Source of the DNA: a virus
Virus record (IMG/VR): IMGVR_UViG_3300044712_000815
Location: 64,001-128,000 of that record
DNA: 64,000 nt
Strand: one strand, 5' to 3'
Shown: piece after piece, positions 1 to 64,000 of the stretch
Numbering within the stretch: position 1 is the stretch's first letter
How the letters are laid out: every line of letters begins with the position of its first letter
Notes under the pieces: model-generated
Seen by the model: the letters and a program-made list of their open reading frames with translations, nothing else
Told to the model about the DNA's origin: nothing
The model's database searches: none
Made by a program: the position numbers and the translations under genes

Positions 1-2
1 AA

Positions 3-242
3 TATAAAACAATGAGTGGTGCGGCATCTCCGGGTGCAGGTGCAGGTGGCGGTTTTGGTGGTGGCGGTGGCGGCCTAGGTGGAGCACAAATGGGTGGTGA
101 AATGCCTGGTGGAGCACAAATGGGTGGTGAAATGCCTGGTGGAGCACAAATGGGTGGTGGAGCACAAGGTGGTGGAGCACAAGGTGGTGGAGCACAAGGT
201 GGTGGAGCACAAGGTGGTGGAGCACAAGGTGCTGAATTTTAA
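3..242 (+). CDS. Gly-rich C-terminal end of a gene entering from the left edge; probably the portal protein tail
   Basis: Frame is open from nt 3 (tat aaa aca atg...); GGAQMGGEMP and GGGAQ repeats; lies upstream of protease and MCP as T4 gp20 does. The portal call is positional only. Confidence 0.45.
   Translation, partial: YKTMSGAASPGAGAGGGFGGGGGGLGGAQMGGEMPGGAQMGGEMPGGAQMGGGAQGGGAQGGGAQGGGAQGGGAQGAEF
78..230 (+). repeat. Coding tandem repeats: 30-nt unit x2 plus 15-nt ggtggtggagcacaa x5
   Basis: Directly visible in the sequence. Confidence 0.9.
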
Positions 243-258
243 AAAATAATTTTAAAAT

Positions 259-771
259 ATGTCATTAGATAGAAGAATAGTATCAATATTATATTACAAT
301 AATATATTTGATGTAAATAAAGTAGAAGAATTTATTGGAGAAAAGAATAATTTTTATGAAATAAAAATTGGTGGCAAAATAAAAAAACTTGAAATTCCAA
401 GTAAAGAATATAATCCTGAAAATTATTTCAATGATCTTAATAATGTTACGTTTGAAAAAAGAACTTTTATAATTCCGGTAAGTGATATATCAGAACAAGA
501 TGCAAAAGAATCAATCAAACAATTAATGAAAGAATATAATGACGATATAGAATTGAATCAATTTGATATTGTTGTTGATGATATTAAAGAAAATAAAAAA
601 TTAAAAGCAACTGAATCATTTGAAAAAGATTTAAAAAATTCTGAAATTGAAAAGAAAACAATTTTAGAAAAAAGCAAGAAATCAAATCCAAAAATATCTA
701 GTAAAAAAATTCAAATTGTAGATTCAAAAAAAATTGATGATGATCTTGATGATTTCATAAATATATTATAA
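259..771 (+). CDS. Hypothetical protein with an internal portal-like segment
   Basis: 170-aa ORF; KRTFIIPVSDISEQDAKESIKQLMKEYNDDI resembles a gp20-family portal motif (recalled, not searched). Confidence 0.6.
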   Translation: MSLDRRIVSILYYNNIFDVNKVEEFIGEKNNFYEIKIGGKIKKLEIPSKEYNPENYFNDLNNVTFEKRTFIIPVSDISEQDAKESIKQLMKEYNDDIELNQFDIVVDDIKENKKLKATESFEKDLKNSEIEKKTILEKSKKSNPKISSKKIQIVDSKKIDDDLDDFINIL

Positions 772-775
772 TAGC

Positions 776-806
776 AAAAAAACCAGTTAATTAACTGGTT
801 TTTTTA
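776..806 (+). terminator. Rho-independent terminator
   Basis: Palindrome aaaaaaaccagttaattaactggtttttt ending in a T-run. Confidence 0.85.
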
Positions 807-885
807 TTTTAAATATCAGATTATTTCAAAAGTAGAAAAAAGTGGTATTTTTTTACAAATATATAAAGAAAAAATTATAAAAATT

Positions 886-3234
886 ATGAAACCAGTCCTT
901 ATTGTAGAACATTGTATGGATGGTCTAAAATTAAAACCCGTAAATGAATCTCAAGATCCAAAAAAAGGTTATATTTTAAGTGGTACTTTCACCGAATTCA
1001 ATATTAAGAATAGGAACGATCGAGTTTATACTGCTGAAAAATTTTTACCACATCTTGATGAGTTATTGGCTCGTAAGAAACAGATGACCGTTGTTTATGG
1101 GGAATTTGACCACCCAGATGTGTTTGACACTTCATTATCAAGGGTTTCGCACACAATCGAAAACGCATTTTATGTTAAAGAATCAAATTTAGTAAAAGGT
1201 GAAATTAGATTACTCAATACACATTGGGGTAAAGAAGCGAAAGCACTTGTGGATGATGGTTGTCCAATTTTTGTATCATCTAGAGCTGCTGGTATCACAG
1301 AATCTGATGGTACTGTAACTGTTAAAAAACTTTTTACTTATGATGCCGTTGCTGACCCCGGTTTTTCATCAGCTAGAATGGAAGTTAAATCTATAAATGA
1401 AAGTTTAGGATTTAATGAAACCGCAAACTTTAGGATATATGATATATCTGACGAGTCAAAAATAAATGAATTATTTAGTATGAATCCAAATGACTTTGTA
1501 TCAAAAAAACACATGGTCGAGTATTCAAAGTATCTAACAAAGGAAATAGAAGATTTTAAAAGTACAATTAATGAAGCTATTAAAACAAAAAGTAATTATG
1601 ATCCTTCAAAGTTAGACCAAATGTTTACTTACTATGAAACTCTACATGAACAACAAACAAAAGTTGCAAAATATTTAGATTATCTTTCTGAAAAATTGCA
1701 AATTGTTGTAAATGAAAACGTCCAGTTGAAAAAAACAACAACAAAATTAATTGAACACAATGATTATCTTGCAGAAAATCTTGAAAAAGTAGGTAACTAC
1801 ACAGAATATATTGCAGAAAATCTTGACAAATCTATCGAATATGGTAAATATATTGCAGAAACCTTAGACAAAAATATCGACTTTTCTGAATACATTGCTG
1901 AACACGTAGATAAAAATATCAAATATTCAGAATACATTGCTGAAAATCTTGATAAAACAATAGATTATTCAGAATACATTGCTGAAAATCTTGATAAAAC
2001 AATAGATTATTCAGAATACATTGCTGAAAATCTTGATAATTCAATAGTATATGCAGAATATATTGCTGAAAATCTTGATAACAATATTGCATATTCAGAA
2101 TATATCGCTGAACATGTTGACAATAATATTTCATATTCGGAATATATCGCTGAAAATCTTGATGATTCAATGGCTTACACTAATTATATTGCTGAAAGTC
2201 TTGATAAAACAATTGAAAGATCAAAACTTCTTACAGAACAATTAAAAAATGGTAAAGTTCTTGAAAATTTCGATTTTATTAAAGATGAAGATATAAAAGG
2301 TGATGTAGATAAATATTATGAAGATGCAATTCCAACAGCAAATGCAGAAGAAACAGTAGATCAACCAATCACACCAGCAGAAGGTACAGAACCAGCAGAA
2401 GCTCCAGCAGAAGGTGCTCCAGCAGAAGGTGCAGAAGAAGTTCCAGCAGAAGGTGCAGAAGAAGTTCCAGCAGAAGGTGCAGAAGAAGTTCCAGCAGAAC
2501 TACCAACCGAAGAACCAAATGTTCAAGGTGAAGGTGGTGAAATAACTCCAGGTGAAACAGTTGCAATTGGTGATCAAACAGGTGAAGTTCTTGCCACTAA
2601 TCCACAAACAGGTATAATTGTAGTACAATTAGATACACAAGAAGAACCTGTTGAAGTTCAAGAATCAAAAGTTACCAGACTTGGTAGCAAATTAAGACTT
2701 GTCGAAAAGTCATTAAAAGAAAATCTAAATACATTGATCCAAGAAACTAAAAAACGTAAAGCTTCTGAAGATGATCAACCAAATTTCTTAATGTTCTTAA
2801 CTGAAAAACGTAAAGCAGCTTATTATTCATTGTCAAACGAAGACAAAACTAAGGTAAAAATCGCACTAAAAGAAAGCGAAGGAAAATACACTAGTGAAGC
2901 CCAAGTTATCGCAATTATAAATGAAGCTTTATCACCAAAAAGAAAATCATTTGATGAATTATTGCTTGATGCAATGCCATCTGAATTAAAACCTATATGG
3001 GAAAAATTAGATGCAAATGTCCAAGGTCAAATCCTTGCTACATCAAGATTATATAATGCATTGGATTCAGAACAAAAATTTGAAAGTTTTTGGTTAAGTA
3101 GAGACCTCGCACGTTACACAAACGAAAAACCTGCAAAACAATTAATCACTGAAAATCATATCGTAGATGATTCTAAATTAACTGAATCACAGATAGATCG
3201 TTTCAAATCAGTATTTAATAAATTGAATTCTTAA
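886..3234 (+). CDS. Prohead core protease (T4 gp21-like) fused to a scaffold-like region
   Basis: N-terminal KNRNDRVY, GEFDHP, VSH, VSSRAAG, TYDAVADPGF motifs; then coiled-coil with 14-aa EYIAENLDK repeats and a PAEG linker; directly upstream of MCP. Confidence 0.9.
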   Translation: MKPVLIVEHCMDGLKLKPVNESQDPKKGYILSGTFTEFNIKNRNDRVYTAEKFLPHLDELLARKKQMTVVYGEFDHPDVFDTSLSRVSHTIENAFYVKESNLVKGEIRLLNTHWGKEAKALVDDGCPIFVSSRAAGITESDGTVTVKKLFTYDAVADPGFSSARMEVKSINESLGFNETANFRIYDISDESKINELFSMNPNDFVSKKHMVEYSKYLTKEIEDFKSTINEAIKTKSNYDPSKLDQMFTYYETLHEQQTKVAKYLDYLSEKLQIVVNENVQLKKTTTKLIEHNDYLAENLEKVGNYTEYIAENLDKSIEYGKYIAETLDKNIDFSEYIAEHVDKNIKYSEYIAENLDKTIDYSEYIAENLDKTIDYSEYIAENLDNSIVYAEYIAENLDNNIAYSEYIAEHVDNNISYSEYIAENLDDSMAYTNYIAESLDKTIERSKLLTEQLKNGKVLENFDFIKDEDIKGDVDKYYEDAIPTANAEETVDQPITPAEGTEPAEAPAEGAPAEGAEEVPAEGAEEVPAEGAEEVPAELPTEEPNVQGEGGEITPGETVAIGDQTGEVLATNPQTGIIVVQLDTQEEPVEVQESKVTRLGSKLRLVEKSLKENLNTLIQETKKRKASEDDQPNFLMFLTEKRKAAYYSLSNEDKTKVKIALKESEGKYTSEAQVIAIINEALSPKRKSFDELLLDAMPSELKPIWEKLDANVQGQILATSRLYNALDSEQKFESFWLSRDLARYTNEKPAKQLITENHIVDDSKLTESQIDRFKSVFNKLNS
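1765..2210 (+). repeat. About 11 coding 42-nt (14-aa) repeats, (S/A)EYIAE(N/H)(L/V)D
   Basis: Visible at DNA and protein level. Confidence 0.9.
2374..2499 (+). repeat. PAEG / PAEGAEEV coding repeats
   Basis: ccagcagaaggtgcagaagaagtt x3 plus shorter units. Confidence 0.9.
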
Positions 3235-3262
3235 AAATAGAAAAAAATGATATTTTTTTAAG

Positions 3263-3274
3263 AATATATAAATA
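3263..3274 (+). promoter_or_regulatory. Putative late promoter AATATATAAATA (contains the T4 late consensus TATAAATA)
   Basis: About 55 nt upstream of MCP; a related ATATATA motif precedes many structural genes. Confidence 0.6.
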
Positions 3275-3326
3275 CTGTAAAAACTAAAGACATTATGTCT
3301 TTAACAAAAAAAATAAAGAAAAACAA

Positions 3327-5168
3327 ATGAATTTAATAGTAGACAATCAAAAAGCTATCGCAAAATGGAAACCTGTTTTGGAATCTCTAGGTGTTGATGA
3401 TCCTTACAGAATGAAATGGATGGCAGAGTACGCTGAAATGCACTCATTAAATGAAAACGTAGCTTATAGTACACTTGGTAACCTTAATGGTATGGGTGCT
3501 ATTCAAGCTGCACAACCATCAGCAACTCCAGGTTTAGTTTGGGGTGATTATGGTGCTGGTACTCCAGGTGGAATTGGTTCTGGTGATATTGGTCAGAATT
3601 TACTTCCAGTTTCAATGAAAATTGCTGCACAAACTATTGGTTTGGATTTAGTAGCTGTTAAACCAGCTTCATCACCAAAAGTTGATATGTTATTCGTAGA
3701 TTTCAAATATGATAACTTAAATGATAGCACATTGAAAGACGAAAGACCAATTATGTTCCAATTGAACTTATCAGGTGGTCTTACAACTTTGAACACAGCT
3801 TTAAAAGCAGCTATGGCAACTAAATTAGATGCTAATTCACAACCAGTAAGAGAAAAAATCGGTGGTTTAACTAATCCTATTTTTGTACACTTATCAGGTG
3901 GTACTTTAACAGTAAACAATACAACAGCTAACGTTGGTGCAACTAGTACATTGGCAGCTTATTTCTTAAAAGGTGCTCCTGTTACTGCTCCAATTATTCA
4001 AGGATTTGATCCAACATTGACCAATTATCCAGCTAATGGTACAAGCCCAGCAAAAGAAGGTTGGTTAGAATTTTTAGGATGGTCAAGAATTAATGGTTAT
4101 CCAATGTTTAGATGTTTCCGTCAATTTAACACAGGTGCAAATAACGCAGGTTTCGGTTTTGTTGATGATAGAAATACTTTCCCAACAGCAGCATATCCAA
4201 TCGTAGATATGTTAAACTCTAGTGTATCAATGCAAATTGCTACAACAGCAGCAGTTGTAACCGAAGTACCTTTAACAGGTGCAACTATTCAATTGGTTTC
4301 ATTGCTTGAAGATCATATTCCTGGTTTTTCAGCAGGTTGGTACTTAAACAAACCTATGACAAGAGATGAAGATGAAAGAACTTATCCAAACGTAATTGGA
4401 CCAGACATTTTCACAAAAACAATCCAAGTTGGTGATGTTGAAATTAGTTCAAGCTTAAAACGTACTCAAATTGAAGATATTAAAGCTGCAACAGGTATGG
4501 ATATCGTTCAAAAACTTGAATCAGTTCTTGTAAATGAACTTACTCAAACTATTAGCAAACAAATTATTTCTAAAGTAACTGAAATGGCTGACAAAAACCG
4601 TACAGCATGGACAACACCAAAAGACACTTTAGGTAATCCTAAATTTGACTTTAACGTTGATACATATTTAGCAGTTGGTGCAGCTACCCCAGGTGGTGAA
4701 ACTACTCATAGTATTCAAAGAAAATTGATTGCAAAAATCAATAACGCTTCTAACTTCATCGCAACTGAAGGTCGTGTTGGACCAGCTCAATACCTTGTAA
4801 CCAATGGTAATTTAGCATCAGTTATTCAAGATGTTGCTGGTTATACCCTTAACCCAGTAAAAGCTAACTTAAACGCTAATGGTCAATTATTCCCTATGGG
4901 TAATGTTGGTAATATTAGTATTTATGTTGACCCTTACCAAAGATGGGATGACAACAGAATCTTCTTAGGTCGTAAAAATAGTGTTGAACAACCAGGTTTG
5001 GTATTCGTACCTTATTTGATGGCACAGTCAATTCAACTTATTTCAGAAGCAACTTGGGCTCCAAGAATGTTGATTAGAAGCCGTTATGCAGTTGCAGACA
5101 TTGGATTCTTTCCTTGGAAACAATTTATGACTATAGTTGTTACAGACAGCGCAGGTGTACTTATCTAA
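3327..5168 (+). CDS. Major capsid protein (T4 gp23-like)
   Basis: KWKPVLE N-terminus, AAQTIGLDLVAVKP, ESVLVNELTQTISKQI, IYVDPY, GLVFVPY, RSRYAV; biased codon usage typical of high expression. Confidence 0.95.
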   Translation: MNLIVDNQKAIAKWKPVLESLGVDDPYRMKWMAEYAEMHSLNENVAYSTLGNLNGMGAIQAAQPSATPGLVWGDYGAGTPGGIGSGDIGQNLLPVSMKIAAQTIGLDLVAVKPASSPKVDMLFVDFKYDNLNDSTLKDERPIMFQLNLSGGLTTLNTALKAAMATKLDANSQPVREKIGGLTNPIFVHLSGGTLTVNNTTANVGATSTLAAYFLKGAPVTAPIIQGFDPTLTNYPANGTSPAKEGWLEFLGWSRINGYPMFRCFRQFNTGANNAGFGFVDDRNTFPTAAYPIVDMLNSSVSMQIATTAAVVTEVPLTGATIQLVSLLEDHIPGFSAGWYLNKPMTRDEDERTYPNVIGPDIFTKTIQVGDVEISSSLKRTQIEDIKAATGMDIVQKLESVLVNELTQTISKQIISKVTEMADKNRTAWTTPKDTLGNPKFDFNVDTYLAVGAATPGGETTHSIQRKLIAKINNASNFIATEGRVGPAQYLVTNGNLASVIQDVAGYTLNPVKANLNANGQLFPMGNVGNISIYVDPYQRWDDNRIFLGRKNSVEQPGLVFVPYLMAQSIQLISEATWAPRMLIRSRYAVADIGFFPWKQFMTIVVTDSAGVLI

Positions 5169-5188
5169 TTGATAATCACAATACTTTT

Positions 5189-5221
5189 AAAAAAGAAGGA
5201 ATTTATTCCTTCTTTTTTTTT
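5189..5221 (+). terminator. Rho-independent terminator after MCP
   Basis: aaaagaaggaat-tt-attccttctttt followed by a T-run. Confidence 0.85.
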
Positions 5222-5273
5222 GTTTATTGATATTAATATAAACTTTTGCGCTATTAAAATTTATATATAGTAT

Positions 5274-7250
5274 ATGATTTTAATAGACAAAATACAAATA
5301 ACTGTAACCAATAAAAATGTTGGTTATTATAATCAATTGGGTTATAATGTAAAATCTGGTGATATTATTGATGTTAATATTAATCATTTGCCAAAAACTT
5401 CCAAATTAATAATTGATGTTTCCTGTGATGAATGTAACAGAAAATATAATATATCATACTATTCATATTTAAGAAATATCAAAAATGAAATATATCACTG
5501 CAAAAAATGTTCTGGGATTCGATCAAAAGAAACAAATTTAAAAAAATATGGAGTTGATCATCCATTAAAATTAGAAGAATTTAAAGAAAAAACGAAAGAA
5601 ACTAATTTAAAAAAATATGGTGTAGAATATTCTATGCAAAATAAAGAAATTAGGGAAAAATCAAAAATCACAATAAATGAAAAGTATGGATCATTAGAAT
5701 ATATGTCAACAGATGATTTTAAAGAAAAATCAAAAATAACATTAAATAAAATATATGGGGTAGATTATCCACTACAGAATAATTCAATAAAAATTAAGGT
5801 TGAAAATACTTGTTTAGACCGATATTTAGCTAAATCACCATTTGAATCATATTTTATTAAGGATAAAATATCTAACACAAAAAAAGAAAGATATAATGAT
5901 GAATTTTATAATAATAGGATAAAATATAAACATACGTGTTTAGAAAAATTTGGATTTGAAAATCCAATGCAAAATGAATCAATAAAACAAAAATTATCTA
6001 ATATCATATTTGAAAAATATGGTGTATATTATCCATCGCAAAATGAATTAATTTATCAGAAAATGTTAAAAAATGGTTTACATATTTTTAAATATAAAGA
6101 TTCAGATATTTTTTATCAAGGAAAATATGAATTGGATTTTTTAAATAAATACTATGATAAAATAGATTTAAAAAGAGGCAAATCTATAAAATATATTTTT
6201 GATAATAAAGAATATACATATTATCCGGATTTTTATTTAGAAGATTTAAATTTGATAATAGAAATAAAATCATCATTTTGGTTTAATAAACACCATATTA
6301 AAAATTTGGAAAAACAAAAAAAATGCAAAGAAAATGGATTTAATTTTATATTTATAATAGATAAAAAATATGAAATATTTGATAAAATGATTGAACATAT
6401 AGTATATAATAAAGAACATTCTTGGCAATATGATTTAAGATTAAAATTATTAAAAGAAGATATAAAAAAAATTAATTTTAATTATGAAAATTTGAAAATA
6501 TCAGATTTTAATTTCGAATTTATAGAAAAAAATGATATTAGAACTAAAGAAATAGTCGAATTTATAAAAAAATATGAATGGCTTGGTAAAATGCCAAATA
6601 GACCCACACATAGGTTTATTGCGACATACAACAATATATTAGCTGGTGTTATTGTAATGTCAACACCAAATTCTTTTTCGATGATGTTGGGTGAAAATAC
6701 ACAAAATATAGAAAAACTCATTAGTAGAGGTGCTTGTGCATCTTGGACACCAAAAAATTTAGCTAGTTCATTATTAATGTGGTCCATTAATTGGATGGTT
6801 AAAAATACCGAATTTAGATTGTTTGAAGCATATGCTGACCCCGAAGCAAAAGAACTTGGCACTATATATCAAGCTTGTAATTTTTATTATGTTGGCGATA
6901 ATTTTGGTTCTGATAAATTATATTTTGATGTAGAAAAAGATAATGGGTGGGTTAACAATAGAAGTTTTAGAAAATTAAATTTTTATAAATCTTTCTTAAA
7001 AAAGAATAATATTGATTGGAATGATAATTGGAACAAAAAAACAACAATACTTTGGAATAATATACCAAGTGGTATTGTAGATATTATGAAAAAATATTCA
7101 TTAGAATGTATGAACAATTGTCTAGTTAGAAAGCCAAAAAATAAACATAAATATGCATATGTTATTGGTAATAGTAAGAAAGAAACTAAGATATTAAGAA
7201 AAAAGTTTGAAACTATAAATAAAATTTATAATTATCCAAAAAATAGATAA
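5274..7250 (+). CDS. Fusion: Zn-finger/KYGV-repeat PD-(D/E)xK endonuclease plus C-terminal Mom-like GNAT domain
   Basis: CDEC..CKKC; TNLKKYGV repeats; YYPDFYLEDLNLIIEIKS; C-terminal ISRGAC..TPKNLAS..AYADPEAKELGTIYQACNFYYVG resembles Mu Mom. Confidence 0.75.
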   Translation: MILIDKIQITVTNKNVGYYNQLGYNVKSGDIIDVNINHLPKTSKLIIDVSCDECNRKYNISYYSYLRNIKNEIYHCKKCSGIRSKETNLKKYGVDHPLKLEEFKEKTKETNLKKYGVEYSMQNKEIREKSKITINEKYGSLEYMSTDDFKEKSKITLNKIYGVDYPLQNNSIKIKVENTCLDRYLAKSPFESYFIKDKISNTKKERYNDEFYNNRIKYKHTCLEKFGFENPMQNESIKQKLSNIIFEKYGVYYPSQNELIYQKMLKNGLHIFKYKDSDIFYQGKYELDFLNKYYDKIDLKRGKSIKYIFDNKEYTYYPDFYLEDLNLIIEIKSSFWFNKHHIKNLEKQKKCKENGFNFIFIIDKKYEIFDKMIEHIVYNKEHSWQYDLRLKLLKEDIKKINFNYENLKISDFNFEFIEKNDIRTKEIVEFIKKYEWLGKMPNRPTHRFIATYNNILAGVIVMSTPNSFSMMLGENTQNIEKLISRGACASWTPKNLASSLLMWSINWMVKNTEFRLFEAYADPEAKELGTIYQACNFYYVGDNFGSDKLYFDVEKDNGWVNNRSFRKLNFYKSFLKKNNIDWNDNWNKKTTILWNNIPSGIVDIMKKYSLECMNNCLVRKPKNKHKYAYVIGNSKKETKILRKKFETINKIYNYPKNR

Positions 7251-7281
7251 ACAAATATGAAAAGTATTCATATAAATATAT

Positions 7282-8088
7282 ATGGATAAAATTAATATAA
7301 TTATCTTTTCGAAAGATAGAGCTTGTCAACTCGAATTATTTTTGCGATCAATGAAATTTTATTTCAAAGAATTTGATCAACATATTATTAATGTTTTGTA
7401 TACATATTCTGATAATACATTTAAAGATGGATATGATAAATTATTTTGTATACATAATGATGATAATATAAATTACATAAAAGAAAACGAATATCCATTC
7501 AAAAAATATGTTATATCACTATTAAATCAAGAAAATCCATATACTATATTTTTTGTAGATGATATTATATTTAAAAATAATTTTACATTAGATTGTAAAC
7601 AATTTGAATTGTTTACACACAACGATGATATTTTAACATTATCACTAAGACTACATCCACATTTGACTTATTGTTATGCTGCAAGTCACGTAATGAATCC
7701 ACCAAAGTTTGATTCTGATTTATTATTTAAATGGTATGGATCAGAAGGTGATTATGGTTATCCGATGTCGCTTGATGGTCATTTTTTCAGAACAAGTGAT
7801 ATTTTAACACTCACCACAATGATTAATTTCAATAATCCAAATTCATATGAAAGTATGTTGGCTTGTTATCCGATAAACAGAATGAAAATGCTTTGTTTTG
7901 AAGATTCGATAATTATAAATAATCCTATTAATAAAGTACAACACTTCAACAATAATGTACATGGTAATATATCAGCAGAATATTTAAATGATATGTTTTT
8001 AGATGGAAATATTATTGATTTTGAATATTTTAAAGAAATAAAAAATATTTCTTGTCATCAAGAAACAAAAATAAATTTTATAAAATGA
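7282..8088 (+). CDS. Putative GT-A fold glycosyltransferase
   Basis: IIIFSKDRACQL, FFVDDIIF, GYPMSLDGH motifs. Confidence 0.65.
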   Translation: MDKINIIIFSKDRACQLELFLRSMKFYFKEFDQHIINVLYTYSDNTFKDGYDKLFCIHNDDNINYIKENEYPFKKYVISLLNQENPYTIFFVDDIIFKNNFTLDCKQFELFTHNDDILTLSLRLHPHLTYCYAASHVMNPPKFDSDLLFKWYGSEGDYGYPMSLDGHFFRTSDILTLTTMINFNNPNSYESMLACYPINRMKMLCFEDSIIINNPINKVQHFNNNVHGNISAEYLNDMFLDGNIIDFEYFKEIKNISCHQETKINFIK

Positions 8089-8234
8089 TAAGTTTAAAAA
8101 AGAAATATTGGTATAAAACTAATATTTATGTTTGTGTATTATGTGGTATTGAAAAAAAACATAAAACACGAGTTTATTCTGAAAAAGAAAAGGGTATAGT
8201 GTTGCACGATGATATATGTTGGGAACACCTTTAA
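8085..8234 (+). CDS. Small Cys-containing hypothetical protein
   Basis: ATGA overlap with the upstream stop; CVLCG and CWEH. Confidence 0.5.
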   Translation: MISLKKKYWYKTNIYVCVLCGIEKKHKTRVYSEKEKGIVLHDDICWEHL

Positions 8235-8860
8235 AAAAAATAAAAAATATGTTAGAAATAATAAAAAAATATGAATTAGAATATTATTTAAAAATTCTTA
8301 TAACTGAAAATGAAGGTAATAATAACTATTATCACAATTTTCAACATATAACAACAGTAATGATGAATGTTTATCATATAGCATTACATGAAGATTTATC
8401 CCGAAAAAAAATCAGATTATTATTAATTGCTGCATTGTTTCACGATTTCAATCATTCTGGTGGAAAATTAAATGATTCTGAAAACATAAAATTAGCTATT
8501 GAAGCATTTGAAAAATATAGTAAAGAATCAGATAAACACAATAAATTTATTATTGATATTATTAAATGTACACAATATCCATACAATGTTGAAGAAGATG
8601 AAAATTTAACAAAATGCCAAAAAATTATAAGAGATGCAGATTGCTTACATAGTATTGAAGATAATTTTATTCAGCAAATTTTGTTCGGATTAAGTAAAGA
8701 AAGTGGTGGTAATTTAACTATAACAACATTAAAAAATCAAATAAAATTTATGGAAGAATTAAAAGTATTTACTTCTACTGGAAAATCTAAATATAAATCA
8801 AATTTATCTAAAAAAATTAATGATTGTAAATATTTAATTAAAATTTTAAATGGAAAATAA
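8216..8860 (+). CDS. HD-domain phosphohydrolase (true start probably 8249)
   Basis: YHNFQH, AALFHDFNHSG, IIRDAD. Confidence 0.85.
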   Translation: MLGTPLKKIKNMLEIIKKYELEYYLKILITENEGNNNYYHNFQHITTVMMNVYHIALHEDLSRKKIRLLLIAALFHDFNHSGGKLNDSENIKLAIEAFEKYSKESDKHNKFIIDIIKCTQYPYNVEEDENLTKCQKIIRDADCLHSIEDNFIQQILFGLSKESGGNLTITTLKNQIKFMEELKVFTSTGKSKYKSNLSKKINDCKYLIKILNGK

Positions 8861-9095
8861 TATAGAAATTTTAAATGATCTATCAGATAAAATATTTGAA
8901 GATGCAATAAAAAATGGAATTCTTTCTGATATAGAAAGTGATAAAAATTATGCTGGATATTTTATGTATATGTATAGTATTAATAATATACACTATTTTA
9001 AACATAAAATGACTAGAAAATATGGTTATGATTATGATACAATAATGGAAGCGTGTAATTTGTGGTATGCATCAAGAAAAAAAACAATATTATGA
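8850..9095 (+). CDS. Hypothetical protein
   Basis: ORF coupled to its neighbours. Confidence 0.6.
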   Translation: MENNIEILNDLSDKIFEDAIKNGILSDIESDKNYAGYFMYMYSINNIHYFKHKMTRKYGYDYDTIMEACNLWYASRKKTIL

Positions 9096-9898
9096 AAAAT
9101 AAAATTAAAATAATAGATCATATGTTTGCCCATGCGAAATATAGTACGGATTATCAAGAATCTGAATATATTGATTGGGATAGAACACCAATATTACCAA
9201 CTGATGATACGATATTCTATACAGATTATAGTTTAGATCAGGTTAGATCAAATAAAACAACATATGCTTGGTTATTGGAATCACCAGATATAACAACACA
9301 ATCATATAATTGGATTTCTAATAATAACAAAAAATTTACCAAAGTTTTAACACATAGCAAAGAATTATTAGATCGGGGCGAAAATTTTATATTTTGCCCT
9401 ACTGGTGGTTGTTGGATTAAACCCGAAGATCAAAAAATATATGAAAAAACAAAAATAATTTCAATAATTGCATCAGCAAAAAGAATGACCCGTGGTCATT
9501 TGTTAAGACATCAAGCTATTCAACAATTTAAAAATATTGATGTATATGGTAGAGGATATAATCCAATTGATTATAAATTAGATGGATTAAAAGATTATGC
9601 ATTTTCTTTAACTATTGAAAATACAAAAAAAGATTATTATTTCACAGAAAAATTAATTGATTGCTTTATGACAGGAACAGTACCTATATATTGGGGATGT
9701 CCATCAATAGACAAAATATTTCATCCTGATGGTATGATATTTTTTGATAATGTTGATGAACTTGATAATATATTAAACAATTTGTCTTTAGATAAATATA
9801 ATTCAATGAAAGATGCAATTTTATATAATTTTTTTATGGCAAAACAATATAGAATAGCAGAAGATTATATTTATAAAAAAATAATAAATAAAATATGA
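9092..9898 (+). CDS. GT10-like (fucosyltransferase-type) glycosyltransferase
   Basis: YAFSLTIEN..DYYFTEKLIDCF..GTVPIYWG. Confidence 0.85.
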   Translation: MKNKIKIIDHMFAHAKYSTDYQESEYIDWDRTPILPTDDTIFYTDYSLDQVRSNKTTYAWLLESPDITTQSYNWISNNNKKFTKVLTHSKELLDRGENFIFCPTGGCWIKPEDQKIYEKTKIISIIASAKRMTRGHLLRHQAIQQFKNIDVYGRGYNPIDYKLDGLKDYAFSLTIENTKKDYYFTEKLIDCFMTGTVPIYWGCPSIDKIFHPDGMIFFDNVDELDNILNNLSLDKYNSMKDAILYNFFMAKQYRIAEDYIYKKIINKI

Positions 9899-10206
9899 AA
9901 TTAGGTGAATTTATAGAAAAATTTAGTCACAATAATTTGATTAGACTTGTGTATAAACACAAAGGTGGAAATGAAATTGTATTAGAAACGTGGGATGATG
10001 TTTCAATGGATTGGGAAGTAAATAAAGGGAAAGGTAAAAATAGACATTATATAAATAATGAAGTGCTTGGATTGGCTTCAATTTGTGGGATAGGTCATTA
10101 TCCTGAAGCAATAAATATTATTATTGAAAGATTAGATAATCAACCATTTATTGATGAAATTATTGATGAAAGTAATTATAATTGTACTATGAATAATTAT
10201 GAATGA
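9895..10206 (+). CDS. Hypothetical protein
   Basis: ORF overlapping both neighbours. Confidence 0.65.
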   Translation: MKLGEFIEKFSHNNLIRLVYKHKGGNEIVLETWDDVSMDWEVNKGKGKNRHYINNEVLGLASICGIGHYPEAINIIIERLDNQPFIDEIIDESNYNCTMNNYE

Positions 10207-10960
10207 TTTTAAAAAAATAATGGACAATTATATTAACAATAGTCCAATATGGACTATGTTAGAAGATAATTTCAATAAATATTATATTGAAGATCAAAAA
10301 ACTATAAATATACCAAAAAAAATACATCAAACTTGGTTGGGTAGTAAAATTCCAGATAAATATACTAGGATTATTGAAACTTGGAAGGAAAAAAATCCAG
10401 ATTGGGAATATAAGTTGTGGACTGATGATGATATTGAAAGTTTCAAATTGGAAAATATTGAAAGTTTTAATAAAATAAATAATCTTGGGGCAAAAACTGA
10501 CATTTTAAGATATGAAATATTATATAGAGAAGGTGGGTTGTATATAGATACGGATTTTGAATGTTTAAAAAGTTTTAACGATTTAATATATTTAGATTTA
10601 TTTTCAGGTACAGGTCATGTTGATGTTCCTGAAGTTTTTAATGGCCTTATTGCGTGTAAACCTGGTCATCAATTGATGCGAAAATTAATTGATGATATAA
10701 AGGTTATTGATACTAATGATTTTAATAAAATAATATCATTAACAGGACCTAAATATTTTTCTAGTAAATTATTCGAATGGATTAAAGATAATCCTACTGA
10801 TAAAATTGTTGTTTTTCCGACTAAATTTTTTTATCCATTTCCAGCTGAACATAGATTTATGATTAGAAATGATGATGAAAATAGTCGTAATATAGTTAAC
10901 CAATTTAATACGGAAAAATCATATTGTACCCATTTATGGTATACTAGTTGGCAAAAATAA
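10199..10960 (+). CDS. GT32-like (DXD) glycosyltransferase
   Basis: IPKKIHQTW, DILRYEILYREGGLYIDTD, HLWYTSW. Confidence 0.9.
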   Translation: MNDFKKIMDNYINNSPIWTMLEDNFNKYYIEDQKTINIPKKIHQTWLGSKIPDKYTRIIETWKEKNPDWEYKLWTDDDIESFKLENIESFNKINNLGAKTDILRYEILYREGGLYIDTDFECLKSFNDLIYLDLFSGTGHVDVPEVFNGLIACKPGHQLMRKLIDDIKVIDTNDFNKIISLTGPKYFSSKLFEWIKDNPTDKIVVFPTKFFYPFPAEHRFMIRNDDENSRNIVNQFNTEKSYCTHLWYTSWQK

Positions 10961-10968
10961 TTAAAATT

Positions 10969-11995
10969 ATGAAATATTTTAAAAAATTATTATTAAAATA
11001 TATTGGAAAAATAGAATATATTGTTACAATAACTAATACGGGTGGTGAAATTGAAAAATATTGTTTTTATAAAACAAAAGATCTTGATGTTTTTGTAAAT
11101 GAAATTAATGCTGAAATATATTGGATGGTAGAAAAAATAGAAAAAATTAAAAGATTTGATTTTAAATATAATAAAGAAATAATACATACCCCATTGTGGT
11201 TTCAAAATACTTTTACAGAAAAATATAAATTGGATGATTGTGAATATAGCTTTTTTATGGGCGATGATAGTTTACAAAATATTAAACGTACAAACCGATG
11301 AAAAATGACCAAATGGAAAATGTAAAAGAAAAAATTGAAAGACTTGGGGAAATATGTGGAGCTGCAAGTATGATGAAAATTGGTGAAGAATTAAAAAACG
11401 AACAAGAAATTATAATAAATTACTTAAAGGTAATGAATGTTATTGAAATTGGTATTGATGGTAGGGGATTTTATTTTACTGATGAAAAATATACGGATTT
11501 ATTTTTAGAATATCGTGATAATTTTTAAAGGATATGGGTGAAAAAATTATCGACTATATAAAAAATCCAGAATCAATTTTAGATGATAATAATATTGATA
11601 TTGAAATAAGAAAATTGTGTTTTCTTTTTAATAAGTATGGTTTGAGAACACAATTTTCTTGTATTGGTCACGAATTAGATGTCTTAGGTAAGAAAGAAAA
11701 AAATAGAAAATCTCATATTATTTTTGATGATAATATAACAAATGATGATATATCTAAATTGTTAAATAATATACATTTAATTGAAAGAGATAAAATTATA
11801 ATAGCGAAAGATAAATATATTGAATTTCCTGTTGATATTGGTAATTTTGGTTCTTGGATAAGGATTTTAAATAATGAAGCAAAAACAAATCAAACTTGGG
11901 AATTAACATATAATGATAATATTGATTTTCGAAATAAAATTATAAAAAAATTAGAATATTGTTTAACAAAATTGATAGAATTAAAAAATAAATAA
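10969..11995 (+). CDS. Three hypothetical proteins (10969-11301, 11298-11528, 11534-11995)
   Basis: Tightly packed ORFs; the third has a TQFSCIGH motif. Confidence 0.6.
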
Positions 11996-11999
11996 AAAT

Positions 12000-12824
12000 A
12001 TGGATTTTATTATAGGTGAAAAATTTATCAATGTGGGAGATTCAATATTTTCAACAAATCGTGTTGAAATTAATAATGAAGATTACAATAAACGTGTTAA
12101 TACGTTTGATACAGAAAAGTTAACTGATATCAATATCGTATATCTTCATACAATGTATAAAAATCAATTTTTTCATAGAATAAAAAATTTAGACAATAAA
12201 TTTGTTGTAGTTACACATAATAGTGACTTGAATATAAACGAAGTTGATAATTTACCAAATAATGTGATAAAATGGTTCGCACAAAATGTTAATTGTGTTG
12301 ATGATAGATTAGAATCTATTCCAATAGGATTAGAAAACAGTATTTGGTATTCATACATTGAAAAACCAAAAAAAATATCTAATAAACTAAATGAAAATAA
12401 AAAAATACAAAATTTAGTATATATGAACCACAATATTGCCACTAATGAAAAAGAACGGATAATTCCATATAGAATATTAAACGATAAATCATATGTGACT
12501 ACTGAATTATGTTCAAATGGTGTAGATTATGAGAACTACATTAATAAAATATATAATCACAAATTTATTATTAGTCCAGAAGGAAATGGTATTGATTGTC
12601 ACAGAACATGGGAAATTTTATATTTAAATTCTATCCCAATTCAAAAAAAGAATATAAATAATCAATATTATACAGATTTACCAATTTGTTTTGTTGATAG
12701 TTGGGAAGATGTAACCGAAGATTTTTTAAATAAAGAATATGATAGAATAATTAATTCAAAATGGAATTTAGATAAATTAAAAATGACATATTGGATTGAT
12801 AAAATTCAGAAATACAAAAAATAA
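12000..12824 (+). CDS. Exostosin/GT47-like glycosyltransferase
   Basis: HKFIISPEGNGIDCHRTWEILYLNSIPI. Confidence 0.75.
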   Translation: MDFIIGEKFINVGDSIFSTNRVEINNEDYNKRVNTFDTEKLTDINIVYLHTMYKNQFFHRIKNLDNKFVVVTHNSDLNINEVDNLPNNVIKWFAQNVNCVDDRLESIPIGLENSIWYSYIEKPKKISNKLNENKKIQNLVYMNHNIATNEKERIIPYRILNDKSYVTTELCSNGVDYENYINKIYNHKFIISPEGNGIDCHRTWEILYLNSIPIQKKNINNQYYTDLPICFVDSWEDVTEDFLNKEYDRIINSKWNLDKLKMTYWIDKIQKYKK

Positions 12825-12834
12825 TTAAAATATT

Positions 12835-13365
12835 ATGAAAATAGGAGACAAAGTTGTAATTGACAAAGAATATTATGTTCAAAAACACAAAGAAATATAT
12901 CCTGAATGGGAATGTGATGGATTAACAAACGATAAAGAACTACTTGGATATAAGCAATTTATTATAGATGGTAGAGAATTATTAGTTGTAAATATATCAG
13001 CAATGAATTATCGTTTAGATTCTTGGTCACACGATAAATATGTAATATATATTCATTTTTTAAGTGATGATGGTATTAAATTTATGACACAATATGATTT
13101 TATTAAGGATGATAGTAAAGAAATACCAAATATAACCTCAATATCTGATTTGAATATAGAACCTAGAAAAAATACGAATATAGAAAATATCATAAAATTA
13201 TTAAAAGAAAAAAAATCAACAAGAAAATCTACTGAAGATAGGATTATAAATGATATTAGATCAAACAAAGATATATATAAACCTGACCTAGAAGCCATTT
13301 TTGCGTTATCTGTAACAATAACAGCTTTAGAAGAACTATTAATATTAGAAGAACAAAATCACTAA
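12835..13365 (+). CDS. Hypothetical protein
   Basis: ORF with MKIGDKV SH3/KOW-like start. Confidence 0.6.
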   Translation: MKIGDKVVIDKEYYVQKHKEIYPEWECDGLTNDKELLGYKQFIIDGRELLVVNISAMNYRLDSWSHDKYVIYIHFLSDDGIKFMTQYDFIKDDSKEIPNITSISDLNIEPRKNTNIENIIKLLKEKKSTRKSTEDRIINDIRSNKDIYKPDLEAIFALSVTITALEELLILEEQNH

Positions 13366-14010
13366 ATGGAAAAATATATTGAAAAATTATTAGATATAAT
13401 AGACTACAATGATGGTTTTTATATAGAATGTGGTGCTAATGATGGTGTCACACAAAGTTATACTTATGAATTAGAAAAACGAAATTGGAAAGGGATTTTG
13501 ATTGAACCATCAGCAACAGCATATTATAAATGTATTAGTAATAGATCGAAAGAAAATTTATTTTATAATTGTGCATTAGTATCAGATAATAAAACAGAAA
13601 TTATTGGTGATTTTGATGGAAGTTGTATGGCAAGTGTTAATGGTGAAAGATTGGGTAGAAACAATTTGTTTACTGTTAAGTGTCGAACACTTACATCAAT
13701 TTTAGATGAACTTAAAACTGAAATTAATGGTCTTATTGGTTCAGAAGAATTACTAAATAAAATTAATAATATTGATTTATTTAGTTTAGATGTAGAAGGA
13801 TATGAATTAGAAGTATTAAAGGGATTGGATTTTTCTAAATATAGTCCCAAATATTTATTAATTGAAATTTATAGTAAAGATTATGATGAAATATTCAATT
13901 TTTTGAAAAAAAACAACTATGAATATGTTTTAAGTACAACAAACTTTAATAAAATTGATAATCCTTTTTGGGATGGTACACATAATGATTATTTATTCAA
14001 AAAAATATAA
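13366..14010 (+). CDS. FkbM-family SAM methyltransferase
   Basis: YIECGANDG, GILIEP, LFSLDVEGYELEVLKG. Confidence 0.9.
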   Translation: MEKYIEKLLDIIDYNDGFYIECGANDGVTQSYTYELEKRNWKGILIEPSATAYYKCISNRSKENLFYNCALVSDNKTEIIGDFDGSCMASVNGERLGRNNLFTVKCRTLTSILDELKTEINGLIGSEELLNKINNIDLFSLDVEGYELEVLKGLDFSKYSPKYLLIEIYSKDYDEIFNFLKKNNYEYVLSTTNFNKIDNPFWDGTHNDYLFKKI

Positions 14011-14013
14011 AAT

Positions 14014-14703
14014 ATGCCAAATATATTTATAGTTCATTATAAAAAATTAATAGAAAGAAAAGATTATCTAAAATCAGCTTTACATTTTTTTGTAGAAAGA
14101 AATAAATGTGAATTTGTTGAAAATTTTGATCGAGATTTGATCGAAACATATGATACCATGTATCATAAAAATATTGAACTTTGGAAAGAACGAATATCCG
14201 GAATTTATATAAATGAACCAGAATATAGGGATTTAAAACCTTCTGAAATTTGTAATTCATTATCCCATATTGATGCTATGAAACGTATGTTAAATCAGAA
14301 TTTACCACGTGCGATAATTCTAGAAGATGATGTGATAGTTAATGATGATTTTTTAGAAAAAATATATAATTTAATTCGTATTTTACCTAATGATTATGAT
14401 TTCGCATTTTTTGGAACATCGTATGATATGTCACAATTAGATAATATAACATTTAATGAATCAATACAATATGATCAAAATTTATATAAGAAAAAAATTG
14501 GTATAACTAGATGTGTGGATGCATATATTGTTAGTGAAAAAGGTGCGAAAAAAATAGTTAATGAAATTAGTGAGATTTGTTTACCATTTGATTTTGAATT
14601 AAATTATTTCTTTAAAAAATTAAATATGAACGTTTATTGGTATGATCCAGGTTTTATTTCCCAAGGAAGTCAAACGGGACAATATAAAAGTTCTATACGA
14701 TAA
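14014..14703 (+). CDS. GT25-like glycosyltransferase
   Basis: SEICNSLSH, IILEDD, AYIVSEKGAKK, QGSQ. Confidence 0.8.
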   Translation: MPNIFIVHYKKLIERKDYLKSALHFFVERNKCEFVENFDRDLIETYDTMYHKNIELWKERISGIYINEPEYRDLKPSEICNSLSHIDAMKRMLNQNLPRAIILEDDVIVNDDFLEKIYNLIRILPNDYDFAFFGTSYDMSQLDNITFNESIQYDQNLYKKKIGITRCVDAYIVSEKGAKKIVNEISEICLPFDFELNYFFKKLNMNVYWYDPGFISQGSQTGQYKSSIR

Positions 14704-14717
14704 AAAAATATAAAAAT

Positions 14718-15095
14718 ATGGCAGTTATTGCGGTTGATTTTGATGGGACATGTGTTACGCACGAATATCCTAGAATTGGTAAAGATATTGGTGCTGTGCC
14801 AGTATTAAAAAAATTAATTGATGCTGGACATCAGTTAATATTATTTACTATGCGAAGTGGTAAAGAATTACAAGATGCTGTAGATTGGTTTATTAATAAT
14901 AATATAGTGTTATATGGCATAAACATAAATCCAGAACAATCATCTTGGACAAAAAGTAATAAGGCTTATGCCCATCTTTATATTGATGATGCTGGGATTG
15001 GGTGTCCATTAATTTTTGATGATAATATAGCAAGAAGACAGTTTGTTGATTGGGTGAAAGTTGAAGAAATATTAAAACAAAAAAGGTTATTATGA
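14718..15095 (+). CDS. HAD-family phosphatase (BT0820-like)
   Basis: IAVDFDGT..HEYP, LILFTMR, YIDD. Confidence 0.85.
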   Translation: MAVIAVDFDGTCVTHEYPRIGKDIGAVPVLKKLIDAGHQLILFTMRSGKELQDAVDWFINNNIVLYGININPEQSSWTKSNKAYAHLYIDDAGIGCPLIFDDNIARRQFVDWVKVEEILKQKRLL

Positions 15096-15493
15096 AAAAT
15101 AAGTATAGTTTGAAAGAAATTAATTATAGTAGATATAGTACGATAAAAATAAGTACAGATCAACAATTGAAAACGGATAAAGAAGTTAAATATTTAACTG
15201 ATGAACAAATTAAAAATGGTGAACAAGGAATAATTTTTGTACCTTGGATACTAAAAGAACATACGACTGAATCTTTAAAGGATTATAATTCTTTTATGAA
15301 AAAGTATAGAAAACAACATGAAGTATGTCCAAAATGTGGGGCAAAAGAACACATTACAACACTTATGGGTTATCCAATGTATTCGGATAGACGAGAAGAA
15401 TATAAGGATTTAAATTCATGTTTATGTGTGTGTGGTGATGTTCATTCGTGTCACGATAGAATATCTATTAAAGAATTTAAAAATAAAATATAA
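15092..15493 (+). CDS. Hypothetical Zn-finger protein with an MCP-like peptide
   Basis: KNGEQGIIFVPWI versus MCP KNSVEQPGLVFVPYL; CPKC and CVCG..H. Confidence 0.65.
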   Translation: MKNKYSLKEINYSRYSTIKISTDQQLKTDKEVKYLTDEQIKNGEQGIIFVPWILKEHTTESLKDYNSFMKKYRKQHEVCPKCGAKEHITTLMGYPMYSDRREEYKDLNSCLCVCGDVHSCHDRISIKEFKNKI

Positions 15494-15495
15494 TT

Positions 15496-15711
15496 ATGGA
15501 TGCAAATGAAATTTTAAACGAATATTTAAATCTTGATATAAAAGAAAAAATTAGATTTAAAGTATTAATGAATGATTATGATAAATTAGAAAAACTTGAA
15601 AAAAGAATAGAAATTGCTAAAACACTTACTAATATAGTAAATGAAAACGGTGAATCATATTTAAGTTCAGATTGGGTTAAAACCAATATATTAAAAATAA
15701 AAAATGGATAA
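15496..15711 (+). CDS. Small protein resembling a portal C-terminal segment
   Basis: LEKRIEIAKTL..NENGESYLSSDWVKTNILK (recalled gp20-family motif). Confidence 0.55.
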   Translation: MDANEILNEYLNLDIKEKIRFKVLMNDYDKLEKLEKRIEIAKTLTNIVNENGESYLSSDWVKTNILKIKNG

Positions 15712-15861
15712 GTTTAAAATTACATATTGGAAACACAATAAACTAAACCCAATGTCGAAATGTTTTGAAGTAATTGATGCAATAAATAAAAATAATGCAT
15801 TTGATATTTTTATGAATAAATATTCAGGTTCATATTATTATATTATAAAAATAGATTTGAT

Positions 15862-16725
15862 ATGATATATTTTTACAACAATTTTCATAATGGTGATATT
15901 CATTATTCAAGAACATTTGTTAAGGATATTATGAATAAGTTGGGTAATAATGATTATTGTTATTTGCATAATTGTGATCCAAATATATTAAGAGATATTT
16001 CAAATTTAAAGCACAATAATTCATTTATTAGTTTTGATAATTGGAATTTAATAAGTGATTACCCAATAAAGCATAATTCGCAAATATTAAGAACTGAATA
16101 TGATATATTTATAAACACTTGGGTTGGTCAAAAAGATATGTCTTATATACATCTAGATAAAGATATATCATGTTCACTATATGCACATTATAATTTATAT
16201 AAAGATATTTATGATGAATTATCTATACCAATAGAAGATATAGAATATTATATTCCTGAAATAAACTTTAATAACATTAATAAATCTAGTATTGATAATT
16301 TTATATCTAGTAATAATTTTGAAAAAATCATTTTAATTGCTAATAATATTCCACGTACTGTTAGAATGGATTTAGATTTGAATATATTAGCAGATAAATT
16401 ATCTATTGACTATCCCAATATTTTAATAGCATTAACAAATGAAACAAATTTAATAAAAAATAATATTTTATATCTTGGAAATTTAATACCAGAACCAAAT
16501 TTAAATGAAATAAGTTATTTTTCTAAATTTTGTGATATTATCGTTGGTTTTCCATCGGGTCCATATATTTTTACTATGATAAAAGATAATTTATTTGATA
16601 TAAATAAAACTTTTATTACAATTTCGGATAATATATATGATTCATATTATTTTGAAAGCAAATCAAAAATGTTGCATTTACTAGATCATAATATGGTTAA
16701 TTTATATGAATTAATAAAATTTTGA
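15862..16725 (+). CDS. Putative glycosyltransferase-like protein
   Basis: HNGDIHYSR start, NLNEISYFS..CDIIVG..SGP (GT-B/GT9-like); lies in the GT island. Confidence 0.5.
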   Translation: MIYFYNNFHNGDIHYSRTFVKDIMNKLGNNDYCYLHNCDPNILRDISNLKHNNSFISFDNWNLISDYPIKHNSQILRTEYDIFINTWVGQKDMSYIHLDKDISCSLYAHYNLYKDIYDELSIPIEDIEYYIPEINFNNINKSSIDNFISSNNFEKIILIANNIPRTVRMDLDLNILADKLSIDYPNILIALTNETNLIKNNILYLGNLIPEPNLNEISYFSKFCDIIVGFPSGPYIFTMIKDNLFDINKTFITISDNIYDSYYFESKSKMLHLLDHNMVNLYELIKF

Positions 16726-17349
16726 TAAAAATGGAAACTAAAAAAGAAATCGAAAAAGGATTTGTGAATGTTCATATTGACATTACAACAAAACAAGTTT
16801 ATGTATCAAATCATCCATATCCAACTATAGAAGAAGCAGAAATGGGAATTTTTTGTGGATTTGGGATAGAAAAAGTTGGTTGTTTTGAGATAGAATATAC
16901 GAAATACGAATAATATGAAAAATAAAAATATGTACAAAGCATTTAAAATTACAAAAAAGTATAGACTGACTTTTAATAAGTTCAAAAAGTCAGCTAAAAA
17001 CGATAAGTCTATTTGTGTTTATTCGACTGGAATACGAAATTGGGTAGCAGATGATAGCTTTAACTATTCAATCGTACTTGGAACATTTAGAATAATATTT
17101 TCAATTGAAAGAATTCAACGTGGATGTTGTAATGGTTAACAAAAATAAAAATAGTAAATAATGAATGATTTGAAAAATAATCAATTATATGGCTACATTA
17201 TGATATTTGATAAACCAGATTTGAACGGAATTGCAATTTCAAAAAAAGCGATTAATTTAGATGACTTTGAACAAATGAAAAAACGTGGTGATATTATAGA
17301 TTATGAAATTGATGAAAAAGGAATAAAAATTACAAAAAATTACATTTGA
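16722..17349 (+). CDS. Three small hypothetical proteins (16722-16913, 16915-17139, 17161-17349)
   Basis: Packed ORFs; the last weakly resembles the protease N-terminus. Confidence 0.55.
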
Positions 17350-18107
17350 ATTATATGAAAGAATATTATTCAACTAGAAACTTTAATGAAGAAACATTAA
17401 ATAAAATTTTTTCAACATTAAAAAAGTGGACAGAATTCATCCAAAATACAACAAATTTTTCATTTATAAAATTTGGTGATGGTGAATTTTACTGTATGAT
17501 GGGTGAAGAAGGTGAAAATTGTGATCATCATCCATATTCAAAAGAATTAGCTGTTAAGTTGTATGATGCTTGGTACTTTTTTAATACATTAGAATACATA
17601 TATATTGCAGAATGGGCAGGACATAAACCGGATATGAATTGTGCAACAATATCTGAAAGATTTCAATTAGATTTGATTTCTAAAACAGATATTAAAGTTA
17701 ATTTTGTTAATTATGAAATACTATTACAAAATACGTTATGTGAAGACAAATTTAATTTTTTAAAATCTATAAAAGATTCAAATAGAAAAAAAATATTTGT
17801 TGGCCCAAATAGATTACAGGGGGTTAATGATTTTTTGAATGTAGATACATTTATAAACATACCATTAATTAACACATTTGCAAAATATGATGAAATATTA
17901 CCAACAATTTTAAATGAAATTGAAGATAATAGTATATTTTTATTTTCGTGTGGCTTACCATCAAAATCTTTTATTCATAAAATATTAGAAAAAAATAATA
18001 ATGTGACTTGTTTAGATTTTGGTAGTGGATTTGATTCAATGTTTGTTGGACACACTAGAGAAGGTCAAATTGATGGAAATTATGTAAAAAATTATTACAA
18101 TCTATAA
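17346..18107 (+). CDS. GT-D fold (DUF1792-like) glycosyltransferase
   Basis: SFIKFGDGE motif; FSCGLPSK; LDFGSGFD. Confidence 0.7.
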   Translation: MNYMKEYYSTRNFNEETLNKIFSTLKKWTEFIQNTTNFSFIKFGDGEFYCMMGEEGENCDHHPYSKELAVKLYDAWYFFNTLEYIYIAEWAGHKPDMNCATISERFQLDLISKTDIKVNFVNYEILLQNTLCEDKFNFLKSIKDSNRKKIFVGPNRLQGVNDFLNVDTFINIPLINTFAKYDEILPTILNEIEDNSIFLFSCGLPSKSFIHKILEKNNNVTCLDFGSGFDSMFVGHTREGQIDGNYVKNYYNL

Positions 18108-18282
18108 TGGTACAAGTTACAACAGGTGGTGGTTATACACCCAAAAAATTAACAGATAAAGAAAAAATAAAAGAACTTATTGAACTTTGTTCTATGGTTG
18201 AATCAGAAAATGTAAAATATAGAAAAGATATAGAAAATCTAAAAAATGAAATAAATTTATTAAAAAATAGATATGATAGTTT

Positions 18283-19098
18283 ATGAATGAAGTAATTTTT
18301 TATGAAATAGAAAAAGAAAAATGGTGTGAAGTAAGATATTTAGATGCCGTTATAAGTTATTTAAATAAAAAAATAACAAACTATTCAATAATAGTAACAC
18401 CCAATCAACACACTTTACCTAATACTAAATTTGCGAAAATAATAGTAATATTAACAGGTGATGAATTGGGATTTTTTAGTTCACAAAATTATAATAATCC
18501 GAATATTGTTAAAATATTTAGATTTTTTAATAGAATAGGTAGATATGATGAAAAATTTATATATCCTATTCCACCTGGATATAATTGGACTATGCATAAT
18601 GATTATAGTAAGCAAATGATCAAAATGTATCCTGAGAAAAAATTATCAGAAAGAAAATATGATATTTCATTTCTTGGACAACCATTACCTTGTAGAATTG
18701 AATTATTTAATATTTTAAATCAATTATCAAGCAAATATAATGTATTAAGTAGTGTAAGTCCATCTTTTAGAACGGGTGTTCATATTGATGATTATTATAA
18801 AATAATGGGTGATACAAAGATCGCATTAGCACCAGATGGAACATCAGTAGATACGTTTAGATATGTTGAAGCATTTGGTAGTGGCTGTGTAGTAATTACT
18901 ACAAAAAAAGATGATATTTGGTATTATAGAAATTCACCCACAGTTTTTATTAATTCTTGGTCTGAATTAAATGATAAGCTTATCGAAAATATTTTATCTA
19001 TGGATTTAGAAGAATTATATGATAAAAATTTAAAATATTATAAAGAAATATTATCAGAGGAAGCTGTTGCTAATTATATATATATAAATTTGATATAA
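18283..19098 (+). CDS. Exostosin/GT47-like glycosyltransferase
   Basis: RKYDISFLGQ, KIALAPDG..DTFRYVEAFGSGCVVI. Confidence 0.7.
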   Translation: MNEVIFYEIEKEKWCEVRYLDAVISYLNKKITNYSIIVTPNQHTLPNTKFAKIIVILTGDELGFFSSQNYNNPNIVKIFRFFNRIGRYDEKFIYPIPPGYNWTMHNDYSKQMIKMYPEKKLSERKYDISFLGQPLPCRIELFNILNQLSSKYNVLSSVSPSFRTGVHIDDYYKIMGDTKIALAPDGTSVDTFRYVEAFGSGCVVITTKKDDIWYYRNSPTVFINSWSELNDKLIENILSMDLEELYDKNLKYYKEILSEEAVANYIYINLI

Positions 19099-19103
19099 AA
19101 TAA

Positions 19104-19475
19104 ATGAAAAATGTAAAAGAATATTTAGATAAAAATCTTTTTGTGGTAGGTGAAACATCATGTACATTAAAAAGTAATGGTCATTATTGTGTTTGTGGAT
19201 CGTGGAAATATCCAAAAAAATGGAATGGTCATTCTATTTTTTATAAATCATCAGATGAAGATAAAAAAAATTCTAAAGATGAACCAGATCATATTTCTAT
19301 TTGTATTAATAATGAAGTCGTAATAGTTAGTAATATGTGTGTTAATGGTATATGGAGTAAATATCATTATCTACAAATGTATGAACATATACCAAGAAAT
19401 GAAAGATGCACAAGTGATGAAATAATCAAATATATAGATGAATTTTTTCAATTAATAAAACAAAATGAAAAATAA
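19104..19475 (+). CDS. Hypothetical protein
   Basis: 123-aa ORF. Confidence 0.6.
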   Translation: MKNVKEYLDKNLFVVGETSCTLKSNGHYCVCGSWKYPKKWNGHSIFYKSSDEDKKNSKDEPDHISICINNEVVIVSNMCVNGIWSKYHYLQMYEHIPRNERCTSDEIIKYIDEFFQLIKQNEK

Positions 19476-19476
19476 A

Positions 19477-22263
19477 TTACTTATTAAATAATCGTTTAGA
19501 TATTTTTTTCCATCTTGATTCTTCGTGTGGTGTTAATGAACCACGATTTTGCAGTTTAATAAACTTATCGTGTTCTTGTTTTAATTCTTCCATTGACATA
19601 TCATCAATATGTTTTTCTTTATAATTTTCATTGACAAATGTATCAAAATTACAAATTAATGATTCTTTCTTTTTTCTAGATTTCTTTTTTTCTCTATCAT
19701 ATATGGATGTGCAAATAGCATAAGCTTGTTTTGACTTTTTCTTTTTTGACTTTGTTGTCAAAGTTTCGGGTTCATTATGATATATATGTGATATACACCT
19801 TGGAATGAATTTATTTTTTGTTTCTTTTTTTCTTGGTTCAGGCATTTTAAAAGATTATTTTAATGTACTAAGTTTAGATAAACCATAATATATGTCAATT
19901 ATCCTTACTCGAAGACATCCCATTGATTGAGAATTATATACGGCAGATGTTGAAGGTTTTTGGAGTAAACAAGTAATCCAAATTTCTTGACCACGTTTAA
20001 CTTGTTTAAGACTCAAATCGGTATTAAGAACTGGACCACCAGCAATTTCATCTAGTTTTTTTATTTCATTTTCGTCCGTGATCATACCAGTTATTTGAAT
20101 AATTTCTACAGGTTCTTTGATCTTTTTATATTCACCATTGTCAAGTTTAGATATTGCAATAATATCATCGGATAAAGGTTGAAATTCTTTATCTTTTTCA
20201 AAGTTTTTATTTTTTGTATCTTTGAAATCGTTAAATTTTGTTGTTATATCACTCATTATTAATATTATTTTCCAAGTGATATTAAAATTGAATCTAATTT
20301 TTCATGTATTAAAAGCATTTTAGCAATATAATCAAAAGTATTATTAGGATTATTTGATTGTTCAATAGCGATATCATCTATCAATATTTTAATATCATCT
20401 ATTTTTTTTAAATTATCTTTCATATAACCACTGAATTTATTTGCAATTTCAGTATTTTCTTTTATCAAGTCTTCATCTAGTGTTGTAAATTTTTTCATAT
20501 TTCTGTGAATTTTTTTATGTCTGTTGGATCGAATAAAACTTCTGAATCTTCTAGATCAATTTCTTTTATTTCAGGATTATCAACTTTAACAAATTTATAA
20601 GATGTTAATTCATCCAATATTACATCTTCAGTAACTTCATCATCTGTAAATTTATTAACAATATTATGAATATCATGTAATGTTAAGACATAAACACCTT
20701 CTTCTGAATCTTCAATTTCTATTGTCATTGATTCATCTAATTTATAGTTTGTAAAATTTATAATTTCTTCCATTTTAGTTTCTTATTTTATATTCTTTTA
20801 ATAGATATTCTTTATATTTATCAATTAGTTTATCAATCAAAAATTCATTATTAAATTTTTTATTATCAATATCATAAACTAAGTTATCATTAATTTTAAT
20901 ATTGATATTATTTTCATATTCATTTTTATATACAGATAATTTAGCATATATTTTATCATTGTTTGATAAATCAATTGTAATATATGTTCTATATATTAAA
21001 TTAATATTTTTAAAATCTTTTTTATCAAAATAACCACCAATTTTCTTTATTCTTATTGGTTTTGGATTATTTTTTCTTTTATATGTTATTATTGATAATT
21101 CATCTTTTATTTTGTTTATTAATTTTGTATTTTCATCTTCAATATCAAATTCTATATCTGAAATATCTAATTTTTCTAATATTTCTTTAAATCTTGTTAT
21201 CATACTATTGTTTTTCATTTAATTTTATGAATTTGGTAAAACAAAATCATTTGTTACTTGATTTGGATTAGAAGCTGGTGAATAATCTGTACTCATCGGT
21301 TGTTCAGATGTCCATTGTGGTTTGAGTGGGGTATTTATCATATCCGAATTATTATCATCGTGATCTTTTGGATTGATGATCATGTCTGCCCTTGCTTCGA
21401 TTGGTTCTTGGTTTGGAAATGGGTTTCCTTCAACATTAAACCAAAACTTATAACCATTTGTGCCATTATTTTGTATTTTAACTGGAACAACTTCTCTTTT
21501 ATCTGTGCCTGGTATTTTGTATAATATATACACAATTTCACCATCTTTAAATCCGTTTATTTGTTGTTGTTCATATATAAATTCTTCGAATATTTTAAAT
21601 CTTGTAATTATCATAATATTAATTATTTTTTTAGGTATTGTTTTAATTTCATTAAATTATCATATTCATCATTTTCAAATTCGTGTTCAACATCATATGT
21701 TCCTTCCAATTTAGCTGATATAACATCATAAAATATATTGAATACATATTCTGTTAAATCAATACCATAATGTGTAATACTACCAAAAGCACCAATTAAT
21801 GTTGAAAAATCATTCAACACATATGATATTTTATGTTTAGGAATATCAAGTTGATTTTCATAAAAATTTATTATTTCTTTTTCTGTCATATTATTTTCAA
21901 ACAATTTAAAATTTGTTATCATAATTAAAAATCATTTTTTATTTCTTCTGTTTGTGCTGTTATTTGAACCATATTACCATCAGCCCAATCATAAATATCA
22001 TCCCAAATAGCCATACTACTTTCAACATTATCTTTCTTTTCAGATAATTTTGTAATTAATTCTTGCAATTTGTTCCAAGAATCATTTGATGTTTGTTTTA
22101 TTATTAAATTCTTTTGATTATTCAAAAAACTAATATATTTAGCATTAAATGAAATTAAATCATTTACGTTTTCAAATATTGATTCATTCCAAATTTTAGA
22201 AATATCTAATTTTAATTTCCAATCATCTTCCTTTTTTTCAAATAATTTATATTTAGTAATCAT
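19477..22263 (-). CDS. Operon of eight small proteins, most with an N-terminal M-x-(I/K)-T/K-x-F-x-x-F-E-like peptide; putative internal head proteins
   Basis: ORFs 21925, 21623, 21225, 20775, 20495, 20265, 19855, 19477; starts MITKYKLFE, MITNFKLFE, MIITRFKIFEE, MITRFKEILE and similar. Confidence 0.65.
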
Positions 22264-22368
22264 ATTAAACATATATATAAAAAATATTAAATGAAAATAT
22301 TAATTAATATATAATGTATGGTTTTTAACTTTTAAAAATTAATATATACAAAAAATAACAAATTTATC

Positions 22369-22848
22369 GTGCCAAATATAATTAGAATTAGAGATTTAAT
22401 AAATGAAACAGATTTAAATGGGGTTATTATACCAATTGATAAAACTGGTTATACTTATAATGCACAACAAATTGGTATTCTAGATTTAAAAGATTTTATT
22501 TTATCTGGATTTACTGGTGGAACATCTGGTGGTGGTGGTACTAGTGGAACTTCTGGTGTTGATGGATTGGATGGTGAAGATGGAACTACACCATGTATAT
22601 CAGTTAATTCGAATATTATAACAATTGTTATGTTAACGACGACAACAACGACAACAACACTAGCACCAACGACGACTACGACAACGACATATATTGGACC
22701 AGCAACGACGACTACGACAACGACATATATTGGACCAGCGACAACGACAACAACAACAACTGTTGCTATAACAACGACGACAACAACTCAGTATCCGTAT
22801 GGATTTTCAGATAATTTTGAACCAATTGGATTAAATAACTTATTATAA
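22369..22848 (+). CDS. Thr-rich mucin-like, probably virion-associated protein
   Basis: GTSG repeats, poly-Thr tracts, C-terminal FEPIGLNNLL; TTAATATATA motif upstream. Confidence 0.75.
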   Translation: MPNIIRIRDLINETDLNGVIIPIDKTGYTYNAQQIGILDLKDFILSGFTGGTSGGGGTSGTSGVDGLDGEDGTTPCISVNSNIITIVMLTTTTTTTTLAPTTTTTTTYIGPATTTTTTTYIGPATTTTTTTVAITTTTTTQYPYGFSDNFEPIGLNNLL

Positions 22849-22863
22849 AAATAGAAAAATATT

Positions 22864-23259
22864 ATGGCAGTAAAAATTACAATTACAAATGCGGGTGGAA
22901 ATATAAGCGATTTTTTAGATATTTATACAAATGAAACGGGATCGTTTCAATTATTACCTGAATTAGCAAATATTCCGAAATCTAGCTTATTGGTAGGATA
23001 TACTTTTACACCACCTGTTGGAACAACAGGTTACCGTGTTATAGATCAATTTTGTTATTCTGTACTTGAACTTTATTGTGCAACGACTACTACAACGACA
23101 ACAACTATTGCACCTGCTACTACAACGACAACAACTATTGCACCTGCTACTACAACGACAACAACTATTGCACCTGCTACTACAACGACAACATCAACTT
23201 ATCCATATTATCCGTTGAATGAAAGTTTTGAACCAATTGGATTAAATAACTTATTATAA
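22864..23259 (+). CDS. Thr-rich mucin-like protein
   Basis: TTTTTTIAPA x3 (30-nt repeats); identical C-terminal FEPIGLNNLL. Confidence 0.8.
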   Translation: MAVKITITNAGGNISDFLDIYTNETGSFQLLPELANIPKSSLLVGYTFTPPVGTTGYRVIDQFCYSVLELYCATTTTTTTTIAPATTTTTTIAPATTTTTTIAPATTTTTSTYPYYPLNESFEPIGLNNLL

Positions 23260-23260
23260 C

Positions 23261-23286
23261 AAAAGCCCATTTTTAAGTGGGCTTTA
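23261..23286 (+). terminator. Rho-independent terminator
   Basis: aaaagccca...tgggctttt hairpin. Confidence 0.75.
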
Positions 23287-23377
23287 TTATTTATAATATA
23301 TAAATTTTATCAACAAATAAAATAAAAAAGAATATATTATACATAATGTATATTATGTTAAAAAATAATTAAAATTT

Positions 23378-24013
23378 ATGTTAAATCCAAAAATTAGTGT
23401 AATAATGGCATCATTTTTATTACCATATCCAAATTCAGCAACCAATCGAGATAAAAAATTTGTTCGTGCAGTAAATAGTTTTAAAAAACAATCTTATTCA
23501 AATAAAGAATTAATTATTGTTTCTGATGGTTGTCCATTAACAGTTGAATTGTATAATAAATTTTTCATCAATGATTCAAATATTAAATTGATAAAAATAC
23601 CCAAACAAGAATTATATTCTGGTGGTATGAGAAATGCTGCACTTGAAATAGCTGATGGAGATATTATTAGCTATTTAGATACAGATGATGTTCTTGGTGC
23701 AAATCATTTACAGTTAATTGTTGATGAATTTGATTTGGATAAATATGATTTTGTATATTATGATGATTTGTTGGTTCTCGATAGCACATTTAAGAAATTT
23801 TATCATAGAATAGTTGAACCTCGTTGGGCTAGTATCGGAACAAGTTCAATAAGTCATAAAAATATGAAAGATATGAAGAAATTGTGGTCAACTGGCTATG
23901 GTCACGACTGGTTAACTATGTTTAAATTGGTGAGTATGGGTCTGAAATACAAAAAATTGAATAAAATTTCTGAATATTTGGTTTGTCATTATGGAAATGG
24001 TGGGGATTTTTGA
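23378..24013 (+). CDS. GT2-family glycosyltransferase
   Basis: ISVIMAS, ELIIVSDG, RNAAL..ADGDIISYLDTDD. Confidence 0.9.
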   Translation: MLNPKISVIMASFLLPYPNSATNRDKKFVRAVNSFKKQSYSNKELIIVSDGCPLTVELYNKFFINDSNIKLIKIPKQELYSGGMRNAALEIADGDIISYLDTDDVLGANHLQLIVDEFDLDKYDFVYYDDLLVLDSTFKKFYHRIVEPRWASIGTSSISHKNMKDMKKLWSTGYGHDWLTMFKLVSMGLKYKKLNKISEYLVCHYGNGGDF

Positions 24014-24228
24014 TTCATTTTTTTAAATAATTTATTAATTTTCGAAACAGGTGAAAATCATTATATATTAGATTGTGATTATGTTTTTAATGATAAGTTA
24101 AAGAATATAAATTTTTTATTGAATAAAATAAATCATAATTTAAAAAATAGTGAAGAAATAATAAATGAACTTAAGATATTAAGACTACGAGAAGAACGAA
24201 AACTAAAACTAAAAAAGATAAAAGAGAT

Positions 24229-24780
24229 ATGTTAAACACGTTAAAAAAATTAGCTTATATATCATTAAAAGAAACTGAAAACTTAGATGATGTTAATATT
24301 ATTTATGTTGAACATAATGGTGGTGTTTTTACAAAAAAAATGCGATGTGATTTTTTTGAAATTGATAATTTAAATACATTACCTGATGCTGTTGAACAAT
24401 TATTTATTGATAAAATTATATCAATGGTTAAACCAATTTATGTTAATTTAAAAGAAACTAAAGCAGCAATTAATACATATTTTGATGCAATAAAACCAAT
24501 AAACGATAAACATAAAAATACCGACAGATTTATCATTTTTTCCAATGATATAAATAAAGAATTTATAAATGAAACATTTGAATATCCGGTACATATACTT
24601 GCATCAGAATATTTAGATGATAATTTGGTTATATTCGGATACAAAACAAAAGTAGATCAACCTGGAATAGTATTAGTTACTAATAAAGAAGGAATAAAAC
24701 ATAAGAATAAAATACGATTAACTGTAAATGATATTGGTTATCATTCCAATAAAGCGTATTATGTTTTAAAAATAAAATAA
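24229..24780 (+). CDS. Truncated paralog of the MCP C-terminal region
   Basis: DDNLVIFGYKTKVDQPGIVLV...VNDIGY aligns with MCP DDNRIFLGRKNSVEQPGLVFV...VADIGF. Confidence 0.7.
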   Translation: MLNTLKKLAYISLKETENLDDVNIIYVEHNGGVFTKKMRCDFFEIDNLNTLPDAVEQLFIDKIISMVKPIYVNLKETKAAINTYFDAIKPINDKHKNTDRFIIFSNDINKEFINETFEYPVHILASEYLDDNLVIFGYKTKVDQPGIVLVTNKEGIKHKNKIRLTVNDIGYHSNKAYYVLKIK

Positions 24781-24783
24781 TAT

Positions 24784-25554
24784 ATGAAAAAAGAATTTTA
24801 CGTACATAGTACCGATGATTTGGTAAATTTGGAAAATGATGCTGATATTTTAAAAACAAATTGGGTAAAAAGATTTGATGTTAAATACCCCGAATCGGTA
24901 ATATATCATGAAATATATAATAGGGAAGATTACTTTCAAGGTGATTGTATTATAAACCCTGGTGATATTGTAATTGATTGTGGTGGAAATGTAGGAATAT
25001 TTTCAGCATTGGCAATTGATATGGGTGCTTCACGTGTGCTATCATTTGAACCATTTCCAAATAATTTTGAATTAAATAAAAAGAACAATCCAAATGTCGA
25101 AGTTTTTAATTTTGCGGTATCCAACAAAAGTGGTGAAATTATCGAATTATTATATACACATACAGGCAATGGTGGGCATACTATAATGGAATCGGAAATC
25201 ATAAGAACACCAAATCATTTTCAACATAAAAATATTTTTGTAAAAACTATAACATTAGATGATATTATATCAGAAAATTTTATTGATCATGTTGATTTTT
25301 TAAAAATTGATACAGAAGGTGCAGAATTAAAAATTTTAGAAGGTTTGTCTGATAATAATTTAGATAAAATTAAAAGTATATCATTAGAATACCACCATAG
25401 TGTATTTAATTATGATGATAATATTTATAATAAATTTCAAGAAAGATTTATTAAACGTGGATTTAATGTATTTACTTGGATATTGGATAAATATACTAGG
25501 ATGGTTTATATAAATAAAGGTGATGTTTTCACATTAAATAAAAAACACATATAG
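24784..25554 (+). CDS. FkbM-family SAM methyltransferase
   Basis: VIDCGGNVG, SFEP, FLKIDTEGAE, LEYH. Confidence 0.9.
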   Translation: MKKEFYVHSTDDLVNLENDADILKTNWVKRFDVKYPESVIYHEIYNREDYFQGDCIINPGDIVIDCGGNVGIFSALAIDMGASRVLSFEPFPNNFELNKKNNPNVEVFNFAVSNKSGEIIELLYTHTGNGGHTIMESEIIRTPNHFQHKNIFVKTITLDDIISENFIDHVDFLKIDTEGAELKILEGLSDNNLDKIKSISLEYHHSVFNYDDNIYNKFQERFIKRGFNVFTWILDKYTRMVYINKGDVFTLNKKHI

Positions 25555-25614
25555 ATTAGAAAACTTTTTATTTTTTTTTTCTTATAAAAATTATATTAAC
25601 GGAAAAAATATAAT

Positions 25615-25851
25615 ATGAAAACTATTGAAATTTACGAAAAAACCGAAACATCCAAATTACAAGAAATGTTAAAAACCTATGAACAATGTTTGGAAGAATC
25701 AGAATTAAAATTAGCTAGTATAAAATGTGGTATGAGTCTTTTTTTGTCTAATGAACGTGAAGAATTAAATAAAAAAATAATAGATTATGAAATAGATGTT
25801 AGTCTAATTCGAATGGAATTGAATAAAAGACTGTGGAAAGAAAAAGAATGA
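25615..25851 (+). CDS. Hypothetical coiled-coil protein
   Basis: 78-aa ORF. Confidence 0.55.
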   Translation: MKTIEIYEKTETSKLQEMLKTYEQCLEESELKLASIKCGMSLFLSNEREELNKKIIDYEIDVSLIRMELNKRLWKEKE

Positions 25852-25907
25852 TAAATTATCATTCTTTTTTTATTTTATGGTGTTGTATTTTTTATATATA
25901 CGATATT

Positions 25908-27194
25908 ATGATATTTGATAATATTTGGTTTATAAACAAAGCAACGGAAATACACGGGAATAAATACGATTATTCCTTAGTTAATTATGTTAATTTACGA
26001 ACTAAAGTTAAAATAATTTGTCCTATTCATGGTGAATTTGAACAGACACCAGATAAACATTTTCGTAAACGGGGATGTCAAAAATGTGGTGGATCAAAAA
26101 AATTAACAACAGATGAATTTATAATAAAAGCTAAAAATATACATAATGATAAGTATGATTATTCTTTAGTTAATTATAATGATTCACACAATAAAGTTAA
26201 AATAATTTGTCCTATTCATGGTGAATTTGAACAATTATCATATGTTCATCTAAACGGAAATGGTTGTCCAAAATGTGGTTATGATAGAAATAATTTTGTT
26301 GAAAATGCTAAAAAAATATATGGAAATAAATTTGATTATTCCTTAGTTGATTATAAAAACACATACACGAAAGTAAAAATTATTTGTCCAATTCACGGTG
26401 AACTTGAACAATTCCCCCAATCACATTTAGATTATGGTTGTGTTTTGTGTAATAGAAAAAATGAATTTATACAAAATGCTAAATTAATACACAACGACAA
26501 ATATGATTATTCTTTAGTTGAATATTTTGATGAATATACTAACGTTAAAATAATTTGTCCAACCCATGGGGGATTTGATCAATTACCGAAATATCATATT
26601 CGAGGTAATGGTTGTAAAAAATGTTCAGATGATGTTAAACGATTAGATACTAATGAATTTATTATGAGAGCTAAAAAAATTCATGGTGATAAATATGATT
26701 ATTCGTTAGTATATTATGTTGGTGCATTTGATAAGGTTAAGATTATTTGTCCTATACATGGTGAATTTGAACAAAGAGCGTGTGAACATATAAACAATGA
26801 TCGTGGATGTCCATTTTGTAAAGAAAGTTTAGGTGAACGAGAAATTGCTAAATTTTTAACCGATTCTAATATTTTATATGTTCGACAAAAAAAGTTTAAA
26901 GATTGTATAAATATATTAGTATTACCATTTGATTTTTATTTACCTAAATATAATATATGTGTTGAATTTGATGGAATACAACATTATATCCCAATAAAGT
27001 ATTTTGGTGGGATTAAAAAATTGATATATACACAAAATAATGATAAAATTAAAACTGATTTTTGTATAAAAAATAATATTCAATTAATTAGAATTAAATA
27101 TGATGATGATATTTTACAAAAACTTGAAAATGAATTATCTAATATTAAAAATAAAAATATAATATATGGCAACACCACTTTTTCGGTCGTTTAA
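25908..27194 (+). CDS. Putative homing endonuclease: five Zn-binding repeats (DUF723-like) plus a PD-(D/E)xK/Vsr-like domain
   Basis: HGxKYDYSLVxY...KVKIICPIHGEFEQ...GCxxC x5; PFDFYLPKYNICVEFDGIQH; ATG 25908 follows a TATATA motif. Confidence 0.8.
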   Translation: MIFDNIWFINKATEIHGNKYDYSLVNYVNLRTKVKIICPIHGEFEQTPDKHFRKRGCQKCGGSKKLTTDEFIIKAKNIHNDKYDYSLVNYNDSHNKVKIICPIHGEFEQLSYVHLNGNGCPKCGYDRNNFVENAKKIYGNKFDYSLVDYKNTYTKVKIICPIHGELEQFPQSHLDYGCVLCNRKNEFIQNAKLIHNDKYDYSLVEYFDEYTNVKIICPTHGGFDQLPKYHIRGNGCKKCSDDVKRLDTNEFIMRAKKIHGDKYDYSLVYYVGAFDKVKIICPIHGEFEQRACEHINNDRGCPFCKESLGEREIAKFLTDSNILYVRQKKFKDCINILVLPFDFYLPKYNICVEFDGIQHYIPIKYFGGIKKLIYTQNNDKIKTDFCIKNNIQLIRIKYDDDILQKLENELSNIKNKNIIYGNTTFSVV

Positions 27195-29865
27195 AAATAG
27201 GGGGACCTCATTTTTTGCGTTTCCGAGTGCAGCTAGTGATTTAAATTTATCAAACTATAATGATATGTATAGTTTGAATTTCACTAAATTTGCATTATTA
27301 AATATTCCAAGACAAGTTGATGGATCACCAAATCCAATAGATGGGATTATGGATTTTTTACCAAAAAGTAATGAAGATGGTGTAGCACCATTTTATACTG
27401 ATGATCCAAATTATACAACACCAGTAAAATTGTCGGATCAATTAGTAGAATCATTAAGAAATTATGTTGCTAATTATGATACTTCTATACATGAAAGTAG
27501 ATTAACATCTAATTCAGATTTTTATAATATAAGTGAAAGATATACACCAACTGAACCAATTTTTTGGAAATGGTGTAGAAAATTAAACTTAATTGATTTT
27601 GAACCTGCTGTTCATAGGGTTGATTGGGAAAAAAATATGTCAGATTTTGATAATCCAAATGCATCAACTATAACAAATGTCGATTATTTTAGGAAATATT
27701 TATGGAAAGAAAGAGAAGTAATAGATTATCAAACAACATGGTTCGAAGAAAGTAATGATTATACGTATAATAGTGAAAGAACCCCATTATTTATAATAAA
27801 TGAAATTGCTAAATTTAAAAAAGGTGATGAAGTTATATTAAAAAGTAATACCGCTAATGATCAATCAAAATTGTCTAATGGTACAGAAATTGTAACATTT
27901 GGCGATATTTATACTATTGGAAAGATTGAATTTACAGGTAATACTACAAAAATTTGGTTAGATGTTAAATTTAATAGTGGTGGTGAAAATGATTTAAGCA
28001 CAACATATGTTTATTTAAATTATAATAGATTAATTCAATATGTTGGTGAAATTAATCAAATAACAAATATACAAACAGCAACTAGGGTTGGTCAAGAAGT
28101 AACAGCATATATACCACATCAAGGTGGTAGAACACCAACAGTTCTTTTTGGAATTAGAGACAACAATAATTATAAACCAAACTTAGAAATTCCTATTCTT
28201 GCTGATGAAATACAAACAGAAATTGTTGGTGCAGAAAGTTTAAATTCCCCAATAAGAACAAATCCACAAGATTATCCAGGATCATTTTATGGACAATTTG
28301 ATACTGCAAATAATACATATTTATGTTCAAATGGTGACCGTATGAGATATCAGGGTGATTATTATGGTGTAACATTAACAGATAATACGGGATTAAATGC
28401 TGAAGATTATATTGAAAAATTAACAGATTTTAATTCTGATAATATAGATGGTGTTTTTCTCGATGTGGATAAGAATCATTATTATAAAATGAAAATTCCT
28501 AATTTAAAATGTGATAATTTTGATGAATTTAGTTCAATTTCAATTAATGGAAAAGCACCAGATGATTTTGATTTTAATGCAATTTTGTGGTATTATGAAT
28601 TAGTTGAAAGAGATCAAAATAATAATTATCATTCGTATGTAAATCTATATGGTATCGAATTTTTAAATAATCCAGAAAATGATGATGACAATTATGGTAC
28701 ATTAATTACACCTTATCATAAATTAGTTACTAATGGTGAACATGACGGATTATCATATATGTTTAATTTAAATCTACATTATAATATTGATAATGATGTT
28801 CAACCAATGACATATGATCCTAGTACAATTTATAATATGTTTGGATTCGAAATGTATAATGAAATGATGAGAAGATTTTATCAGGTAAATGAAAATTTTG
28901 TTAATATCATATCGGAATTTGTTCGAATAAATATGGAAGTTCAGGAAATGAAAAGTTTAATTTATTCACAAACTAGTATGGATGATTTGAAATCTAGAAT
29001 GAAAAATATGGAAGAACTTTTAAAATTATATGCTACCAATCAATTTGTTGATTCTGATACCGCAAAAATTTCGGTTGATTATTCTGGTATTTATCCAAAA
29101 TTAAAAATGAATGTTGTGTCTGTTGAATATGATGAAATCAAAAATATAAGTTTAACTGATACATATAATTATAATTTTGCAAACACAGGATCATCATATC
29201 CAATTGCGATGTCATTTACAAGTAATATGTTACTGAACCTAATAAATGATAATTCTTTTAATCCAAGTGGCAATACTATTGTTATGTTGGATAGAGATCT
29301 TAAAAATAAGCAAAAATTAGATATAATAATTAAACCGGAATATGCACAATATGCACAAAGATTATATCTTAATATGATGTTTAAACAAAATAGTATATTA
29401 ACTGAAATAAATATTTTTGATGTAATATTACCAAAAGATTTAATATCATATAATATTGTAACACCTGAATTATCCACGTTTAATGATAGTTTCTATTTAA
29501 ATGAAAACATTTATGTTAATTGTACTGATGTTAGAACAGGATACACTTCATGTTCTACTGGTTATACTGAAATAATTTTAACTGAAGATTTATTCAGAAC
29601 GGGAAATACAATTTATGTACAAAATTTATATTTTAAAGCAACAGATGGAAGTATAATAGATTATAGTGGTGCGTATAATGTGGTAAGTAAAATTGGTATT
29701 ACATTAGCGATTAATTTACCAATTAGTGAAATTTGCGGTTATCAATTGGTTGGACAACCAAGGGTCAGTTTTTATCGAGGATTACAAATATCATTAATGA
29801 GAATAAGTGATGATGATTCGACAACATTTGCGCAACGTTATAATGTAACATATAAAATAATTTAA
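27166..29865 (+). CDS. Large putative virion structural protein
   Basis: 899 aa, near baseplate genes; no enzymatic motif recognised. Confidence 0.55.
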   Translation: MATPLFRSFKNRGTSFFAFPSAASDLNLSNYNDMYSLNFTKFALLNIPRQVDGSPNPIDGIMDFLPKSNEDGVAPFYTDDPNYTTPVKLSDQLVESLRNYVANYDTSIHESRLTSNSDFYNISERYTPTEPIFWKWCRKLNLIDFEPAVHRVDWEKNMSDFDNPNASTITNVDYFRKYLWKEREVIDYQTTWFEESNDYTYNSERTPLFIINEIAKFKKGDEVILKSNTANDQSKLSNGTEIVTFGDIYTIGKIEFTGNTTKIWLDVKFNSGGENDLSTTYVYLNYNRLIQYVGEINQITNIQTATRVGQEVTAYIPHQGGRTPTVLFGIRDNNNYKPNLEIPILADEIQTEIVGAESLNSPIRTNPQDYPGSFYGQFDTANNTYLCSNGDRMRYQGDYYGVTLTDNTGLNAEDYIEKLTDFNSDNIDGVFLDVDKNHYYKMKIPNLKCDNFDEFSSISINGKAPDDFDFNAILWYYELVERDQNNNYHSYVNLYGIEFLNNPENDDDNYGTLITPYHKLVTNGEHDGLSYMFNLNLHYNIDNDVQPMTYDPSTIYNMFGFEMYNEMMRRFYQVNENFVNIISEFVRINMEVQEMKSLIYSQTSMDDLKSRMKNMEELLKLYATNQFVDSDTAKISVDYSGIYPKLKMNVVSVEYDEIKNISLTDTYNYNFANTGSSYPIAMSFTSNMLLNLINDNSFNPSGNTIVMLDRDLKNKQKLDIIIKPEYAQYAQRLYLNMMFKQNSILTEINIFDVILPKDLISYNIVTPELSTFNDSFYLNENIYVNCTDVRTGYTSCSTGYTEIILTEDLFRTGNTIYVQNLYFKATDGSIIDYSGAYNVVSKIGITLAINLPISEICGYQLVGQPRVSFYRGLQISLMRISDDDSTTFAQRYNVTYKII

Positions 29866-29866
29866 A

Positions 29867-30520
29867 TTGATGGATATATTAGTTGGTGATTTAGTAAATA
29901 AAATTAAAACTGTTTTTGATTCAACAAAGGTTCTTTCAGTTGAAAGTACTAATGAAAAAATAAATTCAGATGAATTAAGATTGGTAATATCTATGAATAA
30001 AATATTATATGATGATGTAAATATTATTTATACTAAAATACTATTTGTGATAGATAACAATAAAACAAAACTAACAAAAAATTATTTTTCATATTTATAT
30101 GACATTAATTGTGAATATATTAGAATAGATTTTAATGATTTGGATGATTTTTCAACAAAAATAACTAATATATTTAAAGAAAATAAATTTGGTGAAGATA
30201 TTAAAATTTTATCAAAGTTAATTAAATCACCATCAACATTAATTAATACTTGGTTTAAAGAAAATAAAATTACCGATTTGTCTGTAACTAATTTTGAAGT
30301 GGAAAAAATTCCAATTATGCCTTGTGATTTAATGGAATTTAAATTTATTATTGATTTAAATAATAATCAAAATGGAAAATTGAATATATCAAAAAAAGGA
30401 AAAAATAAATATGTATTTAAATTTGAATTTTTAGATAATATATATGAAGATGAAGAAAGTAATTTGAATCATTTAGTTGAAACGATAGGAAACAATTTAA
30501 AAAATAAACTTAAAATGTAA
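29867..30520 (+). CDS. Hypothetical protein
   Basis: 217-aa ORF in the structural operon. Confidence 0.65.
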   Translation: MMDILVGDLVNKIKTVFDSTKVLSVESTNEKINSDELRLVISMNKILYDDVNIIYTKILFVIDNNKTKLTKNYFSYLYDINCEYIRIDFNDLDDFSTKITNIFKENKFGEDIKILSKLIKSPSTLINTWFKENKITDLSVTNFEVEKIPIMPCDLMEFKFIIDLNNNQNGKLNISKKGKNKYVFKFEFLDNIYEDEESNLNHLVETIGNNLKNKLKM

Positions 30521-30521
30521 A

Positions 30522-31016
30522 ATGATTAAGCTTTTTGATAATTTTATACAAACTCAATTATTTTTTCATTCTAGTGAAACTAAGTTTGATAAATTTAATT
30601 TTTCATATGTTAATGGTGTTGGATTAAAATATGGATATGGTATTTATTTTTCAAAAGATCGTAATCATGCAAAAATTTATCATTCTAATTTTTTATATAC
30701 ATGCAAATTAAATACTAATAATTTTGTTGATTGGTCGGATTATATTTCTGATAATACATTAAAAAAAATAAAGCCGATTTTAAAAAAATTAGACATTAAA
30801 TTAAATAAATATGATAAGTGTTTTTCAACAATATATTTAAAAATAAAAAATAGAATATTGGACTTAAGATATCCTAATGATATTTATGATAATAATGCAG
30901 CTAAAGATACAACACAATTATTATTGAATGTTGGTATTAATGGAACATATTTCGAAAATGAATATTGTGTATTTGATCCAAATGATATTTTAATATTAAA
31001 AATTGAAAAAATTTAA
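30522..31016 (+). CDS. ADP-ribosyltransferase-like domain protein with a targeting-like N-terminus
   Basis: MIKLFDNF; FFHSS..FDKF, YGYGIYFS...AKIY, GINGT..NEYCVFDP (H-Y-E-like pattern). Confidence 0.6.
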   Translation: MIKLFDNFIQTQLFFHSSETKFDKFNFSYVNGVGLKYGYGIYFSKDRNHAKIYHSNFLYTCKLNTNNFVDWSDYISDNTLKKIKPILKKLDIKLNKYDKCFSTIYLKIKNRILDLRYPNDIYDNNAAKDTTQLLLNVGINGTYFENEYCVFDPNDILILKIEKI

Positions 31017-31035
31017 AAAATAAATTTAAAATGTA

Positions 31036-32970
31036 ATGGCAAGAAGTACAAAACTTAACAGGGTTTTTAATAGAATTGAATTAAATTATACAAATTTAAC
31101 AAATCAAGTAATAAATTGGTTGAGTTCTGCATATAATAAATCAAGTATTCTTTTTAATTCCGCATCACCATATGGTCAAATATTAGAAGTAGTTAAAGAA
31201 GTTTTTCTTCAAAACATATTATATTTGAAAAATGTTGTTAGACAATTGGACATTGATCAAACAGTTACACCAAAAATGATCAAAATGATTTCGAGGATAT
31301 CAGGACACAATCCATCAAGGGCAATGTCTGCAAAAGGTACACTTAAATTTAAACTTAAACAAGGTATAAATATTGATCAACTCGTTTCTGGTGGGCAAGT
31401 AATAATTTACGATAATACATTAGTAAAAAATAAAACAAATAGTTTATATTATTCAATAAAAATCGGAACAGATAAGAACTATTACCCTCTAACACCAGGT
31501 TGTCAATTTTTTGTAAATATTATACAAGGAAAATATGAAACACAAACGTTTACTGGTACAGGTAAATATTCCCAATCATTTCAAGTTTCAGTTAGTAATA
31601 ATGTAACAATTGATAATTTTGATTATCAGATTACATTAAATGGCATTAATTTAGAAATTAAAGATCATATTTATGATATGCTAGAAAATGAATATGCTTG
31701 TGTTACACGAACTGGGTTTAATGGAGATTTAGATATTTATTTTGGTAATGGCATAAATGGAATTATACCACCAATTGGTTCTATAATAAAAGTGACATAT
31801 TTATTATCTAATGGATTAATTGGAAATATTTTAAATAATAAAGTTAATGATTTTTATTTTATAGATGATATTTATGATAGTGATGGAAATATATTACAAC
31901 CATCAGCACTTTTTGATATTTTTGTGGAAACTGATATAAAATTTGCAAGTAATGGTGAAAGTGTAGAATACACAAAAAGTGTTGTTCCTTATGTATCAAG
32001 AAATTTTGTACTAGCAACACCAGCACAATTTATTTATCATCTAAAAAAATTAAATATGTTTTCTAAAGTCAATGCATTTAATACATTAGATATGGTTAAA
32101 ATTGATATTGATAGTGATGGAAATTTAGATAATATTAATATTAATGAAATGTATTTGTATTTAATTCCAAGAATAACAGATTATTATTCAACTGACACTA
32201 ATTATTTCAATGTTCCATTTTCTGCATTTTTATTAGATCAAGTTGAAAAAGATAGAATCATAACATATCTTAAAAAACAAGGAATATTAAGTATTACATC
32301 TACCATTAAAATAATTGATCCAATACCAAAATATTTTATTATAAATTTATTTATTAGAAAATATGATGATATTGAAGAAGATAATATTAGAGAACAAGTT
32401 ATAAATATTTTGTCTGATTATTTTTCAACATATGATAGATATGATCGAGTTATTAAAGCCGATTTAATAGCTAAATTAAAACAGATTGATGGTATAGATT
32501 CACTTAACCTAGAATTTGTTGGTAAAGATAATGAAGATTATCATAGGGATGGTGCATTATTGTCATCAACTAAAAAAACTGTAATTGAATCAACTTATGC
32601 CACATCATCAAATTCAGTTAATGTATCATCAAATTCATATAGAAATATTGTTTCTACTTCAGGTTCAACTAACAGTGATAGTAGTGTAATGTTAGCTAAT
32701 TCGATAACTATTAATGGTAATCCGGCATCGACATCAGTTGGTTCATCAACAATTGTAGCATATGATAGCACAAGTCAATATGATGCAACTAAAATGGTTG
32801 GAATTGATCCAGTATTGGGTGATATTGTTATCGGAAGTAATGAATTAGTAATTTTAAGAGGTGGTTGGAATAATAGAAATGGTGTATATTTTAGTGAAGA
32901 CCCAAAAACTACATCTGGATTAAATACAGTTAATATTATTTGGAAAGGTGTTACACCAAGAAAGAAATGA
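31036..32970 (+). CDS. Baseplate wedge protein (T4 gp6-like)
   Basis: ISGHNPSRAMSAKG, IYFGNGING.IPPIGS.I.VTYL.SNG..GN. Confidence 0.8.
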   Translation: MARSTKLNRVFNRIELNYTNLTNQVINWLSSAYNKSSILFNSASPYGQILEVVKEVFLQNILYLKNVVRQLDIDQTVTPKMIKMISRISGHNPSRAMSAKGTLKFKLKQGINIDQLVSGGQVIIYDNTLVKNKTNSLYYSIKIGTDKNYYPLTPGCQFFVNIIQGKYETQTFTGTGKYSQSFQVSVSNNVTIDNFDYQITLNGINLEIKDHIYDMLENEYACVTRTGFNGDLDIYFGNGINGIIPPIGSIIKVTYLLSNGLIGNILNNKVNDFYFIDDIYDSDGNILQPSALFDIFVETDIKFASNGESVEYTKSVVPYVSRNFVLATPAQFIYHLKKLNMFSKVNAFNTLDMVKIDIDSDGNLDNININEMYLYLIPRITDYYSTDTNYFNVPFSAFLLDQVEKDRIITYLKKQGILSITSTIKIIDPIPKYFIINLFIRKYDDIEEDNIREQVINILSDYFSTYDRYDRVIKADLIAKLKQIDGIDSLNLEFVGKDNEDYHRDGALLSSTKKTVIESTYATSSNSVNVSSNSYRNIVSTSGSTNSDSSVMLANSITINGNPASTSVGSSTIVAYDSTSQYDATKMVGIDPVLGDIVIGSNELVILRGGWNNRNGVYFSEDPKTTSGLNTVNIIWKGVTPRKK

Positions 32971-33248
32971 TTATGGAAGATTGGAAAAAAGATGCACCAC
33001 TAATAAGACCTGAAGAAGAAGGATTAAACTATCCATATTTGCAAAGACTCAGATATAATCCAAATTATTATTGTCCCAATGAAGAAGATTTAAATATTGG
33101 GGATGTTATTGTTATTGGAACATATAGATCGAGTCGTGATGGATCACCAAATATTGGATGGGTAGAAACAACAGTAAAAGGATTGCCGTTATGTAACTTT
33201 TATAGTGGTTATATAACTTGTATGAAATTGACATATTGTAACATTTGA
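32967..33248 (+). CDS. Hypothetical protein
   Basis: ATGA-coupled ORF. Confidence 0.5.
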   Translation: MIMEDWKKDAPLIRPEEEGLNYPYLQRLRYNPNYYCPNEEDLNIGDVIVIGTYRSSRDGSPNIGWVETTVKGLPLCNFYSGYITCMKLTYCNI

Positions 33249-33290
33249 TCCAATATCAAAATTCATAGATAAAAATAATAATTTAAGACC

Positions 33291-33536
33291 TTATTTGGCA
33301 AATTTAAATAAACTATAATCAATTGTGTTATCGTATGTCCAACATTCTTTGCCAATATCATATTTACTATCTAATTCATTATTTTCGGCAGCAGTAATTA
33401 TTGCACGACATTCTCTATATGTTAAATTGTATTTTTTCTTAATATCATATATTGATAAATAACTATTATATGGTATTTTTAGTTGAATCATACAACTAGA
33501 TAAAAGGAACAATAATACTATCAGTGTTTTTTTCAT
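33291..33536 (-). CDS. Putative small lipoprotein
   Basis: MKKTLIVLLFLLSSC lipobox-like signal. Confidence 0.55.
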   Translation of the reverse strand: MKKTLIVLLFLLSSCMIQLKIPYNSYLSIYDIKKKYNLTYRECRAIITAAENNELDSKYDIGKECWTYDNTIDYSLFKFAK

Positions 33537-33548
33537 TTTTATGCGTTT

Positions 33549-33830
33549 TTATTTATTTAGAAATTCATTAAAAATTTCTACTTTATTATATAATACAAAC
33601 TTGTGAATATAATACGCTAGTGTCTTATAATTTTTATATTCATAAATATCTTTAATATTATAATCAATTAAAAAATTATTATCTACTGCCATCATATAGT
33701 TATCATTTTGATCAAACCAATATGTCATTTCATATATTTTATCATTAATTTTCATAGAAAGTATAACAGCAACACCATTATTTATTTCTCCAATATAATC
33801 TATAATTGATATAAAATTAGAATCTTCCAT
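33549..33830 (-). CDS. Hypothetical protein
   Basis: 93-aa ORF. Confidence 0.6.
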   Translation of the reverse strand: MEDSNFISIIDYIGEINNGVAVILSMKINDKIYEMTYWFDQNDNYMMAVDNNFLIDYNIKDIYEYKNYKTLAYYIHKFVLYNKVEIFNEFLNK

Positions 33831-33868
33831 TAGGGAAAAATATTTTTTAATATATATATAAATAAAAT

Positions 33869-34267
33869 ATGGTTACTATGGTAGATATAGATAAATATGA
33901 AGAACAATTGTGGAATAGAATGACTCCACTTATATCATATCACGATTTACTTAAAATGAAAAATGTTAAACATTGTGTATTATGCTTAGATCGTGATGGC
34001 GTTTGGAAACGATTAGAATTAAAATGGGCGTTAGCTTTTTTCGAAAATATTAATGATAATAAGAAAGCGGATAAAATTAAAAATATAATGAAAAAACATT
34101 ATATCGCTGATGATAAAATACAAAAAAAATTAAATATAGAATTAAAAAAATATCACAAAAAATCACCAGAAATACAAAAGGGCTTCTTTCAAACCTCCTA
34201 CGATAAGGATGAAAAAGGCATGTTGTATGTGTATTGGGATCATCAAATTAAAATATATGTGAAATGA
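33869..34267 (+). CDS. Hypothetical protein
   Basis: ORF downstream of TATAAATA (33857-33864). Confidence 0.6.
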   Translation: MVTMVDIDKYEEQLWNRMTPLISYHDLLKMKNVKHCVLCLDRDGVWKRLELKWALAFFENINDNKKADKIKNIMKKHYIADDKIQKKLNIELKKYHKKSPEIQKGFFQTSYDKDEKGMLYVYWDHQIKIYVK

Positions 34268-34268
34268 T

Positions 34269-34640
34269 ATGGCATTAAGAGATGTAAAAGATTTGGTCAT
34301 TAGATATGATGGTCATCCTAAATATGAAAAAAATAGAATTGTTGAAGATGATGAAATTGAAGTCATTGTTCAAAAGTTAGAAATGATATTATTTACCAAT
34401 AAAGGTGAAGTGTTAGGTGACATCGAAATAGGTTGTAATTTAGAATATTATTTGTGGAAAACACGAGTTACAACCGGAACATTAAAAAGCAAAGTAGAAG
34501 AACAAATTGCAAATTATATTCCAGAATTATCAGCATTAGGATATTTATTTAATATAGACCTTTATGAAGGTACATTAAGAGATATTCTATATTTAAATTT
34601 TGTGATAAAAGGATATAATGTTCAATTTATTTTCGAATAA
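34269..34640 (+). CDS. Baseplate protein (T4 gp25-like)
   Basis: QKLEMILFTNKGEVLGD.EIGCNLEYYLW...QIANYIPEL. Confidence 0.75.
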   Translation: MALRDVKDLVIRYDGHPKYEKNRIVEDDEIEVIVQKLEMILFTNKGEVLGDIEIGCNLEYYLWKTRVTTGTLKSKVEEQIANYIPELSALGYLFNIDLYEGTLRDILYLNFVIKGYNVQFIFE

Positions 34641-34655
34641 AAATTAAAAAATTGT

Positions 34656-35189
34656 ATGGCAGAAAAACAACCAGAAAAAAAAGAAAAAGTAGAAGAATTT
34701 ATATTAACAACGGAATTAATAAAAGAAATAGAAGAAAAAGAAAATTTAGGAAAAATTTTAAAACGATATGAAAAATTGTGGTTTTCAAATTTAAGGGGAA
34801 TTCGAAAATCAAATTTAACATTTGCTATGACAGATGATGAATGGTTAGAATATATCAAATGTAAAATAAATATTCATTATTTCGCTGAAAATTATTGCCA
34901 AATTAAACGAGAAGATGGTACAATCGGACCAATGAAACTTCGAGATTATCAAAAAGATATTATTGATCTATATACTAAAAATCCACGAAGCATATTAATG
35001 GCATCAAGACAAACTGGAAAATGCAACTATTTCAATATCAACGTGTTAGTTAAAAATAATAATGGACAAGAATATAATATTTGTGTTGGGGAACTATATT
35101 ATACTGAATTAAAGAAAGATAGAAAATTAACAATTTTAGAAAATTTAAAAATATTTTTATATAGAATATTAAATAAATTAGATAATTAA
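34656..35189 (+). CDS. terL: Terminase large subunit N-fragment plus 55-aa N-intein
   Basis: YFAENYC, LRDYQ, Walker A ASRQTGK followed directly by intein Cys1 (codon 35022). Confidence 0.9.
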   Translation: MAEKQPEKKEKVEEFILTTELIKEIEEKENLGKILKRYEKLWFSNLRGIRKSNLTFAMTDDEWLEYIKCKINIHYFAENYCQIKREDGTIGPMKLRDYQKDIIDLYTKNPRSILMASRQTGKCNYFNINVLVKNNNGQEYNICVGELYYTELKKDRKLTILENLKIFLYRILNKLDN

Positions 35190-35250
35190 TTCTCTTTCCG
35201 CTTTGGCGAAAAGCCATAAAAAATAATTAATATATAGAAATAAAAATATT

Positions 35251-36210
35251 ATGGAAGAAGATTATATAGAATGTAAAATTTGTGGATTTAAATCAAAAAG
35301 AATTTATGGTCGTCATTTGAAATCACATGGATTAACATCAAAAGAATATAAGGAAATGTATCCAGATGCATTGTTATATGCAGATTGTGATTATAAAAAC
35401 ACATCTAAAAATAGTGGATTGCATATGAAAACTGAAAAATATAAAAAAATATTTTCTGAAAAAATAAAAGGTGAAAAAAACCCAAATCATAAATCTAATA
35501 CAACAATAGAAAAACGACAAAAATGTTCACCATTTTCTAAAGAATTTAAAAATTATTCAGATGATAAAGAACGAACAGTATTTATAAAAAATATATGTAA
35601 TAATAAATCATATCAAGTAAGATTAAATTATTGGTTAAATAAAGGATTTAATGAAATTGATGCTGAATTAAAATTGAAAGAAAGACAATCCACATTTTCA
35701 TTAGATATATGTATTAATAAATATGGTGATGAAAAAGGAACCGAAATATATAATAGTAGACAACAAAAATGGCAAAAATCTTTAGTGGAAAATGGCAACT
35801 TGAAATGTGGATATTCTATGATATCGCAAGAATTGTTTTTTATTATATTAGAAAAATATAAATTTGAAAATAGAAAAAAAATATATTTTGCAACAAAAAA
35901 CCAAGAATATTTTATTTGTAAAGGAAAAAGTGAATTTTATCAATTTGATTTTGTTGATTTGGAAAATAAAAAAATAATAGAATATAATGGTGATAAATAT
36001 CATGCAAATCCAAAATTGTATGAAGCTACTGATCATCCCCACCCATTCAGAAAATGGATAACTGCACAAGAAATTTGGGATAAAGACAAACGAAAAGAAT
36101 TAGTTGCGAATGATGAAGGATTTCAAGTTTTAACAATTTGGGATTCTGAATATAAAAAAAATAAACAAGCTACATTAGAAAAATGCTTAATATTTTTAGA
36201 TAAAAAATAA
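35251..36210 (+). CDS. Free-standing homing endonuclease (C2H2 Zn finger plus Vsr-like nuclease)
   Basis: CKICG..HLKSHG; FDFVDLENKKIIEYNGDKYHANP; VLTIWDSEY; sits between the terL halves. Confidence 0.85.
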   Translation: MEEDYIECKICGFKSKRIYGRHLKSHGLTSKEYKEMYPDALLYADCDYKNTSKNSGLHMKTEKYKKIFSEKIKGEKNPNHKSNTTIEKRQKCSPFSKEFKNYSDDKERTVFIKNICNNKSYQVRLNYWLNKGFNEIDAELKLKERQSTFSLDICINKYGDEKGTEIYNSRQQKWQKSLVENGNLKCGYSMISQELFFIILEKYKFENRKKIYFATKNQEYFICKGKSEFYQFDFVDLENKKIIEYNGDKYHANPKLYEATDHPHPFRKWITAQEIWDKDKRKELVANDEGFQVLTIWDSEYKKNKQATLEKCLIFLDKK

Positions 36211-36219
36211 TTTATTTAT

Positions 36220-38397
36220 ATGTTAAAAAACTATTTGAAAAATATAATATACTTCTTAATTCAATTAATAGAAAAATATGAATTTAGACATTTCGATCCT
36301 AATGAAGATGATATAATGAAAAAATTTGTAAATACTATATTTTTAGAAAATGAAATATTAGTTGAAACTGATTATGGATTCGTTCCTGTGACAGAACTAA
36401 ATATTACTCAACCATTTCAACGATATAAATTAGAATTAGAAAATGGAATATGGTTTGAAGGTGCTGACACACATACAATATTTACTAAAGATCATATTCA
36501 AAAAGCATTAATAGATTTAACAACAGATGATTTTGTTATAACTAAGTATGGATTAAGCAAAGTTAAATTAATAAAAAAAATGTACGGAAAGGTTAGTATG
36601 TTTGATTTATCCATCAATACACCTGAAATGAGTTATTATACAAATGATATATTGAGTCACAACACAGTGAGTGCTGCCATTGTTATTTTACATTTTGTTT
36701 TATTTAATGATGATAAGGGTTGTATGATCGTAGCAAATAAAGGTAAAACTGTAAAAGAAATTATTAGAAAAATTAAAGATATTTATAAATTATTACCATT
36801 TTTCTTAAAAAAAGGTGTTGTAAACTGGAATGAAACTCAAATTGCATTTGAAAATAATTCTCGTATCCAAACAGAAAACAGAACAAAAGACCCATCAATT
36901 GGTTTTACAATTGACCTACTATATCTTGATGAATTTGCACATATTCCAGATAATTTTATAAGGGAATATTATGGTGCGATAGTACCTGTTGTATCTTCTA
37001 TATCCAATTCTAGGATAATAATAACATCAACCCCGTGTGGATATAATATGTTTTGGGAACTGATAACTGCGGCAGAATTGCCTGATGATGATCCAAATAA
37101 AAGTCCATATAAAGCGATGCGAGTTCTTTGGACACAAGTACCTGGACGAGAAGATACAAATATAAAAATTATAGATGCTAAATTAAAGAAATTTAGTATA
37201 TCTAAATCTCAAGTATTAAAGGATATAAGGGAAAAATATGATATAACATTATATAAAAAACACGTTGGGGATGACATTATAGATTGTGTTAAGTATGATG
37301 TAAAAGATGAAAAAACATATATTGATAATATACGAAAAATTAGAATAAATGGAATTCCTCTTCCTGAATTGGCAATAATTAACAATTGGCAAGAAGAAGA
37401 AACAAAATTGTTGGGTTCACCTGAAATTTTTGATCAGGAATATGGATTACATTTTGTGACAGGTGATAAAATTTTATTTGGTAAAGAAATAATAGATTTA
37501 TTAAAAAGTCAACAAACACAATTTGATTATATGGAACTACCCGCATTTGGAAAATTGCCATTTCCATATGATTCTATGAAATGGATAAGAAATTTGAATC
37601 TTTTTAATCCACTTAAAGTAAAAGATTATTATATATTGATATCTATTGATTTGGCTGAAGGATTAGCAAAAGATTATTCGGTTATAAATATATTTAGATT
37701 GATGTTAAGAGATAAAGAAGAAATTGAAAAGTACAAATATGAAAATTTGTATGATTTATTTAAACTTGAACAAATTGGATTATATCGTAATAATGTATAT
37801 TCAATTAAGGAAATTGCACATATACTATATTGTATAGCATTTGAATTATTTGATCCAGAAAAAATTAAAGTTAATTTAGAATATAATATGTTTGGTGGTG
37901 AATTTTTAACCCAATTACCACAAGTATTTAATGGTGAAAATAATTATTCAAATTCAATATTTTTAAGATATAAACATAATCGAGAAGATGTTGGTGCAAG
38001 AATAGGCTTGAAATTAAACAAAGATAAACATTTGATTATAGATAAAGAATTTCAACAAGCTATTAAGCAAAGAAAAATGATACTACATCATGAACTAAAT
38101 ATAAAAGAAATTACAACATTCAGCAAACACGAAACAGCAGCAGGTAATGTAACTTATAGGGCAGAAAGTGGTAATGATGATGTCGTTATGACTACAATAA
38201 CATTATCTTGTTGTTTTGATAATATTGGTTATAAAAATCTTATTGATATGTATGTTAATTGTAATTTACAAGGTGATGTGTTAAGATATATAGAAACAAT
38301 CACAAATAAATCTAATAATGCTGAAAATATGATTGGTGCATATAATAGAATATATCGAAGAAGACCAGAAATGTATAATTCTAGATATCCTAGATAA
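36220..38397 (+). CDS. terL: 148-aa C-intein plus terminase large subunit C-fragment (remainder of ATPase, RNase H nuclease)
   Basis: Intein blocks GADTH, MFDLSI, YYTNDILSHN|T (junction 36663/36664); then LYLDEFAH, ITSTP, IDLAEG..DYS, GNDDVVM. Confidence 0.92.
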   Translation: MLKNYLKNIIYFLIQLIEKYEFRHFDPNEDDIMKKFVNTIFLENEILVETDYGFVPVTELNITQPFQRYKLELENGIWFEGADTHTIFTKDHIQKALIDLTTDDFVITKYGLSKVKLIKKMYGKVSMFDLSINTPEMSYYTNDILSHNTVSAAIVILHFVLFNDDKGCMIVANKGKTVKEIIRKIKDIYKLLPFFLKKGVVNWNETQIAFENNSRIQTENRTKDPSIGFTIDLLYLDEFAHIPDNFIREYYGAIVPVVSSISNSRIIITSTPCGYNMFWELITAAELPDDDPNKSPYKAMRVLWTQVPGREDTNIKIIDAKLKKFSISKSQVLKDIREKYDITLYKKHVGDDIIDCVKYDVKDEKTYIDNIRKIRINGIPLPELAIINNWQEEETKLLGSPEIFDQEYGLHFVTGDKILFGKEIIDLLKSQQTQFDYMELPAFGKLPFPYDSMKWIRNLNLFNPLKVKDYYILISIDLAEGLAKDYSVINIFRLMLRDKEEIEKYKYENLYDLFKLEQIGLYRNNVYSIKEIAHILYCIAFELFDPEKIKVNLEYNMFGGEFLTQLPQVFNGENNYSNSIFLRYKHNREDVGARIGLKLNKDKHLIIDKEFQQAIKQRKMILHHELNIKEITTFSKHETAAGNVTYRAESGNDDVVMTTITLSCCFDNIGYKNLIDMYVNCNLQGDVLRYIETITNKSNNAENMIGAYNRIYRRRPEMYNSRYPR

Positions 38398-38791
38398 TTA
38401 TTTTTTTAAATTTCAAATTATATTTGTCGATATTTTTATTATAATTATTAATTTCTTTTTTTCTAGTTTCATCATCAAGTAACCAATAATTGTTACGTGA
38501 TGATGGACCATGGAGATAGAAATTGTTTGATAGTTTTTTACATACCATTGCACAAACCTTTGAATCAATTTTCGTTTTAATTGATAGTTCATATGATTTT
38601 TTTAATTTTATTTGTATTTGTTTTTCAATATTATTTGGAATATCCCAATTATTATATGGTGAAACTATTACAAATCTTGAATAAGAATTATCTTTTTCTT
38701 TGTGAATTATTCGAGAATTGTTCAATAATTCTAATATTGATGTTTTTATATTATCAAGGTCTATCGTTAAATTTTCTATATAAGTATTCAT
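38390..38791 (-). CDS. Hypothetical protein
   Basis: 133-aa ORF. Confidence 0.6.
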   Translation of the reverse strand: MNTYIENLTIDLDNIKTSILELLNNSRIIHKEKDNSYSRFVIVSPYNNWDIPNNIEKQIQIKLKKSYELSIKTKIDSKVCAMVCKKLSNNFYLHGPSSRNNYWLLDDETRKKEINNYNKNIDKYNLKFKKIII

Positions 38792-38796
38792 AATAT

Positions 38797-38952
38797 TTAT
38801 TTTAATTTTTCTTTTATAATCTTTTCAATGTGTTCAGAATAATTTTCTATTCCATTATCCGAACAGTATTTGACCCACAATTCATAAACATCCGGATCAA
38901 TTGAAAATGACACCTTCTTTCTCTTCTTTTCATCTGAAATTTTTCTTCGCAT
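38797..38952 (-). CDS. Ribbon-helix-helix (RHH)-like DNA-binding protein (51 aa, not in the ORF track)
   Basis: MRRKISDEKKRKKVSFSIDPDVYELWVKYC...NYSEHIEKII. Confidence 0.7.
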   Translation of the reverse strand: MRRKISDEKKRKKVSFSIDPDVYELWVKYCSDNGIENYSEHIEKIIKEKLK

Positions 38953-39100
38953 AGCTTTTTTTATTGTTATATAAAAAATTTTTAAAAAAGTTTTTTTTTA
39001 TTAATTTATTGAACACTAACATCTTAGTGTTTTTTCACTATAAAAATGGTATTTTTTGACTTTTTTATATTTATATATAATAAAAAAACAAATAAAAGTT

Positions 39101-39277
39101 ATGAAAGATGTAAATAAAAAAATCGTAGTGTCAATTTCATTAGAACCAGAACTATTGAAACTTGTGAATGATACAGTTTCAAATAGATCGAAATTCCTGG
39201 AAAATTGTATCATATCAGAATTATGCAAATCCGAAGATATCAAATCTGAACTAAAAAAGAAATTTATTATTTTATGA
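39101..39277 (+). CDS. RHH-like protein coupled to the GIY-YIG gene
   Basis: KKIVVSISLEPELL...NRSKFLENCI; ATGA overlap. Confidence 0.7.
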   Translation: MKDVNKKIVVSISLEPELLKLVNDTVSNRSKFLENCIISELCKSEDIKSELKKKFIIL

Positions 39278-40422
39278 AATGGACTTTAGAAAAACTTCAA
39301 GAAGAAGCTGATAAATATTTGACTCGTGGTGAATTTCAAAAAAACTGTTCAGGTGCATATACATTTGCAAGAATACACAATTTATTGGATATATTATTTG
39401 ACAAACACAAATATAATGGATATTACAATAATAATAAACCTAAAGGGTATTGGACATTAGAAAGACTTCAAGAAGTAGCAAATAAATGTAAAACTAGAAT
39501 GGAATTAAAACAAAATTTTTGTGGTGCATATTCTAATGCTGTAAAATCAAAATTGTTGGATTTTTTGTTTAAAAATCATAAAAATAATGGATATCTTAAT
39601 GATGATGGTTGGATTAAAAATAATTATGTTATATATGTATATGAATTAGAAAAATTCAATATCGCATATGTTGGATTAACAAATAATATAAATCGAAGAG
39701 ATAAAGAACATTTATTTAATCCAAATGAAAAACTTAGTCAATTTTGTAAAGATCAAAATGTATCCTATCCTGAATATAAAATACTAGAAATTGGATTAAA
39801 TTCATATACAGTAAGAAATAGAGAATTGTTTTGGTTAAATTATTATAAAAATGATGGTTGGATAATGTATAATATCGCAAAAACTGGGTCATTGGGAAAT
39901 GTTGAAAAATATTCAAAATCAAAATTACAAAAAGAAGTAAATAAATATAAAACTAGATTGGAATTTAGTATAAATAATATAAATATGTATAATTGTGCAA
40001 AAAATAGAAAATTACTTGATAATTTATTTAAAACCCATTATAATAGTGGATTTACTGAAGACAAATGGACTTTTGAAATATTACAAATAGAAGCAAATAA
40101 ATATGATACAAGAAATGAATTTTTTAATAATAATTATAATGCCTATCATGCTGCTAGAGATAAAAAACTAATTTCAGAATTATTTAAAAATCACAAAAAT
40201 AATGGATATATAAAACAAAAAAATGTAAATATTCCTTATACATTTTGGTCAAAACATAAATTGCAAGAAGAATGTGACAAATACTTAACAAGATTAGAAT
40301 TTAAAAAAAATAATAAAGCTGCATATAGTGCAGCATTAAGATATAAAATATTAGATGAATTATTCAAAAATCATAAAAATAATGGTTATATAAATAAAAT
40401 AAACCCAAAAACCATCAAATGA
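39274..40422 (+). CDS. GIY-YIG homing endonuclease with KWTLEKLQEEA repeats
   Basis: VIYVYE...AYVGLTNNINRRDKEH; five helical repeats. Confidence 0.8.
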   Translation: MKWTLEKLQEEADKYLTRGEFQKNCSGAYTFARIHNLLDILFDKHKYNGYYNNNKPKGYWTLERLQEVANKCKTRMELKQNFCGAYSNAVKSKLLDFLFKNHKNNGYLNDDGWIKNNYVIYVYELEKFNIAYVGLTNNINRRDKEHLFNPNEKLSQFCKDQNVSYPEYKILEIGLNSYTVRNRELFWLNYYKNDGWIMYNIAKTGSLGNVEKYSKSKLQKEVNKYKTRLEFSINNINMYNCAKNRKLLDNLFKTHYNSGFTEDKWTFEILQIEANKYDTRNEFFNNNYNAYHAARDKKLISELFKNHKNNGYIKQKNVNIPYTFWSKHKLQEECDKYLTRLEFKKNNKAAYSAALRYKILDELFKNHKNNGYINKINPKTIK

Positions 40423-40438
40423 TGGTTTTTGGGTTTTA
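40399..40438. terminator. Bidirectional terminator between GIY-YIG and dnaK
   Basis: aaacccaaaaaccatc-aaat-gatggtttttgggttt. Confidence 0.8.
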
Positions 40439-40455
40439 CTAGTTTTTATTCAGAA

Positions 40456-42336
40456 TCATTTTACTTCTTCAAATTCTACATCGGTCACATCATCATTTTT
40501 TGATTGTGTCGATTCATTTTGGCAATTTTGATTACTTTGTTCACTTTGTTCACTTTGGCTGTAAATTTTGGTGCTGATGTTATTCCACACATCAGTTAAA
40601 CTTTTCGTATATTTTTCAACATCTACTAAGTTTTGTGCTTTATGCGATTCTTTCAATTTATTTAATTCGGCATTTAATTCTGATTTATCAGTTTCTGTCA
40701 ATTTTTCACCAAATTCTGTAATCTGTTTTTCTGTTTGAAAAATCAAAGAATCAGCTTGGTTTAAAGTATCAATTTTTTCTTTTTCTTTTTTATCAGATTC
40801 AGCATTTTCTTTTGCTTCCATTTTCATTTTTTCAATTTCATCTTTAGTAAGAGCTGTCGAACCTTCAATTCTAATTTTGTTTTCTTTATTTGTTGCTTTA
40901 TCTTTTGCTTTTACTGTTAATATAGAATTCGCATCCAAACTAAATTCAACTTCTATTTGAGGAACCCCACGCATAGCAGGCAAAATTCCGTCTAAATTAA
41001 AGGTTCCAAGATGTTTATTGTCCTTAAACATAGGTCTTTCCCCAGTTGCAATATTAATCTGAACCCCAGGTTGGTTGTCTTGTGCCGTTGAAAAAATTTG
41101 GGTTTTACTTACAGGAATTGTTGTATTTGCTTCAATCATCACCTGAAAAAGTTGCCCTTGAACTTCAATCCCAAATGGAAGTGCAGTCACATCAAGTAAT
41201 AAAATATCTGATGTTTCCCCTGCAATAATAGATCCCTGAATACAAGCACCTTGTGATATAGCGGTATCTGCATTTAAACTTCTGTTTGCTTTTTTACCAA
41301 AAAATTTTTCAACGCTTTCAACCAAATATGGAATTCTCGTGCTACCACCAACAAGCACAATGTCATCAATATCCGATGCATTCTTTCCACTTTTCTTAAG
41401 TGATGATTTAATTAATTCCAAAGTTTTATCAATATAAAATTGAATTAATTGATTAAATTTAGCAACATTTATAGTTTTAACTAAGTGTTTTGGAACATTA
41501 TCAATTACTGTGATATATGGCAAATTTATTTCAGTTTGTGTTGTATTTGACAATTCGATTTTCGCTTTCTCCGATGATTCGGTCAATCGTTGTAATGCCA
41601 TGGGATCAAGGCGAAGATCAACACCAAATTCTTTCTTAAAATCATCAGCAACATAATTGACTATAGCTTCATCAATTAAATTTCCACCCAAATCCAATGA
41701 ACCATCCGTTGCAATCACTTCAAAAATCCCATCATCTATATCCATGACAGAAAAATCCGAAGTGCATCCACCACTATCCACAATAAAATATAATTTACCT
41801 TTTTTATCTTTAATGTTTAGTGAAGCTGCTGTAGGTTCGGATATTATCCGGAGAACTTCAAGTCCAGCAATTTCACCAGCAACTTGGGTCGATTTTCTTT
41901 CATCGCTATTAAAGTACGCAGGAACAGTTATTATACATTGTTTAACTTCGAGTCCCAAATAATCTTCAGCAGTTTTTTTCATTTTTTGTAAGATCATTGC
42001 TGATATTTCTTCAGGTGAATATATTTTATCACCAATTTTAACTGCTGCTTTACCATTATTATCAACAATATCATATGGTCGTTTAAGATGTTTTACATCA
42101 TTATAACTACGACCCATCAATCTTTTAATATTAAAGATTGTGTTTTTTGGATTTAATGCTGCTTGTCTTTTTGCCGCATCTCCAACTTTAATTTCACCTG
42201 TTTTTGGATCAAAAGATACAATAGAAGATGTACTTGTTGATCCTTCTGAATTTGGTATAACAATAGTTTGTCCACCTTCCATTACAGAAACCGTACTAAA
42301 ATACGATCCCAAATCTATTCCGATTATTTTTCCCAT
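40456..42336 (-). CDS. dnaK: Hsp70 chaperone DnaK with divergent nucleotide-binding motifs
   Basis: GIDLG, ITVPAYF, EPTAA, LVGGSTRIP, LLLDV, GVPQIEV, C-terminal DVEFEEVK. Confidence 0.95.
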   Translation of the reverse strand: MGKIIGIDLGSYFSTVSVMEGGQTIVIPNSEGSTSTSSIVSFDPKTGEIKVGDAAKRQAALNPKNTIFNIKRLMGRSYNDVKHLKRPYDIVDNNGKAAVKIGDKIYSPEEISAMILQKMKKTAEDYLGLEVKQCIITVPAYFNSDERKSTQVAGEIAGLEVLRIISEPTAASLNIKDKKGKLYFIVDSGGCTSDFSVMDIDDGIFEVIATDGSLDLGGNLIDEAIVNYVADDFKKEFGVDLRLDPMALQRLTESSEKAKIELSNTTQTEINLPYITVIDNVPKHLVKTINVAKFNQLIQFYIDKTLELIKSSLKKSGKNASDIDDIVLVGGSTRIPYLVESVEKFFGKKANRSLNADTAISQGACIQGSIIAGETSDILLLDVTALPFGIEVQGQLFQVMIEANTTIPVSKTQIFSTAQDNQPGVQINIATGERPMFKDNKHLGTFNLDGILPAMRGVPQIEVEFSLDANSILTVKAKDKATNKENKIRIEGSTALTKDEIEKMKMEAKENAESDKKEKEKIDTLNQADSLIFQTEKQITEFGEKLTETDKSELNAELNKLKESHKAQNLVDVEKYTKSLTDVWNNISTKIYSQSEQSEQSNQNCQNESTQSKNDDVTDVEFEEVK

Positions 42337-42366
42337 ATAAATTTATTTATTTTTTTAACTGTTTTT

Positions 42367-42382
42367 TCAATCTTTGTGCCAA
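42367..42382 (-). promoter_or_regulatory. Sigma54-like -24/-12 element upstream of dnaK
   Basis: TTGGCAC-AAAGA-TTGA on the minus strand, 30 nt above the ATG. Confidence 0.45.
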
Positions 42383-42440
42383 TATAATTATTATGTCATA
42401 TTGTCAGGTTATTTAGAAAATAATGCCAATATTGGTAAAA

Positions 42441-45400
42441 TTATCTTATTTTCGAATTATCAGGTTTATCATTTCTTGTTTGTTTCAAATGTTCAACAAT
42501 ACATAATAAAGATTCCAATACTATTTTTTGCAATTCTTTATTTTCATTAGAATAACTTACATCAAATTTATCAATATCATAATAGCTAATATTTCCAATT
42601 TCAGTAATATTATCAAACAAAAAATTATCAGATAGGTGTTTTGGATTTTCGATAAGACTGAAATATTTTCGATTATAACAAAATTCTATTTTTTCTACAA
42701 ATCGTTTTTTCAAATCATCAAGTTGTTCTTTTTTCATAATGTTTATAATGTTTATAATGTTTATAATGTTTATAAATGTGTATTTTCTTCAAAAAAACCT
42801 TCCCAAACACAAATTTCTTCACCTTGTTCATTTTCGACTTTCCAATATAAATATCTTTCACCAGAATCATCAGGTTCGACAAGATTAGTATCTTTATTTA
42901 ATACATAAACCCGTTGCATACAGCATGAACCAATCACATTATATTTTTTACCTATTATTAATTCATCAATATCGAATATTGACCATTTATAATTTTTTCC
43001 TAATCGAATAACATCGCATCCACCACTATATGTTATTTCTTTTATTTCTGTTCTGTCCATTTTTTAAGATAGTTCATCTGTAAATATCAACCGATTTTGA
43101 ACAAACTTATAAAACTTTCCACGTAATTCATATTTTTCCCTATTTATAATATCATCACTTGGTTCAACATTTGCAATTCCCCTAATCATACGAATTGCTT
43201 GCATTATTACTTCGACATCATCAATTCTAATGTCTTTTTCTAATGTTACTGTAAATCCTTTTACTCGTTCTGTCATAATTTTAATTATCAAATATAAAAT
43301 ATACTGCTAATTTTATTAAACATATTAATAAAAATGCAACACCAAAACATCCAATAGCCACCAAAATATTTGATGCTAATGCCATAAATATAAATATTCC
43401 CAAAAATATGGAAATGATTATAAGCCATCCAATTACTTTTTTCATAATAAATCAGTTATATTTGTTGATTTTTTTTGTGTTAATATTGAATATGCATCAA
43501 ATATTGTATATGTCATCCGACCAACTGGATCAATTTCCAATTCTGAATAATTATCAAAATGAAATTCGAATTGAATACCACCACAAGCCATAGGATAAAT
43601 ATCAATTTTATCAGACAATAAATTATTTTTATTTAAATATGGTAATATATTTAAAGCTGAATTTATTGCTATATCAGAAATGATTTCAGAATCATGAGAA
43701 TTCCAGTTTTTTTCTAATTTAGCGAAACTATTTATTTTTTTAGTAAAAATTTCGATTATTTGATAATTTACTATTCCATAATTTTTGATGATAGGATTTT
43801 CTTCAAATTCTTTTATATTATCGCCTAAACACATAAGTTGTGAAAACATTAAACTACCATCGACATTTTCATTAGAAATTGCAATTATTTTTTCACATAT
43901 TTGTTTTAGGTTGTCAAAATTTTCTAATGTGAATGTTTTAGTTTCAAATTCTTTGACGAATTTATTATAAAGTTTATGATTTTCATCAACAGTACAAGAC
44001 ATACCCCAAAATGAAACATCAAAACAATTACCATTTTTAGTAATTGTTGCGGACACATCATCTAAATTATAATTTGGACCAACATAGCCTTTTGATGCTA
44101 ATGCACTAATGGCAAGTGATCTTAATTCGGTATTTGGTTTTGCTATCATATTTTAGTTATAGTTAAACTATTTCATTAATTGATATTCCATTTTGAAAAT
44201 ATGTATCTAGTTGTGTACCAGTTTGAATTTTTTCAGAATTAGCTTTTTCCTTCCATTCAATCCAATTGGTTATAAGGGATAAATCATAATCATTAAAAAA
44301 ATCTGATAAAACAATACGTAATTTTTTTAATTGATCAACATCTTTATTCCAAATACTTAAACTAATAATCGAATCATCGGGTTTACCATTTTTTTTATTT
44401 GTGGCAATTTCTTTTTCTAACTGATTCCATTCATCATCAGTATATTTGTTTCTTAAATTTCCCATTATAATTATTCACTTAAACGTTCCACCACATCAAA
44501 CCCCATATCATAAAGAGCAAGTATTATCATTTTCAAATCACCAGTATCAATCCTATTGTTTGGGGTTTCTAACCCTAAGTTAGTTCGATACTTCTTTATC
44601 ATTTCATTGCTTTTTACATCAAGCATAAATAAGTCCATTGGGTTTATCTTTCTACCGTAATTGTTTTTCATAGACATATACCCTTTACATCTTCTATTTT
44701 TTCGATTATACCAATTTGTTTTTTTGGTTCTAGATAATCATTCAATTTTTTTGGAATATCTTCGATTTTTAAATCTGTAAAAAAATGATCAGTATCTTGT
44801 AGAATATTTCCTATTCTACCGTCATCCATTTTTGCTAGTGTGTGATAATTAACTTTGTAACTCATAATTTTAATTTATTTTTTAATCTAATGTTAACATT
44901 TCTTCATCTATTTGTTCTAATGTTAAATTATGTTCTGATTGTAATTTTTCAACAACAAATTCTAATCTTTCTACTGCAAATGTTTCTTTTTGTCCTTCTA
45001 TTGTGGGAACTAAAACATTTCCCAAAGATTCAAGGATTGAAATTAATTTTTTAGTTTCTCGTAATAAATGGTCTTTTGTCATAATTTTATTTTTAATTTT
45101 TTATTTACCAAGCATCGTTTCTAGGTGGAATATATGATAAATCAGTTAAAACATAATCATGATTTTGTAAATCATCTTCGCTTGTTATTATGAAATTATA
45201 AAATCCATTATGAATAACTTCTTCTAATAAATTAGCTAATTCTGAATCTGACAATTCATCAATTTCATTAAGTTTCTTTTTTATTGCAGCTATTGCAAAT
45301 TCCCGTGTAACAAAATGTGTAGATTTTATGCTCATTTTACCATTTATTATCATATTTACACCAATCATTATTATCTTCATCCCAATGTCTAGAATCTATA

Positions 45401-47907
45401 TGACTATAACAGATATGTAGACCAAATAGATTAATAGTAAATCTAAATCCGGCATGATCAGTTTTATAATTTTTAGAAATATATAATCCTAAAATATTTA
45501 GAAAATCGACATTCAAAACATATTCTTTATTATATTCTCTTGGTAGTGCAATATTAAAGAATATTTCGAATAATATTTCGAAATTTAAATAAATTTCAAA
45601 TTCTTTAAATTTATTTTTTTTGACATTAGAAACCCAACAAAACAAATTTTTCATATTTTTTTAGTATTAATTGAATCAACAATATCGTGTGCTAATTTAA
45701 TTCCAATATCTGATATGCTTCTTAAATACATAACAGAATGAAATTTACCATTACCTTTTCCAGGTTCATATGTATCAAGTAATATTGAAACTAATTTCGT
45801 TCTAACATCATCTTTAAGAATGAAATTTCCATTTACTATATCAAATATTTCTTTCAGTTCTATCATTTCTTTCGATATTTCTTTTTTAAGTTCTGTTTTA
45901 AGAATGAAATATTTATCATTTATGTTAAAATTGTTCATTTTCTTTCATTATTGTTAGTGCATCAATAATACCTACTTCTAATGCTTGTTCGTATGTTCTA
46001 TACAAAAGCCATTCTTGATTTTTGTGATGAATCCAACCCCATTCTTTTTCAGCTAGATCGTTTGGATTACCAAAGAATTGATCTATTCGATAACAGAATT
46101 TTGGTTCACATGTTTGATCTACTTCAACGATAACAAATATTTGTTTTTTTCTCAACCATTGTTGAAGTAAACTGATGTCCAATTGCCCAATTGATTTGTT
46201 CTTTATGATATATTCCAAATTCAGGTTCAAATTTTCTTCAAATTCACTATTTTCTGTCAAATGCAGGGATTGACAAGGAGGTAACTGAAACATTCGCACT
46301 CGTTTATTCATAATTAATAATAATTATTTATTTTTTGCGAATATATGAATAGTTTTTAGATTAACAAATTTTTTGTAGATTTTTTATTTTTTTAAGTTTG
46401 TTCTTTCTATTGAATCTAATATGTTCCACATCATCATTAAATTCATAAAGGATATCATCAATAACTTCGTAATTGTCAAATTTCATATGAAATGTTTGTC
46501 TAGAATTATCCATAAAATCATACATTGTAACATTAAAACCATCATCAGTAATATGGAATATTTTTAATGTGTGATTAAAATATTGATTACATAGTGCCGC
46601 AATAATAGCAGAAAATTTTAATTCGTTTGTTTTAACATTCATAACAAAATCCATTGTAGCACAATTTGATGGTATTCCCCATAAACCATTTTCTTGTTTA
46701 TTTTGATTTATTTTAATTATTTTCATCAATTTAAATTGTATTACAATTTACAATCAAAGCAAAGTTCAGCATTACGGGCTTCATCTAAACTGATTATAGA
46801 TACTTCACATCCAGCATTTAATAATGCTAATTGTTCTTTTTTATCTTCTTTACTAAGTGGATTATCATCAATAACACGCAATAATCTTGCTTTTCCACAT
46901 TTACATTTAAACATTTGTATTTTAATTTCCATATTTTTTAATTTTAACATATTTAAACCATTTCATAGGCACATCATCACTATGGTATTTAATAATGGTA
47001 TAATAATCTAAAATTACCCACAATAATCCATGATATTCAATATCAATTTGCCAATTATTATTTGATAAATTTATTTTAAAATCCCAAATAAAGATGATAT
47101 AAAATATTAGTAAATAAATAAATATTTTCATTCGTTATTTAAATCATTAATGGTTTGATTGAATTTATTTCCAACTTCAGATAATAATTCCAATTGTTCT
47201 TTGATTTTATTAATATTTTCATTCAAATCTTGTTGAAAATCAAATGGTTTTTCTTCATTCGTATGAAGTTCATTTAATCTTTCATATAATGTTGTCAATT
47301 TAATATTTTTTTTAACATGATCATCGTTATCTATATCATATTCAGTTTCTTCAAAAAATGTTTCTAGTTCAATTGCTTTATTTTTTACTTCTTGTATTTC
47401 GGATAATCGTTCATCAGAAAAACTACTAAATTTAAAATTAAATTCTTCATCTTTTAATGGACAAGATTCAATTACATTAAATTCGTTATATGGATCAATA
47501 ATTTGTTCTTCAAATTCTACTTGTAAAAACCCAGATAATGAACATTCATATATTGATTTATTATAATCTTCAAAATCATATATTGTATGTAAAAATGGGC
47601 AATTCCCACAAAAGTTAACTGTTTTTTTCATATTTTTTATTATTTTTTATAAGTCTTCTAAAACTTTATAATTAATTAATTTTTCATATTCTTCATTTTT
47701 AAGAAATATTACATAATTAGCAGTATCTACATTTTCTTGTTCAGATAAATCTGCATTAACCAAAATACCATTTCTTAGTTCACATAGTTTTAAAAGATAA
47801 TTACACATATCTTCATCATCTTTTCTATCTACATGATAATTATCAGTAAAATCATAAAATTTCTGCCATAAAATTATTTTACTTCTTCTTATTATTTTCA
47901 TAACCAA
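42441..47907 (-). CDS. Run of about 18 small hypothetical genes (phage accessory region)
   Basis: Contiguous, often overlapping minus-strand ORFs of 65-235 aa; no family recognised with confidence. Confidence 0.6.
42736..42774. repeat. Intergenic 9-nt tandem repeat (ataatgttt) x4
   Basis: Directly visible. Confidence 0.9.
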
Positions 47908-48975
47908 TTATTTGATATATATTCCAATTCGTTAAATTCACAATCAACTGTGTATCCTGTTAACCATTTAATTAATCTTACATCTGATGTTGTTATTTTA
48001 TCATCAATTTTAATAAGTTTACCAGATATATTTTTACAATCATTGTGTGCAAATTTACACATACCATTTTTATGTAATGTACAAATATGTTTATCTTTAT
48101 ATATTATAGAATGTTTAAATGGTATATCTACTTGTTCTACATCAGAATTATCGTGGGTTTTCTTAAAATCTAAACATTTATCTTTCATAATACATTTAGA
48201 ACACCGCATATCATTAGGTCTATAATAATGTGCATTATAATCCCTATCCATAGAATGTAAATAGCTAATCAAACAAGATGTTTTTTTAAATGTAGGTACA
48301 TTATATTTAAAATATATTTTCAACATCATTTGAAATATATTTTTTAAGTCCAAAATCATATCCTTTATATGGTTCGAAACTTATATTCATTTCTAATAAA
48401 TATTGTTTCAATTCATCATTTACTTGCAACCCACAAAATCCAATAGGTGCATTATATTTATTTGCTATTTTATAAATATTTTCGATTATATCAGATGAAT
48501 CGTTTATATTTTTTATAACAGGTCTATATTCTATTGAATATTTATATTTTAATGTTGATGCAATATTAAGATTATTTTCAAATGTTTTTAAATTTCCACC
48601 ATCATATTCAGAATCAATTCCAAATGTTGAAAAAGCAAAATGTAAATCTAAATTAAAATTTAATTGTGGAAATTTTGAAAAGTCACCTTTTGTTATAATG
48701 ACAACAGGTGCTTTATGTTGTGATTTTTCAAGTAATCTTAAATATTTTATTGTATTATCAATTTGCAATATTGGATCACCATAAAATAAATTAACAGCTA
48801 CTGGTATATTTGTAAATAATGGATTTATATCAACTGGAATTTTATTGTAATTTATTTTTTTATTAGATTCACCAATCAATCGACAATAACAGCAATTATA
48901 ACATTTTGGTAATGAATTTCCAATCATATAAAATGATTTGGTGAAGCAAGCATCTTTATATAAATTATTTTTCAT
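47898..48975 (-). pseudogene. Radical-SAM-like gene split by a +1 frameshift at about 48310
   Basis: Cys cluster CYNCCYC in ORF 48307-48975; ...ENIF* can continue as KYNVPTFKKTSC in ORF 47898-48359. Confidence 0.55.
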
Positions 48976-48991
48976 AAATTATCATCCAAAT

Positions 48992-49324
48992 TTATAATTT
49001 GAAAAAATTATCTTCATAATTTTCATAAAAATGTTTTATTTTTTCAATTTGTTCATCTAGATTTATATCTAAACCTTTTTTATATCTATAAAATGATCTA
49101 AGTATTATGCCACTCATATCATCAGGTTCTGTTATACCAATACTAATAAACCATTGTTTCAATTTACTATCAGTCCACAATCCCCAACTATTTCTAAGCC
49201 ATCTACCTGTTGTGGAATGATATGCAGCAATTGCGCTATCTTCTGTTTCTGCTAACCATTGATCAAGACCTTCACTTTGATCTAATTCAATATAACATTC
49301 TTCTAATGTTTCTGGTATTTTCAT
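48992..49324 (-). CDS. DUF6794-like protein
   Basis: H..GRWLRNSWGLW..S.L..WF...GI..PDDMSGIIL. Confidence 0.6.
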   Translation of the reverse strand: MKIPETLEECYIELDQSEGLDQWLAETEDSAIAAYHSTTGRWLRNSWGLWTDSKLKQWFISIGITEPDDMSGIILRSFYRYKKGLDINLDEQIEKIKHFYENYEDNFFKL

Positions 49325-49533
49325 ATTTTAAATTTTTTTGTACCGTATGTAATAGTTGGACTAAATGATAATTTTCCATCATTTTTAGAAACATATTTCC
49401 ATATTTTATAAAATATGTAAAATATAATAAGACTAATTATAACCCCAACCCAACCCCACAATATTCCAAACACAATTTGCATTGCCGGTGGACCGAATAA
49501 ATTCATTAATATAAATAATGTTTTTTCAATCAT
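49321..49533 (-). CDS. Small membrane protein
   Basis: Hydrophobic segments. Confidence 0.6.
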   Translation of the reverse strand: MIEKTLFILMNLFGPPAMQIVFGILWGWVGVIISLIIFYIFYKIWKYVSKNDGKLSFSPTITYGTKKFKI

Positions 49534-49612
49534 TTTTGAATATAATTTTTTTAATTATATAAATATATACAACAAATGTTTAAAAATAATATTTATGTGT
49601 ATAATTGCACTA

Positions 49613-50932
49613 CTAATTTTTAGCTAAAGAACAACCACATTCTTCATTTAATTCGTGTTTACTAATTCCGTTGAAGGAACAAGATAAACTATAGTTAAAT
49701 AAACTTAAATCTATTTTATTTAAAAAGTCCGTGCCAGACAACATTTCAATTTCTTTTTTACCAATATTTACACTACTATTCAAATCTCTTTGATAAATTT
49801 TACCACAATTAGGACAAATATATTGTCTAATTGATGGATTTTTATATACCCGATCACCACAAAAATAACAATCACTAGTTGTGTGTTTTTCACTATTAAC
49901 TATTAATGTTTTACCACATTTTTTGGATTGATGTTCCAAAATATTTCTAAACATTCCAATCATTTCCTGATTTAACATACTTCTGTGCATTGTGTCAAAT
50001 TTAGCAGTATTTAAATCTGGTGTATAATCACCAATAATAATTAAATCGTAATTTTTAAATAAATAATTAGAAATAGTATTACAATATGTCTTTTTTTGTT
50101 CTCGAATTTTATCATATACTTTAATTAATTTATTTTTTAATCTATTGTATTCTTTTGTGTATTGTTTAAATTTTACATTATAATTTTTATCGCCATTAAT
50201 TAAATATTTTTTCTTTTTATCCATTATTGATTTAATTTCATCTATTTGTTTATCACCATATTTTATAAAATTGTTTTTATTAAAAATTATAGTTTTACCA
50301 TTATTATCAACTGCACAAAAAAAGTTTTTGTGGTTTTGATCTATTGAAATCCAATTTTTAATATCTTTCTTTATTGGATCAAGCATATCAAATGTTAAAT
50401 TGATATAATATTTATTTGATTTTTTACAAATTCTTAATGTTTTTAGTTTACCCGATCTTAATTTATTTTTTAATTGTGCTTTTATTTTTATTCGTTTACC
50501 ATTAATATCTTTTCCACAAGATAAAATAAATTCATTATCATTTATTGAATAACCAATATATGGTTCATCATAATATAATGAAAACCATTTCTTTTTCCAT
50601 GATCTAAAATGTGGATAACCTTTATTATTCTTAAAAAATCCCTTAAATGCAAATTCTAATCTTGTTGCTACTTCTTTAAGTGGTTTACTATATATTGTGT
50701 TAATGAAATTATAATCTGTTGTTTTTTTCATATTATTTACCATATAATTTCTCAACCCATTTCTTTTATTTAATAATGGTTTATTTAAATTAGTTAACTT
50801 AAATTCTTTATATTGATTTATGGATAATTCTAATAAATGATTATATAACCAATTTAATATTTTACTTTGACCATCCAATATTAATTTATTTTCATTATCT
50901 AGTATTAATTCTATATTTTGACTATAAATCAT
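49613..50932 (-). mobile_element. tnpB: TnpB (IS200/IS605-family RNA-guided nuclease), no TnpA nearby
   Basis: GYPHFRS, WISIDQNHKN (RuvC-I), IIIGDY, EKHTTSDCYFCG..CPNCG, RDLNSSVNI (RuvC-III). Confidence 0.9.
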
Positions 50933-51096
50933 AATATATTAATTTCATTTTTGTCGATCACATTGTATTCGATTAAATCTTTAAGTATTAGATACTCTAC
51001 ATATTTTGAAGAATTTTCCATATTTTCCAATAAATATTCTTTGATTTTTGGATTTACTGCTACCGAAATACTAACTTTAGTTTTAATCTTTTTCAT
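50929..51096 (-). CDS. RHH-like protein coupled to tnpB (55 aa, not in the ORF track)
   Basis: MKKIKTKVSISVAVNPKIKEYL...NSSKYVEYLI; ATGA overlap with tnpB. Confidence 0.7.
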   Translation of the reverse strand: MKKIKTKVSISVAVNPKIKEYLLENMENSSKYVEYLILKDLIEYNVIDKNEINIL

Positions 51097-51196
51097 TTTA
51101 TTGTTGTTTTATTACTATATATAAATAAAATAAAGTCATATTTTTCTATTTTTAAACATTTTTAATATTTAAGTATATATAAGTAAAAAAAATTAT

Positions 51197-51349
51197 ATGG
51201 CAAGACCTAAAATAATAGACAAGAAAATAACTATGTCATTGACAATAAATGAATTATTGAATGAAAAATTAGAAAAATATCTTAATGAGAAAAAATTAAG
51301 TAAATCTGAATATATTGAAAATTTAATAAAAAAAGATAAAAATCTATGA
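51197..51349 (+). CDS. RHH-like protein (50 aa, not in the ORF track)
   Basis: MARPKIIDKKITMSLTINELL...SKSEYIENLI; ATGA overlap with the next gene. Confidence 0.7.
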   Translation: MARPKIIDKKITMSLTINELLNEKLEKYLNEKKLSKSEYIENLIKKDKNL

Positions 51350-52113
51350 CACCATATATAATATCAGCTTCTCGTCGTGAAGATATTCCAGCTTGGAAAG
51401 TTGAATGGTTTTTAGACCGAATTAAAGAAGGTAAAGTTGAAATGTGTAGTTCCTTCGCTGAATATGAAATATCCTTTGAAAAGACCAAATTGATAGTATT
51501 TTGGACTAAAAACCCAAGACCACTAATGGAACATTTGAAAGAAATACCTTTCAAGTATTATTTTCATTATACATTAAATGATTATCCGGAATATGAATTG
51601 AATGTACCACCATTAAATGATAGAATTCAAACTTTTATAGATTTATCAAATATGATAGGTAAGAAAAAAGTAATTTGGAGATTCGATCCTATTATAATTA
51701 ATGATCAAATATCAGTTGATGAAATAATAAAAAGAATTAAAAATATTGGTGACCAAATTTATCCATATACTGAAAAATTAGTATTTAGTTTTGTTGATCC
51801 ATATGTGAAACTTAAAAATCAATTTAATAGTATAAATAACGAAACACAATTAAAAATTGTAAATGAACTAAAAAAACTTAATTTATCCTGGAATTTAGAA
51901 TTGGCAACATGCGCTGAAAACAATGAATTTGAAGGAATTGAACACAATAAATGTATTGATCCCGAATTAATTAAACGGATATGTGGAAATAAACGATGGA
52001 TTAGTGACACAAAAGATAAAGCACAACGAAAGTTATGTGGTTGTATAACATCAGGTGATATTGGATCATTTAGAGAATGTTCACATTCATGTACATATTG
52101 TTACGCAAAATAA
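51346..52113 (+). CDS. DUF1848-family protein
   Basis: IISASRREDIPA, VFWTKNP, WRFDPI, QR..CGC..S.DIG...C.H.C.YCYA. Confidence 0.85.
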   Translation: MTPYIISASRREDIPAWKVEWFLDRIKEGKVEMCSSFAEYEISFEKTKLIVFWTKNPRPLMEHLKEIPFKYYFHYTLNDYPEYELNVPPLNDRIQTFIDLSNMIGKKKVIWRFDPIIINDQISVDEIIKRIKNIGDQIYPYTEKLVFSFVDPYVKLKNQFNSINNETQLKIVNELKKLNLSWNLELATCAENNEFEGIEHNKCIDPELIKRICGNKRWISDTKDKAQRKLCGCITSGDIGSFRECSHSCTYCYAK

Positions 52114-52122
52114 AAATAAAAT

Positions 52123-52332
52123 ATGACACAAAAAGAAATTGATTTAGTATATGAATTAACTATAAGCATATATCAAGATAAGTGGTTTAAAGAAAAAAAA
52201 AGAACCCGTGATGAAGTACAAGACTGGGTTAGAAAACAACTAGCATCATTTGAAATATACACTATGCCATGTGGTATGAGTTGGGGTGTTTTATGTAGTG
52301 AAGAATTATATAATGAAATTGGTAATATATGA
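52123..52332 (+). CDS. Hypothetical protein
   Basis: 69-aa ORF. Confidence 0.6.
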   Translation: MTQKEIDLVYELTISIYQDKWFKEKKRTRDEVQDWVRKQLASFEIYTMPCGMSWGVLCSEELYNEIGNI

Positions 52333-53224
52333 TAAATTTAACCAAAATAAAAAATCAGGAATTATATTTTAATGATTGTTTTGATGTATTTCCAACAATT
52401 TCAGATAAATCGGTTGATGCTATTATGGCAGATTTACCATTCGGTACAACCAATTGTCCTTGGGATAGTGTTTTACCATTAAATAAGCATATTAAATTAA
52501 CTAAAAGAAATAAAATAATTTATATTAATGAAAATGATTTTTTAATTAATCAGTATAAATTGGGAATTTCTTATAATGAAGCAAAAGAATATTTCGATAA
52601 CAATTGTTCTTTAGGTTTATGGGATCATTACAAAAGAATAATTAAAGATAATGGTGTGATATTATTGTTTGGTCAAACGCCATTTGTTGAAGTTCTTGGC
52701 AACTCCAATATTGATATGCTTAAATATGAATGGGTATGGGAAAAAACCCAAGCAACTGGTTATTTTAATGCAAAAAAGTGTCCAATGAAAGCACATGAAA
52801 ATATTTTAGTGTTTTATAATAATCCACCAACATATAATTATCAGAAAACCGAAGGACATAGCCCAATAAATACATATACGAAAAAAGTTGATGTGTGCAA
52901 CAAAACCCATGTTTATGGTAAGGTAAAAAAGGATGTTAGTGGTGGTGGTGAAACTGATAGATATCCAAGGAGTGTACAATTATTTTCTTCTGATAAACAA
53001 AAAATAAACTAAATGGTACAATTCATTCGACACAAAAACCATTAGAATTAATGAAATATTTCATCAAAACATATACCAATGAAGGTGATTTAATATTGGA
53101 TAACACAATGGGATCAGGGACAACAAATTTGGGGTCATTTATATTAAATAGGAGATCAATAGGAATTGATAATGATAAGACATCTTTTGATAAAGCAGTA
53201 AAAAGAATTACTGATTATATTTAA
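52329..53224 (+). pseudogene. N6A/N4C DNA methyltransferase (beta class), frameshifted at the A6 run 52999-53004
   Basis: DLPFG and WVWEK in the first frame; HSTQKP..ILDNTMGSGTT in the -1 frame ending at TAA 53222-53224. Confidence 0.85.
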
Positions 53225-53253
53225 AAATAAATGAAAAAATATTACCAAATATA

Positions 53254-53284
53254 GTTGATAATCAAATTATTTTTCGTATCTTTG
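53254..53284 (+). promoter_or_regulatory. Bacteroidota-type primary-sigma promoter
   Basis: GTTG-N19-TATCTTTG (-33/-7 consensus TTTG..TAnnTTTG). Confidence 0.65.
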
Positions 53285-53307
53285 TAGCATAATTAAAACA
53301 ACAAAAA

Positions 53308-53982
53308 ATGAAAGATCGTATTGAATTACTAATAAAATTAGGATTATCTGAAAAACAAGCAACAGATTTTGTTGAAAATATCGCAAATGAAGCATATTCT
53401 GATGGTTATGTGGAAGGTATGACAGATGAACCTGCAATAATTGGTGAAAGTTTAGGAAAATCTGGTATGGATTTTTTTGAATGGTGGAACATTAAAATGA
53501 AAAATGAAAATAAACCACTTTCTTATTCAGATATAGCATTACATATGTTAGTAAAAGATGAACTTGGTAGAATCGGAAAAGTCATTATAAATGATGATAT
53601 TGATAATATTAAAATATCATTTAGTAAAGATCACTGTGAATACTTTTCACTTAGGTCCGATAATAATGATGGTTTATCCAAATTATATAAAGCATAATTA
53701 AAAACAACGAAAATGACTTACGAATCAGAACAAGTATTTGTGTATCTTTTTGATAGGGGATGGGTTGATAATGATGGTGTTTGTTACAGAACTGGCAAAT
53801 ATTTAAACAACACCGGATATTATAGTGAAACGTTTAAGGATAATAAAATATACCATTGTGGAAACGGTGATTGGGATAATATTCCAAAACCAATTTCTAA
53901 AAAATTAGTAGCAGAACATATTGACCAATATAATTCAGAAAACTTAGATAGAGACATATACGAACAGTGGAATCTTCTTTAA
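53308..53982 (+). CDS. Two putative early hypothetical proteins (53308-53697, 53713-53982)
   Basis: Lie between a host-type promoter and a terminator; near-identical leaders. Confidence 0.65.
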
Positions 53983-53988
53983 AGGCAT

Positions 53989-54017
53989 AAAAAAAAGCTT
54001 CAAATTGAAGCTTTTTT
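53989..54017. terminator. Bidirectional terminator
   Basis: aaaaaaagcttcaa-a-ttgaagctttttt between convergent genes. Confidence 0.85.
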
Positions 54018-54025
54018 ATTTTTTA

Positions 54026-56249
54026 TTATCCTAGATTACTTTTTAATTTTTTTATTAAATTAAGTCGTCTTAATAATTTTTTTTCTTTTTTATTTAGATC
54101 ACCATCATTATCCATTTTAGCGTGTAATTCATCAATTTTATCACTAATTTTATCCATTGGAATAATTTCATCTTCGGATACATCCAACAATTTTTTAAGT
54201 TTTGTTGGTTCATCCAAATTTCGTTTAGCCCAATCAGCGTCTTTTTGTGCTTGTTTTTTTAATTTATTGGCTTTTTTAGCTTTCTTTTTGAGTTTTTTTT
54301 CTGAATCGTCATCACTATTTTCAAAAATAAAGTTTTCATATATTTCTACGTGTTTCATAAAATTGAAAATTATTTTTTCTTACCAATTGGTTTTTTGGTA
54401 ATTTTTCTATCATCATCATAGATTTTACATTTTTTGTCTTTTTTACAATCTTTATCTTTAACTTTTACATCATCATCTTCATCATCAATATCATCTAATC
54501 TAACTTTTTTTTCATTGATAATGTCTTTACCAGTTTCTGTACGTTTAGAATGTTTTTGATCATTCTTTGGTAAATCACTTTTACCAAAATCATCAAGACT
54601 AATTAAATTATGCAATTTGCCATTAGAAATAACATCTTTTGATTTTGGTTTTTCATTTACATCTTTAGACCAATCTTTAGGATAATCATTTGATTCAGCT
54701 AATATATCTTTAGCCACTTCAGTGTGTTTTGTTGGTTTTGCTTTTTTGCAAACCTTGTCACAAGAAAATTCTTCTATTCCAAGAAGGTTATTTAATTTTT
54801 TGTCCATTGTCTTTAATTATTTTTTTGTATATATAAATATTTTTTAATTTTTTTCTTCTTTACCACAAATTTCATCTTTAATCTGATCTAAATCTTTAGA
54901 TGCACCTTTACCTTTAACCCAATATTTATTGATGTTATCGAAAAATTCTTTCTTTTTTTCTTCTGATAATTTAGCAGGTGATTTTTCATCATAACAATTA
55001 TTAAGAATAAATTTAAAAAATTCTCTATATTCTTTTTGCAAATCAGATAATTGTTGTTCATTTACACTATCCATATATTGTCCAAAATCTTTAATCTTGT
55101 TCATACGTTATTCTTTTTTTTATTATATATTAATTTTTAAAATCATTTTTTTTTATCATATAATTTTAAATTTCTCGTGATTAAATTACCTTTTAATTTT
55201 TCAGTTTTCTTTGATCCATCTTCAAAATATATTTCAATTTCAAATTCATCAAATTTAAGACCAAAATCTTGATATTCAATAATATCATAATTTGTTGATA
55301 ATATAATCACATTTTTGTTGTGATATAATCCACGTCTACCTATGTAATATTCTTTAAATAACATTATATTTTTTTCCTTTTTGTATCATATTATATTTTT
55401 CCATTTCAATATTTGTTGGAAATTTTAAATTTTTAATATATGCAGTAAAAATTTCACCTTGATGTTTTAAACCTATTGGTGGATTTGAACCCATAAATCG
55501 AGTATATAATAATAAATCAGTTGGCACATCATCATATTTAACATTATAAAAATAATCGTAATCACCCAATTCTTTACTATATATTATACCAATATTATTA
55601 TTTAAAAATTTTTTAATTTCTTCCAACCAATTATCATCAGGAATTATTTTTACAATATCCCCAACTTGATATAATATATCATTTTCAAATTTTTTAATAT
55701 ATTTCATTATTGACAAATAGTATCAATTGTTTTTGCAACTTTCATCATCGAGTTGTATCTTGCTTTTTCAAACATTTCTAATGAAACATAATCGACATCA
55801 TTAAAATTAACTGTTTCATTTATATTTTTTAATTCTTTTTCTTCTTGCATTTTTTCACGCATTTGTTGCATAACTTCATTTAATCTAGCTTCTTTTTCTT
55901 CTTTACGAATTTGACGTATTTCATTTATATTTTCACCATTTATTCTTGTTTCGATATTAAATTCGTTAAGATTATAATCCTGGGAATAATTTTGTCTTTG
56001 TACTTCATTAATATTACCATATTGATTATTCTTATAAGTTTCATAATTCGCATAATTTGGTGTTTCATTTAAGCTTATATATGAATTTATATTCATAGAA
56101 TTTCCCCTAATTTGATCATATGAATTTATATTTGATGTATTCCCCCGCAATTGTTCAAATGTATATTCTTTCTTTTCAACATTCTGATATTCATCTACTT
56201 GATTTATTTTCTTAAATAAATTAAGATAATCTTGTTCACTTTGTTCCAT
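54026..56249 (-). CDS. Six small proteins, most with capsid-targeting-like N-termini
   Basis: MKHVEIYENFIFE, KLNNLLGIEEF, MNKIKDFGQY..VNE, MLFKEY, MKYIKKFE; TATATA motifs upstream. Confidence 0.6.
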
Positions 56250-56336
56250 ATCTATTTAATTGATTTTTAATGTATATATTAAAATTTTCATTTTAACTCT
56301 AATATATTTATATATATTAAAATTTAAAAATAAAAT

Positions 56337-56936
56337 ATGGCAACAAAAGCGGATAAAGAAGAATTTCAAGAAAGTATAGAAAGACTTAAAAATGAAATAG
56401 TGGAAACTCAAGATGAGTTGGATTTTGATCCAACTGATTTTTTTCCAGATACACAAAATGTAGATTTAAATTTAAAAATTGAAATGCATGATTATGAAAA
56501 AGATTTAGAACTTATTAGATCAGAATCAAAAGAAACATTAGAATGTCTTGCTAATCTTTATTTAAATGATGAAACTATGAATAATAAAAACATTAATAAT
56601 ATTATAACCCAAGATGCACTTGCACTATCAGATTTAAAATTTTCAATATCATGTTCAAAAAGGGGCTTAATTAATTTAATGAAGCAAATTGATAATGGTA
56701 GTACTGATGCTGATTTATTTCAAGCAGTATCAATGTTTCAGAGGGAAATGAAAGAAGGCATTAATATGCTTTATAAATTACAAAAAGATATGAAAGATTT
56801 TTTTAAAGACCTTAAAGGTGAACTTAAAGAAATAAATATTGGTGATGTTGAAGTCCAAGATAAATATAAAGGACTTAGAATCACTGATCGGGATATTAAC
56901 AAATCGTTAGATAAAATAATGAAAGAAAAAAAATAA
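56337..56936 (+). CDS. Possible terminase small subunit (gp16-like)
   Basis: Helical 199 aa; LINLMKQIDNG..ADLFQAVSMFQRE resembles the gp16 core (recalled); late-type motif upstream. Confidence 0.4.
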   Translation: MATKADKEEFQESIERLKNEIVETQDELDFDPTDFFPDTQNVDLNLKIEMHDYEKDLELIRSESKETLECLANLYLNDETMNNKNINNIITQDALALSDLKFSISCSKRGLINLMKQIDNGSTDADLFQAVSMFQREMKEGINMLYKLQKDMKDFFKDLKGELKEINIGDVEVQDKYKGLRITDRDINKSLDKIMKEKK

Positions 56937-56940
56937 TTTA

Positions 56941-59150
56941 TCAGTTTAAATTTTCTTTCGCATTAAAATATTTATCATATAAAAATTCTGCGGTATATTG
57001 ATATCTCTTATCGTTCATTTTATCAATATCTAACAATATATCCTGATTGTTATCAAAATATTTTTCAAGATATGCTTTGGTATCATCTAATTGTTTAAAG
57101 GATTTTTCACTAATTCCATTAACTTCACAAATTATATTCATTAAATGATCAAATACATCATCTACATAATTTCTTACACCATATTTAAAGCCAAATGAAT
57201 TTGTTTTATATTCTTTTGGTTCTTTATATCTTTCATTTATAGATTCTAAATATTTCATTTTAATTTTGTATAATTAATACATTTACAGTACCTTGCGACA
57301 CCACATTTATTTCACCACCAAATTTTTCTTTCAATTCTGCTAATAATTTAGATGTTGTGGTTACACCAACAGTAACATCACGCTTCATATATACTGATAC
57401 TTTTTTACCAGTAGCATAATTTGCAATAAATATCACATAATCATTTGCATCCAATTGTTTTTCTGGATAGTTTTCATTTTTGTCTATAATAATACCATTT
57501 AATTTATTATTATCAAAAAACATTTTAATTTGATCTACTATACTAGTATTTGTATTCTCTTTTAAGAAATCAAAAAAATTTTTAATTGTTTTCATATATA
57601 TTTCATATTATTTTTTCTTTGATAGTAATGATGTTAAATCGTTAATAAATTTATCTTGTAATTTTAAATTTTCAATTATTACAAAGTTATTATTACCTTT
57701 AACTTTAATACCTTCTATTATTTTTTTCATATCAGGTTTTGATGTATAATATTTAAACAAACCATTAACAAATTCATTTAAATTAACATTTAAACTTTCA
57801 TTATATTTAACAATGTGCAATTCATTATCTTTTTTTCTAATAAAATAATCGGTATTAGAATATTTTGTTTTTATTGTTTCCATAATATCCTTAATATTTC
57901 CATCATTAAATTTAATAATTCTTTCTTCTAATATTTCAATACCTATATTAGTAGATTTTGGTGTTAATAAAACTTCTTCTTTGATTTGTTCATCATTTCT
58001 GATTGACACCTTAACACTGTTTGTTTGTTCACTATATTTTTTAATCATTGTCCTTTTTTATTTTTATTATATATTAATAAATAATAGTCATTTTTTTAAA
58101 AACTAAAAAAGGGACTTTCATTAAAAATGAAAATCCCTTCTTTTTAGTTTCAATATTTTTAATAATGTGTAATTGTTATATCACCCACACCATTTTTATA
58201 TTGTGAATTAGGATTGATTACAGATACGATCTTACTCAATATTCTTGCATCTTTTCTTGTTACCTCAACACCATAAGCTTTAGGTATAATCAATTTATCT
58301 TTATTTATATCATATTTTATTGTATAATCTTTTGAATTATTCATCCATTTACGATTATAATCAATTACAATATTTAAATAATCAGTATCAGATTTAAATA
58401 TTGATTTTTCAGATTTTTTTGATATATCTTTTATTTTACCCAAACACAATTCAGAATCAATAAATTCAGAAAAAACACTATTTTTTAATAGTTTATTTGA
58501 TCTATTATTTTGTTTTAAATCATCCATCTTTCTTGCGGCACTAAGAATTGTATCGCTAGATAATTCTGTAATAAAATCTTCGAATAGTTTAATTTTCATA
58601 TTTAAATTTAAATTTAAATTTCTTGTGCAGGCACTTGTGCTGCTGCTGTTTGTGCTTGTTGTTGTCCTTGTACTTGAACTGCTGGTTTTTGTGCATCTGT
58701 ATTTTGTACAGGTGCAGTTTGTGCTGCTGCAGTATCAACATCGTCTGTTCCTGCTGGTTGTGCTTGAACTTGTGATTGTGCTTGTGTTTGTGCTTGTGTT
58801 TGTGCTGGAACTTTGTCACTACCTGTTACAATTTCAACAGGAAGATTTTCAATATTCAAATAATTTTCATTTGCCCATTGTACCAATCTTTCTGCCAATC
58901 TTTTTTCACCCATATCAGCACGTAAATCTTTACCTGTTTGATCTTTTACTTTTTTAATGTAAGTACTAACTAAAGATTTTGGAAGATCAACATCAACTGA
59001 CACACGATAGAAATCATCAATAGCATCAACCATTTCATTTACTTGTGTTGTTTCACCATTAATTGCAACATCTTCATTTGTTATTGATTCTTGTATAGAA
59101 GATTTCTTTTTACCTTTGAAATCGTCAAAACTAAAAATATTATTTACCAT
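56941..59150 (-). CDS. Five proteins with capsid-targeting-like N-termini
   Basis: MKYLESINE, MKTIKNFFDFLKE, MIKKYSE, MKIKLFEDFITE, MVNNIFSFDDF; the last has a Q/A-rich tail. Confidence 0.65.
58101..58150 (-). terminator. Terminator-like hairpin
   Basis: aactaaaaaaggga-ctttcatt..aatgaaa-atccct..tttttagtt. Confidence 0.6.
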
Positions 59151-59261
59151 TTTATCTAAATTATTTTTTATGTATATATTAATTTTTTATTGTTATTTTT
59201 TCATTTTAGAAAAACAACTTAAAATTAGTTTGATCTATATATAAAATTAATTTTTCATTTT

Positions 59262-59293
59262 TTTGAATTATTTAAAATAAATTATTATCTTTG
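59262..59293 (+). promoter_or_regulatory. Bacteroidota-type primary-sigma promoter upstream of nadE
   Basis: Exact TTTG-N20-TATCTTTG. Confidence 0.7.
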
Positions 59294-59307
59294 TCAAAAA
59301 ATTAGAT

Positions 59308-61221
59308 ATGAAAATTTCCGTAGCACAGTTAGATATTATTGCAGGACATCCTGATGTTAATGTATCTAAAATCTTATTAGAAATTGAAAAAGCAAGAAAT
59401 AATAATGTTGACATTATTGTTTTTTCCGAAATGACCGTTCCTGGATATTTGATTGGTGATGAGTGGGAAAATGCATCTTTTATAAAAGATTGCTTTTCAT
59501 ACAACGAAACAATTAAAAATGCAACAGAAGGAATCATTGCAATTTGGGGAAATGTTGATATTGATTTTGATCTAAAAAATGAAGATGGTCGTATTCGTAA
59601 ATATAATGCTGCTTTCATTGCCCAAAATTGTGAATATGTTAAAAAAATAATACCACATTCAACAAAAGGTGTTGAAAATTTATCAAATGGTAGAACATAT
59701 AAAACATTAATGCCAAAATATAGGGAATTCGATGATGAACGACATTTTTATTCTCTACGTAAATTAGTACAAGATAAGGGTTCTGATATTGATAATAATA
59801 TATTACCATTTTTAGTCAATATAAATGGTGAATATAAAAGAATTGGTATTATATTATGTGAAGATATGTGGTCAGATGATTACACGATTAATCCAATTGA
59901 CATATTACTCAAATATAATTCGGATGTTATAGTAAATTTATCTTGTTCACCTTGGACATGGAGGAAAAATAATAAACGACATTCGGTTGTTCGTGGAAGA
60001 ATTAAAAACAAACCAACATATTTTGTTTATTGTAACAATACAGGAACACAAAATAACGGAAAGAATATATTCTTATTTGATGGTGGTTCTACTATTTATA
60101 ATCCGGATGGATCATTATTGTGTGTAGCTAAAGATTACACAGAAGAAACAATAACAGCTACATTATTTGCTGATAAAATATCATTATCAAATCCTGAAAT
60201 TACAACAGATCAAGATAAAAAAGAATTATTTAACGGTTTAGTATATGGCATTAAAAAATTCTTTGATACTTTACCTAGCAAAAAAGCTGTAATTGGATTG
60301 AGTGGTGGTGTGGATTCTGCATTAGATATATGTTTACTTGTTGAAGCTCTTGGTGCTGAAAATGTTTATGCTATCAATATGCCTAGTAAATTTAATTCTA
60401 ATACAACCAAAGATGCCGCACTATTACTAGCAAAAAATCTTGGTGTTCATTATAGTGTAATTTCAATTCAAAAAACTGTCGAAAACACTATTTCTGAAAT
60501 AAATAATAGTCATTTTGTTCGATTAAATGATACTGGTGCAATAACACCACTCAATTTATCAGGATTGAATATCGAAAATATTCAAGCACGTGATCGTGGT
60601 TCACGAGTTTTAGCTGGTGTGGCATCAGCATTGGGTGCAGTTTTTATTAATAACGGAAATAAAACTGAAACAGCATTTGGATATGCAACATTATATGGTG
60701 ATATTAATGGTGCAATAGCACCATTAGCGGATTTATATAAACACGAAGTTTATGAATTAGCTAAGTATTACAATATATTAAAAAGAAAAGAAATTATACC
60801 TTCTATCATATTGAATATTGTGGCATCAGCAGAATTAAGTGATGATCAGAATGTGGATGAAGGTAAAGGGGATCCTATCATTTATCCATATCACGATAAA
60901 TTAGTACGTGCATTTGTTGAATTTAGACTTGATCCTGAAGATATTCTTCGTTTATATAGTGAAAGAAAATTGGCTGAAACCTTTTTATGTGATCAAAAAT
61001 TAATTGACAATTTTAGTGTTGAAAATTTTATTATTGATCTAGAACAAAAATGGAAAGCTTACAAATTAGCAATATTCAAAAGAATACAAGCACCACCGAT
61101 TATTGCAGTTTCAAGAAGGGCATTTGGATTTGATTTGCGTGAATCACAAAATAGTGTTCATTTTACTCAAGAATATTATAAATTAAAAAAATTGTTACTT
61201 GAAAAATATAAATTAAACTAA
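59308..61221 (+). CDS. nadE: Glutamine-dependent NAD+ synthetase
   Basis: Nitrilase domain (FSEM, K..MP.Y.EFDDERHF, LCEDMW); GLSGGVDS, ENIQAR, GNKTE..GYATLYGD. Confidence 0.95.
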   Translation: MKISVAQLDIIAGHPDVNVSKILLEIEKARNNNVDIIVFSEMTVPGYLIGDEWENASFIKDCFSYNETIKNATEGIIAIWGNVDIDFDLKNEDGRIRKYNAAFIAQNCEYVKKIIPHSTKGVENLSNGRTYKTLMPKYREFDDERHFYSLRKLVQDKGSDIDNNILPFLVNINGEYKRIGIILCEDMWSDDYTINPIDILLKYNSDVIVNLSCSPWTWRKNNKRHSVVRGRIKNKPTYFVYCNNTGTQNNGKNIFLFDGGSTIYNPDGSLLCVAKDYTEETITATLFADKISLSNPEITTDQDKKELFNGLVYGIKKFFDTLPSKKAVIGLSGGVDSALDICLLVEALGAENVYAINMPSKFNSNTTKDAALLLAKNLGVHYSVISIQKTVENTISEINNSHFVRLNDTGAITPLNLSGLNIENIQARDRGSRVLAGVASALGAVFINNGNKTETAFGYATLYGDINGAIAPLADLYKHEVYELAKYYNILKRKEIIPSIILNIVASAELSDDQNVDEGKGDPIIYPYHDKLVRAFVEFRLDPEDILRLYSERKLAETFLCDQKLIDNFSVENFIIDLEQKWKAYKLAIFKRIQAPPIIAVSRRAFGFDLRESQNSVHFTQEYYKLKKLLLEKYKLN

Positions 61222-61232
61222 TTTTTTACATT

Positions 61233-61409
61233 ATGACTAAAATAATAATATCAATTGTACTATTGATTGCTGGTATAGGTTTAGGTTTTGTATCATTCAA
61301 TCATGTTAATCCTTGGTTAGGACTTTTAATAACAATATCCAGTATTGGATTATTTTTAATCTACATTTATAAACAAATAATAAAAACAAAAACAAATGAA
61401 AAAAAGTAA
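61233..61409 (+). CDS. Small two-TM membrane protein (not in the ORF track)
   Basis: MTKIIISIVLLIAGIGLGFVSFNHVNPWLGLLI... Confidence 0.6.
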   Translation: MTKIIISIVLLIAGIGLGFVSFNHVNPWLGLLITISSIGLFLIYIYKQIIKTKTNEKK

Positions 61410-62226
61410 ATTTATTTTTATGCTATCTATGGTTGCCTTAATGACAATCATTACAAGTTGTGAACGTGTTGCACCAAATTATCAAGGTGTATTGATGGAA
61501 AATTATGGTAAAAACGGAAAAGCTGATTTTTCTCTTCAAAAAGGTCGTGTTTGGACTGCTGCACCAGGAACTGAACTATTTCAAGTACCTTTATGGGAAC
61601 AACGTGGCGATTACGGTGATAGAATTCTCCATCTTAAATCTGCTGATAATACCGAATTTTCTAGCCGTCCAATGTATTCATTTAAAGCTATCGAAAATCG
61701 TTGTGTTGATTTAGTATTTCAAAATAAACAATTGGGTGCTAATTCTGATTTTATGACAACTTTGATGGATAATATCTTAGAAACTAAAATTTATGATGTA
61801 ATGAAGGAAGTTTCCCGTAGTTATACAACACAAGCACTCATGGAAACCACCACATTACCTGATGGCACAACTACTAGTGGATCACTTAAATATGAAAAAG
61901 CTGTACAAGAAATTATATTGAAAGAATTTGAAAGCAAAGGATTAGAACTTATGACATTTAGTTGTCAACTTGAATTTACCGCAGCAGTTACAGCTAAAAT
62001 AGATAATCGTAACGAAGTAAATACAAATATTTCAGTTATTGAACAAAAAATTGTTGAACAAACAAAACAACTTGAATTATCTAGAATTCTAGCAGAAATT
62101 GAAATGGTTCCACTTATTGTTGCAAAAAAGAATAATGTTCTTGATGAATATATCAAATTAAGAGCATATCAAATTTGGGATGGTAAACAACCACTTTATG
62201 GCAATACACCATTCTTGATAAAATAA
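61396..62226 (+). CDS. SPFH/Band-7 domain lipoprotein
   Basis: ITSC lipobox, RVAPNYQGVLMENYG, C-terminal WDGKQP. Confidence 0.8.
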   Translation: MKKSKFIFMLSMVALMTIITSCERVAPNYQGVLMENYGKNGKADFSLQKGRVWTAAPGTELFQVPLWEQRGDYGDRILHLKSADNTEFSSRPMYSFKAIENRCVDLVFQNKQLGANSDFMTTLMDNILETKIYDVMKEVSRSYTTQALMETTTLPDGTTTSGSLKYEKAVQEIILKEFESKGLELMTFSCQLEFTAAVTAKIDNRNEVNTNISVIEQKIVEQTKQLELSRILAEIEMVPLIVAKKNNVLDEYIKLRAYQIWDGKQPLYGNTPFLIK

Positions 62227-62244
62227 TCAAAATCAAAAATATTG

Positions 62245-62280
62245 AAAAGACCCGAATATCTGATATTCGGGTCTTTTTTA
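62245..62280 (+). terminator. Rho-independent terminator
   Basis: aaaagacccgaatatc-t-gatattcgggtctttttt. Confidence 0.9.
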
Positions 62281-62325
62281 TTAAACTTATTTATAAAATA
62301 ATTATAAATAAACATAAAAATTAAT

Positions 62326-63165
62326 ATGCATTTTTTAAATATTAAAATAAATATAATCGTTTCTGTATCAGAAAATTGGGTTATTGGTAAGAATAATAAA
62401 TTATTGTGGAATTTGAAAAGTGATCTTAAACGATTTAAAGAACTTACGACAGGTCATCCAATAATAATGGGTCAAAGAACATTTGAATCACTACCTAATG
62501 GTGCATTACCAAATAGAACAAATATCGTATTAACTGATGATCTTAATTTTACCGCACCAAATGTTGTAATTGTACACGATATTGATGATGCTTTACATTT
62601 AGCAGAAGGATTTTGTGGTGATAGTGATGATGTCTTTATAATTGGTGGTGGTATGATTTATAAACAATTTTTAGAAATTGCAGATTTTGTTTATTTAACT
62701 ACTGTACACGTAACATTAGATGGTGATACAACATTCCCAGAACTTGATAATACATGGAAATTACTTTCAGAAGAATTTAAATCAAAAGATGATAAAAATG
62801 ATTATGACCATACATATAAAATATATAAACACATAAAATATCTTTATGATGATGATGAAATATACCAAAAAATGTTAAATGAAGAATTAACCATAAACGA
62901 AAAAGAAGAACGAAAAAATTGTCCACTATGTATGGGTAAAGGGGAATATTATACTGGTGGTAGTTTTGGTGGATCAACAATATTACACAAATGTCCATGT
63001 GAACAAAATAACAAACTTGTGGATTGGAATAATTTTTCATTAGATGAACTAGCTGATTATTTAGAAAAAAAATGGATGTTTAATAGTAGTGGTGAAGCAT
63101 TAGCTATATTTAAATTGGTAGATTTTTATAGAAAACATAAAAATATAAAAAATAATAATAATTAA
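62326..63165 (+). CDS. folA: Dihydrofolate reductase with a C-terminal extension
   Basis: VIGKNNKLLW.LKSDLKRFKELT, IMGQRTFESLP, LPNRTNIVL, IGGG.IY, GDTTFP. Confidence 0.92.
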   Translation: MHFLNIKINIIVSVSENWVIGKNNKLLWNLKSDLKRFKELTTGHPIIMGQRTFESLPNGALPNRTNIVLTDDLNFTAPNVVIVHDIDDALHLAEGFCGDSDDVFIIGGGMIYKQFLEIADFVYLTTVHVTLDGDTTFPELDNTWKLLSEEFKSKDDKNDYDHTYKIYKHIKYLYDDDEIYQKMLNEELTINEKEERKNCPLCMGKGEYYTGGSFGGSTILHKCPCEQNNKLVDWNNFSLDELADYLEKKWMFNSSGEALAIFKLVDFYRKHKNIKNNNN

Positions 63166-64000
63166 ATGACTAAAAACAAAGAAAAAGGTAAAATTTTTGT
63201 AATTGACACGTCTGTAATCCTTTATGATCATAATGCGATTTATAATTTTGAAGAACACGATGTTGCAATACCAATTACAGTATTAGAAGAATTGGATGAT
63301 TTTAAAAAAGGGAATGATACTATTAATTATGAAGCAAGAGAATTTATTAGAAACGTTGATAAACTTGCGGAAAATAATACATTAACTAATTGGATCGAAA
63401 TAAACGGAAATAAAGGTAAATTAAAAGTTATAATGACATCCGAAAATCCTACAATTGATGCAACTAAGATTTTTCAAGACAGAAAAGCAGATCACAGAAT
63501 TTTAAATTCTGCCATATCATTACAAAATGAATACCAAAATAAAAGTATTATTTTAGTATCAAAAGATGTTAATTTAAGATTAAAAGCAAAATCTTTAAAT
63601 TTAATTGCTGAAGATTATTTAACTGGGAAAGTTGAAGATACCGAAAATCTATTTACAGGGAAATTAATTATAGATGATGTCGATGAAAATGCAATATCAG
63701 AATTATATCAAAGTGGATTTTGTTCACCTGATAGTATTGGTCTTACAAAATTAGAAAGTAATTTATATTTAATATTAAAAAATGATAAATCATCAGCGTT
63801 AGCATATTATAATAAATTAACCAATAAAATAGAACGGGTCGATAAAAAAACTTGTTATAAAATTGCACCTAGAAATTCCGAACAAGCTTTTGCATTTCAT
63901 GCACTATTAAACGATGATGTAAAATTAATAACGCTTCAAGGTAAAGCCGGAACAGGAAAAACATTATTAGCACTTGCAGCAGCATTACAACAAAAGAAAA
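63166..64000 (+). CDS. phoH: PIN-PhoH protein (runs off the window)
   Basis: FVIDTSV..IPITVLEELD (PIN), PRNSEQ, GKAGTGKT Walker A. Confidence 0.9.
   Translation, partial: MTKNKEKGKIFVIDTSVILYDHNAIYNFEEHDVAIPITVLEELDDFKKGNDTINYEAREFIRNVDKLAENNTLTNWIEINGNKGKLKVIMTSENPTIDATKIFQDRKADHRILNSAISLQNEYQNKSIILVSKDVNLRLKAKSLNLIAEDYLTGKVEDTENLFTGKLIIDDVDENAISELYQSGFCSPDSIGLTKLESNLYLILKNDKSSALAYYNKLTNKIERVDKKTCYKIAPRNSEQAFAFHALLNDDVKLITLQGKAGTGKTLLALAAALQQKK

What the first reader, a model, noticed from the sequence alone, without database searches (positions are those of the whole stretch)
5274..7250. Endonuclease fused to a Mom-like DNA-modifying domain
One uninterrupted 658-aa ORF joins a homing-type PD-(D/E)xK nuclease (PDFYL..IIEIKS) to a domain with the Mom signature (AYADP...GTIYQACNF.Y.G). 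Mu Mom hypermodifies adenine. A cut-plus-modify polypeptide would be an R-M-like system using non-methyl modification, possibly to exclude unmodified competitor DNA. The alternative is a homing endonuclease inserted in frame at the 5' end of a mom gene.
Basis: partly seen in the sequence, partly recalled or inferred. Interest (0 to 1): 0.7.

Follow-up and report, generated by a model that had tools for sequence, protein, structure and literature searches.

The report
Homing-type nuclease fused to Mom enzyme
A gene just after the capsid gene of an uncultured giant phage joins a homing-endonuclease-type DNA cutter to a close structural relative of phage Mu's DNA-modifying enzyme Mom; the fusion is real, old and widespread, but the design and the "cut plus modify" idea are already in print and have never been tested at the bench.

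Summary
Window 5274-7250 (+) is one 658-aa ORF with four parts: a Zn ribbon, eight 23-residue helical repeats, a PD-(D/E)xK nuclease and a Mom-family GNAT. The best structural match of the GNAT is the Mu Mom crystal structure (8bv8, Z 18.1).

The fusion recurs in more than 66 protein clusters, down to 48% identity. The nuclease residues (E286, D319, E330, K332) and four residues that Mu Mom needs (R485, S498, D522, Y532) are invariant or nearly so. Mu's essential R151 is a conserved Glu here.

The gene sits in a nuclease-gene hot spot 3' of the major capsid gene. Related phages carry this fusion, a Hef-like nuclease-Mom-like gene, a DUF723-Vsr nuclease gene, chimeras, fragments or nothing at that site. 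So the gene has homing-endonuclease ancestry and behaviour, but it is long-lived and has co-diverged with the capsid gene.

The same Mom clade is also fused to LAGLIDADG, HNH, integrase and HTH modules.

The R-M-like reading is plausible and unproven. Iyer et al. (2021) already published it for jumbo phages. This scan has met nuclease-Mom fusions on many other genomes, mostly of the Hef type; first readers noted this DUF7487 type on at least three.

Verdict: a new member of a described but untested kind.

The parts
5274..7250 (+). Whole ORF, 658 aa plus stop: the nuclease-Mom fusion (P0001)
5274..5513 (+). N-terminal beta-rich head, residues 1-80, with a CxxC...CxxC zinc ribbon (C51, C54, C76, C79; nt 5424-5510)
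   Evidence: The four Cys are present in 66/65/66/66 of 66 fusion clusters. AF2 model m87c8bc242e70 has pLDDT 84-91 here.
5514..6077 (+). Eight tandem 23-residue helix-loop repeats, residues 81-268 (consensus K.K.T...KYG...P.Q), the presumed DNA-reading array
   Evidence: Repeat anchors lie at residues 91, 114, 137, 160, 183, 206, 225 and 248. Scaffold positions are conserved and the other positions vary among orthologues. AF2 shows a regular 23-residue helix spacing. This is the least conserved region of the protein.
6078..6398 (+). PD-(D/E)xK (restriction-endonuclease-fold) nuclease domain, residues 269-375, with catalytic E286 (nt 6129-6131), D319 (6228-6230), E330 (6261-6263) and K332 (6267-6269)
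   Evidence: VIA-align matches over model residues 270-375: TnsA Z 8.4, NGO0050 Z 8.2, Vsr Z 8.1, I-Bth0305I Z 7.9, VRR-NUC Z 7.6. E286 is present in 65/66 clusters and D319, E330 and K332 in 66/66.
6399..7247 (+). Linker helix plus Mom-family GNAT domain, residues 376-658. Equivalents of Mu Mom residues: R485 = R111 (nt 6726-6728), S498 = S124 (6765-6767), D522 = D149 (6837-6839), E524 in place of R151 (6843-6845), Y532 = Y159 (6867-6869), W559 = W181 (6948-6950), and the C-terminal YPK (7233-7241).
   Evidence: AF2 model m25b6b10b48ba has pLDDT 91.6. Foldseek's top hit is 8bv8, E 1.5e-10. VIA-align gives Z 18.1, 195 residues aligned, rmsd 2.9 A. hhalign gives 96.5% probability.
5189..5218 (+). 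Terminator-like hairpin followed by a T run, between the capsid gene and the fusion gene
   Evidence: sequence read
3327..5168 (+). Context: gp23-type major capsid protein gene. The fusion gene lies 105 nt downstream of it.
   Evidence: Pfam Gp23, E 5e-25. Nearest database relatives are the 0.46-0.74 Mb uncultured phages LR756500-4 and LR745206.
7282..8088 (+). Context: the conserved 268-aa downstream gene ('d1') that marks the other edge of the variable nuclease-gene slot
   Evidence: In L023 and L025 its homologue follows the capsid gene, with a different nuclease gene between them.

Best explanation
The gene encodes one polypeptide built like a free-standing homing endonuclease: a Zn ribbon, eight 23-residue DNA-reading repeats and a PD-(D/E)xK nuclease. 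A genuine Mom-family enzyme is attached in frame. The gene occupies a slot just 3' of the major capsid gene that, in this clade of huge T4-like phages, is a hot spot for mobile nuclease genes.

Most likely both catalytic centres work. The N-terminal modules bind particular DNA sites. The nuclease cuts those sites in DNA that lacks the mark, such as co-infecting relatives without the gene and perhaps host DNA. By analogy with Mu Mom, the Mom domain transfers an amino-acyl group from a charged tRNA (glycyl in Mu) to N6 of adenine in double-stranded DNA at or near the same sites, so the carrier's DNA is spared. Functionally this would be a selfish single-chain 'cut and protect' module. It would work like a Type IIG restriction-modification enzyme, but with the ancestry and genomic behaviour of a homing endonuclease and with a tRNA-dependent, non-methyl mark.

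Shown: the domain identities, the folds, the conservation of catalytic residues, the recurrence of the fusion, and the turnover at the locus. Inferred: both enzymatic activities, the donor, the target sites, and the claim that the mark blocks the cut.
For: Architecture and folds.

Catalytic residues across 66 fusion clusters of 48-94% identity: nuclease E286 in 65/66 and D319, E330, K332 in 66/66; Mom-equivalent R485, S498, D522, Y532 and W559 in 66/66. These map onto Mu Mom R111, S124, D149, Y159 and W181, residues that Silva et al. 2026 found essential or important (PMC13219725). The 195 residues aligned to 8bv8, against about 145 for ordinary GNATs, indicate that the Mom-specific insertion is kept.

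Both halves diverge at the same rate and in step with the neighbouring protease and capsid genes. The capsid and fusion trees share all major clades.

Homing-type behaviour of the locus: of 46 related capsid loci with at least 3.3 kb of downstream sequence, 16 carry this fusion, 10 carry a Hef-like Vsr + Mom-like gene instead, 7 carry only DUF723-Vsr genes, chimeras or truncated copies, and 13 carry none of these. L023 and L025 keep the flanking synteny but have a different nuclease gene in the slot. L039 joins the same N-terminal module to another nuclease, L067 has a truncated copy and L060 has a Mom fragment.

Independent fusions: the same Mom clade is joined to LAGLIDADG_2 (P0331, P0301), HNH (P0256), DUF7487 and REase_MTES_1575 and TnsA_N. 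The contig holds two more nuclease + Mom-like genes of the Hef type.

Interdomain contact, weak: complex prediction for nuclease domain against Mom domain scored 0.47, with 0.08 as the best of 3 controls. That mark was reached by 58 of 80 solved complexes and 2 of 110 mismatched pairs, but at 0.60 or under by only 7 of those 80 solved complexes and by both mismatches that passed. The runs agree in at least 75% of contacts, and the partner's pLDDT is at least 85.

Published prediction of the same logic: Iyer et al. 2021.
Against: There are no biochemical data for any member of this family.

Mu Mom's essential R151 is a conserved Glu here (E524 in 63/66 fusions; K526 two residues on in 64/66). 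The donor, the product or even the activity may therefore differ. The mapping of H58/Y59 is ambiguous.

A cutter and a modifier tethered to the same reader would act on every DNA molecule in a co-infected cell, so the self/non-self logic is not obvious.

The capsid and fusion trees are congruent, so there is no sign of recent lateral homing.

The Mom clade also occurs without any nuclease: stand-alone in Vibrio phage 501E54-1, and fused to HTH_17, an integrase or ParB-HTH. The nuclease is therefore not needed for whatever the Mom domain does.

Thirteen of 46 related loci carry no such gene at this site, so it is dispensable.
Confidence: 0.45

Rival explanations
1. It is a plain selfish homing endonuclease. 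The Mom-like domain serves only as an extra DNA-binding, base-flipping or dimerisation module, or has some non-protective role, and does not mark DNA. Immunity of the carrier genome comes, as in other free-standing homing endonucleases, from sequence differences at the target site.
For: The slot 3' of the capsid gene turns over among unrelated nuclease genes. The sister architecture (Vsr + Mom-like) is what phage annotators call Hef-like homing endonucleases. Hef of phage U5 is reported to cleave nrdB (review PMC2988022), and Taylor et al. 2011 place it in the Vsr-like homing family (PMC3239194). LAGLIDADG and HNH fusions to the same Mom clade look like homing endonucleases rather than restriction enzymes. 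R151 is replaced.
Against: R485, S498, D522, Y532 and W559, which match Mu Mom's catalytic or important residues, are invariant in 66 clusters and nearly so in the wider clade. A mere binding module would not be expected to keep them. The Mom clade also exists without any nuclease.
Confidence: 0.2
2. It is mainly an anti-restriction momylase. The Mom domain modifies the phage genome broadly before packaging, as in Mu, to evade host restriction. The N-terminal module is a domesticated DNA tether, and its nuclease degrades host DNA or has a minor role.
For: The gene is long-lived, co-diverges with the capsid gene, and shows purifying selection on both halves. It lies in the late head-gene cluster, after a terminator-like hairpin and with its own upstream region; Mu mom is also a late gene. 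Relatives of the Mom clade carry only DNA-binding N-termini, HTH_17 or ParB-HTH.
Against: Presence is patchy among close relatives: L023 and L025, with 86% capsid identity, lack it. An eight-repeat reader suggests long, rare sites rather than genome-wide marking. The nuclease residues are invariant. The locus behaves like a homing-endonuclease slot.
Confidence: 0.2
3. The GNAT domain does not act on DNA at all. It might, for example, acylate a tRNA, a protein or a small molecule, and the similarity to Mom reflects only shared ancestry.
For: R151 is replaced by Glu. There is an 8-residue conserved insert (EWLGKMPN) near the H58/Y59 region, and the insertion is longer than in Mu Mom. Silva et al. 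2026 stress that GNAT substrates cannot be read from the fold.
Against: Every fusion partner found is a DNA-binding or DNA-cutting module. The best structural match, with a clear margin, is Mom including its DNA-cleft insertion.
Confidence: 0.07

Closest known systems
Phage Mu Mom (PDB 8bv8; Silva et al. 2026, PMC13219725; Karambelkar et al. 2020, PMC7261163)
   Same: Both have the GNAT fold with the Mom-specific insertion: Z 18.1, 195 residues aligned, rmsd 2.9 A. hhalign gives 96.5% probability over 197 columns. Equivalents of R111, S124, D149, Y159 and W181, the P-[KR]-N-x-x-S motif and the C-terminal YPK are kept.
   Different: Mu Mom is a stand-alone protein of about 231-241 aa regulated by Com. 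Here the domain follows 375 aa of Zn ribbon, repeats and nuclease. Essential R151 is Glu, W48 (the dimer contact) is Asn by the hhalign mapping, and the insertion is longer. Sequence identity is only about 18-20%.
Mom-REase fusions of jumbo phages as described by Iyer, Anantharaman, Krishnan, Burroughs and Aravind 2021 (Viruses 13:63, PMC7824862)
   Different: That paper gives a computational prediction only. Most isolate-phage examples appear to be of the Hef type (Vsr-like nuclease plus a much more divergent Mom-like domain). This gene has a classical D...ExK nuclease (DUF7487) and a Mom domain much closer to Mu Mom.
Hef and 'Hef-like' free-standing homing endonucleases (phage U5 Hef, Sandegren et al. 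2005; Campylobacter phage NCTC12673 Hef60, CP220, LIMEstone F-Lim, RaK2, AR9)
   Same: The domain order is the same: Zn ribbon, KYG-type repeats, nuclease, GNAT-like tail. Both kinds are multi-copy, patchily distributed and sit next to conserved genes. Two such genes lie in this same contig and many lie in the same capsid-gene slot in relatives.
   Different: Hef-type nucleases are Vsr/EDxHD-like. Their C-terminal domain matches Mom only weakly (Pfam 23-32 bits; hhalign E 0.002, 13.7% probability) and carries a glycine-rich stretch (V-V-G-G-A-S) at the position where, from my own knowledge, ordinary GNATs have their CoA-binding motif. The gene studied here has the Mu-type P-K-N-x-x-S there.
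I-Bth0305I (EDxHD homing endonuclease; PDB 3r3p; Taylor et al. 2011, PMC3239194)
   Same: An N-terminal modular DNA-binding region is followed by a small C-terminal REase-fold nuclease. The nuclease domains superpose at Z 7.9 with 19% identity.
   Different: I-Bth0305I is intron-encoded, uses the Vsr-type EDxHD site and has no GNAT domain.
Type IIG / IIC single-chain restriction-modification enzymes (for example MmeI, BcgI; from my own knowledge of the families)
   Same: One polypeptide carries a PD-(D/E)xK nuclease, a DNA-modifying domain and a DNA reader. Cut and modify compete on the same sites.
   Different: In those enzymes the modifier is a SAM-dependent methyltransferase, whereas here it is a (presumably aminoacyl-tRNA-dependent) GNAT. 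No homology exists beyond the nuclease fold. The genomic behaviour here is that of a phage homing-endonuclease gene.

Membership tests
Mom family (Pfam PF25680; prototype Mu Mom) | Scores above the curated Pfam cut-off | tested here: met
   45.2 bits against a cut-off of 27.1, E 1.1e-11; 49.1 bits in the genome search
Mom family (Pfam PF25680; prototype Mu Mom) | GNAT fold with the Mom-specific (HTH-like) insertion; Mom is the nearest solved structure | tested here: met
   8bv8_A: Z 18.1, 195 of 222 residues aligned, rmsd 2.9 A. The next GNAT scores Z 14.3 with 142 aligned. Foldseek gives E 1.5e-10 against 1.2e-05 for the next hit.
Mom family (Pfam PF25680; prototype Mu Mom) | Essential residues R111, S124 and D149 (plus Y159 and W181) | tested here: met
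   R485, S498, D522, Y532 and W559 by hhalign; each is present in 66/66 fusion clusters
Mom family (Pfam PF25680; prototype Mu Mom) | Essential residue R151 | tested here: not met
   The aligned position is E524: Glu in 63/66 fusions and 41/48 of the wider clade. A K/R follows two residues later.
Mom family (Pfam PF25680; prototype Mu Mom) | Gly-tRNA(Gly)-dependent formation of N6-carbamoylmethyl-dA in dsDNA | not testable with these tools
   Needs expression and LC-MS as in Silva et al. 2026
PD-(D/E)xK (restriction-endonuclease-fold) nucleases | Core alpha-beta fold | tested here: met
   Model residues 270-375 match only REase-fold proteins among the top hits: TnsA 8.4, NGO0050 8.2, Vsr 8.1, I-Bth0305I 7.9, VRR-NUC 7.6, Bax1 7.2, Hjc 5.8. 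These Z values are middling, but the hits are uniform in fold and cover the whole domain.
PD-(D/E)xK (restriction-endonuclease-fold) nucleases | Catalytic E ... (P)D ... (D/E)xK motif | tested here: met
   E286, D319, E330-I-K332; conserved in 65-66 of 66 clusters
Vsr-like / EDxHD homing endonucleases (I-Bth0305I, Hef) | EDxHD catalytic signature with the Vsr-type His | tested here: not met
   This protein has the classical D-x10-E-x-K arrangement and no F-x-x-G-x-x-W-H / EDxHD block. The two paralogues elsewhere in the contig do have one.
Free-standing homing endonuclease genes | Nuclease plus modular DNA-binding region, encoded between conserved genes | tested here: met
Free-standing homing endonuclease genes | Presence/absence polymorphism at one site in otherwise syntenic relatives; alternative nuclease genes in the same slot; decayed copies | tested here: met
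   16 of 46 loci carry it. L023 and L025 have the same flanks and a different nuclease gene. There are chimeras (L039), a truncation (L067) and a Mom fragment (L060).
Free-standing homing endonuclease genes | Gene phylogeny discordant with the host genome (lateral spread) | tested here: not met
   The capsid and fusion trees share all major clades and differ only at weakly supported nodes or within one major clade. Identity tracks the flanking genes.
Free-standing homing endonuclease genes | Cleavage of the gene-less allele and gene conversion in mixed infection | not testable with these tools
   The phage is uncultured; an in vitro assay on L023-type alleles would be needed
Single-chain restriction-modification (Type IIG-like) logic | Nuclease and modifier in one polypeptide with a shared DNA reader | tested here: met
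   A conserved junction (invariant Q385) and no conserved internal start.
Single-chain restriction-modification (Type IIG-like) logic | The modification blocks cleavage by the same enzyme | not testable with these tools
   Needs biochemistry

The most novel reading that the evidence does not exclude
Mom-family domains may be a general, catalytically active accessory of homing endonucleases built on at least four unrelated nuclease folds: PD-(D/E)xK, Vsr/EDxHD 'Hef', HNH and LAGLIDADG. Such mobile nucleases would chemically mark DNA with a tRNA-derived amino-acyl group. The mark could make the carrier genome immune to its own cutter, or could label repaired or converted DNA. The conserved Glu in place of Mu's R151 would define a clade that uses a different donor or makes a different adduct from 6-NcmdA.
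Probability: 0.25. Interest if true: 0.8.

Novelty: new member of a known kind. Interest (0 to 1): 0.42.

Why it matters
Mom was shown only in 2026 to be a tRNA-dependent DNA aminoacyl-transferase (Silva et al., PMC13219725). The fusions described here place that chemistry on the same chain as site-specific nucleases of several unrelated folds, and no one has assayed any of them.

If the Mom half is active, these proteins would be the first restriction-modification-like or self-immunising homing elements to use a non-methyl, tRNA-derived mark. The 23-residue repeat array would also be a candidate programmable DNA reader. If the Mom half is inactive, the case shows an enzyme fold recruited as a DNA-binding module.

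This member is a good test object. Its Mom domain is much closer to Mu Mom than Hef-type tails are. Both active sites are invariant across deep divergence. Natural 'empty' and 'alternatively filled' alleles of its locus are in hand as candidate substrates.

Tried and rejected
**Searches that gave nothing**
- Profile searches of both halves against PDB sequences found nothing useful.
- NCBIfam gave no hit.
- Foldseek on the whole 375-aa N-terminal model gave no hit at E <= 0.001. Only the exhaustive VIA-align search resolved the nuclease fold.
- hhalign of the clade profile against the single Mu Mom sequence aligned only 27 columns. Global mode failed. A Mu-side profile of 72 sequences was needed.
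- No tRNA gene lies in the window; the 15 tRNA genes are elsewhere in the contig.

**Tools and papers not available**
There is no read-level test of expression or of presence/absence variants within a sample.
- Sandegren et al. 2005 (PMC1275590) and Iyer et al. 2009 (PMC2995806) are not held. What I say about U5 Hef therefore rests on the review PMC2988022, on Taylor et al. 2011 and on database annotations. I could not check that U5 Hef itself carries the GNAT-like tail.

**Readings rejected**
- A recent or accidental in-frame insertion, because the fusion is conserved, both halves are conserved equally and the junction is conserved.
- A separately translated Mom, because there is no conserved start at the border.
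- An assembly chimera, because the same ORF is found on many independent contigs from JGI, ENA and Logan.
- My own interim reading of a 'stable core gene, not mobile' (after), because only 16 of 46 related loci carry it.
- A special link between the five phage tRNA-Gly genes and Mom chemistry: noted, but not supportable from these data.
Full report
**Observation.** Window 5274-7250 (+) is a single 658-aa ORF. Pfam finds DUF7487 at residues 151-356 (E 2.7e-51) and Mom at residues 422-565 (E 1.1e-11, 45.2 bits against a cut-off of 27.1). PHROGs calls the N-terminal part 'homing endonuclease' (phrog_12131, phrog_3339, phrog_15137) and the C-terminal part 'Mom-like DNA modification protein' (phrog_1384). 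The window is part of a 159,264-bp viral contig that CheckV rates about 22% complete. The gene lies 105 nt after a gp23-type major capsid gene, which in turn follows a gp21-type prohead protease gene. The capsid protein's nearest database relatives are uncultured huge phages of 0.46-0.74 Mb. A terminator-like hairpin (5189-5218) separates the capsid gene from the fusion gene.

**Anatomy, N-terminal half.** I modelled residues 1-375 with a 36-sequence alignment (pLDDT 88.4). The model shows three parts.
- A beta-rich head carries a CxxC...CxxC zinc ribbon. C51, C54, C76 and C79 are present in 66/65/66/66 of 66 fusion clusters.
- Eight helix-loop repeats with a 23-residue period span residues 81-268 (consensus K.K.T...KYG...P.Q). 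Their scaffold positions are conserved and the rest varies among orthologues.
- A compact domain at residues 270-375 matched only restriction-endonuclease-fold proteins in an exhaustive structural search: TnsA Z 8.4, NGO0050 8.2, Vsr 8.1, I-Bth0305I catalytic domain 7.9, VRR-NUC 7.6, Bax1 and Hjc. These Z values are middling, but the hits are uniform in fold and cover the whole domain.

The classical motif E286 ... P-D319 ... E330-x-K332 is present in 65-66 of 66 clusters. The motif is not the Vsr/EDxHD type.

**Anatomy, C-terminal half.** I modelled residues 376-658 with a 48-sequence alignment (pLDDT 91.6). The best PDB match is the crystal structure of Mu Mom, 8bv8. Foldseek gives E 1.5e-10, against 1.2e-05 for the next protein. 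VIA-align gives Z 18.1 with 195 of 222 residues aligned at 2.9 A. Ordinary GNATs reach at most Z 14.3 with about 145 aligned, so the Mom-specific insertion is matched too.

A profile-profile alignment against 72 Mu-type Moms gives 96.5% probability over 197 columns. It maps Mu residues onto this protein as follows:

| Mu Mom | This protein | Conservation |
|---|---|---|
| R111 | R485 | 66/66 fusions |
| S124 | S498 | 66/66 fusions |
| D149 | D522 | 66/66 fusions |
| Y159 | Y532 | 66/66 fusions |
| W181 | W559 | 66/66 fusions |
| C-terminal Y-P-K | YPK 654-656 | Y 48/48, P 44/48, K 46/48 in the clade alignment (A1) |
| R151 | E524 (not conserved) | Glu in 63/66 fusions; K526 in 64/66 |
| H58/Y59 | ambiguous, next to a clade-specific 8-residue insert | - |

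Silva et al. 2026 showed that R111, S124, D149 and R151 are essential, that the insertion is required, and that Mom uses Gly-tRNA(Gly) to modify dsDNA (PMC13219725). This is therefore a true Mom-family member with one changed active-site residue.

**Is the fusion real and recurrent?** Yes. A search of 5.8 billion proteins returned 716 relatives. The top 70 or so are full-length proteins of 640-663 aa at 48-94% identity, carrying both Pfam domains, from JGI, ENA, NCBI and Logan assemblies and on contigs of up to 711 kb. Both halves are equally conserved. The junction contains an invariant Gln (Q385), and no Met is conserved at the border. A separately translated Mom or a recent insertion is therefore excluded. 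A fold of the nuclease domain against the Mom domain gave only weak support for a contact. The score was 0.47, with 0.08 as the best of three controls. That mark was reached by 58 of 80 solved complexes and 2 of 110 mismatched pairs, but at 0.60 or under by only 7 of those 80 solved complexes and by both mismatches that passed. The runs agree in at least 75% of contacts, and the partner's pLDDT is at least 85.

**Behaviour of the locus.** My first look at three relatives suggested a stable, syntenic gene. Its identity to the window's copy was 72, 68 and 56%. The flanking protease was 74, 75 and 49% identical, and the capsid protein 85, 83 and 55%. A wider sample changed that picture. I collected 70 capsid-gene loci at 46-99% identity. 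Of these, 46 have at least 3.3 kb of sequence downstream of the capsid gene. Their content at that site is:
- 16 carry this fusion;
- 10 carry instead a Hef-like gene (Zn ribbon/repeats + Vsr-type nuclease + Mom-like tail);
- 7 carry only DUF723-repeat + Vsr-type nuclease genes, chimeras or truncated copies;
- 13 carry none of these on the + strand.

Several individual loci are instructive.
- L023 and L025 (capsid 86% identical) keep the flanks capsid -> d1 -> glycosyltransferases but have a 250- or 318-aa DUF723-Vsr nuclease gene in the slot.
- L039 joins the same N-terminal reader (49% identical over residues 1-233) to a DUF723-Vsr nuclease without Mom.
- L067 has a truncated reader, L053 and L054 have the DUF7487 nuclease without Mom, and L060 keeps only a 147-aa Mom fragment.
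- Several loci stack two or three such genes.

Replacement, shuffling and decay of this kind are the classic signature of free-standing homing-endonuclease slots. Where the fusion is present, however, its tree shares all major clades with the capsid tree. It is therefore an old resident that has been repeatedly lost or displaced, not a recent invader.

**Wider pattern.** The same contig holds two more genes, at C1:7253-8872(-) and C1:137710-139356(-), outside this window. Each has a Zn ribbon, KYG repeats, a Vsr-type nuclease and a GNAT-like tail. The tail of the first of these genes (C1:7253-8872), used as query, matches 410 phage records, many annotated Hef, Hef60 or Hef-like homing endonuclease: Campylobacter Fletcherviruses with up to 12 places per genome, CP220, RaK2, AR9, Jersey and Dickeya phages. 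The relation of that tail to Mom is much weaker (Pfam 23-32 bits; hhalign E 0.002).

A profile of the present Mom clade finds 1041 clusters at 50% identity (E <= 1e-3) among 1.84 billion proteins. About 57 of the best 150 have N-terminal extensions of 180 aa or more. I scanned 30 of these against Pfam. Four carry DUF7487 (one also with REase_MTES_1575) and two carry LAGLIDADG_2, with one further weak LAGLIDADG_3 match. One each carries HNH, a tyrosine recombinase, a ParB HTH and a treble-clef/CapR module; one more (P0271) carries DUF4160 and DUF2442 on a C-terminal extension. Eighteen have no Pfam match in the extension. HTH_17, DUF723 and TnsA_N fusions also exist, and a 290-aa stand-alone form occurs in Vibrio phage 501E54-1. 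The Mom clade has therefore been joined repeatedly to site-specific DNA cutters and binders of unrelated folds.

**What is known.** The homing-endonuclease literature treats the Hef type as mobile nucleases (PMC2988022, PMC3239194, PMC3296691) and, in the papers I could read, does not mention the GNAT tail. I found no paper on DUF7487 and none that assays any nuclease-Mom fusion. This scan has also met the theme repeatedly on other genomes. Most of those cases are the Hef type, and follow-up agents reached the same 'described but untested' verdict. First readers noted the DUF7487 type on at least three other genomes.

**Mechanism, with odds.**
- Most likely (0.45): a selfish single-chain cut-and-protect module. 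The Zn ribbon and repeats read DNA sites, the nuclease cuts them when unmarked, and the Mom domain marks adenines there with an amino-acyl group from charged tRNA.
- Rival (0.2): a plain homing endonuclease in which the Mom fold only binds DNA.
- Rival (0.2): chiefly an anti-restriction momylase with a domesticated tether.
- Rival (0.07): a GNAT with a non-DNA substrate.

The invariance of both active sites argues for two activities. The R151-to-Glu change, the existence of nuclease-free forms and the unresolved self/non-self logic are the main doubts. Nothing here measures activity.

**Verdict.** The gene is a new member, and a well-behaved test object, of a described but experimentally untouched kind.

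Noticed in passing
G000:C1:7253-8872 (-) and G000:C1:137710-139356 (-); same contig, outside the window: Two more genes (about 520 and 541 aa) have a Zn ribbon, KYG repeats, a Vsr-type nuclease (FEFNG..WH block) and a GNAT-like tail. This is the Hef-like type. Related phages carry one upstream of the protease gene and often another in the capsid-gene slot.
   Followed up: partly
G000:C1:20313-25721 (outside the window): The contig encodes 15 tRNAs, and five of them are tRNA-Gly (tcc x2, acc, gcc x2). Mu Mom uses Gly-tRNA(Gly). The coincidence is noted only; the array also holds Pro, Ala, Thr, Val and Arg tRNAs.
   Followed up: no
L017:8001-11274 and L018:8001-12111 (bacterial contigs of 2.9 and 2.0 Mb): HTH_17-Mom proteins of the same Mom clade (about 50% identical to the C-terminal half) sit immediately upstream of two or three tyrosine-recombinase genes and downstream of an FtsK/SpoIIIE gene. 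They are therefore inside integrative elements. One representative (P0250) is a direct integrase-Mom fusion.
   Followed up: partly
L039:8961-10451; L067:8849-9700; L060:8831-9274: These are snapshots of module shuffling and decay in the capsid-gene slot. L039 has a chimera of this gene's N-terminal reader with a DUF723-Vsr nuclease. L067 has a truncated reader-only ORF. L060 has a 147-aa ORF that keeps only the last part of the Mom domain.
   Followed up: partly
window 5514-6077: The eight 23-residue repeats have conserved scaffold positions (K, T, Y, G) and variable positions between them. This makes them a possible modular DNA-reading array. No solved structure was matched to this part, because the nuclease domain filled the hit lists.
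   Followed up: partly
window 7282-10960: Directly downstream lie a conserved 268-aa protein without a Pfam match, an HD phosphohydrolase, a GT10-like glycosyltransferase and a DXD (Gly_transf_sug) glycosyltransferase. Relatives have other glycosyl- and methyltransferases here (L011). I did not examine whether they act on the virion or on DNA.
   Followed up: no
window 886-3234: The prohead protease gene encodes 782 aa, but only about the first 280 residues match protease families (PHROG 207, Peptidase_S77/S80). The long C-terminal extension is unassigned.
   Followed up: no
L016:15520-15941: A TnpB/Cas12f-like (OrfB_IS605) gene lies near the capsid cluster of a related 73-kb contig.
   Followed up: no
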